Assembly: GCA_963422735.1 (NCBI GenBank)
Contig: OY730476.1
Coordinates: forward strand, 4,544,001 to 4,608,000
Direction: 5' to 3'
Source: Candidatus Latescibacterota bacterium
GTDB lineage: Bacteria > Latescibacterota > UBA2968 > UBA8231
DNA: 64,000 nucleotides
Below are positions 1-64,000 of this stretch, piece after piece (the stretch's first letter is position 1; every line of letters begins with the position of its first letter). A model generated the notes under the pieces. The model ran no database searches, had not been told where the DNA came from, and was given only the letters and a program-made list of their open reading frames with translations. The translations under genes and the position numbers were made by a program.

Positions 1-2
1 AA

Positions 3-1235
3 GTTACCCAAATCGAAGTCCACGAGATCGCGCTCGCCTACCACAACTGGATCGCCTATCCGCTCAACCACTACTATGGCCCGGCACGCCGCACGATCTA
101 CATTGCTCACACCGACGACGGCCGGATTGGCCTCGGCGAGAGCGGGCGCACCGAGCCGCAGGAGACCATCGACCAATACATCGGCAGCAATCCCTTTGGC
201 TGGATCGGCGACGAGACTTCGCTGGGGTTGGGCACGGCTATGTACGACCTAATGGGGCAGGCCGCTGGCGTCCCCGTCTATAAGCTCTTCGGCCAGAAGT
301 ATCGGTCGTTTGTGCCCGTGGGAGCTTGGACGGTATCGACCCATCCCCAGCAGATGGCCGAGGCGATAACCCGCTACTCGGCGCAGGGCTACACGTGGCT
401 GAAGTACCACCTCTCGCCTTTTGAAAACGTCTTTGACCAGACCGAGGCCATGCAGGCGGTCGCGCCACCCGGCTTCAAAATCCACTACGACTTCACCATG
501 CACGGCACGGACGACCATATGCCCGAACTGGTGGAGAAACTAGCCGAATATCCGATTGCCGGTTGCTTTGAGGACCCTTTGCCGCCCGGGGACATCGAGG
601 GCTACATCGACCTGCGCAAGCGGGCCAAGCGGCCCATCGTTTTGCACCACTTCCCGCTGGGGGCCACCTATGAGGTGCTGATGGAGCCGGCCGATATCTA
701 CATGCTCGGGCACGCAAGAATCGGCGACGCCATGCGCCGCGCCGGCTTGTTTGCCGCTGCTGGCAAGCCCTTTATGCTGCAAAATGTCGGCGGTGCCATC
801 ACCCGCGCCATGGTCGTACACATGATGGCCGCCGCGCCTACGGCGACCTTCCATTGCCACAACGATTGCGAAGTCTGGCAAAGCGACGTGGTAGAAGAGC
901 GGCTGGACCCGATCAACGGCTTGGTGCGGGTGCCGGAAAAACCTGGGTTGGGGCTGACGTTAGACCGGAGGGAACTGGAGCGGCTGAAAGCGCTAGAACT
1001 GCCCGCACAAGACAGGTGGATCATCAAATCGCGCTTCAAAAACGGCACCCGCATGTACAACATCGCCGATCCGGCCCACTCGATTTTCATGGTGCGGCCC
1101 GACCGCAACCGCCTGATGCCCATGAGCTACGCCGCGCCCATTGAGACCGAGTATTGGGACGACGACGGGACGGAGGAGTACCGAGAGATGTTCGGCCGGA
1201 TTGAGCGCGAGGGGATCGTGCTGGAGCGGGCGTAG
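3..1235 (+). CDS. Mandelate racemase/muconate lactonizing enzyme (enolase superfamily), 5'-truncated by the window edge
   Basis: Frame is open from base 3 (VTQIEVHEI...TDDGRIGLGE). Motifs TAMYDLMGQAAGVPVYKLFG, FEDP and VPEKPGLG. Confidence 0.85.
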   Translation, partial: VTQIEVHEIALAYHNWIAYPLNHYYGPARRTIYIAHTDDGRIGLGESGRTEPQETIDQYIGSNPFGWIGDETSLGLGTAMYDLMGQAAGVPVYKLFGQKYRSFVPVGAWTVSTHPQQMAEAITRYSAQGYTWLKYHLSPFENVFDQTEAMQAVAPPGFKIHYDFTMHGTDDHMPELVEKLAEYPIAGCFEDPLPPGDIEGYIDLRKRAKRPIVLHHFPLGATYEVLMEPADIYMLGHARIGDAMRRAGLFAAAGKPFMLQNVGGAITRAMVVHMMAAAPTATFHCHNDCEVWQSDVVEERLDPINGLVRVPEKPGLGLTLDRRELERLKALELPAQDRWIIKSRFKNGTRMYNIADPAHSIFMVRPDRNRLMPMSYAAPIETEYWDDDGTEEYREMFGRIEREGIVLERA

Positions 1236-1266
1236 GGATTTGGCGACGGCTCGCTAAAAAAGCGAA

Positions 1267-2460
1267 TTACTTCCAACGCGCCCTTACATCGAACTCGATC
1301 AGCTCCTTTTTGGAATTGCGCTTCCTGATGGGGACGCATTCCACGTTGGAGAATCCGAGTTGGGACAACATCTCCGCGTAGATTTGCTCGACGGGGACTA
1401 AGACTCCATAGAACGTTGAATTGCCGACGATGTAGTGAATTCTCGCTCCATTGTTGAGCACGCCGATCAGCGATTGAAAGTGGCTCCACATGTCGCTGAA
1501 GTATTTCGAGACGTAGTTTGCCAAAAGTTGGCCATTCTTATTTTCTGCTTTTCTGATTCCTTCTACTGCATCGCTCAGCAGTTCAGATTGGAACCCATGC
1601 GGTGGAGCCGTCCATTTTCCTAGCCTGCTAGTAGCAACCCCAAGTGCCTCCAATGGCTTCCCAATCCATGTCCCCGGCATCGCGGCCATCCGGTACATGT
1701 ATGGACGAAGCTCGCGGATATACGACATCCGGTTAGCGTACGGAGGCGAAGTAATGACGCAATCGACTAAGCCGGCATCTTTTTTTGCAAGCTGGCGAGA
1801 GTCGGCGAGGTGGACCCGTACGCGGCCCGCCGGATTTTCCCTCGCTCCCCCCAGAACAAAGTTCAGGTTTTTAATAAAAACTCCGCACAAGTCGATATCG
1901 AAATCAAAGGTCGTCTGAATTCCCAACTTAAAGGACATGGACTGGTGATTAAAGGCGGCATTGGAAAGATGGATCAACGTCCGACAGAACGCGGCTAAAA
2001 GCAAAGAACGTTGCTGGGTCTGTTCGGCAAATCTGGCATCTATGGCACCTTTCAGAGCGCAAAGGAAATCGAGTGCGGTAGCGTTCCACCACCGTTCAAT
2101 GTTGTGCATACGCGGTGTCGGCGCACCCGACATCCTGCCGTGGCGAATGTCGTCAGACACCGCATGGCCAAATCACCTGTGTAGAATAAGTGTCGGTCTT
2201 GATGCGACTCAACCAGACCAGAAAGGGGTTGATTTCCACCGCGACTGCAAAGTGACCGCGATACGCCGTGCAGAGAGCGGTCGTCCCGGTCCCGCAAAAT
2301 TGATCTTGGAAATGCCTTCGTAAGCTAGTAGAATTTCGCCGACAATTTTGAGCGAGTAGGCAGGAGTCAGGCGCAGCCAACCATGCCGCCCGGATTCGGC
2401 ATTGTGTTTGTGGGTGTAATCGGCCCTTTGCGCGAGTGAGCGTCGAAGCCTCTCGGTCAT
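1267..2460 (-). pseudogene. Type II RM amino-methyltransferase (m4C-type, motif I before TSPPY), frameshifted
   Basis: Split over three ORFs: N-terminus GRHGWLRLTPAYS (2209-2460), motif I DQFCGTGTT..AVEINPFLVW (2153-2503), and VITSPPYANR plus YIVGNS (1267-2160). An off-frame segment DGRDAGDMDWEAIGGTWG near 1640-1690 indicates two more compensating indels. Confidence 0.85.
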
Positions 2461-3198
2461 AGCGACGGCTCCAGCAGTTTGCCCAGAATCGATCCGATTT
2501 CACGTTTCAGGGTGTCCTGATTCCGGCTGAAAAATCCCGCCAAGTCGCAACCGACGACCTCTCGTAGAAAATCGTAGGTTGATGATAAAGGGTCCGATGA
2601 CCCGATTGCACCAGTGAGGATGGACCAATTCCGCGCCCTGTACCGCAACAAGACATCCGAGTCGATCTGCGCGGATAGGATTAAGGCGCAAGGCAGATAG
2701 GCTTGCGCGTAGGCATTCGCAGCGTTTTGCCTCTTGGAGTCCTTGCTTTTGTAACCTTGGCGAATCTCAAAGACGAATCCACGTTTACAAGGCTTGCCGA
2801 GTCCTGCATCCATTGGTGAAAACGCCCACGGGAGGCTTCGTCTTTAAGCTTGTTCAAAATCACCCTCCCGCCGAGGTGTAGCTTCCTCGTCTTGCCACCA
2901 GACGCTGGGAGTTCATAAGACCAGTTCGCTTCTTCTGCGGAAAGCCCTAGGCAATCCTGCAAGATGGTGCGAACCAACTCTTCGCATCCAATCCCGATCT
3001 GCCTGTAAACGCTTGTCATGCCGCCGGCTGCCTTATGTGCGGCGTACATCAACGGATTGTCAAGGCCGAACCAAGAATAGAAGGGATCGCTTCCATAAAG
3101 CGCTTGGAATTAGTCCAACGACAGGCCCTTATCTTTGCTTCCTCGTCCGAATTTTGGCCTGTATTCTGCGGATACTCGAATGCGTTCGAGCACAACAT
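2457..3198 (-). pseudogene. Putative Type II restriction endonuclease, disrupted
   Basis: Reads YRPKFG...GLSLD*FQALYGSDPFYSWFGLDNPLMYAAHKAAGG with an in-frame TAA at 3110-3112, then frameshifts into FEIRQGYKSKDSKRQN. ATGA overlap with the MTase start at 2457-2460. AT-richer than the flanks. Confidence 0.7.
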
Positions 3199-3612
3199 TC
3201 AAGAGTTTTCGCCTTCCTGCTCGCACTCGAATTTGAGTGCCGCCGAGTTCATGCAATAGCGCCGACCGGTCGGCTGGGGGCCATCGGGGAAGACGTGGCC
3301 GAGGTGAGCGTCGCATTGGCTGCACAGCACTTCGGTGCGCACCATGCCGTGGCTCGTGTCGCGTTCCTCGGCGACCTTGTCCGCCGCGACGGGCTGCCAG
3401 AAGCTGGGCCAACCAGACCGCGAATCGTACTTGGTTGCAGAGCTGAATAACTTGCTGCCGCAGCAGACGCAGCGATAGACACCCGACTCCTTGTTGTCGC
3501 AGAGCTCGCCGGTAAAGGCGCGCTCGGTGCCCTTCTGCCGCGTTATATAGTACTGCTCTTGGGTGAGTTCCCGCCGCCACTCAGCGTCGCTTTTGATGTT
3601 TTTTTTATTCAT
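3199..3612 (-). CDS. msrB: Peptide-methionine (R)-S-oxide reductase
   Basis: [29 protein letters not shown] and RYCMNS motifs; CVCC/CSQC Zn ligands. Confidence 0.97.
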
Positions 3613-3641
3613 CGTAGCATTCCCTTCTCTTGAGATAGTAC

Positions 3642-4115
3642 CTAATCGGCCAACTCGGCGTAGCGCCCGCCAAAGAAGATCAGCGGTGCGCCGCTACCCA
3701 CCTCGCCGGCCACGCATTCGCCGATGAACATGTCGTGGTCGCCCGCGGCCGCGATGTCCACTAGCTTGCAATCGACATAAGCCAAGGCGTCGGCCAAAAT
3801 CGGCGCACCGGTCTGGGCCACTTTTGTCGCCAGATCTGCAAAGTCCTTGGGGCCGCGCTGGGCAAAGCGCACGGAGAGGGCCTCCTGCTCCCGCTTGAGG
3901 ATGTTGATGGCAAAGCCCTCAGCTTTTTGCAACAGGCCGTGCATGGACGCGCTTTTGTCAACTGAGACCACCACCAGCGGCGGCGATAGGGAAAGCGACA
4001 TGACCGCATTCGCCGTCATGCCCCAAAGCTGGCCGTCGCAGCAGGTGGTCACTACGGTGACGCCGGTGGCAAAGCGACCCATAATTTGCCGCTGCAGCAG
4101 AGGATCAAACGCCAT
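3642..4115 (-). CDS. Flavin reductase family protein
   Basis: [27 protein letters not shown] and AGDHDMFIG motifs. Confidence 0.92.
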
Positions 4116-4133
4116 CGTGCGTTTCCTTTCGTT

Positions 4134-5366
4134 TTAGTTCAGTGCGTTCTGATAGATGCGGGCCGCGTCGTCTGCTTCCACCGCGACCGGATTAGGTTCG
4201 AGCAGGCGCTGTACGCTCAGGGCGCTTTCGACCATCTGCGGAATGTCGGCTGCTCCTATCCCGGCCGCGCTCAGCGAGCCGTATGGGGTGTGCTGCCGCC
4301 GCAGCCCATCGATCCACTCCGCCGCCAACTCGACCCCCTCCTCGCGGCTCTTGCCACCTAGTGCCAGCCCGGCGGCTCCAGCAGCAAAGTAGTATTTGTC
4401 GGCCACGGCCGGGGCGTTGTGCCGCATCACCCCAGGCAAGACGAGGGCCACAGCCGCGCCGTGCGGCACGGGTGCGCCGCGTTCAAAGGACACCTTCTCG
4501 ATCCCGTAGCCGAGCGCGTGGCCAGCCCCGGTGTTGATGGGGCTTAACAGCAGCCCAGCGAGCAGGGCACAGCGCGCCATTTGATAGCGTGCGTCTGGAT
4601 CGCCGCGGACCACGGCTTGCACGTACGCCGGGCCGCCCGCCGCTAGGGCCGCCCGCGCCACGGCGTCGCCGATGGCATTGCTCTTGGTGGAAGCCGTGCA
4701 TTCAAGGGCGTGCCCGAGGGCATCCAAGCCAGTGATCGCGGTCAATAGCGGCGGCAGGTCTTGGTGCAAACGCGGGTCCACCAGCGCGGCTTTGGGCTGT
4801 AAATAGCTGCTGTACACAGCCTTCTTGCCGGTTGCATCGGCGATTACTGCCACCCGGCTGACCTCGCTGCCCGTGCCCGCTGTCGTTGGGATGCCGACGA
4901 GCGGGAAAAGCGGCGGTTTTTCGTACAGGTCGAAGCCAAAGTAATCGGCCACAGAGCCGCCATTTGCAGCAGTGCAGAGCGCGGCCTTGGCCGCGTCCAT
5001 AGTACTGCCCCCGCCCAAGGCAACGGCCACGTCGAAATCCGCAGCCGCCAGCGCGTATGCACAGGCATCGACGCTTTGCACTGAGGGGTTGGGTGCAATT
5101 TCGCTGTACGTGCCTACCACATCTAAGCCGCCGAGGGCTTGGCGGACTAAGCCGACGAGTGGGGCAATGCTTGGATCGTGGATTAGCAGCACCCGGCCCG
5201 CGCCGAGGCGGACGCACTCGTCGGCTAGCTGGGCTAGGGCCCCTGCCCCGAATGCGACTCGCCGGTCGCGGAATTCAAACATTTCTGCTAGTGCTGTACG
5301 CCGACTTTCCGCGGCAAAATAGGTGCTACCCGATAACAACTCTTCGTTGATCTGCACACTGCCCAT
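4134..5366 (-). CDS. Iron-containing alcohol dehydrogenase
   Basis: ALGGGSTMDAAK, IPTTAGTGSEV, TGLDALGHALE, GHALG and PHG motifs. ATG 5366 has a GGAGG RBS. Confidence 0.9.
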   Translation of the reverse strand: MGSVQINEELLSGSTYFAAESRRTALAEMFEFRDRRVAFGAGALAQLADECVRLGAGRVLLIHDPSIAPLVGLVRQALGGLDVVGTYSEIAPNPSVQSVDACAYALAAADFDVAVALGGGSTMDAAKAALCTAANGGSVADYFGFDLYEKPPLFPLVGIPTTAGTGSEVSRVAVIADATGKKAVYSSYLQPKAALVDPRLHQDLPPLLTAITGLDALGHALECTASTKSNAIGDAVARAALAAGGPAYVQAVVRGDPDARYQMARCALLAGLLLSPINTGAGHALGYGIEKVSFERGAPVPHGAAVALVLPGVMRHNAPAVADKYYFAAGAAGLALGGKSREEGVELAAEWIDGLRRQHTPYGSLSAAGIGAADIPQMVESALSVQRLLEPNPVAVEADDAARIYQNALN

Positions 5367-5471
5367 TGTGGCCTTCCTCCGTGTGTTGATGCGGCGAATC
5401 GAGCCTTGTTTCGCGCCGGGGATTTGTGCAATATATACACGGAACCGCAGCCCTACAAAAACGGAGCCACC

Positions 5472-6233
5472 ATGACCCAAGACGCCGCCCAGATTTATGC
5501 CGAGCAGGGCTTTCTCACGGGCATCGACCTGTTCAGCGCCAGCGAGATGGATCACTTTCGCGCCTGCTTCGATGCGTTAGAAGCCCGCGAGGGCCGAGAA
5601 AAGTGTCAGATTGGCCTCCAAGCCCGCCATCTCGACGAAGAATTCATCTGGCAAATGGCCACGGACCCGCGCGTCCTCGACGCCATGCAAGAGGTCATGG
5701 GCGTGGACATCATGCTGCTCTCGACGCACTTCTTCTGCAAATACCCCGACCGAGAGGCCAAGCACTTTGTGGCTTGGCATCAAGACGTCACCTACTGGGG
5801 GTTGCAGCCGCCCGAAGCCCACACCGCTTGGGTGGCTGTGGATGCCAGCGATGTGGAAAACGGCTGTATGCGGGTCATCCCCGGCTCGCACAAAAACGGC
5901 ATTGCCACCCACGGCGAGTCGGCCAAAGCCGGCAACCTGCTCAGCATCAATCAAGAGATCCCCGACGAGTTCGTCGATGACAGCCAAGCCGTCGATCTAG
6001 TACTCGCGCCGGGCCAGATATCCATCCACGACGGCCAGATATTCCACGCTAGCAACTCCAATACTTCCAATCGCCGCCGCTGCGGGCTGACACTGCGCTA
6101 TGTCGCCCCGCACGTCGAGCAGATCGAGCTCAACTCGCTGGGCAACAAGTATCCGACCATCTTGGTGCGCGGCGAAGACCGCTACGGCAACTTTCCCGAG
6201 CAGCCCATGCCCTTTGCTCTTTCTTCTCGATAA
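5472..6233 (+). CDS. Phytanoyl-CoA dioxygenase (PhyH) family Fe(II)/2-OG dioxygenase
   Basis: WHQD, ENGCMRVIPGSH and FHASNSNTSNRRR motifs; GGAG RBS before ATG 5472. Confidence 0.92.
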   Translation: MTQDAAQIYAEQGFLTGIDLFSASEMDHFRACFDALEAREGREKCQIGLQARHLDEEFIWQMATDPRVLDAMQEVMGVDIMLLSTHFFCKYPDREAKHFVAWHQDVTYWGLQPPEAHTAWVAVDASDVENGCMRVIPGSHKNGIATHGESAKAGNLLSINQEIPDEFVDDSQAVDLVLAPGQISIHDGQIFHASNSNTSNRRRCGLTLRYVAPHVEQIELNSLGNKYPTILVRGEDRYGNFPEQPMPFALSSR

Positions 6234-6271
6234 TTAGCACAGCCCCGCCATACACTGTAAAAGGAGATACA

Positions 6272-6955
6272 ATGGCCCAGTACGACCGGATGGCCGTCCT
6301 CAACGCCATCTACGACACGGGTATCGTCCCAGTCTTTTACAACGAGGACCCAGAAACCACCATTCACATCGTCGAAGCCTGCGCCCGAGGGGGTGCCCGC
6401 TGCGCTGAATTCACCAATCGCGGCGATTTGGCCTACCACGTCTTTGCAGAGACCGTGCGCCACGTGATAGCCGAGAAAGTCGAAATCATCATGGGCGTTG
6501 GCTCGATATGCGACGCGCCCACCGCGGCCCTCTATATTGCCAACGGCGCGAATTTCGTCGTCGGCCCCTTGCTCAACAAGGAGGTCGCCCGCCTGTGCAA
6601 TCGCCGCAAAATTGCCTATTCGCCCGGCTGCGGCTCGGTCAGCGAGATCGGCCAGGCCGAAGCGCTAGGCGTCGAGATCGTCAAGGTGTTCCCCGGCAGC
6701 GAAGTCGGCGGTCCGGCCTTCGTCAAATCCGTGCTCGGCCCCTGTCCTTGGACTCGGATCATGCCCACCGGAGGCGTCGATGCCACCCGCGAGAGCCTAG
6801 AGGCGTGGTTTACAGCCGGCGTTGCGGCCGTTGGCGCCGGCTCCAAGCTGATTACCACGGAACTCGTCGCCGCTAAGGACTGGGATGGCTTGGCCGCCAA
6901 GGTCCGCCAGAGCGTCAATTGGATTCGGGAAATCCGCGCTGAGATGGCGGGCTAG
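6272..6955 (+). CDS. eda: KHG/KDPG aldolase
   Basis: EFTNR, GVGSICD, VKVFPG (Schiff-base Lys) and IMPTGGV motifs. Confidence 0.9.
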   Translation: MAQYDRMAVLNAIYDTGIVPVFYNEDPETTIHIVEACARGGARCAEFTNRGDLAYHVFAETVRHVIAEKVEIIMGVGSICDAPTAALYIANGANFVVGPLLNKEVARLCNRRKIAYSPGCGSVSEIGQAEALGVEIVKVFPGSEVGGPAFVKSVLGPCPWTRIMPTGGVDATRESLEAWFTAGVAAVGAGSKLITTELVAAKDWDGLAAKVRQSVNWIREIRAEMAG

Positions 6956-7041
6956 CTCGTGCTAGTGGAATTGCCGGCCGGCTCCGACGAGGATCCCCCG
7001 GCGGAGTTGATCCGCGAAGTGCTGGCGGTCGAGCGCGACTG

Positions 7042-8775
7042 ATGCTGACCAAGCTCACCATTCGCAATTTCAAACGCTTCGGCGCGGTCGAGATCGAGCT
7101 TGGGAGTCCGGTGGTCTTCATCGGCCCCAACAACTCCGGCAAGACCTCGGCCATGCAGGCGCTCGCCTTATGGGATATCGGCCTCAAGCGCTGGAATGAG
7201 AAGCGGTCGGGCAAGAGCGCACCCGAGAAGCGCCCCGGCGTCACTGTCAACCGCCGCGACCTCGTGGCCATTCCGGTTCCCGACGCGAACCTCCTGTGGC
7301 GCGGTCTGCACGTGCGGGACGTGCGGAAGGTCGATGGCCGGCAGCGCACCAGCAACATCCGCATCGACATCACCGTCGAAGGCGTGACCAATGACCAAAG
7401 CTGGACGTGTGGACTGGAGTTCGATTACGCCAACGACGAGTCCTGCTACTGCCGGCCGCTGCGCCGGTCTGATGGCAAGACCCCCGACCGCATGCCGGTG
7501 CCGGACGAAGCTGGAAGCGTCCAGATCGCCTTTCTGCCGCCGATGTCCGGGCTTGCAGCCACGGAAACACGTCTCGATCACGGTGCCGTCAATGTTCGGA
7601 TCGGCGAGGGACGTACCGCCGAAGTGTTGCGCAACCTCTGCTTGCGGATTTGCGAAGAAGAGCCGTCGCGCTGGAGCGAACTCGTCGAGCAGATTGAGAG
7701 CCTGTTCGGGTCCAAACTCCGTCCGCCGCGCTACATTGCCGAACGCGGCGAAATTGCAATGACCTATCGCGAGCATGACGCTGAACTCGATTTGTCGTCT
7801 GCCGGGCGCGGTCTGCAGCAGACCCTGCTCCTTCTTGCATATATGTACGCGAATCCCGGCTCCGTCTTGCTGCTAGACGAGCCTGACGCACACCTAGAGA
7901 TACTTCGCCAGCGCCAGATCTACCGTCTGCTCACCGATGTGGCGCACACCAGTGCCAGCCAGATCATCGCTGCCAGTCACTCCGAAGTGCTGCTCAACGA
8001 AGCCGCGGGCCGGGACTTGGTCGTGGCCTTCGTCGGCCAGCCGCACCGCATTGACGACCGCGGCAGTCAGGTCTTGAAAGCGCTCAGGGAGATCGGGTTT
8101 GATCAGTACTACCAAGCGGAACAGACCGGCTGGGTGCTCTACCTAGAGGGCTCAACAGATCTAGCGATAATGCAAGCTTTTGCGAAACGGCTGAGACACC
8201 AACGTGCGATCGAGGTGCTTGAGCGGCCATTCGTGAAATACGTAGGGAACCAGCTCTCGGCGGTTCAGAACCACTACTACGGCCTGCGGGAGGCTCTCTC
8301 CAAGCTTTGTGGAGTTGCCCTCTTTGATCGCCTCGAGTCAGAGCCACCCGAGAGCTTCCTGGTCGAGTGCCTGATCTGGAAACGCCGAGAGATTGAAAAC
8401 TACGTTTGCTCGCGGGCCACACTCGAAGCATACGCGACGGCATCGGCGTCGGAGAATGCTGCGCCCCTGTTCGCGGCGGCCGAAGTAGAGAAGCGTCAGA
8501 ACGCGATGGGCCAAGCTATCGAGAATGTAGCGTCGGCGCTGAAGACGCTTGGCAAAGGTTCTCCTTGGAGTGCCGACATCAAGGCCAGCGAAGAGTTCCT
8601 AGTCCCGCTTTTTAAGGCCTACTTCGAGACGCTCGGCCTACCCAACCTAATGGACAAGAAAAATTTCTACGAACTGGCTGAACATGTCCCCGACAGCGAG
8701 ATTGATCCCGAGATTAGCGAGAAATTGGACGCAATCGCCCGGGTTGCGGAGAGTGCGACGCTTGCAAGAGACTAG
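7042..8775 (+). CDS. ABC/AAA-type ATPase with C-terminal TOPRIM-like region (OLD-family-like)
   Basis: Walker A GPNNSGKTS, signature LSSAGRGLQQ, Walker B LLLDEPDAHL, H-loop ASHS; LYLEGSTD...ALFD...RREIENY. Confidence 0.8.
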   Translation: MLTKLTIRNFKRFGAVEIELGSPVVFIGPNNSGKTSAMQALALWDIGLKRWNEKRSGKSAPEKRPGVTVNRRDLVAIPVPDANLLWRGLHVRDVRKVDGRQRTSNIRIDITVEGVTNDQSWTCGLEFDYANDESCYCRPLRRSDGKTPDRMPVPDEAGSVQIAFLPPMSGLAATETRLDHGAVNVRIGEGRTAEVLRNLCLRICEEEPSRWSELVEQIESLFGSKLRPPRYIAERGEIAMTYREHDAELDLSSAGRGLQQTLLLLAYMYANPGSVLLLDEPDAHLEILRQRQIYRLLTDVAHTSASQIIAASHSEVLLNEAAGRDLVVAFVGQPHRIDDRGSQVLKALREIGFDQYYQAEQTGWVLYLEGSTDLAIMQAFAKRLRHQRAIEVLERPFVKYVGNQLSAVQNHYYGLREALSKLCGVALFDRLESEPPESFLVECLIWKRREIENYVCSRATLEAYATASASENAAPLFAAAEVEKRQNAMGQAIENVASALKTLGKGSPWSADIKASEEFLVPLFKAYFETLGLPNLMDKKNFYELAEHVPDSEIDPEISEKLDAIARVAESATLARD

Positions 8776-8924
8776 GATTGGTCTCTACGCTCTTCGTCTC
8801 GCCGACTTCAAGGTCCTGCCAATTACATGGAAGGTTTAACATCCAAAGACCGAGAGAAGTTTGTCCTTTTATTTTTTGCAGAAATCAGCGATATTCAAAC
8901 CCTGCTGCTTGGTGGATCGGGAGG

Positions 8925-8940
8925 CGGCGTGGTGATTGCG
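8925..8940 (+). promoter_or_regulatory. Putative sigma-54 (-24/-12) promoter of amt
   Basis: CGGCGTGGTGATTGCG has exact GG-N10-GC spacing with TTGC, about 36 nt before the amt ATG, and an AT-rich tract upstream. Confidence 0.55.
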
Positions 8941-8975
8941 AGAGGGTTGGCTATTGGCCAGTATAGGAGATCGAC

Positions 8976-10361
8976 ATGATTAGAAAATCGAGTGGCGATG
9001 CATTGCGGGTGGGCGGATTTATTGCGGCCTGCGGCCTCCTAATGGAGGCCACCAAGGTCTATGCCGCGAGTGGCACAGAACTGGAGTTTGCTCTCAACAC
9101 CTTCGCGTTTCTCATCTGGGGTGCGCTCGTAATGTGGATGTGCGCGGGCTTTACCATGCTCGAAGCCGGCTCCGTGCGCACCAAGAATGCCTCCATGATC
9201 TGCCTCAAGAACATCGGGCTTTATTCGATTGCCGGAATCACCTACTACTTGGTCGGCTACAATCTCATGTACGTCGATGTGCAAGAAGGCTGGGTCGGCA
9301 CCCTCAAGTTTCTATACGGGCCTTCGGGCGATGAACTCAAGCTGCTGTCCGGTCAGGCGGCGGCCGCGGCAGATGTGACAAAGACTGGCCATGCGACCAT
9401 GGCGAACTGGTTTTTTCAGATGGTCTTCGTGGCGACTACCGCTTCTATTGTATCGGGCACGCTGGCCGAGCGGGTGAAGCTATGGTCTTTTTTTGCTTTT
9501 ACAGCCGTGTTGACTACAGTCATCTATCCCGTCGTCGGGGCTTGGACTTGGGGCGGCGGTTGGCTCAATGCAATGGGGTTTAAGGATTTCGCCGGCTCTA
9601 CCATCGTGCATTCGACCGGGGGTTGGGCCGCACTCGCCGGCGCACTCGTCGTCGGGGCGCGGTTCGGAAAATTTCGCTCCGACGGTAGCGTCAAGATCAC
9701 GCCGCCTTCCAACACCCCCGCCGTGACTTTGGGCGTCTTCATTTTGTGGCTTGGATGGTTCGGCTTCAACGGCGGCTCGCAGCTCGCGCTGTCGAGCGCG
9801 GCCGATGCCGTCGCCATGAGCCATGTGCTCGTGAATACCAACCTTGCGGCGGCGGCCGGCGTCGTGGCTGCTCTCTTCGTATCGCGGCCCATTTTCGGGC
9901 GCATTGACCTGCTCGCCGTCCTCAACGGTGCGCTCGCCGGGCTCGTCTCCATTACGGCCGGGCCAGATGTTGTCGATCACTACTGGGCGCTCGTAATTGG
10001 TGCCGTGGGCAGCGCGTTGTGCGTCGGCGGGATGCGGTTATTGGAGATCGTCAAGCTAGACGACATAGTAGGCGCGATTCCGGTCCACTTGTTCGCCGGC
10101 ATCTGGGGCACCCTTGCGGTCTGCATTGCAGCCGGTGGCAACTTCGGCGTCCAGCTCATCGGGGTGTTGGCGGTGGGCGCGTTCTCTTTTGCGGCTTCGT
10201 GGCTGTCGTGGTTAGTTCTGGGCAAGATAATGGGAGTGCGGGTGTCGCAGAGCGTTGAAGAGCTTGGCCAAGATACCGCAGAGCTCGGAATCGAAGCGTA
10301 CCCTGAGTTTGTGCTCATGCCCGATCAGGATGACGTTGACCAAATTCAGGGCAATTCTTAA
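8976..10361 (+). CDS. amtB: Ammonium transporter (Amt family)
   Basis: AGFTMLEAGSVRTKN, FFQMVF, DFAGSTIVH, GWFGFNGGS and DDIVGAIPVH (both pore His retained); AGGAG RBS. Confidence 0.95.
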   Translation: MIRKSSGDALRVGGFIAACGLLMEATKVYAASGTELEFALNTFAFLIWGALVMWMCAGFTMLEAGSVRTKNASMICLKNIGLYSIAGITYYLVGYNLMYVDVQEGWVGTLKFLYGPSGDELKLLSGQAAAAADVTKTGHATMANWFFQMVFVATTASIVSGTLAERVKLWSFFAFTAVLTTVIYPVVGAWTWGGGWLNAMGFKDFAGSTIVHSTGGWAALAGALVVGARFGKFRSDGSVKITPPSNTPAVTLGVFILWLGWFGFNGGSQLALSSAADAVAMSHVLVNTNLAAAAGVVAALFVSRPIFGRIDLLAVLNGALAGLVSITAGPDVVDHYWALVIGAVGSALCVGGMRLLEIVKLDDIVGAIPVHLFAGIWGTLAVCIAAGGNFGVQLIGVLAVGAFSFAASWLSWLVLGKIMGVRVSQSVEELGQDTAELGIEAYPEFVLMPDQDDVDQIQGNS

Positions 10362-10406
10362 CCGGCCAGAGACCGGCGCATACCATTTAGAAAGGTGGGA
10401 GATCAA

Positions 10407-10736
10407 GTGAACACCGAACAGAAGGACAGCGTATTAATCGCCAAGCCCGAAGGCCGTATCGATGGGGTCAATGCCCGCGACTTCCACGATGCCTTAAGCG
10501 AAGCGATCGGCACGGGCAACAACGCGGTGCTCGTCGATTTGGCGGCCATCACCTACATCAGCAGTGCGGGTCTGCGGACATTCCTGCTGATTGCCAAAAC
10601 GCTCCAGCAACGCAGTGCCCAGTTCGCGCTATGTTCGCTTTCGGAGCCGATACGGGAAATCTTCGAAATCAGCGGTTTTGATAAGATCATTGCGATCCAC
10701 GCCTCCGAAGAGGAGGCCCTCGCCGCACTGTCGTAA
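10407..10736 (+). CDS. STAS-domain anti-sigma factor antagonist (RsbV/SpoIIAA-like)
   Basis: PEGRIDG, DLAAITYISSAGLR (phospho-Ser motif) and IFEISGF. Start is GTG 10407 or 10395. Confidence 0.92.
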   Translation: MNTEQKDSVLIAKPEGRIDGVNARDFHDALSEAIGTGNNAVLVDLAAITYISSAGLRTFLLIAKTLQQRSAQFALCSLSEPIREIFEISGFDKIIAIHASEEEALAALS

Positions 10737-12926
10737 TTAAAGTGAAGAAGGGGAGGGCATCGTCGCATCTGGATCGACTGCGTCCGATTGCAGGGCCGTC
10801 GGCCGCACGGTGGGCAGATCGATGGCCATCTCGGTAAATTCTCCAGGCTCGGAGTGGACCTTTATGGTGCCCCCGTGCTCGCGCACGATGTCGTTGGACA
10901 ACGCGAGCCCAAGCCCGGTCCCCTGATCGGTCGGCTTAGTCGTAAAGAACGGGTTAAAGATCTTATCGATGACATCCTGAGGAATCCCATTCCCATTGTC
11001 GCGGATGCGGATTTCGGCTTGGTCGGGCATTCGCCGGGTGGTGATCCAGAGCGTAGGTACATAGTCGGGTGTCGTCTCTGGAGAGTGCCGCTTCTCGTTG
11101 GTGGCGTAGCAGGCATTACTCACCATATTCAGAAAGACGCGGGCCAAGTCTTGGGGTACCACTTCTAACTCCCCCATCTCCTCGTCTAACTCCTCCTTAA
11201 TGTCGAGCTGAAAATTTGTATTGGTCGCTCGTGCGCTGTGAAAAGCGAGGCGGGCGTGTTCTTCGAGCAAGTCGTTGATATCCGCGGGTCGTGCCTCGCC
11301 CGACCCCCGGCCCATCTGCAGCATGTCGCGGACAATGCGGTTGGCGCGCTCTCCGTGTTCGCGGATGCGCCCGAGATTGTCGGTCAAGTCGCCGTTGATC
11401 TCGTCGATTAGCTCGCGCTGCTCTTCGTCTAGTTTCTGGCCGTCTTGCTCTAGGATCTCTTGCAATTCCTCTAACAGTTCCTCCGAGACTTCCGCGAAGT
11501 TCTTCACGAAGTTCAAGGGATTCTGGATTTCGTGTGCCACGCCCGCGGTGAGTTCGCCCAATGCGGCTAGTTTTTCGCGCATGACGATCTGACCCTGCGC
11601 CTGCTGTAGATCGTCGAGTACCTTTTCGAGCGTGGCATTTTTTTCTTCCAAATCGGCGGCCAGCTTTTCCACCAAGTTGAGCCGCTGGGCCTCCAAAGAG
11701 TGGCGGCGAAAGACTTCGAGGGCCGCAGCCATGTCTGCAACCTCGTCGTGCCCGGACATCTCGATCTTCGCCTCTAGGTCGCCTTCCGCCATGCGGCGCA
11801 TTCGGTTCGACAGAAATTCGAGGCGACGCAGTAGTACCCGGCCGACGAACAGCCAGGCGATCAGGATCGCTCCGGCGATGCTAATCGCGTTAAGAGCGAG
11901 CAGGAGCTTGCGGCCGGTGAAGATGGCTTGGGTGGAGGTTTGCGTGGCCTTCTGTGCGCTCACGCGGGCCATATTCACTAGGCCCTCTACCTCGGCGACT
12001 AGTGCAATGGACAAATTGCGGTTGCGGTCGAGCAGTGCTCGTTGTTGCTCAACGATCTGGAGTTCCGAGGCGCGCAGGGCGAAGATCTTCTCGTCCCCAC
12101 GGCCCAAGTCGAACAGGCGGTCAAAGGTCTGACCGAGCGCGCTGCGCAAGGAGCCTTTGTCAAGTGCGGCGAGTTTCCGCTCAATGCCCCCTACTGTGGA
12201 GTCGAAACGCTCTTGTAAAGGCTCTAGCAAGCGCGCGTCCGACAGACTGAAGGCATTGGTCAAAAGACGCGTGGCCGTAGTGGCCCCTTCCTGTAGCTCG
12301 GCCAGATCGCGATAACGAGAAAGTTCGGCTTCTGAAAGGTGCTGGACGCGAGGTGCGGGTGGTTCACCGAGAGTGCGGTAGCCGGTCATTGCGTAGAATA
12401 GCTGATCGTCGATGGCCGGAATCAAGATGCCGGTCAGCTCGTTTTGCAGTGTCTCTAGGTTTTTGTGCAACACGCGACTGCGCGCGTTGAGGTCAAAGCG
12501 CTTGGCCACCGAAGCCTCAATAGCGTTGATGTTGGCGATGAGGGTGTCGCCGCGGGCGCGAATCCGCGCTAAGCGTTCTTCGTCTGCGCCCTGCTGAGTT
12601 AGGGCCGCCAATTGCTTTTTAAAATCGTCCCGCTCGGAGGCAATTTTGGCGGCGACCTCGATAAATGCCTTCGGCTTCTCGGCCGCTGCCAAGCGCGGGG
12701 CTGCCGCTGCGAGGGTGCCGCTTTGCTGGGCGACCGCAAAAGCGGTGGCTATCTCCGGGACGGACCGCTCGTTTACCTGCCTTTGGGCATCGCCGACTTG
12801 GTCGAAGGAGAACCAGGCCACCAAGCTCGCGACCATGGTGAGGGCCACGGCCGTGCCGATGCCCATGTAGAGATGAAAGGCGATGCGGTGACGGGCTGCG
12901 AGCAAGCGTTTCAGTAGGGAGATCAT
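10737..12926 (-). CDS. Membrane sensor histidine kinase (large helical periplasmic domain, HAMP, HisKA, HATPase)
   Basis: Two TM segments, HAMP (GHDEVADMAAALEVF), H-box GVAHEIQNPL, DNGNGI and FFTTKP..GTGLGL. Confidence 0.93.
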   Translation of the reverse strand: MISLLKRLLAARHRIAFHLYMGIGTAVALTMVASLVAWFSFDQVGDAQRQVNERSVPEIATAFAVAQQSGTLAAAAPRLAAAEKPKAFIEVAAKIASERDDFKKQLAALTQQGADEERLARIRARGDTLIANINAIEASVAKRFDLNARSRVLHKNLETLQNELTGILIPAIDDQLFYAMTGYRTLGEPPAPRVQHLSEAELSRYRDLAELQEGATTATRLLTNAFSLSDARLLEPLQERFDSTVGGIERKLAALDKGSLRSALGQTFDRLFDLGRGDEKIFALRASELQIVEQQRALLDRNRNLSIALVAEVEGLVNMARVSAQKATQTSTQAIFTGRKLLLALNAISIAGAILIAWLFVGRVLLRRLEFLSNRMRRMAEGDLEAKIEMSGHDEVADMAAALEVFRRHSLEAQRLNLVEKLAADLEEKNATLEKVLDDLQQAQGQIVMREKLAALGELTAGVAHEIQNPLNFVKNFAEVSEELLEELQEILEQDGQKLDEEQRELIDEINGDLTDNLGRIREHGERANRIVRDMLQMGRGSGEARPADINDLLEEHARLAFHSARATNTNFQLDIKEELDEEMGELEVVPQDLARVFLNMVSNACYATNEKRHSPETTPDYVPTLWITTRRMPDQAEIRIRDNGNGIPQDVIDKIFNPFFTTKPTDQGTGLGLALSNDIVREHGGTIKVHSEPGEFTEMAIDLPTVRPTALQSDAVDPDATMPSPSSL

Positions 12927-14092
12927 GGCTTCGTCGCGCTCTTTAAGGAGCGGATGGAGCGGTATTGGCCATCGCTGTCGATCACGGTGAGGAATACCGC
13001 GTCCGAACCCTGATTATCGCTATCCCCGTAGTGGAGCTCGAACCCCTCTAGATCGATGACATCGGCGCGGCGCAAGTTGTTTAATAGGCAGGCGCGGCTG
13101 ATCTCCCGGTCACAGCTAGTGAGGGCGGCGATGGCCAAGCGGCCGGCTAGGTAGCCCTCGAATGAGACAAAGCTAGGCTCTGCTCTCGGGGCGTAGGCTG
13201 CGAGAGCACGGCGGTACGAGCCAACGATGGCCGGTTCGGTGGCCGTTGGGAAGGGCACGACCTGAGAGACTAAAACCCCAGTGCCGGCGGAGCCGAGTTC
13301 CCGCGCCAATGCTTTACTGCCTACGAATGAGATAGTCGCAAAGATGGGGGTGAAACTCGTCGCTTGCGCCCAGGCGATTAGGGTTGCGACTGGCTGGTAG
13401 GTTCCGACCAAAATCACAGCTTGGGGACGGCCGCTGCGCAGGTCGAGTAGGGCGGTCTTCACCGCCTTGGTGTTGCGCGGATACACGCCGACCGCCACGA
13501 GGGATAGCGCGCGACGCTCTAGCGCACGCCGCACGCCGCGAAACCCCTCCCGACCGAAGGAGTCGTCTTGGTACATTATGGCAATGCGCTCGATGCCTAA
13601 GTCGTCGGTCAGGCGGGCGACGATTTCCTCGGTTTCCTGATAGTAGGAGGCACGCATGTTGACCACGCCGTGCCACTTGGGGTCGCGGAGAAAACTACTG
13701 CCCGTGAAGGGAGCGATGTAGGGGACGCCGGCGTCTTCGGCAATGGGAACGGCTGCGCGCGAGGTTGGGGTGCCGACGGCACCAATCAGCGCGAAGACCT
13801 GCTCGCCTTCGATTAGCTGGCGGGTGTTGTCGATGGCGGCTTCCGGCTCGTACCCGTCGTCGAGCGACACCAACTCGATCCGGCGCCCATGCACCCCGCC
13901 CTGCTCATTCACCTCCCGGAAGGCCGCCTGCATCCCAAGCCGCATGTTCCGGCCCAACTCTAGGGCTGGGCCACTAAAGGCAGCGGATTGGCCAAAGAGG
14001 ATACTCCGGTCGGATACACCGAACTGTTCCCCGCCAAGCGCAGCACTCGCAACCAGTAGTGCGGCCGCGCACCGAGCAAGTGCGTTGCTCAA
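12923..14092 (-). CDS. Periplasmic binding protein, LIV/PBP1 type (no ABC partners nearby)
   Basis: Signal peptide, GQSAAFSGP, GGVHGRRIEL..LDDGYEP, GAVGTPT and RASYYQE; 4-nt overlaps with both neighbours. Confidence 0.88.
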   Translation of the reverse strand: MSNALARCAAALLVASAALGGEQFGVSDRSILFGQSAAFSGPALELGRNMRLGMQAAFREVNEQGGVHGRRIELVSLDDGYEPEAAIDNTRQLIEGEQVFALIGAVGTPTSRAAVPIAEDAGVPYIAPFTGSSFLRDPKWHGVVNMRASYYQETEEIVARLTDDLGIERIAIMYQDDSFGREGFRGVRRALERRALSLVAVGVYPRNTKAVKTALLDLRSGRPQAVILVGTYQPVATLIAWAQATSFTPIFATISFVGSKALARELGSAGTGVLVSQVVPFPTATEPAIVGSYRRALAAYAPRAEPSFVSFEGYLAGRLAIAALTSCDREISRACLLNNLRRADVIDLEGFELHYGDSDNQGSDAVFLTVIDSDGQYRSIRSLKSATKP

Positions 14093-14511
14093 TTATCCCT
14101 CCGCTTGACCAAGGTCAGGCAGTTCTTGTTTTGTTGTCGCTGGTAGTGGACCTCGTCCATCATGGTGCGCACTAGGTAGATGCCGAGACCGCCTACGGTG
14201 CGGTCCTCAACAGTGGCTTCCAAGTCCGGATCTGGGGCGTCGCTGAGCGGGTTGAAGGCCTGGCCGTCGTCCTCGACCTCGATAGTGATCGCCTCGTCCT
14301 CTGAGGAGATGACAATCTCGATTTCGTGGGCTTTGCCGTCGTCGTGCCCGTACTCGACGATGTTGACCCCCAATTCCTCAATGGCCAGCCCAATTTGGAA
14401 GGTGAGATCTGGAGGCCAGTTTTCTTTTTCTGCCAGATCTTCAACAGCAGCGTTGACCTTCCGCAGCTCGTCCCGATCGGTCGCCATGCGCAGCGATTTC
14501 TGAGCGCTCAT
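14089..14511 (-). CDS. Anti-sigma factor/Ser kinase (RsbW-like HATPase)
   Basis: LAIEELGVNIVEYG, EDDGQAFNPL and GGLGIYLVRTMMD motifs. Confidence 0.92.
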   Translation of the reverse strand: MSAQKSLRMATDRDELRKVNAAVEDLAEKENWPPDLTFQIGLAIEELGVNIVEYGHDDGKAHEIEIVISSEDEAITIEVEDDGQAFNPLSDAPDPDLEATVEDRTVGGLGIYLVRTMMDEVHYQRQQNKNCLTLVKRRDN

Positions 14512-15677
14512 TGGTCGGTCTCACTGCGGCGAAGCGTCAGGCAGGTGACGTCGTCAAATTGGGGGGCCGCGCCGGCAAAGGCATCGACCGCGTCAAAAAC
14601 CGCCGCGTTGGTGGCGTGGATATCCTTGGGCGGCCCGCTGGCGAAAACCTCACAGAGGCGCTCTAACTCGAACTGGTCGCCTTGGTCGTTTTCGGCCTCG
14701 GTGACACCATCGGTGTACAAGACGACGAGGTCGCCGGACCGCAGGGTAACCGAGCTTTCTTCGTAGGTGAAGTCTGGCACCACTCCGAGCGCCACCCCGC
14801 CGGTCAGCGGAAGCAGGGTTGAGCTGCCGTCGGCGTGGACCACGAGCGGGGCATTGTGCCCGCCATTGGCATAGGTCAGCTCGCCGTTTGCTGGGTCGAA
14901 CGTCGCGTAAAAGACGGTTACGAACATGGCGTCGTCGTTTTCTTCTTGCAGCAGTTGGTTTACTTCGCTCAACACCTTGCCCGGCGCATCGCGACCGATG
15001 GCCGCGCCCTTCAGCAGGGTGCGGCTCGACATCATAAACAGGGCCGCAGGTACGCCCTTGTCCGAGACATCGGCGACGGCGAGGCCGATGCGGCCGTCGT
15101 CGAGGGACAACACGTCGAAGAAGTCACCGCCGACGTCGCGCGCGGGCTTCATGCTGCCGAAGATCTCAAAGCCATGGCCCTCGGGGAAACTGGTGGGCAA
15201 GATGGACTGCTGCATCTTGTTGGCCACGTTGAGTTCGTTTTGCAGGGAGACCAGTTTGTCGCGTGACTCCAGAGCCTCGCGCCATAGCTCTAGATGGCGC
15301 AAGGTCCGTTGGATAGTCACCCGCATGTCCTCGAAGTCGATGGGCTTGGTGATGAAGTCAAACGCGCCCCGGTTCATGGCCGTGCGGATGTTCTTCATGT
15401 CGCCGTATGCCGAGACGATGACCGAGCGGATGTTGGGGTCCACCTTGGGGATCTGCTCTAGCAAGGCGAGCCCGTCCATCCGGGGCATGTTGATATCCGA
15501 GAGCACCATGTCGATGTCTTGCTCTTCGTTTAGCACCTCTAGGGCTTCAACACCGTTTTGGGCGAACATAAAGCAGTACTGGCCCGAGCGAATCTCGCGG
15601 CGCATGCGTTGCCTCACTAGGTGCTCTATATCTGGCTCGTCATCAACGACGAGGATCTTGGGCTGTATTATTGCCAT
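14508..15677 (-). CDS. Response regulator with PP2C/SpoIIE phosphatase (RsbU/RsbY-like)
   Basis: REC domain ILVVDDE..SDINMP..FITKP; PP2C VGGDFFD, ADVSDKG, YTDGVTEA and FDDVT. Confidence 0.93.
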   Translation of the reverse strand: MAIIQPKILVVDDEPDIEHLVRQRMRREIRSGQYCFMFAQNGVEALEVLNEEQDIDMVLSDINMPRMDGLALLEQIPKVDPNIRSVIVSAYGDMKNIRTAMNRGAFDFITKPIDFEDMRVTIQRTLRHLELWREALESRDKLVSLQNELNVANKMQQSILPTSFPEGHGFEIFGSMKPARDVGGDFFDVLSLDDGRIGLAVADVSDKGVPAALFMMSSRTLLKGAAIGRDAPGKVLSEVNQLLQEENDDAMFVTVFYATFDPANGELTYANGGHNAPLVVHADGSSTLLPLTGGVALGVVPDFTYEESSVTLRSGDLVVLYTDGVTEAENDQGDQFELERLCEVFASGPPKDIHATNAAVFDAVDAFAGAAPQFDDVTCLTLRRSETDQ

Positions 15678-15720
15678 TTTTCTTTCCAAATTGGTTTAGC
15701 CTAACGCGGCTGTCAAACGG

Positions 15721-16848
15721 TTAATCTCCCGGCTCCACCACTACCTTCATGGCCTCTTCGCTGCCGGTAATGTCGAGGCCCTCACGGATGTGGGACAGCG
15801 GCAGCCGGTGCGTGATAAAACGATCCAAGGGCGCGGTGGTGCGGCGCAAAAAAGCTAGCGCGGTCTTGAACTGCATGGAAGGATATGCCCACATGCCGCG
15901 GATGTCCAAATCCTTAAAACAGACGATATGCGGGCGAATCTCTACTCCCCCTGGATCGGTGAAGTGACCCACCTCTACGACGATCCCACCCCGGCGCACC
16001 AAGTCGAGCGATTCCTTGAAGGCTACGGGCACACCGGCTGTTTCAATGACGATATCAGCCCCCGCGCCCTCGGTCATGTCTTGAAGGGCCTGCTGCCGCT
16101 GCTCAGGGCTACCTTCTCCCATCGCGAGTACTTTATGAGCGCCCATGGCACGGGCGAGTTCCAGCCGGGCCGCGCTTATGTCGCCGGCAATAATCAGGTC
16201 AGTGCCGATGTGGCTCAGCACCGCCACCACGAGCTGGCCGATGGGGCCAGCTCCGAGGACCAGCACGGATTTGTCGAGGCCCAGCCCCTCGCCGATGTGC
16301 GGGATGCCCGGCCCCAAGGCGCGCTCTACAGCCCGGGTGGCCACGGCCGCTGGCTCGGTGAGCACGGCGCGTTCCGAGGGCAGGTCGTCGGGAATCTTGA
16401 AGAGCCACGAGTGGCCCGTCAAATGCAAGTATTCGGCAAAGCCGCCGCGCGGCATGGGCGCGAGATCGGCGGACACGAATCCGTACACAAAGCGGTTGGC
16501 ACACAGGGTGGGCCGTTGGGGCATGTGCAGGCAGTAGTAGCACCGCCCACAGGCCCGCGACGAGGGCGTCGTGGTCACGCGGTCGCCTACCGCAACCGGA
16601 CCGCCCACTATGGCCAAGCTATCGGCTGCGGCCGGACCCATCTCTTCGATGGTGCCCACTAATTCGTGGCCGGGTATCACTGGAAACGGCAGGGACATGT
16701 GGCCGGCGAACAGGTGCTTATCGCTGCCGCAGATACCCGTGCGCTCGATTTTCAATAGAACTTCGTCGTCTCCGATCTGGGGTTTGGGATACGAGCGTAC
16801 GGCGATCTGGCCTGGGCCAGTCATAATCGCTGCCTGTATCTGAGCCAT
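15721..16848 (-). CDS. Zinc-binding (MDR) alcohol/sugar dehydrogenase
   Basis: GICGSD, GHE, CGRCYYC..C and GAGPIG motifs. Confidence 0.92.
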   Translation of the reverse strand: MAQIQAAIMTGPGQIAVRSYPKPQIGDDEVLLKIERTGICGSDKHLFAGHMSLPFPVIPGHELVGTIEEMGPAAADSLAIVGGPVAVGDRVTTTPSSRACGRCYYCLHMPQRPTLCANRFVYGFVSADLAPMPRGGFAEYLHLTGHSWLFKIPDDLPSERAVLTEPAAVATRAVERALGPGIPHIGEGLGLDKSVLVLGAGPIGQLVVAVLSHIGTDLIIAGDISAARLELARAMGAHKVLAMGEGSPEQRQQALQDMTEGAGADIVIETAGVPVAFKESLDLVRRGGIVVEVGHFTDPGGVEIRPHIVCFKDLDIRGMWAYPSMQFKTALAFLRRTTAPLDRFITHRLPLSHIREGLDITGSEEAMKVVVEPGD

Positions 16849-16881
16849 GTTTTTCTTCTCCTATACTCTATACATTATAAA

Positions 16882-17637
16882 TTAATAGCCAATGCTGTGC
16901 ATGTACTGGCGGTTGATTTGCATCTTCTCGGTTTCGGGCCGCTCGGCTTCTCCGGGGCAGACCGTGACCCAGCCGGCGTACCCGGCCTCCTGCAACGCCG
17001 CCATAAATGCCGGGTAGTCGCACATGGGACCTTCGCCCAACTCCACAGTCTGTCCGTCTTTGAAATCGTGCAGATGTACGTACGCGATCTGCTTGGCGAA
17101 ATCGCGCACGGCTTGAACCGGGTCGTAGCCCCAATGCACGGCGTGGGACATGTCCATACAAAGGCTGCACACGTCTAGGCGCCCCATGAAACGCTTCCAC
17201 TCTGCGGTGCTGTCGACGAGGTGATTGATATGTGGATGAAACGCAACCACAACGCCCAAATTAGCGCCGTACGCGGCTAGATCCTCGTACGCGGCCGCCA
17301 TCCGGTCCAGCTCCGCGTCCGTGCCGTTCCGGCCCTCGCGCCCCGGCCCTTTGGTCATAAAGGTCTCGACCCCGAGCTCGGCGGCAAACTCGATTCGCCG
17401 CTTGTTGATCTGTTGGCTCGGCCCGTCGAGGTTCAGCGCGACATTCGGCCCGCAGACAGCGGCCACTTCCACGCCAGATGCTTCGCAGAGCCGTCGCACG
17501 CGCTGCGGCGTGCCCAACCAGTCGAGCGGTTGCCGCGCCTCCCAGCCATCCCAGCCAAAAGCCCGCAGGGCCTCTAGCTCCTGGGCTAGGTCGGGTGCCT
17601 GCCAGAATAGGCCGCTGTACGCCAATTTGTAGCTCAT
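16882..17637 (-). CDS. Sugar phosphate isomerase/epimerase (IolE/xylose-isomerase-like TIM barrel)
   Basis: FHPH, MDMSH, YVHLHD, ELGEG and GYAGW motifs; AGGG RBS before ATG 17637. Confidence 0.85.
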   Translation of the reverse strand: MSYKLAYSGLFWQAPDLAQELEALRAFGWDGWEARQPLDWLGTPQRVRRLCEASGVEVAAVCGPNVALNLDGPSQQINKRRIEFAAELGVETFMTKGPGREGRNGTDAELDRMAAAYEDLAAYGANLGVVVAFHPHINHLVDSTAEWKRFMGRLDVCSLCMDMSHAVHWGYDPVQAVRDFAKQIAYVHLHDFKDGQTVELGEGPMCDYPAFMAALQEAGYAGWVTVCPGEAERPETEKMQINRQYMHSIGY

Positions 17638-17762
17638 TTCCCTACGCCTGCCGTAGAGGTCCCAATGTACCCAACCGCCAAGGATGGGGCAATGGACCGC
17701 CGCCGTTGTGAATAGAAATTTAAACGAGATGGTACACGAGGTACTATACAAGTAAGATAGGC

Positions 17763-17784
17763 GCGAAATCAGAAGCGATTTCGC
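17763..17784. promoter_or_regulatory. Perfect 8-bp inverted repeat in a divergent promoter region
   Basis: GCGAAATC-agaagc-GATTTCGC; function (operator or hairpin) unknown. Confidence 0.35.
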
Positions 17785-17850
17785 ACTCTTGAGAACGTCT
17801 TTTTAAAGATAACTATAGATATAAGTAGACGTAATGAGGAGGTATCCTAA

Positions 17851-18087
17851 ATGGGCGCGAAATCTCACATCGCCAGATGGGGCACCAGCTTAGCCGTCCG
17901 CATCCCCAAGCCCATCGCCGAGCAATGGGGCGTTCGCGAAGGCTCTGCCATCGAGATAGTCTCGCACGGCGACCAAGTTGTGATGCGCAAGAGGATCTAT
18001 AACCTAGCCGACATGCTGGATCAGGCGACGGCAGACAATCTTCATTCCGAGTTGGACACCGGCCTAGTCCGAGGCAACGAGGCATGA
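17851..18087 (+). CDS. mazE: AbrB/MazE-family antitoxin
   Basis: RWGTSLAVRIPK and YNLADML..NLHSELDTG..GNE; GAGGAGG RBS. Confidence 0.9.
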   Translation: MGAKSHIARWGTSLAVRIPKPIAEQWGVREGSAIEIVSHGDQVVMRKRIYNLADMLDQATADNLHSELDTGLVRGNEA

Positions 18088-18291
18088 TAGAGCGAGCGTA
18101 TGTCCCGGGCACAGGGGACATTGTGTGGCTCTCCTTCACACCTCAGGCTGAACATGAACAAGCTGGGCGGGTCTGAGTCCGAGAAGCTACAACGAGAAAA
18201 CAGGCTTAGGTCTGTTCTGTCCTATCACGTCCCAAGTCAAGGGCTATCCCCTCCCGCCAGTACCGTTACGGGAGTCATCCTGGCCGAGTAG
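18084..18291 (+). pseudogene. mazF: MazF/PemK toxin remnant
   Basis: ATGA overlap, MIERAYVPGTGDIVWLSFTPQAEHEQAGR, then after a deletion LSPRSYNEKTGLGLFCPITSQVKGYP, truncated. Confidence 0.85.
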
Positions 18292-18310
18292 ATCCTCCTG
18301 TAAGCCGGAA

Positions 18311-19702
18311 TCACAGAGACTGCAAAAAGGCCACGAGCGCGTCCCGATCGTTCCGGTCGAGTTGGCGCACGAATTCCCGTGCTGTTTCCGCCTCGCCGCC
18401 GTGGAACATGACAGCTTCCATCAGCGTGCGCGCCCGACCATCGTGCAGATACGCTGGAATGCCATTGACCGTTGCCGTCAGGCCAATGCCCCACAGCGGC
18501 GGTGTGCGCCATGCGCGGCCATCGGCCTCAAAGTCGGGACGGTCGTCGGCCAACTCTTCCCCCATATCGTGCAACAGCAGATCCGTGTAGGGATGAATAG
18601 TCTGGTTGGATAGGGCCGCAATTTCGTGGTGGCCCGTCCGCAAGGTGGGGATGTGGCATCCCGAGCACTGGGCCGCAGCAAAAACTGCTTCACCGCGCAA
18701 AACCTGCGGATCGTCTATGTTGCGGCGGGCGGGCACAGCTAGGGTTCGCACGTAAAAGGTGTTGATCGCCAGCGTCTCCTCGCCAATCTCAGGGTCGTCT
18801 TGGTGCCCGTCCATTTGCGGCTGGCCGGCGGTGGACTCCGCGGGGAAATAGGGGCTGGTGATACCCATGTCTTGGTGGTAGGCCCCGGCGACCTGCTGCA
18901 ACAGGTCGGGATTGTTGGCCTTGAGACCAAAGCGACCCAATTCAGTCCGTCGTGTGCGGAAATTGTACACCCAATTGGGGCGGCCGGATATGCCGTCGCC
19001 GTTGCTGTCGCTTGGGTCGGCCAGCGCCAAAATAGCCTCTTCGGGAACAGCTTCGAGCAGACCGCGGCCAAAAACCGGCGGGGCCATGCGCGGCGAGAAC
19101 AGGGCGTCCCCCGGAAGCGGTTGATAGGTCTCCACTACGTCGTAAACCGGAAAGCGCAGGAAGTACACTGCGCCGTCGGCAAAAAGGCGGGTCTCTTCAA
19201 AGTAGGTAACATCGATCCGCGCTTCGGGTGCGACCCCGAAAACGGCGCGATCCCCAATCTGTTCGCCAAATCCCGGCACAGGCCGCGGTCCCCCAGGCAC
19301 TGCGGGATTGGTGCCGGGCAGGCTGACCCGCATGAGCATGGAGCCGACAAAAGGGGCGGTATCGCCAAACCCTTCGCGCCCCCGGCCATCGCGGGCGTGA
19401 CAGCCCGCGCACGAGGTCTGATTGAAAATCGGTCCTAGGCCATGCCCCACTTCGGCGGGCGCGGTGACAAAGACCTGTTCAAAGGCCGCGTCCCCGGCCA
19501 AGAAGCGGTCCATTTCCATCCCGTTCAAGGAGGGGATGGGGTTTTCAAACGCCAGACTGCTGGCGTCAAAGACCGTCGCCGCTCCGCCGGATAGTGCGCG
19601 GTCGTCCTCCACGGGAGTCGGTCCTAACCCGCGGTCGTCGCTGCACTGGGTGAGCGTAGCTAGAAGGCCCATATAGAGTATGGACGTACGGGTAATGAAC
19701 AT
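18311..19702 (-). CDS. Di-heme oxidoreductase family (DHOR) c-type cytochrome, probable lipoprotein
   Basis: CAGCH and CSGCH heme motifs, GLGPIFN, YTDLLLHDMG, WRTPPLWGIG and YLHDGRAR. Confidence 0.9.
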   Translation of the reverse strand: MFITRTSILYMGLLATLTQCSDDRGLGPTPVEDDRALSGGAATVFDASSLAFENPIPSLNGMEMDRFLAGDAAFEQVFVTAPAEVGHGLGPIFNQTSCAGCHARDGRGREGFGDTAPFVGSMLMRVSLPGTNPAVPGGPRPVPGFGEQIGDRAVFGVAPEARIDVTYFEETRLFADGAVYFLRFPVYDVVETYQPLPGDALFSPRMAPPVFGRGLLEAVPEEAILALADPSDSNGDGISGRPNWVYNFRTRRTELGRFGLKANNPDLLQQVAGAYHQDMGITSPYFPAESTAGQPQMDGHQDDPEIGEETLAINTFYVRTLAVPARRNIDDPQVLRGEAVFAAAQCSGCHIPTLRTGHHEIAALSNQTIHPYTDLLLHDMGEELADDRPDFEADGRAWRTPPLWGIGLTATVNGIPAYLHDGRARTLMEAVMFHGGEAETAREFVRQLDRNDRDALVAFLQSL

Positions 19703-19717
19703 TTATGAGAAACGAAT

Positions 19718-20791
19718 TCAATTACCTAAAACCAGCGGCAGGATATCTTCTTCCAAGGTTTGCTGAACCTTGGCCACCGCAGCCTGCGCCGTTTCGATTT
19801 GGTCCCGATCCGAGGCAATGGCGTCGCGGAAGGGCTGCTGGATGCGGCCGATCTCGTCGATGGCCGTCTGGATTTCCCGTTTGAGCCGCTGATCTAGGTC
19901 GGCGTCGGATCGGCGGATGAATTCGTCCAAGCCCGCTCCGGTGCCCGCGTAGTCGCCAGTATAGATGTGCTGGACGCTGCGGAGATTGTTCTGGAAATCG
20001 ACGATGGAGTTGAAACTAAACTGCGATTCAACGAGGCGAGGGTCTTGCTCGACGAAGGGGTCGGCGATTTTGCCGTTGGCCACCTCGTCGCAGATGCCGA
20101 TCATGCCGTTGACCATCTCCTGCACCGCCGACTGGGCGGACGGATAAGCGTCGCTGCCATTTCCGGCGTCGCGGACCTTTTGGCCAAAGTTGCCGCCGGT
20201 GGCAATCCAGCTATTGTGCAGGGCGCTGGCCGTGGCCCGCAGATCTTGGGTTGTGGCGATCAGATAGGCGAACTCGCGCTTGGTGAAATCGGCCGCAGTC
20301 TTGCTGCCTCCTTCGTCAAAGAGCAGGTACTCAATGGTGTGGAAGCCTTTGAGGGTCCCGTCCAGCCCGCCCACGTACGCGGTCGTCAATTCGTTGTCGC
20401 TGGCCAACACCCCGTCCAAGTCCGTGCGGTTGACCGGCCAACTGTCCAGCGATGGATCGTACCCGTTGAAGTCCACCGGCCCAAACAGAAACCCCTCGCT
20501 GGCTTCCCAGGGGATGCGCGTGGCCACCCAAGCGTCCCGGGCCGCGCTGAGGTTTTCAGCAGTGGGGTCGCTGTGCAGGGCCTCGACCGCGGCGAGCAGT
20601 TCGCCGGCCCGCTCGTCCAAATCCGTGTACGTGGCAATTACTACTTGGTCAGTGAAGTTGCTCAAGATGGGCGCAAAGTCGAACTCGGCCGCGGCGGGCC
20701 CGGTGGGTAGATCGCTGTCGTCGCCGCAGCCGGCAATGATCAACAGACTGCAAGTGAATAGGATCCCCCATCGCAAGAACGTGGCTTTCAT
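19718..20791 (-). CDS. Imelysin (peptidase M75/IrpA-like) lipoprotein
   Basis: Lipobox LIIAGC, WEASEGFLFGP, DSWP, GFHTIEY (GxHxxE) and ESQFSFNS. Confidence 0.9.
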   Translation of the reverse strand: MKATFLRWGILFTCSLLIIAGCGDDSDLPTGPAAAEFDFAPILSNFTDQVVIATYTDLDERAGELLAAVEALHSDPTAENLSAARDAWVATRIPWEASEGFLFGPVDFNGYDPSLDSWPVNRTDLDGVLASDNELTTAYVGGLDGTLKGFHTIEYLLFDEGGSKTAADFTKREFAYLIATTQDLRATASALHNSWIATGGNFGQKVRDAGNGSDAYPSAQSAVQEMVNGMIGICDEVANGKIADPFVEQDPRLVESQFSFNSIVDFQNNLRSVQHIYTGDYAGTGAGLDEFIRRSDADLDQRLKREIQTAIDEIGRIQQPFRDAIASDRDQIETAQAAVAKVQQTLEEDILPLVLGN

Positions 20792-20877
20792 AAGAGTAGC
20801 CCCTTTTCGTAAGAATTGAAATCCAGCGCACAGGCAACTTCCACCAGTACCCGATTTCACAGTGAATGGCTATTTTT

Positions 20878-22134
20878 TTAGAACTGAAACCCCAGCCCCA
20901 AGCTCAGGGTGTTTTCAGGGTTAAAGCGGGCGGCGCCCAGCCGCCGCATGGCGTAATCGGCCTTGAGTACCACGGTATCTTCCATATTGTAGTTCGCGCC
21001 CAAGGTATAGACCCGACGCGCAAAGCGCGGATTGTCAAAGGTCTGGTCTGGGACCGCGGCCATACTGTCGTACGCGTCCAGGCGGATGAACAGGTCTAAG
21101 CGGTCGGGCGAGGGAGCGGCCAGCCAAGGCAGGACGTCGTAGCCGACCTCTACGAAGGCCGCATAAGCCTCTTGGGCCACCGGAGAGCGCAAGACGCCGA
21201 GATTGTTCGATAGGGTGCGGTTGCGGGCGCTGACAAGGGTAGCATTCTGCAGATGCCCATAGAGGTACAGCCCGCGTGCGCGGAGCCGCCCCCAGTCTAA
21301 GCTGCCGTGCACATCGACGATGGAGACATGCGCGTCAACTCCTGCCATGTCGGGCTTGGGGCGGTTGTCGGCACTGTCGCCGCGATAGCCAGAAATACCC
21401 AGCGCACATTGCGGTGCGAACCGATAATCGAGCCGGGCGACCCAAGCCATATTGGTCGCCTGAATCGTCTCAAAGCGCTTTTGGTGGCCGCCGACAATCC
21501 AGTTTTGCGAGCTGAAACCAGTCGCGTCCAAGCCATTGACTAGCTGTAACTGGTAGCGCCATCCCCGGTAGGCCCCAGAGACCTCCACACCGGTCTCGTG
21601 CCAGAGGGCCGGGATGATGGAAGTTTCGGCTTCCGAGTGCCGGGTGCCGAAGAAATCGGCGGGATGGAAGTGATGGCTCAAGTGGCCCACGGCGACGTAG
21701 AAATGCCCCAAGCGGAGGCGGAAGGCATCGCTGAATGTCCGCTCGACAGCCAGTTCCTCGACGACGACTTCGCCGCCTTTTTCGATTTCCTGCTTGAACT
21801 CGCCGAATTCTTCAAACTCCAATTCCAGCGTGGCACCAGCACCGCCGTGCTCAAATTCCACCTCGGCTTCCAACTTTGTATCTTTGAGTAACTCGACTTC
21901 CAGTTCGAGCGCGAGGCGGGTGATGTCGATGGTGGCGCGGCTGTCCGGGGGAGAACCATGGATCCCGCTTTTCTGGTCGGGGCCGAAATCGAAGTGGGAG
22001 TAGAGCAGCTCGCCGTAGCCTTCTAGATGGAAGGGCGGCCTTGCGGAGGCGTTCGCTCCTTGCACGAGCAAGAAAGCAAGGAGAATAAATAGCTGAAAAA
22101 TATGGAGATAAGGTTTTTTAGGTACGCGTCGCAT
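20878..22134 (-). CDS. Outer-membrane beta-barrel/porin-like protein
   Basis: Signal peptide, EVEFEHGG, GGEVVVEE, IIPALWHETG and C-terminal LGLGFQF (BAM-type terminal Phe). Start uncertain. Confidence 0.8.
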   Translation of the reverse strand: MRRVPKKPYLHIFQLFILLAFLLVQGANASARPPFHLEGYGELLYSHFDFGPDQKSGIHGSPPDSRATIDITRLALELEVELLKDTKLEAEVEFEHGGAGATLELEFEEFGEFKQEIEKGGEVVVEELAVERTFSDAFRLRLGHFYVAVGHLSHHFHPADFFGTRHSEAETSIIPALWHETGVEVSGAYRGWRYQLQLVNGLDATGFSSQNWIVGGHQKRFETIQATNMAWVARLDYRFAPQCALGISGYRGDSADNRPKPDMAGVDAHVSIVDVHGSLDWGRLRARGLYLYGHLQNATLVSARNRTLSNNLGVLRSPVAQEAYAAFVEVGYDVLPWLAAPSPDRLDLFIRLDAYDSMAAVPDQTFDNPRFARRVYTLGANYNMEDTVVLKADYAMRRLGAARFNPENTLSLGLGFQF

Positions 22135-22190
22135 GGATTGGATGAGAGGCCGTCGTATCACTAGTACACATCTTCTATCAATAAAACTAA

Positions 22191-22257
22191 TGTTTGCTTT
22201 TACATCTTTTTGTTCTATATAGCAAACAAAAGTATGGGAGGTGTCCATATTTGTCAA
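22191..22257 (-). promoter_or_regulatory. Sigma-70 promoter with palindromic operator for the porin-imelysin-DHOR operon
   Basis: On the minus strand, TTGACA (22252-57)-N17-TACTTT (22229-34). IR TGTTTGCT (22191-98)/AGCAAACA (22221-28) and palindrome CTATATAG (22215-22) overlap the predicted start site. Confidence 0.6.
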
Positions 22258-22377
22258 GGACATTATTTGCCGTTAAGGCGCTCAACCGCCTAAGACGATG
22301 CAAATGGCCCACCAACCATGGCGGAGGGCTTTTTTGGATTAGACTTCGCAGTATATTTAATGGATTTGGAAAAAGTT

Positions 22378-24978
22378 ATGGGATTTGTAGAAACATTTAC
22401 CGACTCGCTAAAAGAGATGCCCCGTGCGCCGATTGGGGAGTCCTTGCGACCGCTGTGGCGCGAGGCCCTCGCGCACATTGAGGCCGAGCACCAAGCCGGG
22501 GCCGACGGGCAGGTAGTGGCCCGGCGGATCGCCGAGGCCATGGACGCCGTGGTGCTGTCCATCTATCGTAATGCCATGCCCCAGACGGCCGGCCCCCACG
22601 CGCTGGTGGCGCTGGGCGGATACGGCCGCTGCGAAATGGCGCCGCACTCGGATGTTGACTTACTCTTCCTGTTCGCCAAGAGCCAAGACAAGGTTCCCGA
22701 AGTTGTCGCCGGCGTATTCAATCCGCTGTGGGACTTAGGGTTCGAGGTGGGGCATAGCAGTCGCACGTTGGACGACGTGGTCAGGGCTGTGCGCGAAGAT
22801 CTGGAATCGCGCACAGCGATGATGGACGGTCGTCTGCTGGCCGGCGACGCCGCGCTTTTCGCCCAGTTCCAAAAGCGGCTCTACAAGCGCCTGCCCAAAC
22901 GCACGGTAGCCGAGCTGAATCGGCGGCGCCAGCAGCGGCTCGAAGCGCGGCAATCAGTCCAGCTTTTAGAGCCGAATGTCAAGGAGAGTCCGGGAGGCCT
23001 GCGCGAGATGCAGATGTTCGAGTGGGCGCTCAAGGCCAAGGTCAAAGCGTCCGAATGCGGCGATTTGTGCGATCAGTATCTCGATGGCGGCGGCGAGAGC
23101 CTCGCCCGCAGCCGTGCCTTCCTCTGGCGAGTACGGCACGCGCTCCACTTTACAGTGGGCCGCAAGCGCGATGTGCTAGAACATGATCTCAAGCCGCAAA
23201 TCGCGGCCGCCTTGGGCTATGAGGCCCAAGGGCAAGAGCTGGCCGCTGAGTGCTTTATGCGCGATTACTACCTACATGCGCGCACCGTGTACCATCTAGT
23301 AGAGCGGGCCTTCCAACGGCTGACGCACAAGCCGCGCAACCCCAGCCGCAGTATGTATATAGAACGCGGTGTAGCCGCGGTGGAAGGGGAGATTGTCCTC
23401 ACCGACGGCGAGGCGTACTTTGCCGCCGACCCCCTGCGCTTGCTAAAGATTTTCCTCACGGCCCAGACCAAGAATCTGGAGATGAGCGATCAGGTACAGT
23501 GTGCAGTACGCGCCAGTCTGCCGCTGATAGACGACGAATTCAGACGCCTACCAGCGGCCCGCGACGCGTTCTTCAAGATACTCAAGCGCAAATACCGCAC
23601 GGCAGGCACCCTCCGGCGCATGCACGACTTGGGCGTCTTAGGCGCGTACTTGCCCGAGTTCGGGCGGCTGACCTGCTTGGTCCAATACGACATTTACCAC
23701 ATCTACACGGTCGATGAGCACACGCTGGTCGCGCTGGAAAACTTGGAAGCCCTCGGTCAGCAGGAGGGGGGTATGTCGGTAATCCTCGCCCAATGCACGC
23801 GCCGCGATCTGCTGTTCCTCGCCGTGCTCTTGCACGATGTGGGCAAGTGGAAGCGCGACGACCATATCGCGCGCGGCATTGAGATGACCGAGGAACTGAG
23901 CGAGCGGATGGGGCTGGACCAACAGGAGCGGTCCATGCTGCGCTTCCTCGTGGAGCACCACCAAGACATGGTGCTTATCTCTAGGCGGCGCAATCTCGAC
24001 GACTACGAGATGATCGCCGAGTTCGCCGGTTTGTTCGCCAACTCAGAATGGCTGCGTGCGCTCTACTTGGTTTCGTACGCCGATTTGTCGGCTGTTTCGC
24101 CCGACGCTTGGACCGACTGGCAAGGGGCCTTGCTGTGGGAATTGTACTACAAGACGGCCGAGCAACTGCACTCGGACATGCAGGCCCTAGAGGCCAAACA
24201 GCGCGCTCAGCAGGCACTCAACGAGCACCTCGATCACATCGGGAGCCACTGGTCAGCTCAGCGGGTCGTTCAGTTTCAAGAGCACATTGAGCAGCTATCC
24301 CCCGGCTACTTGGTGGCCTATGACCGCGCGCAGATCAAGGTGCATTTGGAGATGATCGCTCGCTTGGGCCGGGAGCAGCCTTTTGTCGTGGAATTCATCG
24401 AGCGCGAAGGGCACACCGAGGTCGTCGTCTGCACCCGCGACCAGCGCCAGCTCATGGCCAAGATCTGCGGTGCTTTGGCCGTCAACGACATCAACATCCT
24501 CCGCGCTGATGTCAACACCCGCGCCGACGATGTCGTGCTCGACATTTTCCAAGTGACCGACATCGACGGCAGCCTGGTGCTGCCCGACTGGAAGAAGGAG
24601 CGCATGCGCCAGCGGGTGGCCGAGGTCATTTTGCTGCGGCTAAAGGCTCGCGACTTGCTGGCGCGCTACAGCAGCAGTTGGGACCGCCGCCGCCGGCAGC
24701 GGCAGTACGACCAGTCGCCTCGCATCTCGTTCGACAACCAGATTTCGGCTCGCTACACGGTCGTCGATATCGAAGCCCAAGACAACGTGGGCCTGCTCTA
24801 CAGAATCGCGTACCTGTTGGGCGAACTGGATCTCAACATCCATCGCGCCATTATCAACACGGTTGCGGCGCGGGCGCAAGACGCGTTCTACATCGTCGAT
24901 GCCGAGGGGCAAAAGATCGCCAGCCACGAGAAGCTCGACCGGATACAGCAGTACCTGCTCGACGGGCTGGCGTCTTGA
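22378..24978 (+). CDS. glnD: [Protein-PII] uridylyltransferase/uridylyl-removing enzyme
   Basis: ALGGYGR..PHSDVDLL, LLEPNVKESPGGLR, YHIYTVDEHT..LLHDVGK (HD) and two ACT domains. Start uncertain (22318-22417). Confidence 0.95.
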   Translation: MGFVETFTDSLKEMPRAPIGESLRPLWREALAHIEAEHQAGADGQVVARRIAEAMDAVVLSIYRNAMPQTAGPHALVALGGYGRCEMAPHSDVDLLFLFAKSQDKVPEVVAGVFNPLWDLGFEVGHSSRTLDDVVRAVREDLESRTAMMDGRLLAGDAALFAQFQKRLYKRLPKRTVAELNRRRQQRLEARQSVQLLEPNVKESPGGLREMQMFEWALKAKVKASECGDLCDQYLDGGGESLARSRAFLWRVRHALHFTVGRKRDVLEHDLKPQIAAALGYEAQGQELAAECFMRDYYLHARTVYHLVERAFQRLTHKPRNPSRSMYIERGVAAVEGEIVLTDGEAYFAADPLRLLKIFLTAQTKNLEMSDQVQCAVRASLPLIDDEFRRLPAARDAFFKILKRKYRTAGTLRRMHDLGVLGAYLPEFGRLTCLVQYDIYHIYTVDEHTLVALENLEALGQQEGGMSVILAQCTRRDLLFLAVLLHDVGKWKRDDHIARGIEMTEELSERMGLDQQERSMLRFLVEHHQDMVLISRRRNLDDYEMIAEFAGLFANSEWLRALYLVSYADLSAVSPDAWTDWQGALLWELYYKTAEQLHSDMQALEAKQRAQQALNEHLDHIGSHWSAQRVVQFQEHIEQLSPGYLVAYDRAQIKVHLEMIARLGREQPFVVEFIEREGHTEVVVCTRDQRQLMAKICGALAVNDINILRADVNTRADDVVLDIFQVTDIDGSLVLPDWKKERMRQRVAEVILLRLKARDLLARYSSSWDRRRRQRQYDQSPRISFDNQISARYTVVDIEAQDNVGLLYRIAYLLGELDLNIHRAIINTVAARAQDAFYIVDAEGQKIASHEKLDRIQQYLLDGLAS

Positions 24979-24999
24979 GTTGTAATCCGCGAGATCGGA

Positions 25000-25099
25000 G
25001 CGGGGCTGGCGATCGCCCCCGATCTGGATCGCAAAGCCGATGGGCTTCCGCGTCAATCTCTCCGACGCGGAAGCCGTGTATCGCGTCTTGGACCAATGA
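25000..25099 (+). pseudogene. Antitoxin (VapB-like) C-terminal remnant
   Basis: WIAKPMGFRVNLSDAEAVYRVLDQ* ends 6 nt before a PIN gene; 5' part missing. Confidence 0.55.
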
Positions 25100-25105
25100 C
25101 TACCC

Positions 25106-25509
25106 ATGAGCTACTCCTTGGACGTCAACCTCCTTCTCTATTCGTCGGACGCCTCCAGTCCGTTCCACGCGAAAGCCAAGAGCTTTCTTGAATCCTGCAT
25201 GAGTCGGAGCGACGTGCTCTATCTAAGTTGGCCGACGATAATGAGTTACCTGTGCATTGCCACGCATCCATCCATCTTCGATGAGTCGCTGACGCCCGAA
25301 GATGCCTGCTCAATCTGCCCAATTCTCGCTGTCTAGCCGAAAAAGACGGATTCTGGGAGACATGGCGTGAGACATCCGTGCGTGGAAACTTGGTGCCGGA
25401 TGCACACCTCGCCGCGCTTCTTCGCTTCCATGGGGTGCGTCGGCTGTACACGCACGACCGAGATTATCAAAGATTCGATTTCCTCGATGTACAGGACCCA
25501 CTAGCTTGA
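25106..25509 (+). pseudogene. vapC: VapC/PIN-domain toxin, frameshifted
   Basis: YSLDVNLLLY..SPFH..IATHPSIF, then in a different frame GNLVPDAHLAALL..LYTHDRDYQRF. Confidence 0.85.
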
Positions 25510-25544
25510 CACTTGATGAACAAAAACGCTCCACCGCCGGGGGA

Positions 25545-25877
25545 ATGGCACCCGTTACCGACTCGCTCCTCGATCAGATGGTCCAGGCCATTGTCGAAGA
25601 GGTCGATCCCGAGCAGGTGATCCTCTTCGGCTCTCGCGCCCGCGGCGACGCACGGGAAGATTCGGATGTCGATCTGGTGGTGGTGGCCGAGCCGTTTGGC
25701 CCGGAGCGAAGTCGTCGCCGGGAACTAGTCAGGCTCTACCACGCGCTGGTGGAATTTCCCGTCCCCGCCGACATTCTCGTTTACTCTCACGACGATGTTG
25801 ACTACTGGCGCGACTCCCTCAATCACGTTCTGGCGCGGGCGCTGCGGGAAGGGAAGGTGCTCTATGAGCGACGTTAA
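25545..25877 (+). CDS. Minimal nucleotidyltransferase (MNT antitoxin)
   Basis: VILFGSRARGDAREDSDVDLVVV; C-terminal EGKVLYE overlaps the HEPN start. Confidence 0.9.
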   Translation: MAPVTDSLLDQMVQAIVEEVDPEQVILFGSRARGDAREDSDVDLVVVAEPFGPERSRRRELVRLYHALVEFPVPADILVYSHDDVDYWRDSLNHVLARALREGKVLYERR

Positions 25878-26341
25878 ATGCGCGAGGATGCTGCTCGATG
25901 CGGCTGAGCGCGATGTCGCGGCCCTTCGGGTCATGTGTCGATCCGACGAAATCTCCGACGAGATTTTCGGCTTTCACGTGCAGCAGGCTGCCGAGAAGCT
26001 ATTCAAAGCTTGGCTCGCAGTGCTGGACCGGCTATGCGCTTGCTGCGGGGATTGAGGGCGACGATAGCGCCGAGAAGCTATTCAAAGCTTGGCTCGCAGT
26101 GCTGGGCGAGGTGTATCCGCTAACCCACAATATCGAAAGATTGTTCGATCTCCTCGCCGACCAAGGCGTCTTTGTGGAGCCCTTCCGCAAGCTGATTGAT
26201 TACACTCCATACGCCGTCGAGTTTTGCTATACAGGTGTTGACTCAAGTACCGAAGCAATCGATCGCGCTGGTGCGCTCGCGATCGTCGAATCGTTGCTGG
26301 AACAGGTCCAGCGGCGGCTGGCAGAGGTGGAGGGGGTGTGA
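25864..26341 (+). pseudogene. HEPN-domain protein interrupted by a 79-bp duplication/insertion
   Basis: GFHVQQAAEKLFKAWL and YPLTHNIERL lie in different frames. Removing 79 bp gives an intact 399-nt ORF. Confidence 0.88.
25990..26105 (+). repeat. Perfect 37-bp direct repeat flanking a unique 42-bp insert
   Basis: GCCGAGAAGCTATTCAAAGCTTGGCTCGCAGTGCTGG at 25990-26026 and 26069-26105; insert at 26027-26068. Confidence 0.95.
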
Positions 26342-26525
26342 TGGAGCAACTGCTAGCGGGTAGGGGTTGCTCTGTCTGGCTATTGGCTAGCACAACTTCT
26401 CTATAATTTCAAAATGAAAGCAGCTAGCCGGAGTGGGGCCGGCGGCAGCTTCCACGGCACGGCTGTGGAGAGGGAGCGAATGACCTGCGGCGGGCCGATT
26501 TTGTTAGGGGGCAGCGTTCACCCGC

Positions 26526-28214
26526 CTAGTACGACCGCAGCGTCCGCCCCAACTCCTCGGCCTCTATCCACTTCCGCAACACGGCACCAGAGCGCGCCAG
26601 CAACGTTCGATAGGGCCGCCCCAACGTCTTGTTTTTTGGGTTTTTTCCCGACAGCCGCGGCACGGCGTTGAACCGTCCTCGCACCTCGACGATATTGCGG
26701 CTCGGATTGTGCACGGCAATCGTCAATACCCGTGCGCTGTGGCCCTCCGCATCGACCTGCATGGACCACACCGACTTGCTGCCCCGCCGGCAGTTGGACA
26801 CATAGGAGGCGACGCAGTGATTCATCGCCCGTCCTTCAAGCGCGAGTTCCTTTTTGGAAGTAAGCTCGCGGATGGTCCAACGCAGCTCCTCTTCTTTGTC
26901 GTCCATCCACTCAAAGTTAGCTATGCCCGACGCCTCCCAACTCCCTGCGGGCTGGCGGTTATCGCGGGCTAGGCATTCGTGCCACTCATCGACTTGGCGC
27001 AGGAGCTTGACCGCGCTGCGTCCCTTCATGGTGTAGTTAGGCTGCGGCGGCTCTCTTTCCTCTGTGGGGACGTACTTCTGGTGGTTGATATAATCGACGA
27101 TTGGCCCCACCATATCCGGGTCGAGCATCTGGTTTTCCACGAGGAAGAGTACGACCGTGCTCCAGAAGGATTCCTCGGCGAAACCGCGACCCAATTCCGT
27201 GGCTACCACGGCCTGAGCCAGCGCCTCGCTGCCCCCTTGCCCCACCACCTGTGCCCAGCGCAGGGCCTCGGTCGCCGTCAGTTCGCTTGGTGCCTCAGCA
27301 AAGACATGTGCCATGCGCTTGGAGAGCACAAGCGGCAGGTCGGCCGTGCGGATGTTTTGTCCGCTGCCCACGTGGACGAACCACCCTTGCTGGCGTTGGG
27401 CCTGTGGTCCCCAGCCACCGAACCACACCGAATCCAAGCAGGCCGGCACGTCGTAGCGGGTCAATAGGAATCGAACCAGCGCGGCGAATTGCCGCCGGGG
27501 GTTGCGGCTGTCTGGCTTCCACTCGGCCGGTGACTGCTGCCAGACGCGGCTGTGCCGCGCCAACGCGCCGAGGGCCTCGACGAAGGTGTTGCCCTCCACC
27601 CGCCCCAAGCGCTGGAGAGCTGGCCGCGCGTCGAGCAGGTTGGCCGCGCGCTTCTCTACGTGCAAGAGCAAATCCCGTAGCTGCGCCCGCTGGTTGCCCG
27701 CCAAGCCCGCAAAGGCCCGATAGATCAGGCGCAGGACCTCGGTGCGCAGATCTTCCTCGGCGAGGGTTCCGGCCCAGAGCTGGAGGACGAGGTCTTTGGT
27801 GCGCCGGCTGTGCTTGCGGCCCTCGTGCAGGACTTGAGTGCTCTGTACTTGCTGGTGGAGCTTGAGTTCCTTGCTGCGCTGGGCTGCGCTTTTGTAGATG
27901 GCGTCGCCGATCCCCTGTTGCCGACACCACGTCTGGTAGGCGGCCACCCCGTCTAACCCTAGTTGTGCAATGTGTTGCCTAAAGGCTTCTTCGACTTGGG
28001 CGGCTCGTTGGTCGCGCTGGTGCGCCGTGCGCTCTTGCCGCCGCTCCTGCCAAGTCTTGCTCAGGGCTGCGCTAAACCCGTGCTGGCGGCACCAGACCTT
28101 GTAGGCTTCAATGGCCTCTAGGCCCAGCGACTCTATATGTGCGCCCAACTCGGCATTGGCACGCGCGGTGGCACCCCGCCGCCGTCCCTTTTTGCGCTTG
28201 GGGCGTTTAGCCAT
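26526..28214 (-). CDS. PcfJ-domain protein with repeated N-terminal module
   Basis: C-terminal VDEWH..IRELTSKKELALEGRAMNHCVASY..LTIAV..VEVRGRFN; N-terminal HI..LGL....AY..WCRQ.G twice. Confidence 0.8.
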   Translation of the reverse strand: MAKRPKRKKGRRRGATARANAELGAHIESLGLEAIEAYKVWCRQHGFSAALSKTWQERRQERTAHQRDQRAAQVEEAFRQHIAQLGLDGVAAYQTWCRQQGIGDAIYKSAAQRSKELKLHQQVQSTQVLHEGRKHSRRTKDLVLQLWAGTLAEEDLRTEVLRLIYRAFAGLAGNQRAQLRDLLLHVEKRAANLLDARPALQRLGRVEGNTFVEALGALARHSRVWQQSPAEWKPDSRNPRRQFAALVRFLLTRYDVPACLDSVWFGGWGPQAQRQQGWFVHVGSGQNIRTADLPLVLSKRMAHVFAEAPSELTATEALRWAQVVGQGGSEALAQAVVATELGRGFAEESFWSTVVLFLVENQMLDPDMVGPIVDYINHQKYVPTEEREPPQPNYTMKGRSAVKLLRQVDEWHECLARDNRQPAGSWEASGIANFEWMDDKEEELRWTIRELTSKKELALEGRAMNHCVASYVSNCRRGSKSVWSMQVDAEGHSARVLTIAVHNPSRNIVEVRGRFNAVPRLSGKNPKNKTLGRPYRTLLARSGAVLRKWIEAEELGRTLRSY

Positions 28215-29178
28215 TTTGCAAAATCCGCGCTAAGTGATCGGCGGGCGCGTTTCCGCCGCTGAGGATGCCGACAACCTTTTTGCCGGCCAAGGACTCGCGG
28301 ATTTTCAGGGCTGCGGCCAATGATGCGGCCCCGGCTCCTTCGGCTACCAGCTTGGCCTCCCGCGCCAACAGGCCAATGGCCGCGTCGATCTCCTCGTCGG
28401 TGACCAGCTCGAAGCGATCTACGAGTTCCCACATTATGCGCGAGGTCATCGCAAAGGGCACGCGCGTGGCTAGCCCCTCGTGCCGCGTGGCCATGGGGGC
28501 CGCCACGTCGAGCCGCCGTTGCTGCCAGGCCCGGTGGCAGACGGGAGCGCCCGCGCTCTGAACGCCGATGATCTCCACGGCTGGGTTCAGGTGGCTCGCG
28601 ACGAGCGAGAGGCCGCAGATGCCGCTGCCGCCGCCTACGGGCACGATCAGCACTTCTACAGAGGGCAGGTCGGCAAAAATCTCCAAGCCCATGGTACCCA
28701 CGCCAGCAATCAGCAACGGCTCATTGGCCGAATGCACGTAGCGGCAGCCCGTGCGGCGCGCCACGCGCTCGACTTTTTCGCGCGCCTCGTCGAAATCGCG
28801 GCCAAAGAGGCGGACTTCTGCTCCGAGGGTGCGCATGGCCGCTACTTTGGCCGGGTTGCTGGCGCGTTCTGGCCCGTATATGGTCACCGGTGTGCCAAAG
28901 AGCTGGCCGGCGTACGCCAGCGACTGGCCGTGGTTGCCGGTGCTCGCGCTGATGACGCCCCGCTGCCGCTCGGCAGGAGACAAACGTCCGATGAGGTTGA
29001 CGCCGCCGCGCACCTTAAAGGCCCCCACGGGCTGCAAGCTCTCGCATTTGGCGTGGTATGCGCAGCCCAGCATTTGCGAGAGCTTCGAGCAGTGGACGAG
29101 CGGCGTCGGTGCCAGATGTGCTCCGACTAGGCCTTGTGCCGCTTCTACGTCGGCGAACGTAGGTAGATTTGTAGTCAT
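28207..29178 (-). CDS. Threonine/serine dehydratase family (PLP) enzyme
   Basis: KCESLQPVGAFKVRG, ASTGNHG, VPVGGGSG, EGAGAA and LSGGN motifs. Confidence 0.92.
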   Translation of the reverse strand: MTTNLPTFADVEAAQGLVGAHLAPTPLVHCSKLSQMLGCAYHAKCESLQPVGAFKVRGGVNLIGRLSPAERQRGVISASTGNHGQSLAYAGQLFGTPVTIYGPERASNPAKVAAMRTLGAEVRLFGRDFDEAREKVERVARRTGCRYVHSANEPLLIAGVGTMGLEIFADLPSVEVLIVPVGGGSGICGLSLVASHLNPAVEIIGVQSAGAPVCHRAWQQRRLDVAAPMATRHEGLATRVPFAMTSRIMWELVDRFELVTDEEIDAAIGLLAREAKLVAEGAGAASLAAALKIRESLAGKKVVGILSGGNAPADHLARILQNG

Positions 29179-29227
29179 GATCGCTCCTAGCGTAGAAAAA
29201 CCTAGCCCGCAAGATATACCATAGCAA

Positions 29228-29253
29228 GTAGAGGCGGGTTTCAAACCCGCCCT
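29228..29253. repeat. GTAG-family REP palindrome
   Basis: GTAGA-GGCGGGTTT-C-AAACCCGCC-CT in an intergenic region. Confidence 0.7.
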
Positions 29254-29333
29254 GTTTAGGTACAGCAACTGGTTGCCCTAATTCTTCTCTCTTGCTATGA
29301 TCCTCGCACTTGCTACGAAGGGAGGGGTAGCGC

Positions 29334-30182
29334 GTGAGCACCGAACTTTGGGGACTGGTATTGACGGCGGCAGTCGGGCACGCCTTGTGGAACTTCGCCG
29401 CCCGCAAAGCCGCTGGCGATGCGGCCGTAATTTGGCTCTCCTTAGCTATTGGTACGCTAGTCGCTGTCCTGCTTTGCGCGTACACTTGGTGGCAGGGCGC
29501 ACCGCCGACCCTGTCGTGGCTAGGCGGCCTTTGCCTCGTGGCTACGGGCATTATTCACGGGCTGTACTTCACCCTGCTGGCCAAGGCTTACGAGCACGGC
29601 GAAATCTCCCTCGTCTATCCGGTCGCACGCGGATCGGGCGTGGGGATAACAGCCCTAGCCGCGTGGCTGGCCTTGGGCGAAGACATTTCGCTGTTGGGTG
29701 CCAGCGGCATTGCCTTGGTCTTGGTGGGGATTTTCTGCTTGGGTGCTCCAGCCTTCAAGCACCAGACGCGCGGCTTGCAGCTCGCCTTGGGTGTGGGGCT
29801 GACGATTGTCTGTTACTCGCTGGTGGATAAAATAGGCGTTGGCTACGTGCAACCGCTCTACTACATCGCTGGCATGTGGCTGATCGGCACCCTCGTGCGC
29901 GCACCTTGGGTCATGCGCCGGTACGGGGTGGGGCTGCTGACGACGGCCCGCGTCCATTGGCATACTATCGCCCTGATCGGCGTCGGCTCGCTGGGCACGT
30001 ATCTCCTGATTCTCTACGCCTATACCCAAGGCCCAGTCGGCTACATCGTGGCCGTGCGCGAGTCCTCGGTAGTACTCGGGGCGCTCCTTGGTTGGTCCTT
30101 TCTGAGAGAACGGCTCACCCTGCTCAAGGCGACCGGCATCCTCGCCATCGTCGGGGGTTTGGTGCTTATTAAGGCCAGTTGA
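29334..30182 (+). CDS. EamA/DMT transporter
   Basis: About 10 TM segments, HALWNF, GEISLVYPVARG, YSLVDK and AVRESSV. Confidence 0.9.
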   Translation: MSTELWGLVLTAAVGHALWNFAARKAAGDAAVIWLSLAIGTLVAVLLCAYTWWQGAPPTLSWLGGLCLVATGIIHGLYFTLLAKAYEHGEISLVYPVARGSGVGITALAAWLALGEDISLLGASGIALVLVGIFCLGAPAFKHQTRGLQLALGVGLTIVCYSLVDKIGVGYVQPLYYIAGMWLIGTLVRAPWVMRRYGVGLLTTARVHWHTIALIGVGSLGTYLLILYAYTQGPVGYIVAVRESSVVLGALLGWSFLRERLTLLKATGILAIVGGLVLIKAS

Positions 30183-30183
30183 C

Positions 30184-30771
30184 ATGGACCCGCGCATCTT
30201 TCCCATCCGCCCACCGTCCGCCGCCCTGTACGGCAAAGTGCTGGCCGCGTCTTTTGCCGCGATCACCGCCTTTTTCGCCGTGCTGACCCTCGCGCTCTAC
30301 GCGGCCCTTGACCCGGACGGCCCGGTCGCCCGCCTCGCCGCGCCCGTGGCCTTGGGCACGTCTTACGCGCTGCTGCTGATTATATTTTTTTCGGTCTTTA
30401 CTTGGTTTTATTTTATCGCTCGCCGCACGGATTTCGTCTTGCTAGAGGGGCACCTTCTCATCCGCAACAGCGCTCACGGCAAGCACTTCGTCTATGACGA
30501 GCTAAAGGTGGAGGAGGCCCGCGTCGTCGATTTGCCGGTCGCGCCCCAATATCGGCCCGGAGCCAAAATTTTCGCCATCAGCGCGTTCTTTTTTTACGGA
30601 GGGGCGTTTCATCTGCGCAGCGGGGAGAAGGCGCACGTTTTCTACACGGGTGCGCCGCGCGCCGTGTATATTCCAACGCACGGTCCATATACCCTCTTGC
30701 TCGGCCCGGCCGATCCAGCCGTCTTTTTGCACGCCTTGCAAGAGGCGGCGCATCACCGATCGCTTGTCTAA
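30184..30771 (+). CDS. Membrane protein with probable bacterial PH domain
   Basis: Two TM helices followed by GAFHLRSGEKA..VYIPT..YTLLL..DP. Confidence 0.65.
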   Translation: MDPRIFPIRPPSAALYGKVLAASFAAITAFFAVLTLALYAALDPDGPVARLAAPVALGTSYALLLIIFFSVFTWFYFIARRTDFVLLEGHLLIRNSAHGKHFVYDELKVEEARVVDLPVAPQYRPGAKIFAISAFFFYGGAFHLRSGEKAHVFYTGAPRAVYIPTHGPYTLLLGPADPAVFLHALQEAAHHRSLV

Positions 30772-30802
30772 GAAGCGTTCTTAAAATTCGCGTCGGATGG
30801 CT

Positions 30803-30862
30803 GGTAGCAGTGGCCAGTCCCCGCACCGCGCTTATGGGCACTAACCACTAATCACTAACACC
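30803..30862. repeat. Heptamer element (CACTAAC)n
   Basis: AGTGGCCAGTCCC followed by CACTAAC-CACTAAT-CACTAAC (30839-30859), just before a GGAGGAG RBS. Confidence 0.7.
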
Positions 30863-30879
30863 TTTTGGAGGAGATTTCC

Positions 30880-31893
30880 ATGGCCTATCACGTATATGTT
30901 TCCAACTCGGGCAGCAACTTTTTGTCGCATTTTCTGATGGACGGAGACACTGGCGCGTTAGAGCCGCAGCCCAATATCGAGCTGGAGGACTCCCCCGGGG
31001 CGGTGACCATGCGCCCAGATGGGACACAGATGTTCTTGGCGCTGCGCTCGGCCAAAAAACTGGCCAGCTATGCGGTCGATCGGGAGAAGGGGACGCTGGT
31101 CAAGCTCGCGGAGACGAGCCTAGAAGAAGGCCCGCCCTATCTGTTTTTGGACAATACTGGCGCCTTTTTGTTGTCGTCGTACTATGGGTCGGGCCAGGTC
31201 GGCGTTCACCGCGTGGCCGCGGACGGCGCGCTCTCGGCCGAGCCGCTGCAAATGCTCTCCACCGCAGTACGCGCCCACAGCATCCAAACCGACCGTGCGA
31301 ACCGCTTTGCCTTTGTGCCGCACACCAATCCGACCAACGCCATCTTTCAGTTTCGCTTTGACGAGCAAACCGGGCGGCTGACGCCCAATGACCCGCCCAC
31401 GGTGCAACCGGCCACCCCCGAAGGCCCGCGCCACTTTGCCTTCCACCCGACCCGAGACCTCCTCTATTCGATCAATGAAAACGGCAGCACAGTGTCGGCC
31501 CACCACTTCGACCCGGAAGCCGGGACCCTGTCGTCGTTTCAGGTCATCTCGACCTTGCCAGAGGGGTTTGATCGCGAGGCCAACACGACAGCTGAAATAA
31601 AAATCGCGCCCGACGGACAGTTCCTCTACGGGTCCAACCGCGGCCACGATTCCTTGGCCCTCTTTGCTATTGGCGACGATGGGGGACTGACGGCCAAAGG
31701 ACATTGGGCCACCGAGGCGACGCCCCGCTTTTTCGAGCTGGATCCGAGCGGCCACTTCGCCTATGCGGCCGGACAGGGATCGGGGCGGCTGGCCTCGTAC
31801 CGCATCGACGAGGCTACTGGTGAGCTGACTCCCTTAGAGCAACACGCGGTCGGCAACAGCCCGCTGTGGATTACCTTCGTCAAACAGGCCTAG
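30880..31893 (+). CDS. Lactonase family 7-bladed beta-propeller (6-phosphogluconolactonase-like)
   Basis: AHSI, GPRHFAFHP, TAEIKIAPDGQFLYGSNRGHDS and TPRFF motifs. Confidence 0.9.
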   Translation: MAYHVYVSNSGSNFLSHFLMDGDTGALEPQPNIELEDSPGAVTMRPDGTQMFLALRSAKKLASYAVDREKGTLVKLAETSLEEGPPYLFLDNTGAFLLSSYYGSGQVGVHRVAADGALSAEPLQMLSTAVRAHSIQTDRANRFAFVPHTNPTNAIFQFRFDEQTGRLTPNDPPTVQPATPEGPRHFAFHPTRDLLYSINENGSTVSAHHFDPEAGTLSSFQVISTLPEGFDREANTTAEIKIAPDGQFLYGSNRGHDSLALFAIGDDGGLTAKGHWATEATPRFFELDPSGHFAYAAGQGSGRLASYRIDEATGELTPLEQHAVGNSPLWITFVKQA

Positions 31894-32182
31894 TAGGGGC
31901 GGGGTTTTCGCGCGTCTTTCCGGGCCTGCCGAGTGAAGTACACGTTCCCACTTCACCCATCGAGTTCGCTTTCGCAGTCTTTAGGGCCCGACTCCATTCC
32001 TTTTACCAAATGGTCTGTAAATCAGCACGACTCGGCCCTCGAAGTCGCTCAGAGTTGCTTGGCCGCTGTCGAGTCGGTCTAAGAGGAAATCCGGGGCTTT
32101 CGGTGCTTGAGCGTCTAGGACTGAAGCCCCCAACACCCTAAACTCGCCCAATGCAACAAAGGTTTGTTCATAACCAACCTCC

Positions 32183-33043
32183 TTAATGTTGCCGCACGAA
32201 CTTCTGAATGCGGTGGTCGGTTTGCACTTCCCCCACGTAGAGGTCGCCGCGAGAGTTCATCCAGATGCCGTGGGGACAGCCGAGGAATTCCCCGGGCTGG
32301 TCCATGCGCTCTCCCGACCCCCACTGAGCGAGCCATTCGCCGTCGAGGTTGAGAATGCTCACTCGCTGGTCGAGTTCTGCGACATAGACTGTATCCCCGT
32401 CGAGGAAGATCGTATCGGGATGGAGAAAGCCGCCCCACTCCTCTAGGTAATTGCCGTCGAGATCGAAGAACTGGATGCGGTTATTCGAGCGGTCGGCCAC
32501 CATCAGCCGCCCGCGCTGGTCCACGCGCACGCAATGGGGCAGATCGAACTCCCCCGGGCCAGTGCCCGGACGGCCCCACGTCTTGATGAATTCGCCGTCG
32601 GGTGAGTACTTGTGGATGCAGGCGTTGCCGTAGCCGTCGGACACGTAGATACAGCCATCGGCGTCGAGCGCTAAGTCGGTAGGTAGCCGGAAGGGCTGCC
32701 CCTCCGCGCCTTCTTGGTCTGGAGTCCCCAAGGTCATCAGCAGCTTACCGTCGCGGGTGAACTGGCGTACGCAGTGGGTTTCGCGTTCGACGCACCAGAT
32801 TTGGTCGCGCTCGTCGATAAATATCCCGTGCGCGTCCTTGAGCGCTTCGTTGCCCCACGAGGCGACGAAGCGCCCATCGCGGTCGAAGACGACCATGGGA
32901 TGCTCGCTGCGGCTGTACACATAGACCCGATCTTCAGAATCGCAGGCCACGGCTGGAACCCAGCCAAAACGCCAACCCTCCGGCAACTCGAACCAATCCT
33001 GCTGCACTGTATAGGTGAATGCTCCGCTGCCTACTAAGGTCAT
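32183..33043 (-). CDS. NHL-repeat, peptidyl-alpha-hydroxyglycine alpha-amidating lyase-like protein
   Basis: PTDLA..IYVSDGYGN, GEFDLPH, VADRSNNRIQ and PHGI motifs. Confidence 0.88.
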   Translation of the reverse strand: MTLVGSGAFTYTVQQDWFELPEGWRFGWVPAVACDSEDRVYVYSRSEHPMVVFDRDGRFVASWGNEALKDAHGIFIDERDQIWCVERETHCVRQFTRDGKLLMTLGTPDQEGAEGQPFRLPTDLALDADGCIYVSDGYGNACIHKYSPDGEFIKTWGRPGTGPGEFDLPHCVRVDQRGRLMVADRSNNRIQFFDLDGNYLEEWGGFLHPDTIFLDGDTVYVAELDQRVSILNLDGEWLAQWGSGERMDQPGEFLGCPHGIWMNSRGDLYVGEVQTDHRIQKFVRQH

Positions 33044-33069
33044 GGGACTCTCCTCTTTACAATTTAGGT

Positions 33070-33098
33070 GTAAGGGCAACCACGAGGGTTGCCCTTAC
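33070..33098. repeat. REP-like perfect 12-bp hairpin
   Basis: GTAAGGGCAACC-acgag-GGTTGCCCTTAC, overlapping the AKR stop codon. Confidence 0.75.
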
Positions 33099-34021
33099 GG
33101 AATACGCCGCAATTTCTCCATTTCGTCGGCGGGCAAAAGCTGTGCGCCGGCCGCGGCGTTGGCGCGGGCTTGGGCCGCCGATTTGGCACCGGGGATGGCC
33201 ACTGGCGCGGCTGGATGGGAAATGACGTACTGGAGTGCTTTTTCCACCATGGACTCTCCGGGCGCGGCGACTTCGGCGAGGTGCTCGACTTGCGCTAGCT
33301 TGGCCTCGAATGCGGCGCGTTGCGGCTTGCCGGCGTTGAAGGACTGCCGCACTTCGTCGGTAAAAACCGACTCCTTCGTGTAGTGCCCAGACAAAAGCCC
33401 CTTGGCCAGCGGCCCCCTCACCAGCACGGCAATGCCCTGCTCTTGGCAATAGGGCAAAAGATCGGCTTCGGCTTGGCGGTTGACCAGCGAATAGTCCACC
33501 TCCACCACCGAGCAGTCGCCCCGGGCGTTGAAGCGCTGGAGCACTTCTAGGCTATCGGTCGAAATGCCAAAGGCCCGCAGCCGCCCTTCCTCCACGAGCG
33601 CGGCAAAAGCATCCAAGTAGATCGATGGGTCGGCGATATTGCCTTCGTGGCACAGCAGCACGTCGTGCCAGTCGGTGCGCAGCCGGTGCAGGGAGGCGTG
33701 GGCGCACAGTCGGATCATATCGACCGTGGTTTTGGGTACGCCCTGCCCGGTGCGCGCACCCCAATTGCCGATTTTGCTGACTACAAAAACTTGGTGCCGG
33801 ATACTGGCCAAGGCGCGCCCCAACCGCTCCTCCGACAGCCCGTTGGGCGTGCCGTAGGACTCGGCCGCGTCGAAGAGATTGACGCCGCAGTCAAAAGCCG
33901 TGCGCACAGTATCCCAAGCCGTGGCCTCGTCGATAGGCCCCCACTGGTTGCCGATGTTCCAAGTTCCCAAACCGATGGCCGATACCTGCCAGCCCGTCCG
34001 GCCAAATGCTCTGTACAACAT
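33095..34021 (-). CDS. Aldo/keto reductase
   Basis: FGRTGWQVSAIGLGTW, FDAAESYG, PLAKGLLSG and AIPGAKS motifs. Confidence 0.92.
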   Translation of the reverse strand: MLYRAFGRTGWQVSAIGLGTWNIGNQWGPIDEATAWDTVRTAFDCGVNLFDAAESYGTPNGLSEERLGRALASIRHQVFVVSKIGNWGARTGQGVPKTTVDMIRLCAHASLHRLRTDWHDVLLCHEGNIADPSIYLDAFAALVEEGRLRAFGISTDSLEVLQRFNARGDCSVVEVDYSLVNRQAEADLLPYCQEQGIAVLVRGPLAKGLLSGHYTKESVFTDEVRQSFNAGKPQRAAFEAKLAQVEHLAEVAAPGESMVEKALQYVISHPAAPVAIPGAKSAAQARANAAAGAQLLPADEMEKLRRIP

Positions 34022-34045
34022 TATGTGGTCTCCTTTCCGCGATTC

Positions 34046-34073
34046 AAGGTAAACGACCGCCTGCGTCGGTCAA
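34046..34073 (-). promoter_or_regulatory. Putative sigma-70 promoter of the AKR gene
   Basis: Minus strand TTGACC-N16-TACCTT upstream of an AAGGAG RBS. Confidence 0.4.
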
Positions 34074-34149
34074 GCGGTGCGCGTTGCCGGGGGCCGCCGA
34101 GGTTCCTACTTTTCAGAGGTTAGCCCTCCCACCACTGACCGGGGGGCGA

Positions 34150-34186
34150 GTTGGGGCTGGCCACTAACCACTAACCACTAACCACT
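34150..34186. repeat. Heptamer tandem repeat (CCACTAA)x3.7
   Basis: GTTGGGGCTGG-CCACTAACCACTAACCACTAACCACT immediately before TTGGAGGAGG. Confidence 0.85.
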
Positions 34187-34198
34187 TTGGAGGAGGCT

Positions 34199-34399
34199 AT
34201 GGAATACTTTGGCAAAGGGTTGTACCTAATTTTCTTCGCGCTAGTCTTCTGGTTCGTCCATCAGGCTCAAGGCCGCGGCCTCAACCGCCTCGTCGAGGAC
34301 AACCACCGGGCACACAAGAGGGTTCACCGAACCCTAAAGAAGCACCCGGAGGGCGGCACTTGGCGCCAATACAAGCAGTGGATGGAGGACGCAGTATGA
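34199..34399 (+). CDS. Small hypothetical single-TM protein
   Basis: Strong GGAGG RBS, one TM helix, ATGA overlap with msrA. Confidence 0.65.
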   Translation: MEYFGKGLYLIFFALVFWFVHQAQGRGLNRLVEDNHRAHKRVHRTLKKHPEGGTWRQYKQWMEDAV

Positions 34400-34938
34400 G
34401 TTTGGAAACTACCAACTTGGGCGCAGGTTGCTTCTGGTGCGTCGAAGCCGTGTACCAAGATCTGCGGGGGGTCGCCAGTGCGGTCTCCGGCTATATGGGC
34501 GGCGCGTTGGAAAAACCCACGTACCAAGCCGTTTGCAGCGGCCAGACCGGCCACGCCGAGGTCGTACAAGTACAATTCGACCCCGCGGTCATTAGCTTTG
34601 CCGATTTGCTCTACATCTTCTGGCGTACGCACGACCCCACCACGCTCAACCGCCAGGGCGCGGACTGCGGCACCCAGTACCGCTCGGTGATTTTCTACCA
34701 CAGCCCGGAGCAGCAAGCGATGGCTGTCGCCTCCAAAGCTGCTGCGGACGCAAGCGACCTTTGGGCCGATCCGATTGTTACTGAGATCGCGCCCGCCCGC
34801 GCCTTTTGGCCGGCCGAGTCGTACCACCAAAACTACTACCGGCTCAATTCCAACCAGCCCTACTGCTCGATAGTCATCAATCCCAAGATGCAGGCGTTTC
34901 GCCAGAAGTTTGCCGACCGCCTCCAGCCGACTGCCTAG
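34396..34938 (+). CDS. msrA: Peptide-methionine (S)-S-oxide reductase
   Basis: GAGCFWCVE, TGHAEVV, HDPTTLNRQG..GTQYRS and AESYHQNYY motifs. Confidence 0.97.
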   Translation: MSLETTNLGAGCFWCVEAVYQDLRGVASAVSGYMGGALEKPTYQAVCSGQTGHAEVVQVQFDPAVISFADLLYIFWRTHDPTTLNRQGADCGTQYRSVIFYHSPEQQAMAVASKAAADASDLWADPIVTEIAPARAFWPAESYHQNYYRLNSNQPYCSIVINPKMQAFRQKFADRLQPTA

Positions 34939-34943
34939 GCGTC

Positions 34944-36095
34944 GTGTCCACCGCCATCAGTCGGCTGCACGCCGCGGATTTTGAAGAGGCCCTCGATGTC
35001 CTCAACCTCGCCTTTGGCAAAGCGCCACCCCGGGATTTTGAGGCCATTTTGCCGGCCCTGTACCAGTGCGGGGAAGAGGAGATGAACTGGAATTTTGCCT
35101 TGCGCGAAAGCGGTCGCATCCGAGCCGTCGTCGGGCTGTTTCCCCTTGCCTATCGCTGGGGAGGTGAGACCCTGCGCGTGGCCGGCATCGGCGGCGTCTC
35201 CTGCCATCCGCACGCCCGCGGCCGCGGCCACATGCAAAAGCTCATGGCCCATTGCGTCCAAGTCGCGCCCGCAGAGGGTTTTCACCTGTCTTGGCTGGGG
35301 GGGCAGCGCCAGCGCTACGGCTATTTCGGCTACGAGAAGTGCGGCGTTTACTACCGGCTTACAGTGAGCCAAACCAATGTGCGCCACGCCTTGGGAGCAG
35401 CCGATTTTGGGATTGACTTTCGCCCGCTCGTGCGCGAGGACCGCACGCACCTGCAAGGCGTGATCGGCCTGCACGACGCCCAGCCGTTTCGCGGGGTGCG
35501 CGCTCCGCACCGCTTCTACGATCTGCTCCTGAGTTGGGGGCACCAGCCCTACGTGGCCCGCTCGCGCGATGGCCGCATGATCGGCTACCTCGTGGCCCAA
35601 GCCGACCGGATGTGCATCACCGAACTGTTAGCCGTCAATGAGGGCGAGCCTGAGCTGGACATAGCCGCTGCTTGGGTGCAGCGCCACGGGAATACCTGCT
35701 TCGAGTTGCCGCCTTGGAGCCGCCTCCTGCCCAAGCTGGCCCGGCTCTGCGAAGGCGCCAGCGCGTCGAGTTCAGGCAATTGGCAGATTTTCGATTGGGC
35801 GACGACGCTCGACGCCTTGCTCAAGACGCGCTCCGCGCTGGTGCCCCTAATGGACGGCGCGGTCGTCGTGGAAATCGCGGGCTACGGCCGGGTCGCGCTG
35901 GAGGTGCGAGACAATGCCGCGCAGTGCGTCCGCACTGAGGCTGCAGCCGCGCTGCAAATGGACACTTTCGCGGCCATGCGCCTGCTCTGCGGCCCCCTGC
36001 CGCCCTCGCTCGTGTTGCCCCTGCCTCCTGCGGCCGCCCCACTTGAACAGTGGTGCCCCCTGCCGCTTTTTTGGGGTCGCCAAGACGCGGTCTAA
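34944..36095 (+). CDS. GNAT family N-acetyltransferase (Eis-like)
   Basis: VAGIGGVSCHPHARGRGHM and QRYGYFGYE; SCP2-like C-terminus. Confidence 0.85.
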   Translation: MSTAISRLHAADFEEALDVLNLAFGKAPPRDFEAILPALYQCGEEEMNWNFALRESGRIRAVVGLFPLAYRWGGETLRVAGIGGVSCHPHARGRGHMQKLMAHCVQVAPAEGFHLSWLGGQRQRYGYFGYEKCGVYYRLTVSQTNVRHALGAADFGIDFRPLVREDRTHLQGVIGLHDAQPFRGVRAPHRFYDLLLSWGHQPYVARSRDGRMIGYLVAQADRMCITELLAVNEGEPELDIAAAWVQRHGNTCFELPPWSRLLPKLARLCEGASASSSGNWQIFDWATTLDALLKTRSALVPLMDGAVVVEIAGYGRVALEVRDNAAQCVRTEAAAALQMDTFAAMRLLCGPLPPSLVLPLPPAAAPLEQWCPLPLFWGRQDAV

Positions 36096-36097
36096 GA

Positions 36098-36161
36098 TAG
36101 TAGTTAGTGGTTAGTGGCCAGTCCCAACCCGTGGCGGTGAGGAAACCAAATACTAACCACT
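36098..36161. repeat. Heptamer-armed hairpin (TTAGTGG)n ... (ACTAACC)
   Basis: TAGTAGTTAGTGGTTAGTGGCCAGTCCCAAC...TACTAACCACT between convergent genes. Confidence 0.75.
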
Positions 36162-36162
36162 G

Positions 36163-37089
36163 CTAAGGCGTCAATACCCGCTCGGTGAATAGCTCGAGAA
36201 AGTGCGTCTGCTCAATGTCCACTGCACAGGCTACGGGCCGCCCCAGCCGCTTTTGGTCGCTCGCCAAGGCGCGCTGATCAACTACCAACTGCCCGGCGGT
36301 CAGTTCGCCGGTGGTCTCCACGTCCACCCACAGTTGCTGTGTGCAAAAGAGTTGCGGCCACAGGGCCACCCCCAAGGCCACTGGGTCGTGCAAGTGCATT
36401 CCGGCAAACCCGTAGTGCGCGAACTCAAAGGCTATCACCGGCTCACACGCTGCTTGGCAAAACGCAGCGCGCGTCCCTTCGCAAGCTTGCAAGGTGGCCT
36501 GCTCTAGCCAGACCTGTTCGGTGACGTCCAGCCCCACCAACACCAGATCGGCCGCGGCCGCGAGGACTTGGTGCGCCGCGTGCGGATCGGCGTAGAAATT
36601 GAACTCAGCCGTTGGCGTGACATTGCCCGGCACTCGCCCGGCCCCGCCCATGATCACCACTTGACGCGCCCGCCGCAGCACGCCCGGCACCCGTTCCTCG
36701 GCTCGCGCCAAGTTAGTCAACGGCCCGGTGGAAACGAGGGTCACCTCTCCGGGGCGCACCTGCAAGGTGCTTAGCAGAAATTCCACCCCGTCACCCGCCG
36801 GCGATCTACGCGCCTTGGGTAGCTGGGCCGCGCCCAGTCCCGTCGCGCCGTGTACGTTCGCTGCGGCGACCGCGTCCCGCACCAAGGGCTGTTCGGCACC
36901 GGCGTACACTGGAACGTCGGCCCGCCCCGCCCACTGCAATAGGCGCAGTGTGTTGTCGGTCGTCCGCTGCAGCGACACATTGCCGGCCACCGTAGAGACA
37001 CCCACCAACTCAACCTCGGGCGAGGACAAGGCCAAAAGCAGGGCGAGGGCGTCGTCAACGCCCGTATCGACGTCCATAATCAGAGGCAT
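36163..37089 (-). CDS. Nucleoside hydrolase (IUNH family)
   Basis: DVDTGVDDA, VAGN, TGPLTNLA, AEFNFYADP and LHDP motifs. Confidence 0.93.
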   Translation of the reverse strand: MPLIMDVDTGVDDALALLLALSSPEVELVGVSTVAGNVSLQRTTDNTLRLLQWAGRADVPVYAGAEQPLVRDAVAAANVHGATGLGAAQLPKARRSPAGDGVEFLLSTLQVRPGEVTLVSTGPLTNLARAEERVPGVLRRARQVVIMGGAGRVPGNVTPTAEFNFYADPHAAHQVLAAAADLVLVGLDVTEQVWLEQATLQACEGTRAAFCQAACEPVIAFEFAHYGFAGMHLHDPVALGVALWPQLFCTQQLWVDVETTGELTAGQLVVDQRALASDQKRLGRPVACAVDIEQTHFLELFTERVLTP

Positions 37090-37113
37090 TGCAGGCAATG
37101 TCGCTCGTCTCGC

Positions 37114-37527
37114 TTATCTTGCGACTTGGGCACTGATGATCAAGTGCTCGACCCAATCGTCCCCAGTGTTGCAAAGCTGGTGCTTGACCTTCGGCGGAAT
37201 GTGTACCGCGTCGCCCTCGCGCACCTCGTACATCTCCCCGTCGATCTTCATCCGTCCTTGGCCACTGAGGAAGTAGTACACTTGCTCGGTGGCCTCGTGC
37301 TCGTGGTAATCACCTTCTAGCCCCCCTTGCAGGCGATGCAGCGTCAGTCCGGAAAATCCCCGGAGTACGGCCTCGTTCTCGTCCAGTCCTTCGGTGCTCT
37401 GGGCGCGGAAGATCGACCAGATCAGTTTGGATTGATGCCCGACGACGGGCGTGACGTTGCGCCAATTGCGAATGACCAAAATGTCCTCCTTTGATTCGTG
37501 CCAGTGAAGTTCGTCGATCCCCGCCAA
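37114..37527 (-). CDS. Cupin domain protein
   Basis: YHEH..EQVYYFLSGQG..GDAVHIPPKVKH. Confidence 0.85.
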   Translation of the reverse strand: MAGIDELHWHESKEDILVIRNWRNVTPVVGHQSKLIWSIFRAQSTEGLDENEAVLRGFSGLTLHRLQGGLEGDYHEHEATEQVYYFLSGQGRMKIDGEMYEVREGDAVHIPPKVKHQLCNTGDDWVEHLIISAQVAR

Positions 37528-37649
37528 CGCGGGGACCGGCTTAACATACTAAACGGCAAGCCGCGGACAAAAAGCGCCCTGTTGCCGACGCGCCGTTTAC
37601 TTAGATTTGTCCCCAAATACCCGTCCCCCCAACCGAGGGAGTAGCTATT

Positions 37650-38543
37650 ATGACTACCGCCTCCATCGACATAGCACCCCTGCCACAAGCCACCTTCGGC
37701 AAGACCGACGAACCCGTCCCCTTGCTCGGCTTGGGCACGGCCCCCGGCGGCATGGGCCTAGCAGACGCGGACGCCATTGCGCTTTTTGAGCGGGCCATTG
37801 ACCTCGGCGTTACCTACATCGACACAGCCCCCGGCTACGAGCGCGCCCAAAGCCAACTCGCCCAGATCGTCCCCCATTGCCGACGCGAGCTGTTTTTGGT
37901 CAGCAAGGCCCACACAGCCCACTACCAAGAAGCGCTCGATATCGTCGAAAAGAACTTGGACGCCTTGGGCACCGACCATCTGGACCTGATGTACGTTCAC
38001 TCGCTGGGCCACTTAGACTTAGAACAAGTGCTGGCTAAAGACGGTGCCCTCGCCGGCTTGCGCGAAGCGCAGCAGCGCGGTTGGACCCGCTATATCGGCA
38101 TCACTGCTCACCACGCGCCTTGGAAGTCCGCCAAGGTTCTGCGCGAGGTCGAAATTGATGCCTGCATGTTCGCCCTCAACTTCGTCGACTGCCACATCTA
38201 CAACTTCGAGGAGGCGGTCCTACCCTTGGCCCGCGCCCAGAACGCTGGCGTCGCCGCGATGAAGGTGTACGGCGGGGCTATCGACATGGAGTACGACAAG
38301 CCCCGGCCCTCGGAGATGGCCCACAGCGGCTTTGACGATCACGAGAGGGCACTGCGCTACGCCTTGGGATTGCCGGGGGTAAGTCTGGCGGTCATTGGAG
38401 TATATAACGAAGAGGAGTTGCTACAGAACATCAAATGGGTGCGGCGCTATGCGCCGTTAGATGCTGGCCAACAGCAGGCACTTCTAGCGCAGGGGCGGGA
38501 TATAGCCCGCCAATGGGGGCCGCACTACGGGCCGGTGGAGTGA
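37650..38543 (+). CDS. Aldo/keto reductase
   Basis: LLGLGT, YIDTAPGY, LVSK, DLMYVHS, IGITAH and AMKVYGG motifs. Confidence 0.9.
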   Translation: MTTASIDIAPLPQATFGKTDEPVPLLGLGTAPGGMGLADADAIALFERAIDLGVTYIDTAPGYERAQSQLAQIVPHCRRELFLVSKAHTAHYQEALDIVEKNLDALGTDHLDLMYVHSLGHLDLEQVLAKDGALAGLREAQQRGWTRYIGITAHHAPWKSAKVLREVEIDACMFALNFVDCHIYNFEEAVLPLARAQNAGVAAMKVYGGAIDMEYDKPRPSEMAHSGFDDHERALRYALGLPGVSLAVIGVYNEEELLQNIKWVRRYAPLDAGQQQALLAQGRDIARQWGPHYGPVE

Positions 38544-38573
38544 GCCTTAATACAAAACATCAATGGGGAATTT

Positions 38574-39707
38574 ATGAAAATCACCAATGTTAAATCCTTT
38601 GTTGCATCAAGCGGCCATTTTTTCGTGAAGGTAGAAACCGATGCTGGCATCTACGGTCTCGGTGAAGGTGGCTTAAGACGGCGTACCCTCGCTTTGGCCG
38701 AAGTAGTTCGCTCTTTTGAACCATTTCTCATCGGTGCAGACCCGTTCCAAATTGAACATCTGTGGCAAGTGATGTTCCGCGGTGGCTTCTTTCCTGGCGG
38801 GGTCGTCCAAGCCGCCGCAGTGAGTGCCGTAGATATCGCACTCTGGGACATCAAAGGGAAAGCACTAAATGTTCCTGTGTACGAACTTTTAGGCGGACGC
38901 ACGAGAGACAAAGTCGTCTGCTATCCGCACAACAGCGGCGACGCGATTGATGCCCTCGTTGAGAGCTGTCGCAAAACGCATGAGGCCGGTTGGAAGTTCG
39001 TCCGCTGGGGCTTGGCTGATGGGGCAGACAAAGGGACGTTTGAACCCAGACGCGCCATCCGGTACAGTGTCGAGCAGGTGGAAGCCGTTCGCAATGCATT
39101 AGGCGGCCATGTCCAAATAGTAGTTGACGTGCATACTCGTCTTGACCCAGCGGATAGCCTCGATTTCTGCAACAAGATGGCTCCCTACGATCCGTTTTTC
39201 ATTGAAGATCCACTGCGGAGTGAAAACCCAGCCAGTCTCAGGCGGCTCCGCCAACAGACCTCCGTCCCGCTTGCTGTTGGTGAACAATTTGATAGCAAGT
39301 GGACATTCAGAGAAGTCATTGAGGAGGACCTGATGGATTACTGCCGCGTTGACCTGTGCATTGCCGGTGGATTGACAGAGGCTCGTAAAATTGCCGGGTG
39401 GTGCGAAACGCATTACATCCATCTGGCGCCACACAATCCGCTCGGCCCTGTTTCCACCGCAGCCTGTCTGCATCTCTGTTTAGCATCCTCACTTGTCGGT
39501 GTCCAGGAACTCCCACGTGCGCCGATGTCCTCTCTCACCGATGAGTTTCCGGTGCAGGTGCCGTTTGAATCTGGTTACCTCTTACCTCCCGAAGCCCCTG
39601 GTCTCGGTATTGAATTCAACGAAGCAGCACTCACCAACGTGTCAACACAGGACTACGGACCACCCACCGGCTATCAGCGCGATGACGGCTCCTACACAAA
39701 TTGGTAA
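38574..39707 (+). CDS. Mandelate racemase-family acid-sugar dehydratase (galactonate/mannonate dehydratase-like)
   Basis: SAVDIALWDIKGKAL, VDVHTR, FIEDP, VGE and APHNPLGP motifs; visibly lower GC than neighbours. Confidence 0.88.
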   Translation: MKITNVKSFVASSGHFFVKVETDAGIYGLGEGGLRRRTLALAEVVRSFEPFLIGADPFQIEHLWQVMFRGGFFPGGVVQAAAVSAVDIALWDIKGKALNVPVYELLGGRTRDKVVCYPHNSGDAIDALVESCRKTHEAGWKFVRWGLADGADKGTFEPRRAIRYSVEQVEAVRNALGGHVQIVVDVHTRLDPADSLDFCNKMAPYDPFFIEDPLRSENPASLRRLRQQTSVPLAVGEQFDSKWTFREVIEEDLMDYCRVDLCIAGGLTEARKIAGWCETHYIHLAPHNPLGPVSTAACLHLCLASSLVGVQELPRAPMSSLTDEFPVQVPFESGYLLPPEAPGLGIEFNEAALTNVSTQDYGPPTGYQRDDGSYTNW

Positions 39708-39745
39708 GGATTTAAAGAATGGGAGCTGCACGTTAAGTTCACAAG

Positions 39746-39781
39746 AACGCCCCGACATCGAACATGCCGGGGCGTTTTTTT
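39746..39781 (+). terminator. Rho-independent terminator
   Basis: AACGCCCCGACAT-loop-ATGCCGGGGCGTT followed by a T run. Confidence 0.85.
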
Positions 39782-39800
39782 GTGCCGTTGTTTTGCATCA

Positions 39801-41325
39801 CTAAGGATTGGCAACAGTAGTGTTTCCATAAGTGGATTGCACGACATGTTCCATAGAATCGATTTCCTCATCCGCTAGGTCCTTAAAGTGACTTGCGCGT
39901 TTTCGTGCGGACAGTCGGCCGTTATTTTGGAGGCAAAAACGAATGAAGAGATCAATCTGTCGGTCGGGCATATCTACGATGTCTTGGATAGCTTGTTTGG
40001 TCGCATCGTAGTTGGCTAGGAATGCCAGTTCGCGGGCGAGTTCGGTATCGATAGTCTGATCTATGAAGCGAAAAAGTGCCTCCGCTTGGGGTCATGTCGA
40101 TGTAGCGGTACCATATAGCGGTATCGTTATGCACAGTCAAGCGTCCATCTTGGTCGAGTGTGTAGTCCACTAGGAACATTAGCTGTCGGGAGAACGCATC
40201 GAGGGAAGCGTCATAGTCAGCTATATTCTTTAGCATGACCGCCGATATGGGAAACATAACGCTTTCGGGTGTAAAGCCGCGGCGAGCGAGAATATTGTGA
40301 ATCAAGAAGCGGTGGATTCGGCCATTGCCGCCCTCAAATGGGTGCAGAAAGGCGAATCCATAGGCGATGGCGGCCGCTTGAATCACAGGTGAGATAGTGC
40401 CGGCTTTCATGCGTTTGTGAGTGGCTACCAAGCCTTCCATCAGGTCGGCTAAATCGCCGGGCTTTGGGGCCGGCCACAAAGTGGATATGCTCTTTCTGCC
40501 GAGCCACGCTCTGCCCGACGTAATTTTGGGTGATTCGATAGTCGGCATCGCGGAACCGGGCGTCAACGATGCGGTTTTGTAAGTCAATTAACCACGGTTT
40601 TCGACAAAAGCCCTCCTGCTCGGCCAGTTGGAGCAGTGCCACGAAGCGTTCGGTTCGGGTTGGGGTGAAGGTGATGTGTTCGATTTCAAATGACGATTTC
40701 GTTTCCTTGGTGTACAGGTAGCTGAGCGCGCGCTTCAACAATAATTCTGGAGCATAACGAGACACCACTTGCCGGCATCTCGTATGCAACTCGTCCGTTT
40801 CAAAGTTTCGCAGAATATCAGTACGACGAACTGTTGGACAGAACCGGCATTCACCAGGCAGGTTGTCATTGACCCGTTGACGGCGAATTTGTCGAGCAGG
40901 CACAACCGTATAATAGGTGTCCGGTTCGAGGAGCTCGATGTAGCTCCCTCGCTTCAAGTCATCTAGCGGGAGTATCTTCCCGGTCAGGAACTCATAGAGA
41001 AACCACAAGCACCTGACATACTTCCCATTCGGTTTCGAGAGGACATAGTCGAGGAAATCGTCCTCTGATGCTTTCTGGAACAAGCTGGCGAGAATTGCGA
41101 GATTCGTCCCGTCATACTTGAGAGCAAATTCCAGATGGTCGCCCAGTGTTTCCCCAGGCCAGTACTTGGGGGGTAAACTTCTTTGATGATGCCTCCGCGG
41201 GAATCGATCCGGTGGGTTCCGCTGGTGATCACCAAGGATGTATGCCAATTCGGGATGACGTCGAGTTCGTACTGTTCAATTAGTGCTGCGTACCCCGCGA
41301 GCTTGTACATCTCGTGTTTAGCCAT
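39801..41325 (-). pseudogene. Fic-family protein, multiply frameshifted
   Basis: LAGYAAL, HLEFALKYDG, YTKETKSSFEIE, HPFEGGNGRIHR (Fic motif, D to G) and DIVDMPDR spread over at least four ORF fragments. Confidence 0.88.
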
Positions 41326-41366
41326 AGCGCGTTATGGTTATTTTTCGGCAAATAGCAAAAAAACAC

Positions 41367-42263
41367 TTACATCCTGTCCACATCGTTTCCCCTTTGTTGG
41401 TAGAGCAAGCCAGCGACGATGAGCACAAGTCCTGCTAGGGTCGCCCAGCGAATGGACTCTCCCAGCACAAAGTGAATCAGCACGAGGGAGCAGAACGGGG
41501 CAATGAAAATTAGATGGCCGACTTTGGAAGTGTTTTCCGCGTAGCGCAGTGCCCACTGCCACAAGACATACGCAATTCCCATCTCGAAAAGGCCGATGTA
41601 AGCCGCCCCCAACAAACCCGGCCAAGCAGGTACGCGCCACGGTCCCAAAAGCAGGACACAGCCGAGCACCAGCGGCAGCGACAGAGCGAAATTGAGGAAA
41701 AGCCGCACTACGGGATCGCGTCGGTCGCGGGTATTGTAAATCCAATAGAAGGCCCATACTACCGTACTGCCCAGCGCTAGGGCCACCCCAAGCGGATTGG
41801 AAAAGCGCAAGGTCCAGATTTCACCGCGAGTGGAGATGACTAATACGCCCGCATAACAGATCAAGCCCGCGGCCAGATCACGTCGGCCGATTCGCTGTCC
41901 CAAAAGCGGAATGGAGAGCCAAGTCAGAGTCAGTGCCCAAGTATAATTGAGTGCCTGCGCTTCTTGGGCGGGCAGCAGTTGGTAGGCTTTGAAGAGGATA
42001 AGATAGTAAAGCAGGGGATTTAGCGCTCCTAGCACCAGCGAGCAAGCGCAGTCAGTCGGCCGGCTCCTAAGTATCTGTCCCCCCTTTCCCTGCGCGACCA
42101 GCAGCATCCCCAGCGCCCCGGTCGAAACGCAACTGGCCCAAAACAGCAGTTCGGCGTAGTCCATATAGCGGAGCGCGATCTTGAACGCCGACGCCACGGT
42201 GGACCACAGCAACACCGCGGCCAACCCGTAGAGATAAGCCCTTTTCTGGTCGGCAGTCGCCAC
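41367..42263 (-). CDS. EamA/DMT transporter
   Basis: LLWSTVASAFK, LNPLLYYLILF..LPAQEAQALNYTW; about 10 TM segments. Confidence 0.9.
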   Translation of the reverse strand: MATADQKRAYLYGLAAVLLWSTVASAFKIALRYMDYAELLFWASCVSTGALGMLLVAQGKGGQILRSRPTDCACSLVLGALNPLLYYLILFKAYQLLPAQEAQALNYTWALTLTWLSIPLLGQRIGRRDLAAGLICYAGVLVISTRGEIWTLRFSNPLGVALALGSTVVWAFYWIYNTRDRRDPVVRLFLNFALSLPLVLGCVLLLGPWRVPAWPGLLGAAYIGLFEMGIAYVLWQWALRYAENTSKVGHLIFIAPFCSLVLIHFVLGESIRWATLAGLVLIVAGLLYQQRGNDVDRM

Positions 42264-42273
42264 CGCGCACCCG

Positions 42274-43674
42274 CTAAAACTGCGCGACCTGTTTAGGGCC
42301 AATGTCCACGGCTTGGGCCAGCGCGTCGAAGCTCTGTTTTAGCAGCGCAAAGCGCACCGCTGCGTAGGCTGGATCGTCCCAGCGGTTGTCGAACTCGCCC
42401 GGATCTTTCTCTAGGTCAAACAATTCGCCCAAGGTGCGGTCGTGATAGCAGACCAGTTTGTAGCGCCGGTCGCGGATCATCGTCCCGTAGGTGCCTTGCA
42501 GATGTTCCCGACCCGGTGCGTCCGGGTTTAGAGCGCGGTAGTACTCGCTGCGGACGTAGGCGCGGTGTGTCTGGGCTTGGCCGGTCAGCAGCGGCCACAG
42601 CGAGCGCCCCTGCATCCTTTCGGGCGCGGGGACCTCAGCCAGTTCCAGCAAGGTCGGAGCAATGTCCAGCAACTCGACTAGCGCATCGCAGACGCGCCCT
42701 TCCTGTACGTGTCCCGGCCAGGAGCAGATCAATGGCACCCGCACCAAGCACTCATAAAATCGGCACCCCTTGCCCACAAGCTGGTGATCGCCCAACAGCT
42801 CGCCGTGATCCGAAGTGAAAATCACGAGGGTATTCTCGCGCTGGCCGCTTTCTTCTAAAGCTTGGATCATGCGCCCTACATTATCGTCGATCAACTCAAT
42901 CATCGCGTAGTACGCCGCCATGACCTCCTTGGCCTGAGACAAGCCAATAGACGCGGCTCCGTCCACTGGACCCAGTTTTGCATGGGCTTGGGGGTCTTTT
43001 TCGCTCCACAGCGGATCGGGCAACCCCGCAGGGTCGTAGCGGTCCAAGTACGCGTGCGGCGGGTCAAAGGGCGCGTGCGGGTCGAACATGTTGACGCTCA
43101 TCAGCCAAGGCGTGGTGCGCTCCTCGCGCATAAATTCGATTGCCTTGTCTGCACACCAAGTCGTCTGGTGCAGCGCGGGCGGCATCTGGGCTGGATCCTC
43201 GCGCAGTTCGGCTAAAGTGCGGCCTTGAGCGCGGACCCAATCCGCGTAGGCGTGGCCTTCGGGCCACTGGTCGCGCGAGTCGTGGCTCCAGTGGAAGACG
43301 CGATAGCCGTCGTCGCTGCGCGGCTCGATCCGACCGTGTGCACCGGCTAGATGCAGCTTGCCGGCCAATCCGCAGTCGTAGGACGCGGCGTCGGCCAGCA
43401 GCTTGGTGATCAGCGGGGCCGCGCCGGCCCAGTAGGCATTGCCATTAGTGCAGCCGTGGACGCTGCTCGGATACATGCCGGTGAGGAAACTAGCGCGGCT
43501 CGGGGTGCAGATCGGGCTTTGGCAGAAGGCGTGGGTAAAAGCAGTGCCCTCGCTGACTAGGCGGTCGATGTGCGGGGTGCGTATGTGCTCGTTGTCCAGC
43601 GCGCCAATCGTATCGTAGCGCTGCTGGTCGGTGCAGATCCAGAGAATGTTCGGACGCATGGTTCTGTCTCTCAT
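42274..43674 (-). CDS. Sulfatase (Cys-type, formylglycine-dependent)
   Basis: PNILWICTDQQR, CTPSRASFLTG, GKLHL, DPHAPF and SDHGE motifs. Confidence 0.95.
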   Translation of the reverse strand: MRDRTMRPNILWICTDQQRYDTIGALDNEHIRTPHIDRLVSEGTAFTHAFCQSPICTPSRASFLTGMYPSSVHGCTNGNAYWAGAAPLITKLLADAASYDCGLAGKLHLAGAHGRIEPRSDDGYRVFHWSHDSRDQWPEGHAYADWVRAQGRTLAELREDPAQMPPALHQTTWCADKAIEFMREERTTPWLMSVNMFDPHAPFDPPHAYLDRYDPAGLPDPLWSEKDPQAHAKLGPVDGAASIGLSQAKEVMAAYYAMIELIDDNVGRMIQALEESGQRENTLVIFTSDHGELLGDHQLVGKGCRFYECLVRVPLICSWPGHVQEGRVCDALVELLDIAPTLLELAEVPAPERMQGRSLWPLLTGQAQTHRAYVRSEYYRALNPDAPGREHLQGTYGTMIRDRRYKLVCYHDRTLGELFDLEKDPGEFDNRWDDPAYAAVRFALLKQSFDALAQAVDIGPKQVAQF

Positions 43675-43844
43675 CCTGTCTATGCGTTAATCTAACGGAT
43701 GGTACTCACTTGGTCTGAAGAGGGGTCCGTGGTTAGAGGTTAGAAGTAAGTAATCCGCTTAAGGAATGAGGAGTGAGTCCCTGCCGAATCCCCGCTCCCC
43801 TCTTTTCTCCTCTCATCGAAGGAGTGCGTAACATCAGTAATCTA

Positions 43845-44843
43845 ATGATATCCAACGCTATCAACGCCCTCGTCCTCGTCCTTGCTCTCGCCGGATCGAC
43901 TTTGGCCGGCGACGGAGAAGTCCGCGGCATCACCATCTCCACGCACGGCATCGGCCGCGACTGGGGCGCTGACGCCATCGTGCCGACGCTAGAAGATATT
44001 CGCGCCGTTGGTGCCAACTGGGTGGCGATCCACCCTTACGCCAGCATCCGCGCCGACGGCACACTCCGGTGGTCGGACATCGATCCAGCCGACCCGCCAG
44101 CCCATATCGTCCGCCCCATCCGCGAGGCCCACCGCTTGGGATTGCGCATTTACATCAAGCCCCATATCGCCTATTGGCGCTCGCCCTTCTCTTGGCGGGG
44201 CGAAATCGCCTTTACACGCGCCGAGGATTGGCAGCGGTTCTGGCGGGGCTATCGGGAGTGGATCGGGTTGTTGGCTACCGTCTGCCGGGAGGCCGATGGC
44301 TTCGTCGTCGGCACCGAACTCGACCGCATGTTGGCCTTTGAAGAGGAATGGCGCGCACTCATCGCCGAGGTACGCCAGCGCACCGCCGCGCCCCTGACCT
44401 ACGCGGCCAATTGGACCGACTATCGCCAAGTGCCCTTCTGGGACGCCCTCGACGTCATTGGCATCCAGGCCTATTTCCCCCTCACCGTCGATCCGGCCTA
44501 TGACGAAGAAGATATCCGCGCTGGATGGGCGGAGCGCATGAGGGAACTGCGGGTCTTTGGCGAGCAACACGACCGCAACATACTCTTCACTGAACTGGGC
44601 TACAACCAGTCGCACCAAGCACCGCTCGCGCCGTGGACATACTCGGTGGACGGCGAGGACGCGCTCCCCGTCCAGGTGGCTTGTTTGCGCACCGCGCTGG
44701 CTGCCATCGCCGAGGAGCCGCGCGTCGTTGGTGCCTTGCTGTGGAAGTGGTTTCCGCATCCGCGTCCGGTCGGCCGCAACTTCCAGCTAGCGATCCCGCC
44801 CATCAAGTTCGTCATTGCCGAGGCATGGCTCAGCCCACAATAA
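43845..44843 (+). CDS. Secreted glycoside hydrolase, GH113-like TIM barrel
   Basis: Signal peptide, IKPHI..WRGEI, VGTEL, TYAANW, WDALDVIGIQAYFPL and FTELGY. Start uncertain. Confidence 0.82.
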   Translation: MISNAINALVLVLALAGSTLAGDGEVRGITISTHGIGRDWGADAIVPTLEDIRAVGANWVAIHPYASIRADGTLRWSDIDPADPPAHIVRPIREAHRLGLRIYIKPHIAYWRSPFSWRGEIAFTRAEDWQRFWRGYREWIGLLATVCREADGFVVGTELDRMLAFEEEWRALIAEVRQRTAAPLTYAANWTDYRQVPFWDALDVIGIQAYFPLTVDPAYDEEDIRAGWAERMRELRVFGEQHDRNILFTELGYNQSHQAPLAPWTYSVDGEDALPVQVACLRTALAAIAEEPRVVGALLWKWFPHPRPVGRNFQLAIPPIKFVIAEAWLSPQ

Positions 44844-45825
44844 GCCCGGTTCCGCGCAGCAAGGTCTCCTGTACCAAAAGCTCGTGGTCGAGCGAGCGGT
44901 CTGGCCCGTGTTCGCCCTTGAGCACCCTTAGAAAAGACGCCAATTCCAACTCGTAAAGTCCCTGCCGCGAAATTCCTTTAAAAGGCACCATCTGTACGCC
45001 CTCTGCATAGCCGTCGGCTGCTTCGGTCAGGCAGAGCCGGATGGCGTGGCCCGGCTCAAAAGGCTCGAGTAGAATCGCGCTGCCTCGCTCTCCATAGACC
45101 TCAAAACGCCGCGCCATCGGCTGCGGCTCCATCGCCGCAATATCGACCCAAGCCATGGACCGCTCGTATTCAAAAACCCCGAGCGTGTTGTCCTGAAACG
45201 CGGCCACGACTCCAGTGTCGTTGCGCAGAAAGGTCGCGACCTTCTCAGGCCGCCCCAAAATCCACACCACTTGGTCAAGCATGTGCCCGGCCAGATCGTA
45301 GAAGATGCCGCCGTGGTGCCCGGCGGCGATTACTTCGCGCCCGGCTTGGGTGATGTTGGTGGACATGTGGGCGCGCACTGAATAGATATCACCTAAAAAC
45401 CCCGACCGCGCCCACTCCGCAATCTGGCTGAAGCCGGGATGGTAGCGCAGCATAAAGCCCATTTGCACTTGCAGATCGGCGGCCCGCGCCTCAGCTACGA
45501 CCCGCTGCCACTGCGCCCAGTCGTCCCCGGCTGGTTTGTCGTACCACACGTGCTTGCCGGCTTGGACGATGCGCTCGGTCTGGTTCAAGCTCTCGTCGTT
45601 GCGCCCCTCGGAGGCGACGGCAACAATGGAGCTATCGCCGAGCAACTCTTCTTCTCTGTCCAAGAAGCGGACCTGCCGATAGGGTTCGTCGCCGGCAACT
45701 TGCCGACGGCGCTCGGCATCGGGTTCGTACAGGCCGACGATTTCGACCTCGGGATTGTCGAGCATTGCCTTGAGCTTACCGGCGGCGTGACCGTGCTTGG
45801 TGCCGTATTGCGCCATGCGGATCAT
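44830..45825 (-). CDS. Gfo/Idh/MocA oxidoreductase
   Basis: GKHVWYDKP, GFMLRYHP, DLAGHMLD and EVYGERG motifs. Confidence 0.9.
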   Translation of the reverse strand: MIRMAQYGTKHGHAAGKLKAMLDNPEVEIVGLYEPDAERRRQVAGDEPYRQVRFLDREEELLGDSSIVAVASEGRNDESLNQTERIVQAGKHVWYDKPAGDDWAQWQRVVAEARAADLQVQMGFMLRYHPGFSQIAEWARSGFLGDIYSVRAHMSTNITQAGREVIAAGHHGGIFYDLAGHMLDQVVWILGRPEKVATFLRNDTGVVAAFQDNTLGVFEYERSMAWVDIAAMEPQPMARRFEVYGERGSAILLEPFEPGHAIRLCLTEAADGYAEGVQMVPFKGISRQGLYELELASFLRVLKGEHGPDRSLDHELLVQETLLRGTGLIVG

Positions 45826-45922
45826 GGGGTCTCCTAGCGGAAAAATGCGTTGCGATTGGGTGAGACCGTTCTTAATGGATGCGAAGGGGAACGGCGCACC
45901 CTTTTGCCGTATTCGCGTACGC

Positions 45923-46219
45923 CTAGATGAGCAAGGCTGCTCTATCCGCACCCCTACGATATTTGGTTTTCAATGGAAATTTTTCTGGATGTTCGATCGA
46001 TTCTATGCTCAGGTCTACATACAAATCCGGCCAGTAAAAGTGACCGGGCGTAGGCTGCTCGACTTGGAGGATGTTCCCAACCGGAACCTCTTTGAACCAA
46101 GGAAAATCCTCATAAGAAAGAAAAAATTCCCGCTCACCGACGAGAAGCCATATCCCATGAGTCGATATATTGGTTACTTCAACGTCCGAAGCTATTTTGC
46201 CAAGCTGTTCTGAGTCCAT
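45923..46219 (-). CDS. DUF2442 protein (putative antitoxin)
   Basis: VEVTNISTHGIWLL..FPWF..YWPDLYVDLSIESI..PEKFPL. Confidence 0.8.
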   Translation of the reverse strand: MDSEQLGKIASDVEVTNISTHGIWLLVGEREFFLSYEDFPWFKEVPVGNILQVEQPTPGHFYWPDLYVDLSIESIEHPEKFPLKTKYRRGADRAALLI

Positions 46220-46406
46220 CGTAGTGCTCCTCAATTTCCCTAAGTCGGGACTGCGACAACCTGTAGTTGCGGGCCAACTCAATCTGTGGTTCTAGCCAAA
46301 ACTTTGCCTCCCCATCGCCGCAGTAGATGTGAACGTGCATTCTTGGTTCCTCACGAGAGAAAAAGTAGAATCGATAGCCACGTTCCCTAAATACCGTCGG
46401 ACTCAT
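46179..46406 (-). CDS. DUF4160 protein (putative toxin)
   Basis: MSPTVFRERGYRFYFFSREEPRMHVHI..EAKFWLEP. Confidence 0.85.
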   Translation of the reverse strand: MSPTVFRERGYRFYFFSREEPRMHVHIYCGDGEAKFWLEPQIELARNYRLSQSRLREIEEHYDGLRTAWQNSFGR

Positions 46407-46419
46407 CGTTGTTGAGAAA

Positions 46420-46760
46420 AGGGGTTCGAACGATCTATCTGCTGCAATTCTCGCTCAATGTGGGCCAGAGCACGATCATCCAACGTGGCTCATGCCTGCT
46501 TCGCGTTCGAGAAAGGCCGTCAGGTCTGGATCGGCATCCAAGTCGATCAGATTAGCGGAGCGACGCAGTTCTATGAGCAGTCTCCCCTGCAATTTGAAGA
46601 ATTGTTTCGCCGGACAGCCGCGGACGGCAAAGTCAATGTCTGAGCCGGGCCGTCCGCGTCCCTCTGCTACGGAGCCGAACAGGTACACCTACTGACAGGA
46701 GGATCGCCACTTCGCGGCCACATCGCGCTTAATGCTGTCTGGAACGCCCTGCAAACTCAC
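46420..46760 (-). pseudogene. MNT nucleotidyltransferase (frameshifted) plus 5' stub of its partner gene
   Basis: VYLFGSVAEG..GSDIDFAVRG with its N-terminus (SIKRDVGREVAILL) in another frame, followed by a truncated LDDRALAHIERELQQIDR. Confidence 0.7.
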
Positions 46761-46787
46761 TTTTGGACTCCTTACTTAATTTCCATC

Positions 46788-47555
46788 TCAGCGGCCCATC
46801 CACCCGCCATCGACGATTGCGATGGCCCCATGCACGTAGTCGGCTGCCCGCGACGACAGCCATACCACCGCGCCTTTTAAGTCGTCCGGCGTGCCCCACC
46901 GACCCGCCGGAACCCGCACTAGTAGCTGCTCGTTGCGCACCGGGTCGTCGCGCAGGGCCTGATTGTTGTCGGTGGCGATATAGCCGGGGGCAATGGCATT
47001 GACGTTGACTCCGCGACCGGCCCACTCGTTGGCCAGTGCCATCGTCAACTGCCCGATCCCGCCCTTGGCCGCGGCATAGCCCGGCACTGTGATTCCGCCT
47101 TGGAAGGTCAGCACCGAAGCGGTGAAGACGATCTTGCCTCGACCCCGGGACAGCATCTGCTTGCCGAATTCCCGCGCCAGCACGAACTGCGCGTTTAAGT
47201 TGACCTCAATGACGTGGTCCCAATCTTCGTCTCCATGGTCTTCAGCCGGAGCGCGCCGAATCGTACCGGCGTTGTTGATGAGGATGTCGATTGGGCTGAC
47301 CTCGGCGTTGACCTGCTCGACGAAGGCGCGGACCGCCGCCCGGTCGGCAAAATCGCAGGCATAGCCCTTGAAGTGCTTGCCGCGCTCGGCAATATCTTTG
47401 CCGACCTCGGAGTCTGCTTCGAGTGAGGCGCTGACGCCGACGATATCCGCTCCGGCCTCGGCCAATGCTTGTGCAAACCCGCGCCCGATGCCTCGGCGAC
47501 ACCCGGTGACCAGCGCCGTTTGGCCGTCGAGCTTAAAAAGATCCAAGATGCCCAT
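46788..47555 (-). CDS. kduD: 2-dehydro-3-deoxy-D-gluconate 5-dehydrogenase (SDR)
   Basis: TGCRRGIG, NNAGTIRR, ASVLTFQGGITVPGYAAAKGG, LANEWA and VDGGWMGR motifs. Confidence 0.88.
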   Translation of the reverse strand: MGILDLFKLDGQTALVTGCRRGIGRGFAQALAEAGADIVGVSASLEADSEVGKDIAERGKHFKGYACDFADRAAVRAFVEQVNAEVSPIDILINNAGTIRRAPAEDHGDEDWDHVIEVNLNAQFVLAREFGKQMLSRGRGKIVFTASVLTFQGGITVPGYAAAKGGIGQLTMALANEWAGRGVNVNAIAPGYIATDNNQALRDDPVRNEQLLVRVPAGRWGTPDDLKGAVVWLSSRAADYVHGAIAIVDGGWMGR

Positions 47556-47556
47556 G

Positions 47557-48579
47557 CTATTCCCCTTGAGTGTCGATTAAAATTTTGACCGCGTCCGTGC
47601 CCGCTGCCAGCCGGGCAAAGGCGTCGGGCAGCGCGTCTAAGGGAAGGTGCTCGGTAATCAGCTCGTTTAGCGGCAGTGCGCCGCTGGCCGCCAGCTCGAT
47701 GGCGCGGTCGTAGTCCTCGGGCTCGTACACCCGCACCCCGCACATCTTCAACTCGCGCCAGAAGAACTGAAAGAGATCGACTTTGGGTGCGGTAGCAAAG
47801 ATCGCCACTACCACGATCCGCCCCCGGACTTTGGCGAGCTTAGTCATCACCTCGGCCCCCGCCGGCGAGCCAGAGACCTCAAAGACCGCGTCGGCCCCGC
47901 CTCCCTCGGTCCAAGCTTCGACGTGGACGACCAAGTCCTCCTTTAGCGGATGGACGGTTTCCAGCCCCAGCGCGTGCGCCGCCTGCAGCCGATAGGCATT
48001 GACCTCGGCCACCCGCACCTCGGCCCCCGCGTGCTGCGCCACCAGCGCATTGAGCAAACCGATCGGCCCGCCGCCGATCACCACCACCTTCTCGCCCGGC
48101 ACCACCTCGCCCAAGCGCACGTCGTGGCAGGCGACCGCCAGCGGCTCGACTAGAGCACCCAACGTCAGGGGCATGTCGTCTGGCAGGCGGTGCAACGTAT
48201 GGGCCGGCACCGTCCACGACCCCTGAAAGGCCCCTGGACTGTCGATGCCGATAAAATTTAAGTTCTGACAGATGTGGCCATTGCCGGCTTTGCAGGCTGT
48301 GCATGCGCCACAAGCCTCTAAGGGGCGCACTACGACCGAATCGCCCGCGGCCCAGCCTTCGACATCGGCCCCGACTTCCGCTATCCGTCCCGACATCTCG
48401 TGCCCAATGACTTGGGGCATGTCGATCCGGCGGTCCTGATGGCCGAGGTAAATGTGAATATCCGTGCCGCACACCCCGCAATAGGCCACCTCGATTCGCA
48501 CCTGACCCGCATTAGGGGATTGCACTCGGCACTCGCCGATTTCGACCGTGCGGTCGCCGCAGTAGTAGGCCGCCTTCAT
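47557..48579 (-). CDS. Zinc-binding sugar-acid dehydrogenase
   Basis: GVCGTD, GHE, CGACTAC..C, EPLAVACHD and GGGPIG motifs. Confidence 0.9.
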   Translation of the reverse strand: MKAAYYCGDRTVEIGECRVQSPNAGQVRIEVAYCGVCGTDIHIYLGHQDRRIDMPQVIGHEMSGRIAEVGADVEGWAAGDSVVVRPLEACGACTACKAGNGHICQNLNFIGIDSPGAFQGSWTVPAHTLHRLPDDMPLTLGALVEPLAVACHDVRLGEVVPGEKVVVIGGGPIGLLNALVAQHAGAEVRVAEVNAYRLQAAHALGLETVHPLKEDLVVHVEAWTEGGGADAVFEVSGSPAGAEVMTKLAKVRGRIVVVAIFATAPKVDLFQFFWRELKMCGVRVYEPEDYDRAIELAASGALPLNELITEHLPLDALPDAFARLAAGTDAVKILIDTQGE

Positions 48580-50474
48580 CGCAAATGCCAGTCCGCGTCT
48601 TTGAGTGCCTCGTAGATTACGCCGCCCTCCACCTGCTCGGGCATGGGGATGCCCAGCAAGTAGCACAGCGTCGGCGCGACATCCACCGCCCGCACCTGCC
48701 GCCTGAGCGCCAGCCCTTGCTTTACGCCGGCACCGGCTAGCACGAACGTGCAGTGCTGCCCGCCGATACCGAGCGTGGCCGAGGGTAGCTGCTTGCCGTG
48801 CGCTCCGTCGTATTCGGGACGCAGCGCATAGACTACATCGCCGACAAGATCACCCGACAGATTGACCATTTCCGCGTCTTCCCGCGTCAGCGCGAGGGCA
48901 AAAGGACCGCGCCCGGTCTGCGGATGGCGATAGGCTTGGAGGGCTTCGATGAGGTCGAGCCGCGTTTGCTCGTAGGCGCTTGGCTCGACGATCCCGGTAG
49001 GCTCGCGCCCCTTGAGATTGAGAAAGATGTGGACCAACCCCACATTGGCCGCACGCGTCCGCTGCCAGTCGATCTGTTTTTTCTTTGCGTCTGCATAGAC
49101 CAAAAAGCCCGCCTGCTCCAGCACCTCGGCGATGTCAACGGGCTGGTGCTGGTTGGGGGTGCCGCCGTGGTCGGAGACGACCGCAACGACCGTGTCGTCG
49201 TCGGCTAACTCGACGATGCGATCGATCATGCGATCGATGGAGGCGTAGGTCTGGGCCACGCCTGCTTGGCAACGCGCCAGCGTGTGCGGGTCGGCCCCGC
49301 TGCACTCGTCGGCCTGCGACAAGAAGAAGTGGCTGGTGTAATCCGAGGCGTGGGTTTCGATGAACAAAACGTCCCAGTCGTTGCTCTCCGTCAGGTAGAA
49401 AGCCACATCGGCCAACCGCTGGTGGTGGAAGTCCAACAGTTCAAAATAGGTCGCGTCATCGACTACGCCCAAAGCGTCTCGCCCTGGATTCTGCAGGAAA
49501 TTACCGACATGTTCGTCAATTTGCTGCGCCACTTCCTCCGGCTGCGTGTAGCCGATCGCCGGCCAGACCTGCGGCACAAAAAGCTCGAAGACATCGCCTG
49601 CTGTGCTCAGACTGACGAGCTTCATGCGCACGTAGCCGGCGAGGGTTTGGCCGTCGATCTCAAAGTCGTCTTTCCACCACTCGGTCCACTGGCCCACTGC
49701 CAGCTCGGCGACCCGATCGCCCGCATCGCGGCTGCGGCAAACGAGCAACCGGTCATAGCCTTTGTCGGCCGAGGCGTATATTAGGCCGTAGAAATGCTTA
49801 GGCGTTCCCTGTTGGCTTAGGTGCATATCCGGCCGCCCGCGCTTGAGCGGCTCGATGACCAGCACCACTTCTTTGGGCGGCAGCGCGGAGGCGGGCGCAT
49901 CTTGCCATCCTTCCGCCGGGACGATCTCCACCGGATCGACGCTGCGCACCTTTTGCAAGGCGCTTGGATCCAAAGTCTCCGGGTCGCGCGGCCCGCCGAT
50001 CGGCCGGGGCGTCCAGCCGCCGCCGACAAAGAGATGGTATCCGGCGATCTGATGCACATTGGATACCCCCGGCCCGGTGCCCTCGACTTGGATGCCGGTT
50101 TGCACGGTCGGCGGCCACGACATTTCCCACTTGACCAAGATTGGCTTTTTACCGACCCGCTCGACTGTGTTCCACAAGTACTCGGCCTGCGAGAGCTGGG
50201 TGTTGATGCCCCACACCGTCTCGTCGAGCCGCCCACCTAATTTGCGGATATTGAAGTCCATGACCTGATGGGTTCCCGCCCAAGCCCCGGTCGAAGTTGC
50301 CGTCCAGCCGGGAGGCGTCAGGGTTGGAAAAACTCCGATCATGGGCCTTTTGACGCCCCGCGCTATGAGCTGACCCAAGTGGGGCATGTGACCTTGGTCC
50401 ACCATGTGTTGCACCAACTCCATGGCGGCACCGTCCATGCCAATGACGATGGCTTTTCGTGCCGGACTCTGCAT
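48576..50474 (-). CDS. Alkaline phosphatase superfamily phosphodiesterase/nucleotide pyrophosphatase
   Basis: VIGMDG, FPTLTPPGWT (Thr nucleophile), SDYTSH, VSDHG, GAHG and VDVAPT motifs. Confidence 0.85.
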   Translation of the reverse strand: MQSPARKAIVIGMDGAAMELVQHMVDQGHMPHLGQLIARGVKRPMIGVFPTLTPPGWTATSTGAWAGTHQVMDFNIRKLGGRLDETVWGINTQLSQAEYLWNTVERVGKKPILVKWEMSWPPTVQTGIQVEGTGPGVSNVHQIAGYHLFVGGGWTPRPIGGPRDPETLDPSALQKVRSVDPVEIVPAEGWQDAPASALPPKEVVLVIEPLKRGRPDMHLSQQGTPKHFYGLIYASADKGYDRLLVCRSRDAGDRVAELAVGQWTEWWKDDFEIDGQTLAGYVRMKLVSLSTAGDVFELFVPQVWPAIGYTQPEEVAQQIDEHVGNFLQNPGRDALGVVDDATYFELLDFHHQRLADVAFYLTESNDWDVLFIETHASDYTSHFFLSQADECSGADPHTLARCQAGVAQTYASIDRMIDRIVELADDDTVVAVVSDHGGTPNQHQPVDIAEVLEQAGFLVYADAKKKQIDWQRTRAANVGLVHIFLNLKGREPTGIVEPSAYEQTRLDLIEALQAYRHPQTGRGPFALALTREDAEMVNLSGDLVGDVVYALRPEYDGAHGKQLPSATLGIGGQHCTFVLAGAGVKQGLALRRQVRAVDVAPTLCYLLGIPMPEQVEGGVIYEALKDADWHLR

Positions 50475-50489
50475 AGTGTTCTCCTATAG

Positions 50490-51965
50490 TTAGATTCCTA
50501 AGCGCTCGTACTGCTCCAGCGGAGCTTCGCACGCTTCCATCTGCTCGCGCAACAGCCGCTGCATCCGCTGCTCCAGTGCCGCGTTGGCGAGCGGCTCGGC
50601 CTGCTGGGGATCGCGCTCTAGGTCGAAGAGCAAGGTCCCGTACTCGTGCTGCTTGCTCCGCGTGTGTCCTTGCGTTCGCAGCAGCCGACAGCCCTTGCTG
50701 AAACCAAACGGCTCGGCTAGCTCCACGCCGGCAAATTCATCGACTGAGAATGAGCTGCGCATGTGCGTGGGCATGAGCGTGTAGTTGTACAGGGGCTGGT
50801 TGTCGGGTCGGGTGGGCGCGCGCATGTACACGTAGCGGCCATCGGTGACGTTGACCTGCCCGCCGTGGTTGCCGAAAATGGCGGCCTCGCGCACGGGTGA
50901 GTCGCTCGCGCAAACCTCGCGCAGGCTCTGGCCGAGCATGTCCGCGGTCGGCTCCATCCCAAAAAGGTCTAGCAAGGTCGGCCCCAAGTCGAGCGATGGC
51001 TGCACCAAGCTCTGCCGCCGCTGGCCCGTTTGGCCGCAGCGAGGATCCCAGACGAAAAACGGCGTGTTGGACAGCTCGCGGTACCAAGGCATCTGCACCT
51101 TGGCCCACAAGTCGTGCTCGCCGAGTAGGAAGCCGTGGTCGGTCCAGACCACGAGCATGGTGTCGTCCCACAGCGCTAGCCGGTCCATCTCGTCGAGGAT
51201 GTCGCCGAGCCGGGCGTCGCACATGCTCAGCAGCGATGCGTAGTGGCCTCGGCACTGATCGACGAGGGCTTGCTCTTCGGTCACGGAGCCGTAGGTCGGC
51301 CAGTCGAACAGCAGGGACGAGCGGTTCTTAAAAAGCGCTGGGTAGAGGTCTTGATACTGACGCTGGGTGAAAAAGGGCTCGTGCGGATCAAAAGTTTCAA
51401 TCTGCAAAAACCAATTGTCTTCGGCTTGGTTGCGGCGGATGAACTCGACTCCGGCTTTGAAGGTCTGGGTTTGGGGCTGGTCCTCCTCGCGGCGCATGTA
51501 TTGCCGGTTGACGCGGTCTTGGCGATGCCACGCACCGCGACCCGCATTGCTTCCGTGCGCTTCTGTAGGCGGCGGGTCGGCCACCTGCCCGATCCACGGA
51601 TCGCCCTCTTGGCCGCGGAAGAACTGCCAAGTGCTGTACTGGGTGTGGTACGTGGCCCCGCCGGCCTCCCAGTAATGGTAGTGGTCGCTGATGAGATGTG
51701 ACGAAACCCCGGCGTCGCGCAGCATTCGCGGCACGGAGTCGTCGAAAGGCTCCAGCGGCCCCCAAGAGCGGTGGAGAAAGTTGGGCCGCCCGGTGTGCAA
51801 ATCGCGGCGCGCCGGCATGCACGGCATGGAGCAGACGTAGCTGGTGTCGAAAGTGAGAGACCGCTCGGCGAGCCGCTGGAAATTGGGCGCGTGCGTCCAG
51901 TCGCAGCCATAGGGCGGCAACATGTGCCGGTTGAGCGAGTCGAACATGACCATAATTGCCTTCAT
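50490..51965 (-). CDS. Sulfatase
   Basis: MFDSLNR, CMPARRDLHTG, FDPHEPF and TDHGFLLGEH motifs. Confidence 0.93.
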   Translation of the reverse strand: MKAIMVMFDSLNRHMLPPYGCDWTHAPNFQRLAERSLTFDTSYVCSMPCMPARRDLHTGRPNFLHRSWGPLEPFDDSVPRMLRDAGVSSHLISDHYHYWEAGGATYHTQYSTWQFFRGQEGDPWIGQVADPPPTEAHGSNAGRGAWHRQDRVNRQYMRREEDQPQTQTFKAGVEFIRRNQAEDNWFLQIETFDPHEPFFTQRQYQDLYPALFKNRSSLLFDWPTYGSVTEEQALVDQCRGHYASLLSMCDARLGDILDEMDRLALWDDTMLVVWTDHGFLLGEHDLWAKVQMPWYRELSNTPFFVWDPRCGQTGQRRQSLVQPSLDLGPTLLDLFGMEPTADMLGQSLREVCASDSPVREAAIFGNHGGQVNVTDGRYVYMRAPTRPDNQPLYNYTLMPTHMRSSFSVDEFAGVELAEPFGFSKGCRLLRTQGHTRSKQHEYGTLLFDLERDPQQAEPLANAALEQRMQRLLREQMEACEAPLEQYERLGI

Positions 51966-53008
51966 ACATTCACCTCGTGGAGGAGTTGGACGGCCTGTTG
52001 GCCGCGCTCGGACTCAGGATCGCGCCGCGCAATGCGCCGCAATTGGTACAAGGCCCGCTCGTCGCCGCCGCGCGCTAAGGATAGGGCCTCGGCAAACCCT
52101 TGATCCCCCCAGCGGGACAACTGCGGCACTACCTCTAGGTCTAGGGCTTGCCAATAGTACTGCAACTCTTCGCGTTGCCAGCCCGCGTAGCAAGCTTCCC
52201 AGTTAAAGCCGGTGACGCCAGTCAGGTGCGGCTCCAGCATGTGCCGCGCAATCGGCTCGTCCCGCGCTTGATAGCGGTTGTCGAGCGAAATGCGCAGGCG
52301 ATCTTCCGTGTAGTTGGGCAGAGCTTGGTGGACGGTTAGGCTCGGAAAGATCAGCGCGTCTCCGGCTTCGTAATTCGCGCTGAGCCAGCGCCCGGTCAGC
52401 TCGGATTCATCTACGGTCAAGCCGCCAGCCCCCAACGAGAAGTGGTGCTGGCGCACCTTGCCGATTTTGTGCGACCCGGGCAGCACCGCCAGCCCCCCCA
52501 ACTCCAACGGGCAATCGCCCACGGGTGCCCAGAAGGTGTAGGTGTTGAAGCTGCCTTGGAAGTGGACAAAGTCTTGGTGCTTGGGCGTGGTGTGCTCGGT
52601 GTATTGGGGAAACCACAGCCGGGCGATCTTCTGCGGATGCGGCAACACCGGGCCACCGACGACTTGCTCCATCACGGCTAAGACCTCCGGCCAATGCCCG
52701 GCTTGGTGAAAGGCCTCCAAGCGGTACACTCGGTGATATACCTCGGCGTATTCGGGATCGCCTTCGGTACACTGCGCCCCGATCCGCGCAATGCAGTCCA
52801 TGGGGTCCGTGCCAGCGACCAGCCACCCGGCCTCCATCAACACCTCGGCCACCTCTTGCCGCAGGGATAGCAGCTTGTCTTTGGCCATGATCTGCCGCAA
52901 AAAAATGTACCCTTGTTCGTCCAGACGTCGTCGCAGCTCAGCGCGGTCCCCGAGGGCCTCGTTGGCCTCTTGTAGCAGGCCGATTTCACTGGCGTCTTTT
53001 GCTGTCAT
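51962..53008 (-). CDS. PhyH family Fe(II)/2-OG dioxygenase
   Basis: TPKHQD, GGLAVLPGSH and VHQALPN..RISLDNRYQ motifs. Confidence 0.9.
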   Translation of the reverse strand: MTAKDASEIGLLQEANEALGDRAELRRRLDEQGYIFLRQIMAKDKLLSLRQEVAEVLMEAGWLVAGTDPMDCIARIGAQCTEGDPEYAEVYHRVYRLEAFHQAGHWPEVLAVMEQVVGGPVLPHPQKIARLWFPQYTEHTTPKHQDFVHFQGSFNTYTFWAPVGDCPLELGGLAVLPGSHKIGKVRQHHFSLGAGGLTVDESELTGRWLSANYEAGDALIFPSLTVHQALPNYTEDRLRISLDNRYQARDEPIARHMLEPHLTGVTGFNWEACYAGWQREELQYYWQALDLEVVPQLSRWGDQGFAEALSLARGGDERALYQLRRIARRDPESERGQQAVQLLHEVNV

Positions 53009-53829
53009 CAGGCTCGTCCTTGCACCGCTGGCTCCATGTCGTTTCCCCGAAATCCGGCCACGACGATGTTGTTGTTGCGCTCCAGCACGTTGTCTTGGTC
53101 GATGCGATGCGGGTTGTCCTCAGCTCGCCCCACTGGCCGCAGCCTCGTGCTGTGATAGCCAAAGCGCACGGACTTGCGCCAAGAGTCCGTGCGGTTGCAA
53201 TCCGACCAGTGGATCGTCTGGTAGCTGAAGAAAATCATGTCGCCGCGCTCTGCCGGCACGGCAATGCTGTCGAGGCGGTCGGGATGGAATCGCTCCGGCG
53301 GCAGGTGCGGGGCTGTATCCGGCCCCAGCACGTGCTCCAGCGGCCCCTGCTTGTGGCTTTCTGGCACGACCATCAGCGCACCGCTTTCCAGCGGCGTGTC
53401 GTCTAAGTGCAGCAAGCAGTCCACGAAATCCGGCCCGTCGTGCGGGTAGAACGGATAGTCTTGGTGCATGGGGAAAGGCGTGCCTTTCTCCGGCGGCTTG
53501 GCGTGCAGGACGGTGTGGTGCCACTGCACCGGCCCATCGATGAGCTGCCGCACGCAGGCGAGCATCGCCTCGTGGAAGAGGACTCGGCCCCAAGCGGCCG
53601 AGTAAAAGTGCGGGTTGTGCATGAAGACCGCCCGCGTGTTGAGCCGCTCTTCTTCGTCGAGGTAGCGATCGCGCCAGGGGCCGACCCAGCCGATGGTCTC
53701 CTGCCCCCACTGCTCGATCACTCGCACCATCTCCGAGGCTAGCTCTTCGGCTTCCTCGGGCGTGAAAAGCTGGGCCACCTTGAGATAGCCCTGTTCGCGG
53801 TAGTGCGCTACCTGTTCCTTATTCAGCAT
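53008..53829 (-). CDS. PhyH family Fe(II)/2-OG dioxygenase
   Basis: AKPPEKG..MHQD, GALMVVPESH and IHWSDCNRT..RK motifs. Confidence 0.9.
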   Translation of the reverse strand: MLNKEQVAHYREQGYLKVAQLFTPEEAEELASEMVRVIEQWGQETIGWVGPWRDRYLDEEERLNTRAVFMHNPHFYSAAWGRVLFHEAMLACVRQLIDGPVQWHHTVLHAKPPEKGTPFPMHQDYPFYPHDGPDFVDCLLHLDDTPLESGALMVVPESHKQGPLEHVLGPDTAPHLPPERFHPDRLDSIAVPAERGDMIFFSYQTIHWSDCNRTDSWRKSVRFGYHSTRLRPVGRAEDNPHRIDQDNVLERNNNIVVAGFRGNDMEPAVQGRA

Positions 53830-53831
53830 GT

Positions 53832-54842
53832 CTAGCTCCTTTCTTCTTCGGCCCTCTTTTGCAGGGCGCGCATGTAAGCCAATGTATAAGCCGTACCCAG
53901 CCGCCCGTCGTCGCCCATCTGCGGGATGTGGTCCGGGATCAAGGTGCCGTCGTACCCAACTTCGGCCAGCGTCCGCATGGCCTGATACATATCGAAGTAT
54001 CCGTCATCGACAAAGGTCTCGACAAAGTGGGGTAGCGGCTGGTCAACGTTGCGGTAGTGGACCTTGAATATCTTGCCCTGCCCGCCGAAATAGCGAATCG
54101 TCTCCACCACATCGCGGCCCATAGCCTCGCCCCCCTCCAGCCAGCAGCCGATGCACAAGCACATCCCCACGTTGGGGCTGTCGGCGATTTCGAGGGCGCG
54201 TTTGTACCCGTCAAAGCTGCTGAAAATGGGCCGCGGGACCCCGCCCAACAGCACCCCGGGCGGGTCGTCCGGGTGAATGCCAATGCGGACGCCAGCCTCC
54301 TCGGCGACCGGCGCGACTTCCTTGGCAAAGGAGGCGAAGTTGTCCCACAGCTCTTCCTCGGTGTATTCGCGGCCGTGCGTCAGCCCCTCGCCGGTAAATC
54401 CGCCGCCGGAAGCCTCGGCGAGCCGCGCCATGTCAAAGGCCCGCGCCCTAGAGCCGCCGCGGGTCCGCTCCGGCGGTGTGCTCCACACGCTATTGGCCAT
54501 GTGCGCGTATGTCGTATAGGGAATGTCGGCTTGGCCCAGGTTGCGGATGTGCGCCTTGTACTCTTCTACTTTCTCGTCTCGGTTGGGCAGGTTGAGGGTG
54601 ATCGCATCCACGTTGTGGACGCTGCCATTGCCCAGTCCATAGAGCTGGATGCCGCCGCGGGCAAAGTGCGCTCGGCGGCTGCGATAGTACTCGGGGCTGG
54701 CCTTGGCCGGATCGACCCAAGTCACTGCGTATTCTACGCCCATTTGCCGCACAAAGGCCATTTCTTCGTCGCTCGGCTCTGGGGGCATCTGGGCCGCGAC
54801 CTTGAGGCCGGGCGCTATTTCCATGTGGCTTTTGACGGCCAT
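53832..54842 (-). CDS. uxuA: Mannonate dehydratase-like protein
   Basis: RQMGV, LWDNF..VAPVAEEAGVRIGIHPDDPP, VHYRNV, FVETFVDDG and IPDHIP motifs. Confidence 0.8.
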   Translation of the reverse strand: MAVKSHMEIAPGLKVAAQMPPEPSDEEMAFVRQMGVEYAVTWVDPAKASPEYYRSRRAHFARGGIQLYGLGNGSVHNVDAITLNLPNRDEKVEEYKAHIRNLGQADIPYTTYAHMANSVWSTPPERTRGGSRARAFDMARLAEASGGGFTGEGLTHGREYTEEELWDNFASFAKEVAPVAEEAGVRIGIHPDDPPGVLLGGVPRPIFSSFDGYKRALEIADSPNVGMCLCIGCWLEGGEAMGRDVVETIRYFGGQGKIFKVHYRNVDQPLPHFVETFVDDGYFDMYQAMRTLAEVGYDGTLIPDHIPQMGDDGRLGTAYTLAYMRALQKRAEEERS

Positions 54843-54984
54843 GATGATCTTCCTTTCGCTCCAAAGGGCAGGGATGGGATTGCGCGGCAAATCTAAGGCC
54901 CGAGCCGTGCGCTATCAACCGAGGAGCGCAAGCGGCAAATTAAATACGTCGCTATACTTTGGGAGCGGAAGGGGTGCGCGTAAA

Positions 54985-55788
54985 ATGCAGAATAAACTCA
55001 TGCAGCGTCCGGCCCCAATCGTCACGCTGACGACGGATTTCGGCTGCGGCGACTACTATGTCGGTGCGATGAAGGGGGTCATCCTGCGCATCGCCCCGGA
55101 GGTCCATATAGTGGATATTTCCCACCAGATTCCGCCCCAAGACGTGCTTGCCGCTGCCTTTGTCTTGCGCCACGCCGCGGGCGAATTCCCGCCCGGCACC
55201 GTGCATGTAGCCGTCGTCGATCCCGGCGTAGGTACCCAGCGCCGCCCCCTCGCCCTCCAGAGCAGCGGCCACTTGTGGGTGGGGCCAGACAACGGCCTCT
55301 TCAGCTTCGTCCTCGACCGCGCCGACAGCCAAGTTCACTCGATCGCCCGACGCGACCTCGGCCGACTCGACCCGAGCAACACCTTCCACGGCCGCGATCT
55401 CTTCGCTCCGCTGGCCGCTCACCTCTGTTGTGGCTTGGACCTTGCTGCCGTCGGGCCGCCAGTGGCCGACCCGGTGCGCTTAGCCGAATCCGCACCTTGT
55501 AAATCGGCTAGCCGCATCACCGGCCACATCGTTCACATTGACGGCTTCGGCAACTTGGTGTCCAACATTGCGGCCGCCGACATGGCACCGTGGGGCTTTG
55601 CGCTGCGCATCGGCCTCGGCGCGCACGTACTCACGCAGCTTTGCAGCACGTACGAGGATGTCGAACCGGGCGCTCCCCTTGCCTTGATCGGCAGCGCCGG
55701 TCTGTTGGAAATTGCGGTCAACCGCGGCCATGCCGCCCGTCAACTGAACGTGCAACGCCGCGCTCCCCTCGTCGTCGAAAGGCTCTGA
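54985..55788 (+). CDS. SAM hydroxide adenosyltransferase/chlorinase-fluorinase family (DUF62)
   Basis: TLTTDFG, VVDPGVGT, GPDNG, SNTFHGRDLF, IDGFGN and LEIAVNRG motifs. Confidence 0.92.
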   Translation: MQNKLMQRPAPIVTLTTDFGCGDYYVGAMKGVILRIAPEVHIVDISHQIPPQDVLAAAFVLRHAAGEFPPGTVHVAVVDPGVGTQRRPLALQSSGHLWVGPDNGLFSFVLDRADSQVHSIARRDLGRLDPSNTFHGRDLFAPLAAHLCCGLDLAAVGPPVADPVRLAESAPCKSASRITGHIVHIDGFGNLVSNIAAADMAPWGFALRIGLGAHVLTQLCSTYEDVEPGAPLALIGSAGLLEIAVNRGHAARQLNVQRRAPLVVERL

Positions 55789-55800
55789 AAAAGAAAAATT

Positions 55801-57159
55801 ATGTCTAGCGCTCCGCTCATCGTCGGCATTTCTGGAATTCGCGGCCTCGTCGGCCAGTCGCTCACCGACGAGGTCGTCGCCCGCTTTGCCGCGGCCTTTG
55901 GCACCACCTTGACGCTGGGCGCTACCGTTGTCCTCGCCCGCGACACGCGCCCATCTGGAGCGGCTTTTGCCCAAGCTGCGGCCGCCGCATTATGCCAGAC
56001 AGGTTGCCGCGTCGTCGATTTGGGCACGTGCTCTACGCCCGGGGCCAAGCTGATGGTCGCCGCGCTCAATGCCGAGGGCGCAATTATCATCACCGCCAGC
56101 CATAATCCGGCCCGGTGGAACGGCCTCAAGCTGGTGCGCGCCGACGGCGTCTTCCTCAATGCGGAAGAGGGCGCGCACGTCGAGGCCCTCTTCCACGCGG
56201 GCCAGTTTCGCTGCGCCGCGTCCGGTGCGGTGGAAACGCGCGACCCGGACTCCGTAGTGGCGCGCCACGTCCAGCGGATTGTGGACTACGTCGATGCCGC
56301 GGCCATTCGCCGGGCCGGGTTCAAGGTGGCCGTCGATCCCTGCAATGGCACGGGGGCCTTGTTGGTCCCGAGCCTGCTGGACGCCTTGGGCGTCGAAGCC
56401 ATGCTCATCAACGCACGGCCCGACGGCAATTTCGCCCACGACCCGGAGCCGGTGCCCGCCAACCTCGTCCAGCTCGGCCAGGCCGTGCGCAATGGCGGCT
56501 GCGCCATCGGCTTTGCCATTGACCCGGACGCCGACCGCGTCGCCTTGGTCGATTCGAGCGGCGCACCCGTAGGCGAAGACTACACGCTCGCGATTGCAGT
56601 GCAAGCGGCGGCGGCGCGGCAGCCCGGTCCGGTCGTCACCACCCTCTCCACCTCGCAGGCCGTTACGGACGCGGCCGCTGCCCACAACTGCCCGGTCTTT
56701 CTCACGGCGGTCGGCGAAGTAAACGTGGTGGAGAAGATGATAGCCGAGCGAGCCGTCATCGGCGGCGAGGGCAATGGCGGCGTCATCGTCGCCCAAGTTG
56801 GCCCCAGCCGCGATGCGGCCGTTGGCTTGGCTCTAGTTCTAGAGGCGATGGCACGCACCGGACGATCCCTCGAAGAACTGATCGCCGCCCTGCCCAGCTA
56901 CGCCATCGACAAGCGCAAAATTACTTGCACCCCAGAGCAGCTAGCCGCTGCCCTCGCCGCCCTGCGCGGACGCTACCCCGAGGCGTATGTCCACCCGGTG
57001 CGCGATGGTTCCAAGCTCTACCTAAATGGGCGGCTCGAATGCCCTTGGATCCACCTCCGTGCCTCCAACACCGAGCCCATTGTCCGCGTCATCGCCGAGA
57101 GTGCGAGTGCTGCAGAAGCCGCCCGGCTCTGCGACGAGATGGAAGGGTTGTTTAGATAG
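55801..57159 (+). CDS. Alpha-D-phosphohexomutase (GlmM/PMM-like)
   Basis: SGIRG, ITASHNP, DPDADR, GGEGNGG and RASNTEP motifs. Confidence 0.92.
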   Translation: MSSAPLIVGISGIRGLVGQSLTDEVVARFAAAFGTTLTLGATVVLARDTRPSGAAFAQAAAAALCQTGCRVVDLGTCSTPGAKLMVAALNAEGAIIITASHNPARWNGLKLVRADGVFLNAEEGAHVEALFHAGQFRCAASGAVETRDPDSVVARHVQRIVDYVDAAAIRRAGFKVAVDPCNGTGALLVPSLLDALGVEAMLINARPDGNFAHDPEPVPANLVQLGQAVRNGGCAIGFAIDPDADRVALVDSSGAPVGEDYTLAIAVQAAAARQPGPVVTTLSTSQAVTDAAAAHNCPVFLTAVGEVNVVEKMIAERAVIGGEGNGGVIVAQVGPSRDAAVGLALVLEAMARTGRSLEELIAALPSYAIDKRKITCTPEQLAAALAALRGRYPEAYVHPVRDGSKLYLNGRLECPWIHLRASNTEPIVRVIAESASAAEAARLCDEMEGLFR

Positions 57160-57246
57160 GAGAAGGACGACGCGGCGGGATGGCCCGAAGCCGCTCGGGC
57201 TCGAAGACACCCCTGCCGGGTGCCCTCTCAGAACAAAGGAGAGACA

Positions 57247-57917
57247 ATGAACAAGATCATTTTCGTTTCGATCGCAGCGTTGTTGGCTTGCGCCGGTCCC
57301 GAAGGCGAACAAGGGCCTGTACGTCCCGCCGGCCCAGAAGGCCCGCAAGGAACAGATGTCTTTAAGTTGTTTACGTTCTTTCGGACGGACTTCAACAATG
57401 AAAACCAAATAGGGGAGGTCCTGGAACTTGGCGAATACAACGAGGGAGGCTAATTGGACGGGGTAGTGACGAAGAAATTACGACGAGTTTGTACTCAAGA
57501 GCCGACTTTAACGGACCACTCTACGTCACAGTCACGACTCAAGGGCTTCGTGGTATTAAGGGCAGCCAGTACGGTGTCATGTTTTATCGAGACGGTAGGG
57601 ACTTCTACGGATATAGCATAAATACCTATGGGAATTTTGTATTAAGTCGATGGGATGACGGAGGCAGCCCTATAGCACTGGTCGATTGGACTTATAGCTC
57701 ATCCATCAATGAAGAGGGAACCAATACGTTAAGTGTCTTTATTGACAAAGGCCAGATAGAAGCATCCATCAACGGAATGCTCGTCGCTGAGGTCTTTGAC
57801 GACACCTACACCGAAGGAAGAGTAGGTGTCTTTATAGGTGGCGACCAAGAAGTGGCCTTCGACGATCTGACCGTAGGGACGCTCCCTCGTTTGGAAAAGC
57901 CTGTGGCGAGTCCGTAG
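57247..57917 (+). pseudogene. Lipoprotein with short collagen-like GXY tract and beta-sandwich domain, broken
   Basis: AAGGAG RBS, lipobox ALLAC, GPEGEQGP..GPEGPQG, stop at 57451-53; the C-terminal part continues in another frame to GRVGVF..VAFDDL. Lower GC. Confidence 0.6.
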
Positions 57918-58010
57918 CCCAGTTAAGCCACACCAGCCTTTAGCAAAGGGCCGCTTGTATCTTGCTCTGAGCAATGCTTGGGAGCGAGGACATTTTCTCT
58001 CGTCTCAGAG

Positions 58011-58517
58011 TTAGCTAGCGGCGACGATATCCCCATAGGAGCCTTTGACTAGCTGGTCGCTGGTGATTTCCAATGCCCTCATCAGGGCCTCTACGCGCTG
58101 GTGCGACTCCTCGATGCCTTTTTCTTCGGTCACAGCCTCTAGCTCGACGAACTGGCCGATGCCCTTCACGTCGTCGAGATGAATGCGCACGTTTTCCCAC
58201 AGCCAAACTTGGCGCGTCTTTTCCACCTCAACCCAGATGCCGTGGATGTTGCTGAGGATGTGGCGCAGGCCCTCGGGGTCTTCGGTCTTGGCAATCTCGT
58301 AGTCGCTGCGCTTGGGGCCGGCTAGGTCCTCGCGCTGGTAGAAAATCAGATGACCTTCGTCGGTTCCAAGCTCGCGCAGCTTGAGCCGCCCTTGGTCGAT
58401 GTTGAAATAGGTGTCCTTCTGGTGGAAGGTCCCCGCTAGCCCCGCGCCGAGGGCGTTGAGGTTTTCTTCGGCGCGCTGGACATCTTGATAGTGAGCCTTG
58501 ATCTCGATATTGGTCAT
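58011..58517 (-). CDS. CYTH-domain (class IV adenylate cyclase-like) protein
   Basis: NIEIKA, QKDTYF, GRLKLRE, VEKTR and RIHLDDVKGIGQFVELE motifs. Confidence 0.92.
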   Translation of the reverse strand: MTNIEIKAHYQDVQRAEENLNALGAGLAGTFHQKDTYFNIDQGRLKLRELGTDEGHLIFYQREDLAGPKRSDYEIAKTEDPEGLRHILSNIHGIWVEVEKTRQVWLWENVRIHLDDVKGIGQFVELEAVTEEKGIEESHQRVEALMRALEITSDQLVKGSYGDIVAAS

Positions 58518-58548
58518 GTCGGATGCGTTTCGTTGAATACGGCCTGAA

Positions 58549-58577
58549 AATTTACGCCCGCCCCTCGGCCCGTGCAA
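58549..58577 (-). promoter_or_regulatory. Putative sigma-70 promoter of the CYTH gene
   Basis: Minus strand TTGCAC-N17-TAAATT. Confidence 0.5.
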
Positions 58578-58699
58578 GCTTGCGCTCCACTCCCCAATAC
58601 ATCAAAATAACCCATGGCCGCCCACGCCGAAGCCGCCGCTACACCGACCGCCGACCGTGCTGTTCCACTAACCCGAACTCGCCGAGGCTGGCCTGTGCG

Positions 58700-58900
58700 C
58701 GGGCCTTGGCAAAGCCGCATTGGATGGCTGGAAGGCATCGCCGAGCAGATAGCCCCTCGACTGGACAGCATAGAGCGAGCTATCAGCGAACTTCGCCGCG
58801 ATACCAACGCCCGCTTAGGGCCTCATATTGTGGGTGATCGGAACGCAAATCGCGCTCATGGGCTTGTCGTTCGTCGCTCAATCGACCGGCCAGCCTACGC
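58700..58900 (+). pseudogene. Remnant of a small coiled-coil plus C-terminal TM protein
   Basis: SRIGWLEGIAEQIAPRLDSIERAISELRRDTNAR followed by an off-frame hydrophobic LIVGIGTQIALMG-like tail. Confidence 0.35.
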
Positions 58901-58963
58901 CACAAGGAGAAGTGCCATGACCATGGCTCCCCTAATCGCCGCCGTAGCCAAAGGGGAACTTCT

Positions 58964-59938
58964 ATGAAAGCCATAACCGTAGCCGATGACGCAGACCACT
59001 CGCTCTGCTGGCAAGAGGTCCCAGATCCCACCTGCGGCCCGGGCGAGGTCCTCGTCGATATACATGCCACAGCCGTCAATCGCGCCGATCTCCTCCAACG
59101 CGCCGGCAAGTACCCGCCGCCCCCGGGCGCATCCTCCTACATGGGCTTGGAAATGGCGGGCGTGATCGCCGACACGGGCGCGGCCGCAACGCAGTGGCAG
59201 CCCGGCGACCGCGTCCTCGGCCTGCTCTCCGGCGGCGGGTACGCCGAGCGCGTGGCCGTTCCCGCCACCCATTTGCTGCCTCTGCCCGCCGAGCGCGGCT
59301 TCACTTGGGGAGCTGCCATTTGTGAGGTCTTTCTCACCGCTTTTGTCAACCTGTTCCGCGAAGCCGGTTTGTGTGCGGGCGAGACGGCCCTCATCCACGG
59401 CGGGGGCAGCGGCGTCGGCACGGCCGCTGTGCAGCTATGCTGTCAAGCCGCTGCCAAGGCGATCGTCACGGCCGGCACGGACGACAAGGTCGCGTACTGC
59501 CTAGCGCTGGGCGCAGAGTTCGGGGTCAACTACAAGGAGCGGGACTTTGCCGAGGCCATCCTCGCCCACACCGACGGGGTTGATGTGATCCTCGACATCG
59601 CGGGGGCCTCCTACTTGACGCGCAATGTGCGGCTGCTCAAATCCAGGGGCCGCCTCGTGGTCATCGCCGTCCTGACCGGTGCCGAGGCCCAGATCGACCT
59701 CTTGGAACTACAGAGGAAGCGTCTGCGCCTGATCGGCTCGGTTTTGCGCAGCCGTTCGGACGCGGAGAAAACCGCGATCATTGCAGCCTTCAAAGAGCGC
59801 TTCTGGCCGCTGCTAATCGACGGGCGCATGTGCGCCATCATAGAGGATGTGCTGCCCATTGAGCGCGCGGCCGAAGCCCAAGACATCCTGCGGCAAAACC
59901 GCAACATCGGCAAGGTCGTCCTGCAAGTTAGGAATTAG
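58964..59938 (+). CDS. NAD(P)H-quinone oxidoreductase (PIG3 family)
   Basis: VNRADLLQRAGKYPPPPG, GLEMAG, IHGGGSGVGTAA, IGSVLRSR and NIGKVVL motifs. Confidence 0.93.
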   Translation: MKAITVADDADHSLCWQEVPDPTCGPGEVLVDIHATAVNRADLLQRAGKYPPPPGASSYMGLEMAGVIADTGAAATQWQPGDRVLGLLSGGGYAERVAVPATHLLPLPAERGFTWGAAICEVFLTAFVNLFREAGLCAGETALIHGGGSGVGTAAVQLCCQAAAKAIVTAGTDDKVAYCLALGAEFGVNYKERDFAEAILAHTDGVDVILDIAGASYLTRNVRLLKSRGRLVVIAVLTGAEAQIDLLELQRKRLRLIGSVLRSRSDAEKTAIIAAFKERFWPLLIDGRMCAIIEDVLPIERAAEAQDILRQNRNIGKVVLQVRN

Positions 59939-59947
59939 GAGTTTTCT

Positions 59948-60997
59948 ATGAGCACTCGCTATCGCCACATCGAAGTCAGCGGCCCACCGCGCGAGTTAGG
60001 CCGCCAGATTGGGGAGGCTGCCCGCGACGAAATTCGCGGCTTTGCCGCCATCGCCCTAGCGCGCGCCAACAAGACGGTGAGCGTCTCGTACGCTCGCGCC
60101 ATGGATATAAGCCGCCGGAGCATGGATTGCGCGGCTGCGTACGCGCCCGACATGCTCGACGAGTTGCGCGGCCTGAGCGAGGGTGCTGGCGTCGCACTCG
60201 ACGAAATGATGCTCTTGCAGGTGCGCAATCAGCTTTGCCCGGAGGAGGACGCGGCTTGCACGGGCTTTGCCATCGCCCCCAAGCGCAGCGCCGAGGGCCG
60301 GGCGATTGCAGCCCAGAACTGGGACAACGACCCCGCGCTGGACCCCTTCACCATCGTGCTGACGCGCCGCCCGGCTGGCAAGCCCGCGCTGATGAACGTC
60401 ACCCAAGCGGGCCTCATCGCCTACATCGGCTGCAACGACGCCGGCATGGGCGTTTGCATGAACACCCTGCCGGCCCCCAGCCGTCCGGTTGGCGTCCCAC
60501 ATTACTTTGCCGTGCGCGCCATCTACGAACAGACCTCGCTCAGCGGTGCGGTCGCCGCAGTGCGCCGGGCCGTGCGCGCCATTCCCGGCAACATCCTCCT
60601 CGCCACCCCGCAGGGGCCGGCCGATCTCGAACTCACCTTGGGCCACGTCCACGTTTTGCGCGACGATGAGCTCGTCGTTCACACCAACCACTGCCTGCAC
60701 CCGGACCTTGCGCCGATCAACCGCGAATTTCCCGAACTGATTGAGTCCGGGCCGCGCCAGCGTCGTATCGAACAGTTGCTTGGCCCCGAGCCGCTCGTGA
60801 GCATGGCGCAAGTGCAAGAGGCCCTGCGCGACCACGACCGACACCCGCACTCTATCTGCCGCCACGTCAACGACCATCCGCAGACCGGCTTTTGGGCGAG
60901 CGTGTTTTCGGTGGTGATCGAGGCCGATCAAGGCCGCATGCACATCAGCCGTGGCAACCCCTGCACAGCCCCGTACGAAACGTATTCCCTCAACTGA
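59948..60997 (+). CDS. Peptidase C45 family Ntn hydrolase/acyltransferase
   Basis: ACTGF (Cys nucleophile), AQNWD, GCNDAG, HTNH and ISRGNPC motifs. Confidence 0.88.
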   Translation: MSTRYRHIEVSGPPRELGRQIGEAARDEIRGFAAIALARANKTVSVSYARAMDISRRSMDCAAAYAPDMLDELRGLSEGAGVALDEMMLLQVRNQLCPEEDAACTGFAIAPKRSAEGRAIAAQNWDNDPALDPFTIVLTRRPAGKPALMNVTQAGLIAYIGCNDAGMGVCMNTLPAPSRPVGVPHYFAVRAIYEQTSLSGAVAAVRRAVRAIPGNILLATPQGPADLELTLGHVHVLRDDELVVHTNHCLHPDLAPINREFPELIESGPRQRRIEQLLGPEPLVSMAQVQEALRDHDRHPHSICRHVNDHPQTGFWASVFSVVIEADQGRMHISRGNPCTAPYETYSLN

Positions 60998-61008
60998 CAG
61001 GAGGCTCT

Positions 61009-62454
61009 ATGGGCACCCTGCATGGCACGATCATAGACGAAGTCGCCGGCGAACCGCTCGACGCTAAAGTGCATGTACTCACTGCCTCGGGCACCTTTTC
61101 TCATCCGCTGGGCTCCACGCTAAAGCGCGGCCCGGGTACGCCGTTTTTCTTTTGCGATGGCACGTTTGTCGCCGAGGGTAGCCGAGGGCGCACGGATGTG
61201 CTCGTCGAGCGCGGCACCGAGTACGAACCCTATCGCACAACGGTCGAGTTGCCGGCAAAGGGCCGCGTCGATTTGGAGATTCCACTGCGCCGCTGGTACT
61301 ACCCCCAAAAGGGCGCTTGGTATCCAGGCAACACGCACATTCACTACGACGAGAGGGAGACCCAGCCCGACGAGCGGCTTGGGATTGATTGCAGCGTCGA
61401 GGGGTATAATGTCACCTGCGTCAGCATCCTCGACCGCCGCCAACTGCCCTACGCATCCAACAAGTATCCCATTGGCGTGATGAACGAATTTACGACCGCC
61501 CATCACGTCCTCGATATCGGCGAGGAAAACCGCCACTACGGAGACCGCTCGCCGTGGGGATTTGGCTACGGCCACGTGATGCTGCTCAACATCCGCAATC
61601 TGGTTCAGCCCGTCAGCCGCGGCCACACCCTCGCCGGGCAATTCGACCCGGACTATCCGCCCTTGTGCTTTTGCTGCGACGAGGCCCGCGAGCAGGGCGG
61701 CTTGGTCATCTGGTGCCACAACGGCCGCGGCATGGAGGCTCCGGTGGCTGCCGCGCTCGGCAAGCTCGACGCCTTCAACCTATTCGATCCCTTTTGGATG
61801 GATCCGGAATACGACCTCTGGTACAAGCTCCTCAACTGCGGCCTGCGGCTGCCGGCCTCGACCGGCACGGATTGGTTTGTGTGCTCCAACAACCGCGTGT
61901 ACGTCCAAGTGGATGGAGAATTTTCGTATGCGCGCTGGATCGCGGGCATGAAACAGGGGCGGACTTTCATAACCAACGGCCCGGCTCTCCAGCTCGCACT
62001 CAACGGGCTTCCCATGGGAGATACTGTGGAATGCGGAAGCGGTACTGAGTTAGATGCCGAAGTGACCTTTAGTTCGTTTTATCCGCTTGAGCGTGCCGAG
62101 TTGGTGGTCAACGGCTCGGTAATCCAGCGCTGGGAATGGCCGGCTGGCCGGCGCGAGGGCGCGTTGCGCCACGGCTTCAGGGCCGAGCGCGACGGCTGGG
62201 TTGCCGCCCGCCTGTGGGGCGACTCGCGCGACAGCTTCGGCCAGTCCATATACGCGCATTCGAGTCCGAGCTATTTCCGCTGCGGCGCACCACCGGCTGA
62301 GCGCGAGGCGGACGCGCGTTTCTTCCTCCGCTCGCTCGACGAATCGCTCAAATGGATCGGCACGTACGGCCGCTACAGCAACGACCAGCAGCGCGAGGAT
62401 GTGCGGGAACTGTTCAGGAGGGGGCGCGAGGTGTACGCGGGGTTGACCGGCTGA
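61009..62454 (+). CDS. CehA/McbA family (PHP-like) metallohydrolase
   Basis: VERGTEY, GNTHIH, GEE, YGHV, WCHN, STGTD, GRTFITNGP and AHSSP motifs. Confidence 0.85.
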   Translation: MGTLHGTIIDEVAGEPLDAKVHVLTASGTFSHPLGSTLKRGPGTPFFFCDGTFVAEGSRGRTDVLVERGTEYEPYRTTVELPAKGRVDLEIPLRRWYYPQKGAWYPGNTHIHYDERETQPDERLGIDCSVEGYNVTCVSILDRRQLPYASNKYPIGVMNEFTTAHHVLDIGEENRHYGDRSPWGFGYGHVMLLNIRNLVQPVSRGHTLAGQFDPDYPPLCFCCDEAREQGGLVIWCHNGRGMEAPVAAALGKLDAFNLFDPFWMDPEYDLWYKLLNCGLRLPASTGTDWFVCSNNRVYVQVDGEFSYARWIAGMKQGRTFITNGPALQLALNGLPMGDTVECGSGTELDAEVTFSSFYPLERAELVVNGSVIQRWEWPAGRREGALRHGFRAERDGWVAARLWGDSRDSFGQSIYAHSSPSYFRCGAPPAEREADARFFLRSLDESLKWIGTYGRYSNDQQREDVRELFRRGREVYAGLTG

Positions 62455-63244
62455 CCGGCCACCAAGCGCGGGTGATTTGGCCGAACTCGCGCGGCGTGAC
62501 TGTGTACACGGGTTTGTTCTTGATCTTCTTGCTCAGGCTGGAGAGGGCGGCTGCGGGGACGATCTGCTGGACGCGCGCTTGGCGGCGGGCAAAGAGGTTT
62601 TCCAAGACCTGCCGGAAGAAATCCTCGGACGGCACGGCGAACTTGGGCTTGGTGCGCTTGATGAGCACGAGCGCGCTCTCGACTTCGGGGCGAGGGGAAA
62701 AGGCGTCTTTGCCCACCTGCTCGATCCACTCTACTTGGGCCAGCCGCCCAACGGCGACTCCGATCCGACAATAGCCCTGTTGGCCGACGGTGGCGCACAG
62801 CCGCTTGGCCAGTCGCTTGGGCAACATGAGTACGGCCCGCTCGAATCGCTGGTTTAGCAGCTTGAATACAATTGGCAGAGCCACTTGATACGGCAGGTTG
62901 GCCACCGCCTTGTCAAAGCGCGGAAAATCCACGGCCAACGCATCGCCCCATAGTACCTTTAGATGCCCGTACCGCCGCTGCAATTCCTTTAGACACGGAG
63001 CGAACTGGCGGTCTTGCTCCACCGCCACGACCCGTCCGGCTCTTTCCAACAGCAACTGCGTCAGATTGCCGATTCCGGCCCCGATCTCCAGCACCATATC
63101 CCCGGCCGCAATGTCGGCACAAGCCACTTCCCGGCGCAGGACAGCGTCGTCGGTGAGGAAGTTTTGGCCGCGATTTTTCTTGGAGTAGCGGGTTAGGCTA
63201 TGATTTATGGGATTTGTGGATGGCCTTGATTTTTTTGCTTGCAT
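62414..63244 (-). CDS. rsmA: rRNA adenine dimethyltransferase (RsmA/KsgA/Dim1 family), atypical termini
   Basis: KNRGQNFL, VLEIGAGIGNLT, GDAL..VANLPYQ and FSPRPEVES motifs. Start uncertain; overlaps the convergent gene by 41 nt. Confidence 0.78.
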   Translation of the reverse strand: MQAKKSRPSTNPINHSLTRYSKKNRGQNFLTDDAVLRREVACADIAAGDMVLEIGAGIGNLTQLLLERAGRVVAVEQDRQFAPCLKELQRRYGHLKVLWGDALAVDFPRFDKAVANLPYQVALPIVFKLLNQRFERAVLMLPKRLAKRLCATVGQQGYCRIGVAVGRLAQVEWIEQVGKDAFSPRPEVESALVLIKRTKPKFAVPSEDFFRQVLENLFARRQARVQQIVPAAALSSLSKKIKNKPVYTVTPREFGQITRAWWPVSRSTPRTPRAPS

Positions 63245-63639
63245 TCTCTTTGAGTTGAAAGCTTCTAGCACCAAAGTTGATAAGCAGTCCCACCGCTAGA
63301 TTGCATGCTCTAAGCAGTTAATGCCTGTGCCAAATGCACATCTTCGAGTTGAATGACGGCTTTCAATTCAACCGAAATGTTGTCGCCTACCAGAAAATCC
63401 ACTCGTCTTGTACCTATATGTTGCCTTTTGTAATAGATCGGCATCTCATGATCGCGGCTAAAGGAAAGTCCTCGATCGTTCATCTCGATTGCCAATGCTC
63501 TCTGATATATCACTTCCTGAAACCCATTTCCCAGAGCAGAATGAACCCTCATCGCACATCCAATAACTTCACCCGTTATTTCCGAATACCGATACTCCTT
63601 TTTAATTACAGTAATCCCCAAATCGTACAAATCACAGTC
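63196..63639. repeat. Imperfect 36-bp inverted repeats (GATTT-periodic) flanking the GxxExxY gene
   Basis: 63196-63231 versus the reverse complement of 63604-63639 gives 25/36 identity by eye, with GAT units at 9/8/9 spacing in both arms. Confidence 0.7.
63198..63610 (-). pseudogene. GxxExxY family PD-(D/E)XK-like protein, frameshifted
   Basis: IKKEYRYSEITGEVIGCAMRVHSALGNGFQEVIYQRAL, RRVDFLV..VELKA..HLAQ; GLLINFG off-frame; probable start codon reads GTA. Confidence 0.88.
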
Positions 63640-63646
63640 CAGATTC

Positions 63647-64000
63647 CTAGTGCGCCAAAAGCCGCTCGGCCTCGATCGCGGCCATACATCCGGTGCCAGC
63701 CGCAGTGACGGCTTGTCGGTACACGGAGTCCTGCACATCGCCGCAGGCGAAAACCCCGGGGATCGCCGTGGCGGTCGAATCCGGCTCGGTGAGGATGTAG
63801 CCCTGCTCGTTCATGGCCAACGCGCCCTCGAAAAGCTGGGAGTTGGGCACGTGGCCGATGGCAACGAAGACGCCGTCGCAGGAGAATTCTCGCGTCTGGC
63901 TGGTGTGGGTGTCGCGCAGCAGCACCCCGCGCACGGCTAGCTCGCCCTCGGTTTGCAAAATTTCGGCGATTGTGGCGTTGATCACGAAGTCGATCTTGTC
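63647..64000 (-). CDS. trxB: Thioredoxin reductase, C-terminal part (gene runs off the window)
   Basis: [13 protein letters not shown] and [28 protein letters not shown]. Confidence 0.95.

Follow-up and report, generated by a model that had tools for sequence, protein, structure and literature searches.

A HEPN-gene scar in a Latescibacterota chromosome as a probable natural off-target Cas1-Cas2 spacer integration

Off-target integration by over-expressed Cas1-Cas2 of E. coli is cited in PMC7054753, PMC6698737 and bioRxiv 10.1101/148544, which credit the 'neo-CRISPR' units to Nivala, Shipman and Church (2018, Nat Microbiol 3:310). According to 10.1101/148544, the natural frequency of such units is unclear and the evidence in two other species is 'circumstantial'. 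PMC6698737 states that in vitro off-target sites have features in common with repeats, and PMC13769266 that type III-A Cas1-Cas2 alone gives substantial off-target integration in vitro unless HU is added. Our literature search on neo-CRISPR and off-target Cas1-Cas2 integration found no study of natural events among the papers listed. The type I-E system of the E. coli experiments reportedly has a 28-bp repeat and a 33-bp spacer.

The locus described here lies in a window of 64,000 nucleotides, C1:4544001-4608000, where C1 is the single contig (4,953,052 bases, 59.5% G+C) that makes up the genome. It resembles the neo-CRISPR units in that a spacer-sized insert sits within a repeat-length duplication of non-CRISPR DNA, away from arrays, in a genome carrying cas1-cas2. 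It differs from them in that theirs arose with an over-expressed type I-E system, whereas the present scar is natural, has a 37-bp geometry, accompanies a type III-B module, is fixed in the lineage, can be compared with empty sites in sister species, and has a target without a repeat- or leader-like motif. The in vitro Cas1-Cas2 studies likewise share with it the integration into non-CRISPR DNA, with fidelity set by repeat motifs and host factors (HU). However, those were plasmid assays, and the P. furiosus off-target sites were repeat-like, while none such was detected here.

For insertion sequences, transposons and casposons, known target duplications are about 2-15 bp long; what is inserted has element ends and, as a rule, a transposase gene. 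These elements share with the present scar a direct duplication around inserted DNA, formed via staggered strand transfer. Unlike them, the scar has a 37-bp duplication and a 42-bp coding insert without inverted ends. The HEPN scar probably represents, in a natural setting, what experiments have already described.

The interrupted HEPN gene

The features of the locus, in window positions, are as follows.

25506..25877, + strand: intact MNT-type nucleotidyltransferase gene of 123 aa, lying upstream of the HEPN gene as its partner
25864..26055, + strand: 5' fragment of the HEPN gene, with the orthologous start MSDVKC... and a premature stop within the insert
25990..26026, no strand: 37-bp target duplication, copy 1, 100% identical to copy 2
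26027..26068, no strand: 42-bp spacer-like insert, absent at orthologous loci
26069..26105, no strand: 37-bp target duplication, copy 2, from the direct-repeat search
26069..26341, + strand: 3' fragment of the HEPN gene, in a frame different from that of the 5' fragment

The nucleotidyltransferase ORF at 25506-25877 matched Pfam Polbeta (PF18765, E 3.3e-12) and NTP_transf_2 (PF01909, E 4.3e-12), and its 3' end overlaps the start of the HEPN gene by 14 bp. A nucleotidyltransferase gene followed by an adjacent, overlapping HEPN-domain gene is the arrangement of MNT-HEPN toxin-antitoxin-like pairs, and several paralogous nucleotidyltransferase-HEPN pairs are present in relatives. In such modules we take the HEPN partner to be the toxin. 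In contrast to those pairs, no Rx4-6H motif was identified in the PF05168-type HEPN here, and the product is regarded as a putative toxin, whose activity is suggested by family membership.

The 5' fragment of the HEPN gene reads across repeat copy 1 into the insert and stops there; it matched Pfam HEPN (PF05168) with E 1.1e-4 over profile positions 2-47 of 117, and the 3' fragment matched the same profile with E 2.7e-6 over positions 35-114. The 79-bp insertion shifts the reading frame. When these 79 bp were cut out by coordinates, the gene measured 399 nt, or 132 aa, with 0 internal stops, just as a previous reading made from the sequence only had claimed. The uninterrupted 132-aa HEPN is identical to the orthologue of the relative G019 at 115 of 130 aligned residues. 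Codon 26225-26227 is TGC (Cys) where 8/8 relatives and paralogues have Arg. Contigs of run X1, which represents a related strain with most pieces 95-99% alike, carry C at 26225 and hence CGC, Arg. The sequence-only reading spoke of a toxin knocked out; given that the toxin role is suggested by family and that this Cys is present, the point is weaker than it was made to be.

A direct-repeat search of 25000-27200 returned one family, with 2 copies of 37 nt at a spacing of 79. The nucleotides next to the two copies do not agree on either side (T/C before, A/G after), which fixes the duplication at exactly 37 bp. Across the 4.95-Mb genome, the 37-mer was found nowhere besides these two sites, and the 42-mer was found once. 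The sequence-only reading was therefore correct in describing an exact 37-bp duplication around 42 unrelated bp, and the insert letters are as it quoted them.

That reading had also pointed to a palindrome in the duplicated unit (CGAG-AAGCT-...-AGCTT-..-CTCG). The palindrome is indeed present, but it does not exceed chance, as the DNA fold energy of the 37-bp unit (-5.3 kcal/mol) was equalled or beaten by 23% of 3000 random genomic 37-mers. For the targets of the two other clean insertions described below, the corresponding shares were 7% and 85%, and the palindrome was rejected as a recognition feature.

Empty sites were found in relatives. A DNA search of 40 relatives gave HEPN orthologues in G019, G020 and G024 (87-88% identity), each match falling into two pieces that have one repeat unit in common. 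The aligned loci of these three relatives and of G002 were uninterrupted, with a single 37-bp unit and the insert absent in 4/4. On this comparison of sequences, the repeat-insert-repeat at the HEPN locus is an insertion and not an ancestral structure. One X1 contig joins 26026 to 26122 via GCG, so that the insert, the second copy and 13 further bases are missing; placed at 85% likeness, it gives a hint of an empty HEPN site in that strain.

An assembly or sequencing artefact might also have made the repeat-insert-repeat, given that the genome is a single-contig assembly and the exact repeat exceeds the short-read k-mer. However, runs X15 and X16, from two studies, each contain a 102-bp unitig over 25997-26098 that starts inside copy 1, crosses the insert and ends in copy 2, and that shows 0 differences. 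These unitigs are Logan contigs built from short reads, and their depth is that of the flanks (94 vs 87 and 492 vs 481). The spanning evidence that the earlier reading proposed to look for is thus present across both junctions, as at most one independent confirmation since either X15 or X16 may be the source of the assembly. As the 37-bp repeat exceeds the k-mer, the contigs cannot reveal a coexisting empty allele. Contigs of run X2 leave 25974-26383 uncovered. Taken together, we find an artefact scarcely credible.

Source of the 42-bp insert

The insert resembles a stretch of the genome's own arylsulfatase gene (587 aa, called from sulfatase NCBIfam matches) at C1:2238471-2238512. The two agree at 39/42 positions, or at 40/43 if one ambiguous junction base is counted. 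The orthologous arylsulfatase stretch of G018, another species of the genus, is closer to the insert than the own copy. The matches of the insert to the orthologous stretch in 21 genomes were distributed as follows.

42 matches: none
41 matches: G018
40 matches: five genomes
39 matches: five genomes, including the window's own
38 matches: six genomes
36 matches: four genomes

At insert position 10, the own arylsulfatase copy reads T, a base seen in none of 20 relatives, and the sulfatase contig of X1 carries the relatives' flank. The exact 42-mer gave 0 matches in genome_contigs. With one position left open (Y), it gave 0 exact matches in metagenome_contigs and viral_contigs, the sole pattern match being the G018 record at 41/42. 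Microhomology amounted to 0 nt at the left junction and 1 nt at the right one. Since no 42/42 match was found anywhere searched and microhomology is at most 1 nt, the donor would be DNA from a related strain or species, or else the own arylsulfatase gene in a former allele.

A transposable element does not fit these observations: no inverted repeat was found at the insert ends, the 42 bp are a sulfatase coding fragment, and the duplication is 37 bp long. A replication or repair accident is a rival reading. Template switching, or filler-DNA capture with fill-in, might have set in after the HEPN gene suffered a break or a fork stalled there, so that the cell's own DNA (the sulfatase gene here, heptamer tracts elsewhere) was copied and the flanks were duplicated via long staggered ends; the match to the CRISPR repeat length would then be a coincidence. 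The likeness of the insert to a gene of the same genome speaks for this route. On the other hand, a search for an identical donor in the genome found nothing better than that 39/42 stretch, a relative's orthologue is closer, and the junctions show hardly any microhomology. The condition under which the sequence-only reading would have failed, a template-switch donor with microhomology, is therefore touched in form only.

The resident CRISPR system and the target site

The genome has one match to Pfam Cas1 (E 3.7e-83), without stops inside. This Cas1 covers the full TIGR00287 model (1-327, E 1.1e-70), and the Cas2 beside it matches TIGR01573 (E 5.9e-14). The cas1-cas2 genes adjoin Cmr2/Cas10, Cmr3 (with a score just below the cut-off), Cmr4, Cmr5, a Cmr6-Cmr1 fusion and a CARF protein; a Uma2-family protein is also in the locus, and Cas6 lies past the array. 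Judged by gene content, the locus is type III-B, and it holds the one cas1-cas2 pair of the genome. Cas1 aligned end to end with the solved Cas1 7cr6 (E 6.2e-47) and retains the GxEG, GFxH and LDLxEExR stretches, which presumably hold the catalytic residues. Both cas1 and cas2, whose presence the earlier reading needed, are full-length and predicted to be intact.

Two CRISPR arrays are present.

C1:907079-908124: array 1, with 14 exact 37-bp repeats and 13 spacers
C1:3169196-3169447: array 2, whose 37-bp repeat, present in 4 exact copies, differs from that of array 1; its spacers measure 34, 35 and 35 bp

The spacers of array 1 measure 38, 43, 45, 43, 40, 36, 39, 40, 39, 41, 44, 40 and 40 bp, a range of 36-45 bp. 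Its repeat was found, with 2 mismatches, in 1/30 genus relatives (G006), whose sister array has 69 clean spacers of 36-45 bp, 42 bp being the second commonest length (13/69). The HEPN duplication thus equals the resident repeat in length and the 42-bp insert falls within the spacer range, as the sequence-only reading had anticipated.

The canonical spacers gave no self matches when compared with the own genome. Type III systems often have no PAM. In the sister array of G006, a 40-mer beside a truncated repeat is identical to G006's own short-chain dehydrogenase gene, which means that chromosomal DNA of the genus does reach such arrays.

The sequence-only reading had cited experimental off-target integration at repeat-like sites, and on this point it is weaker than it supposed. 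The three target units were compared with both CRISPR repeats in both orientations and gave 6-14 matches in 37 positions, no likeness beyond chance (the null for the best of four had a mean of 11.8 and a 95th percentile of 15). A comparison of the leader ends by eye showed no shared motif. The duplicated HEPN unit is therefore unrelated in sequence to either CRISPR repeat. In studied systems, as described in PMC6698737, off-target sites share repeat or leader features. As a separate observation, the insert and the array 1 repeat have the 9-mer GGGGATTGA in common, with a hand-estimated chance of about 0.4% per strand.

We consider it likely that the HEPN scar is a natural off-target spacer integration by Cas1-Cas2. 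The own integrase would have carried out one complete spacer integration on ordinary chromosomal DNA and not at the leader end of an array. The two 3'-OH ends of a prespacer of about 42 bp would have attacked the HEPN gene, one on each strand, at points 37 bp from each other, a stagger corresponding to the normal spacing of Cas1-Cas2 across one 37-bp CRISPR repeat. Gap repair would then have copied 37 nt on each side, giving the repeat-insert-repeat and the 79-bp insertion. The prespacer itself may have been the conserved arylsulfatase fragment, from either of the two donors given above. The involvement of Cas1-Cas2, the order of strand attack and the prespacer source are proposed here from established Cas1-Cas2 chemistry. 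A natural neo-CRISPR event, as first suggested from the sequence, is supported by most of the checks named with that suggestion, and remains the probable reading.

Related insertions in the chromosome and their meaning

A genome-wide scan for exact direct repeats with short gaps, which had been proposed along with the neo-CRISPR reading, did find further insertions with 37- and 36-bp duplications. These and two less regular events are listed below.

C1:828788: 37-bp duplication with a 35-bp insert, in frame, in an ORF of >1000 aa with NERD and protein-kinase domains
C1:2153867: 36-bp duplication with a 49-bp insert of heptamer repeats, in a PhyH-family dioxygenase gene
C1:3918109: 29 bp exact with 40 bp, or 37 bp (2 mismatches) with 32 bp, in a gene with a TaqI_C-like domain
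C1:214912: 62-bp insertion with a 24-bp duplication, common to G006, G043 and G021 and absent from G018, G045 and G046

The insertion at C1:2153867 is cleanly absent in 5/5 relatives. At C1:828788, 5/5 relatives are 60-75 bp shorter, with boundaries that are less clean; for its 35-bp insert (C1:828825) no donor was found within 3 mismatches in 30 genus relatives, and none in viral_contigs. The insertion at C1:3918109 is absent in 3/3 relatives. Here the heptamer phase of the insert favours the 29+40 division and the ends of the BLAST pieces favour 37+32. On its distribution among relatives, C1:214912 is an older duplication-plus-insert event that breaks the 37-bp ruler.

For the three clean events, the duplications measure 37, 37 and 36 bp, the inserts 42, 35 and 49 bp, and the totals 79, 72 and 85 bp. 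As the duplication is nearly constant while insert and total vary, a ruler on the target fits and a process of constant total length does not. Compared with the 82 canonical spacers of this repeat type, which span 36-45 bp, the 35-bp insert is 1 bp too short and the 49-bp insert 4 bp too long. Since 49 = 42 + 7, one heptamer of slippage would bring the longer one into range, though this is speculation.

Repeats of this structural class are rare. With the two CRISPR arrays set aside, the whole genome yielded no more than 10 exact two-copy repeats of >=20 bp that are neither tandem nor of low complexity and have a gap of 25-60 bp, with lengths of 20, 22, 23, 23, 24, 27, 29, 36, 37 and 37. Among exact, non-tandem, non-low-complexity repeats of >=20 bp outside the arrays, those of 36-37 bp made up 3/10 at spacer-like gaps (25-60 bp) vs 1/48 at other gaps of 1-500 bp (one-sided Fisher p = 0.014). 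The lone 36-37-bp repeat at other gaps is a 45-bp tandem duplication.

Several candidates from the scan were set aside. The 23+35 bp candidate is native in 30/30 relatives, the 27+33 bp candidate belongs to an intergenic repeat block of 186 bp that relatives lack, and the 20+40 bp and several longer candidates are coding tandem repeats. Three-copy candidates at C1:2798328, 4873087 and 4183341 proved to be plain tandem repeats. The 22+32 bp candidate sits in a length-variable region.

These insertions also bear on the repair accident considered above. In its favour, the inserts at C1:2153867 and C1:3918109 resemble heptamer tracts of the same genome, with a likeness reaching 94-98% over 40-49 bp, and other duplication lengths occur, namely the 24 bp of the old event at C1:214912 and possibly 29 bp at C1:3918112. 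Against it, the invariant among the clean events is the duplication and not the insert or the total, and the 36-37-bp repeats are enriched at spacer-like gaps only. Together with the junction evidence, this leads us to regard a repair accident as unlikely.

Of the four inserts, two or three consist of short tandem repeats resembling the own heptamer tracts, and the canonical spacers are unlike that, which speaks against the Cas1-Cas2 reading. It could be supposed that an integrase or mobile-element activity of another sort, tied for example to heptamer or REP-like repeats, cuts about 37 bp apart with no role for CRISPR. Two of the four inserts are indeed heptamer-repeat DNA, and the genome has 76 period-7 tracts as well as REP-like blocks. 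However, long flanking duplications occur at 2/76 of these tracts only, and heptamer tracts were rejected as a general insertion class with such duplications. Furthermore, the 42-bp HEPN insert is a coding fragment without element features or inverted ends. We know of no transposase family that makes 36-37-bp target duplications. Such an activity appears distinctly improbable as the source of the scar.

Under the preferred reading of off-target Cas1-Cas2 integration, the same enzyme has probably acted at least 2 further times in the lineage, leaving the 37- and 36-bp duplications elsewhere. The genes struck are those for the HEPN protein, the PhyH-type dioxygenase, the NERD-kinase (in frame) and perhaps the TaqI_C-like protein. 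A broader proposal is that the Cas1-Cas2 of the type III-B locus is a repeated endogenous insertional mutagen, with 3, perhaps 4, independent and recent lineage-specific integrations, prespacers of self or near-self DNA including heptamer tracts, and no need for a repeat-like target. For this proposal we see even chances. Insertions probably persist where harm is small, as in a gene of toxin type, a dioxygenase gene and two genes whose domains (NERD, TaqI_C) recall defence systems, one of the insertions being in frame. Self-derived prespacers would be selected against in true arrays, but could survive at off-array sites because they would not be turned into guide RNAs there.

The demonstrations of off-target integration come from over-expressed or purified integrases, and the HEPN scar would be a clean natural example. 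Its value is raised by the measured match to the resident 37-bp system, by the empty sites in relatives and by the further events that the chromosome holds. As a probable integration, it would show a real cost of the adaptation module, namely broken genes. It would also belong to an unselected sample of prespacers, apparently of self or near-self DNA, which bears on the discrimination of self from non-self at capture. In other lineages too, duplications would be expected to follow the CRISPR repeat in length. If the mutagen proposal is true, genomes keep a readable record of unselected integrase captures and landing sites, and the scars would both supply material from which new arrays could form and cause gene loss.

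Neighbourhood of the HEPN gene

The HEPN gene, in which a 42-bp insert lies between two 37-bp copies, reads TGC (Cys) at window positions 26225-26227. Arginine is found at this codon in all of the relatives (8/8), within the stretch EFRY, and the contigs of X1, a sequencing run holding a related strain, give CGC. Directly upstream of the nucleotidyltransferase gene, two short ORFs in differing frames occupy window positions 25106-25509 and look like halves of one frameshifted PIN-domain gene; Pfam PIN matches only the 3' part of this segment, weakly and under the cut-off (E 0.014).

CRISPR arrays and the region upstream of cmr2

A 9-mer, GGGGATTGA, is common to the 42-bp HEPN insert (window 26045-26053) and the first repeat of the main CRISPR array (C1:907104-907112, C1 being the single contig of the genome under study, G000), and its presence in both may be due to chance. 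At the other end of this array (C1:907971-908087), the final two spacers are the same 40-mer, the result of a duplication of one repeat-spacer unit at its trailer end. In the sister array of the relative G006 (locus L070, G006:C2:950440-950553), one repeat is cut down to 26 nt and is followed by a 40-mer that exactly matches a short-chain dehydrogenase gene of G006 (C2:353741-353780) as well as its orthologue in G018.

Directly upstream of cmr2, a palindromic unit (..TCCCCGCACGCGGGGATTGCTTG) of approximately 28-33 bp occurs three times, recurring about every 60 bp (G000:C1:895801-895950). One possibility is a regulatory repeat; another is a degenerate mini-array belonging to some other CRISPR type whose repeats are shorter.

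Duplication-plus-insert sites and heptamer tracts

Sites outside the window (G000)
C1:828788-828896, 37-bp exact duplication plus 35-bp insert, in frame in a NERD plus protein-kinase ORF of >1000 aa
C1:2153867-2153987, 36-bp exact duplication plus 49-bp heptamer-repeat insert, which disrupts a PhyH-family dioxygenase gene
C1:3918109-3918214, heptamer-repeat insert inside a TaqI_C-like gene
C1:214912-214997, 62-bp insertion (24-bp duplication plus 38-bp insert)

The first locus is 60-75 bp shorter in 5/5 relatives, and no donor of its 35-bp insert was found in 30 genus relatives (up to 3 mismatches) or in viral_contigs. The second insertion is cleanly absent from all five relatives compared, and the third insert is missing from 3/3; the duplication flanking the latter has two readings, one of 29 exact bp and one of 37 bp when 2 mismatches are allowed.

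Tandem-heptamer tracts (GGTTAGT, GGTCAGT and relatives, in both orientations) number 76 in the whole genome and total about 5 kb.

Example tracts
C1:27342-27640
C1:952614-952771
C1:4437247-4437413

REP-like units adjoin some of these tracts, as in the 186-bp intergenic block at C1:4096263-4096448, which relatives lack.

An older insertion

The 62-bp insertion at C1:214912-214997 is common to G006, G043 and G021 and absent from G018, G045 and G046. The event resembles the others in shape but is older, and its duplication does not have the 37-bp length of the resident CRISPR repeat that the proposed Cas1-Cas2 integration would give.
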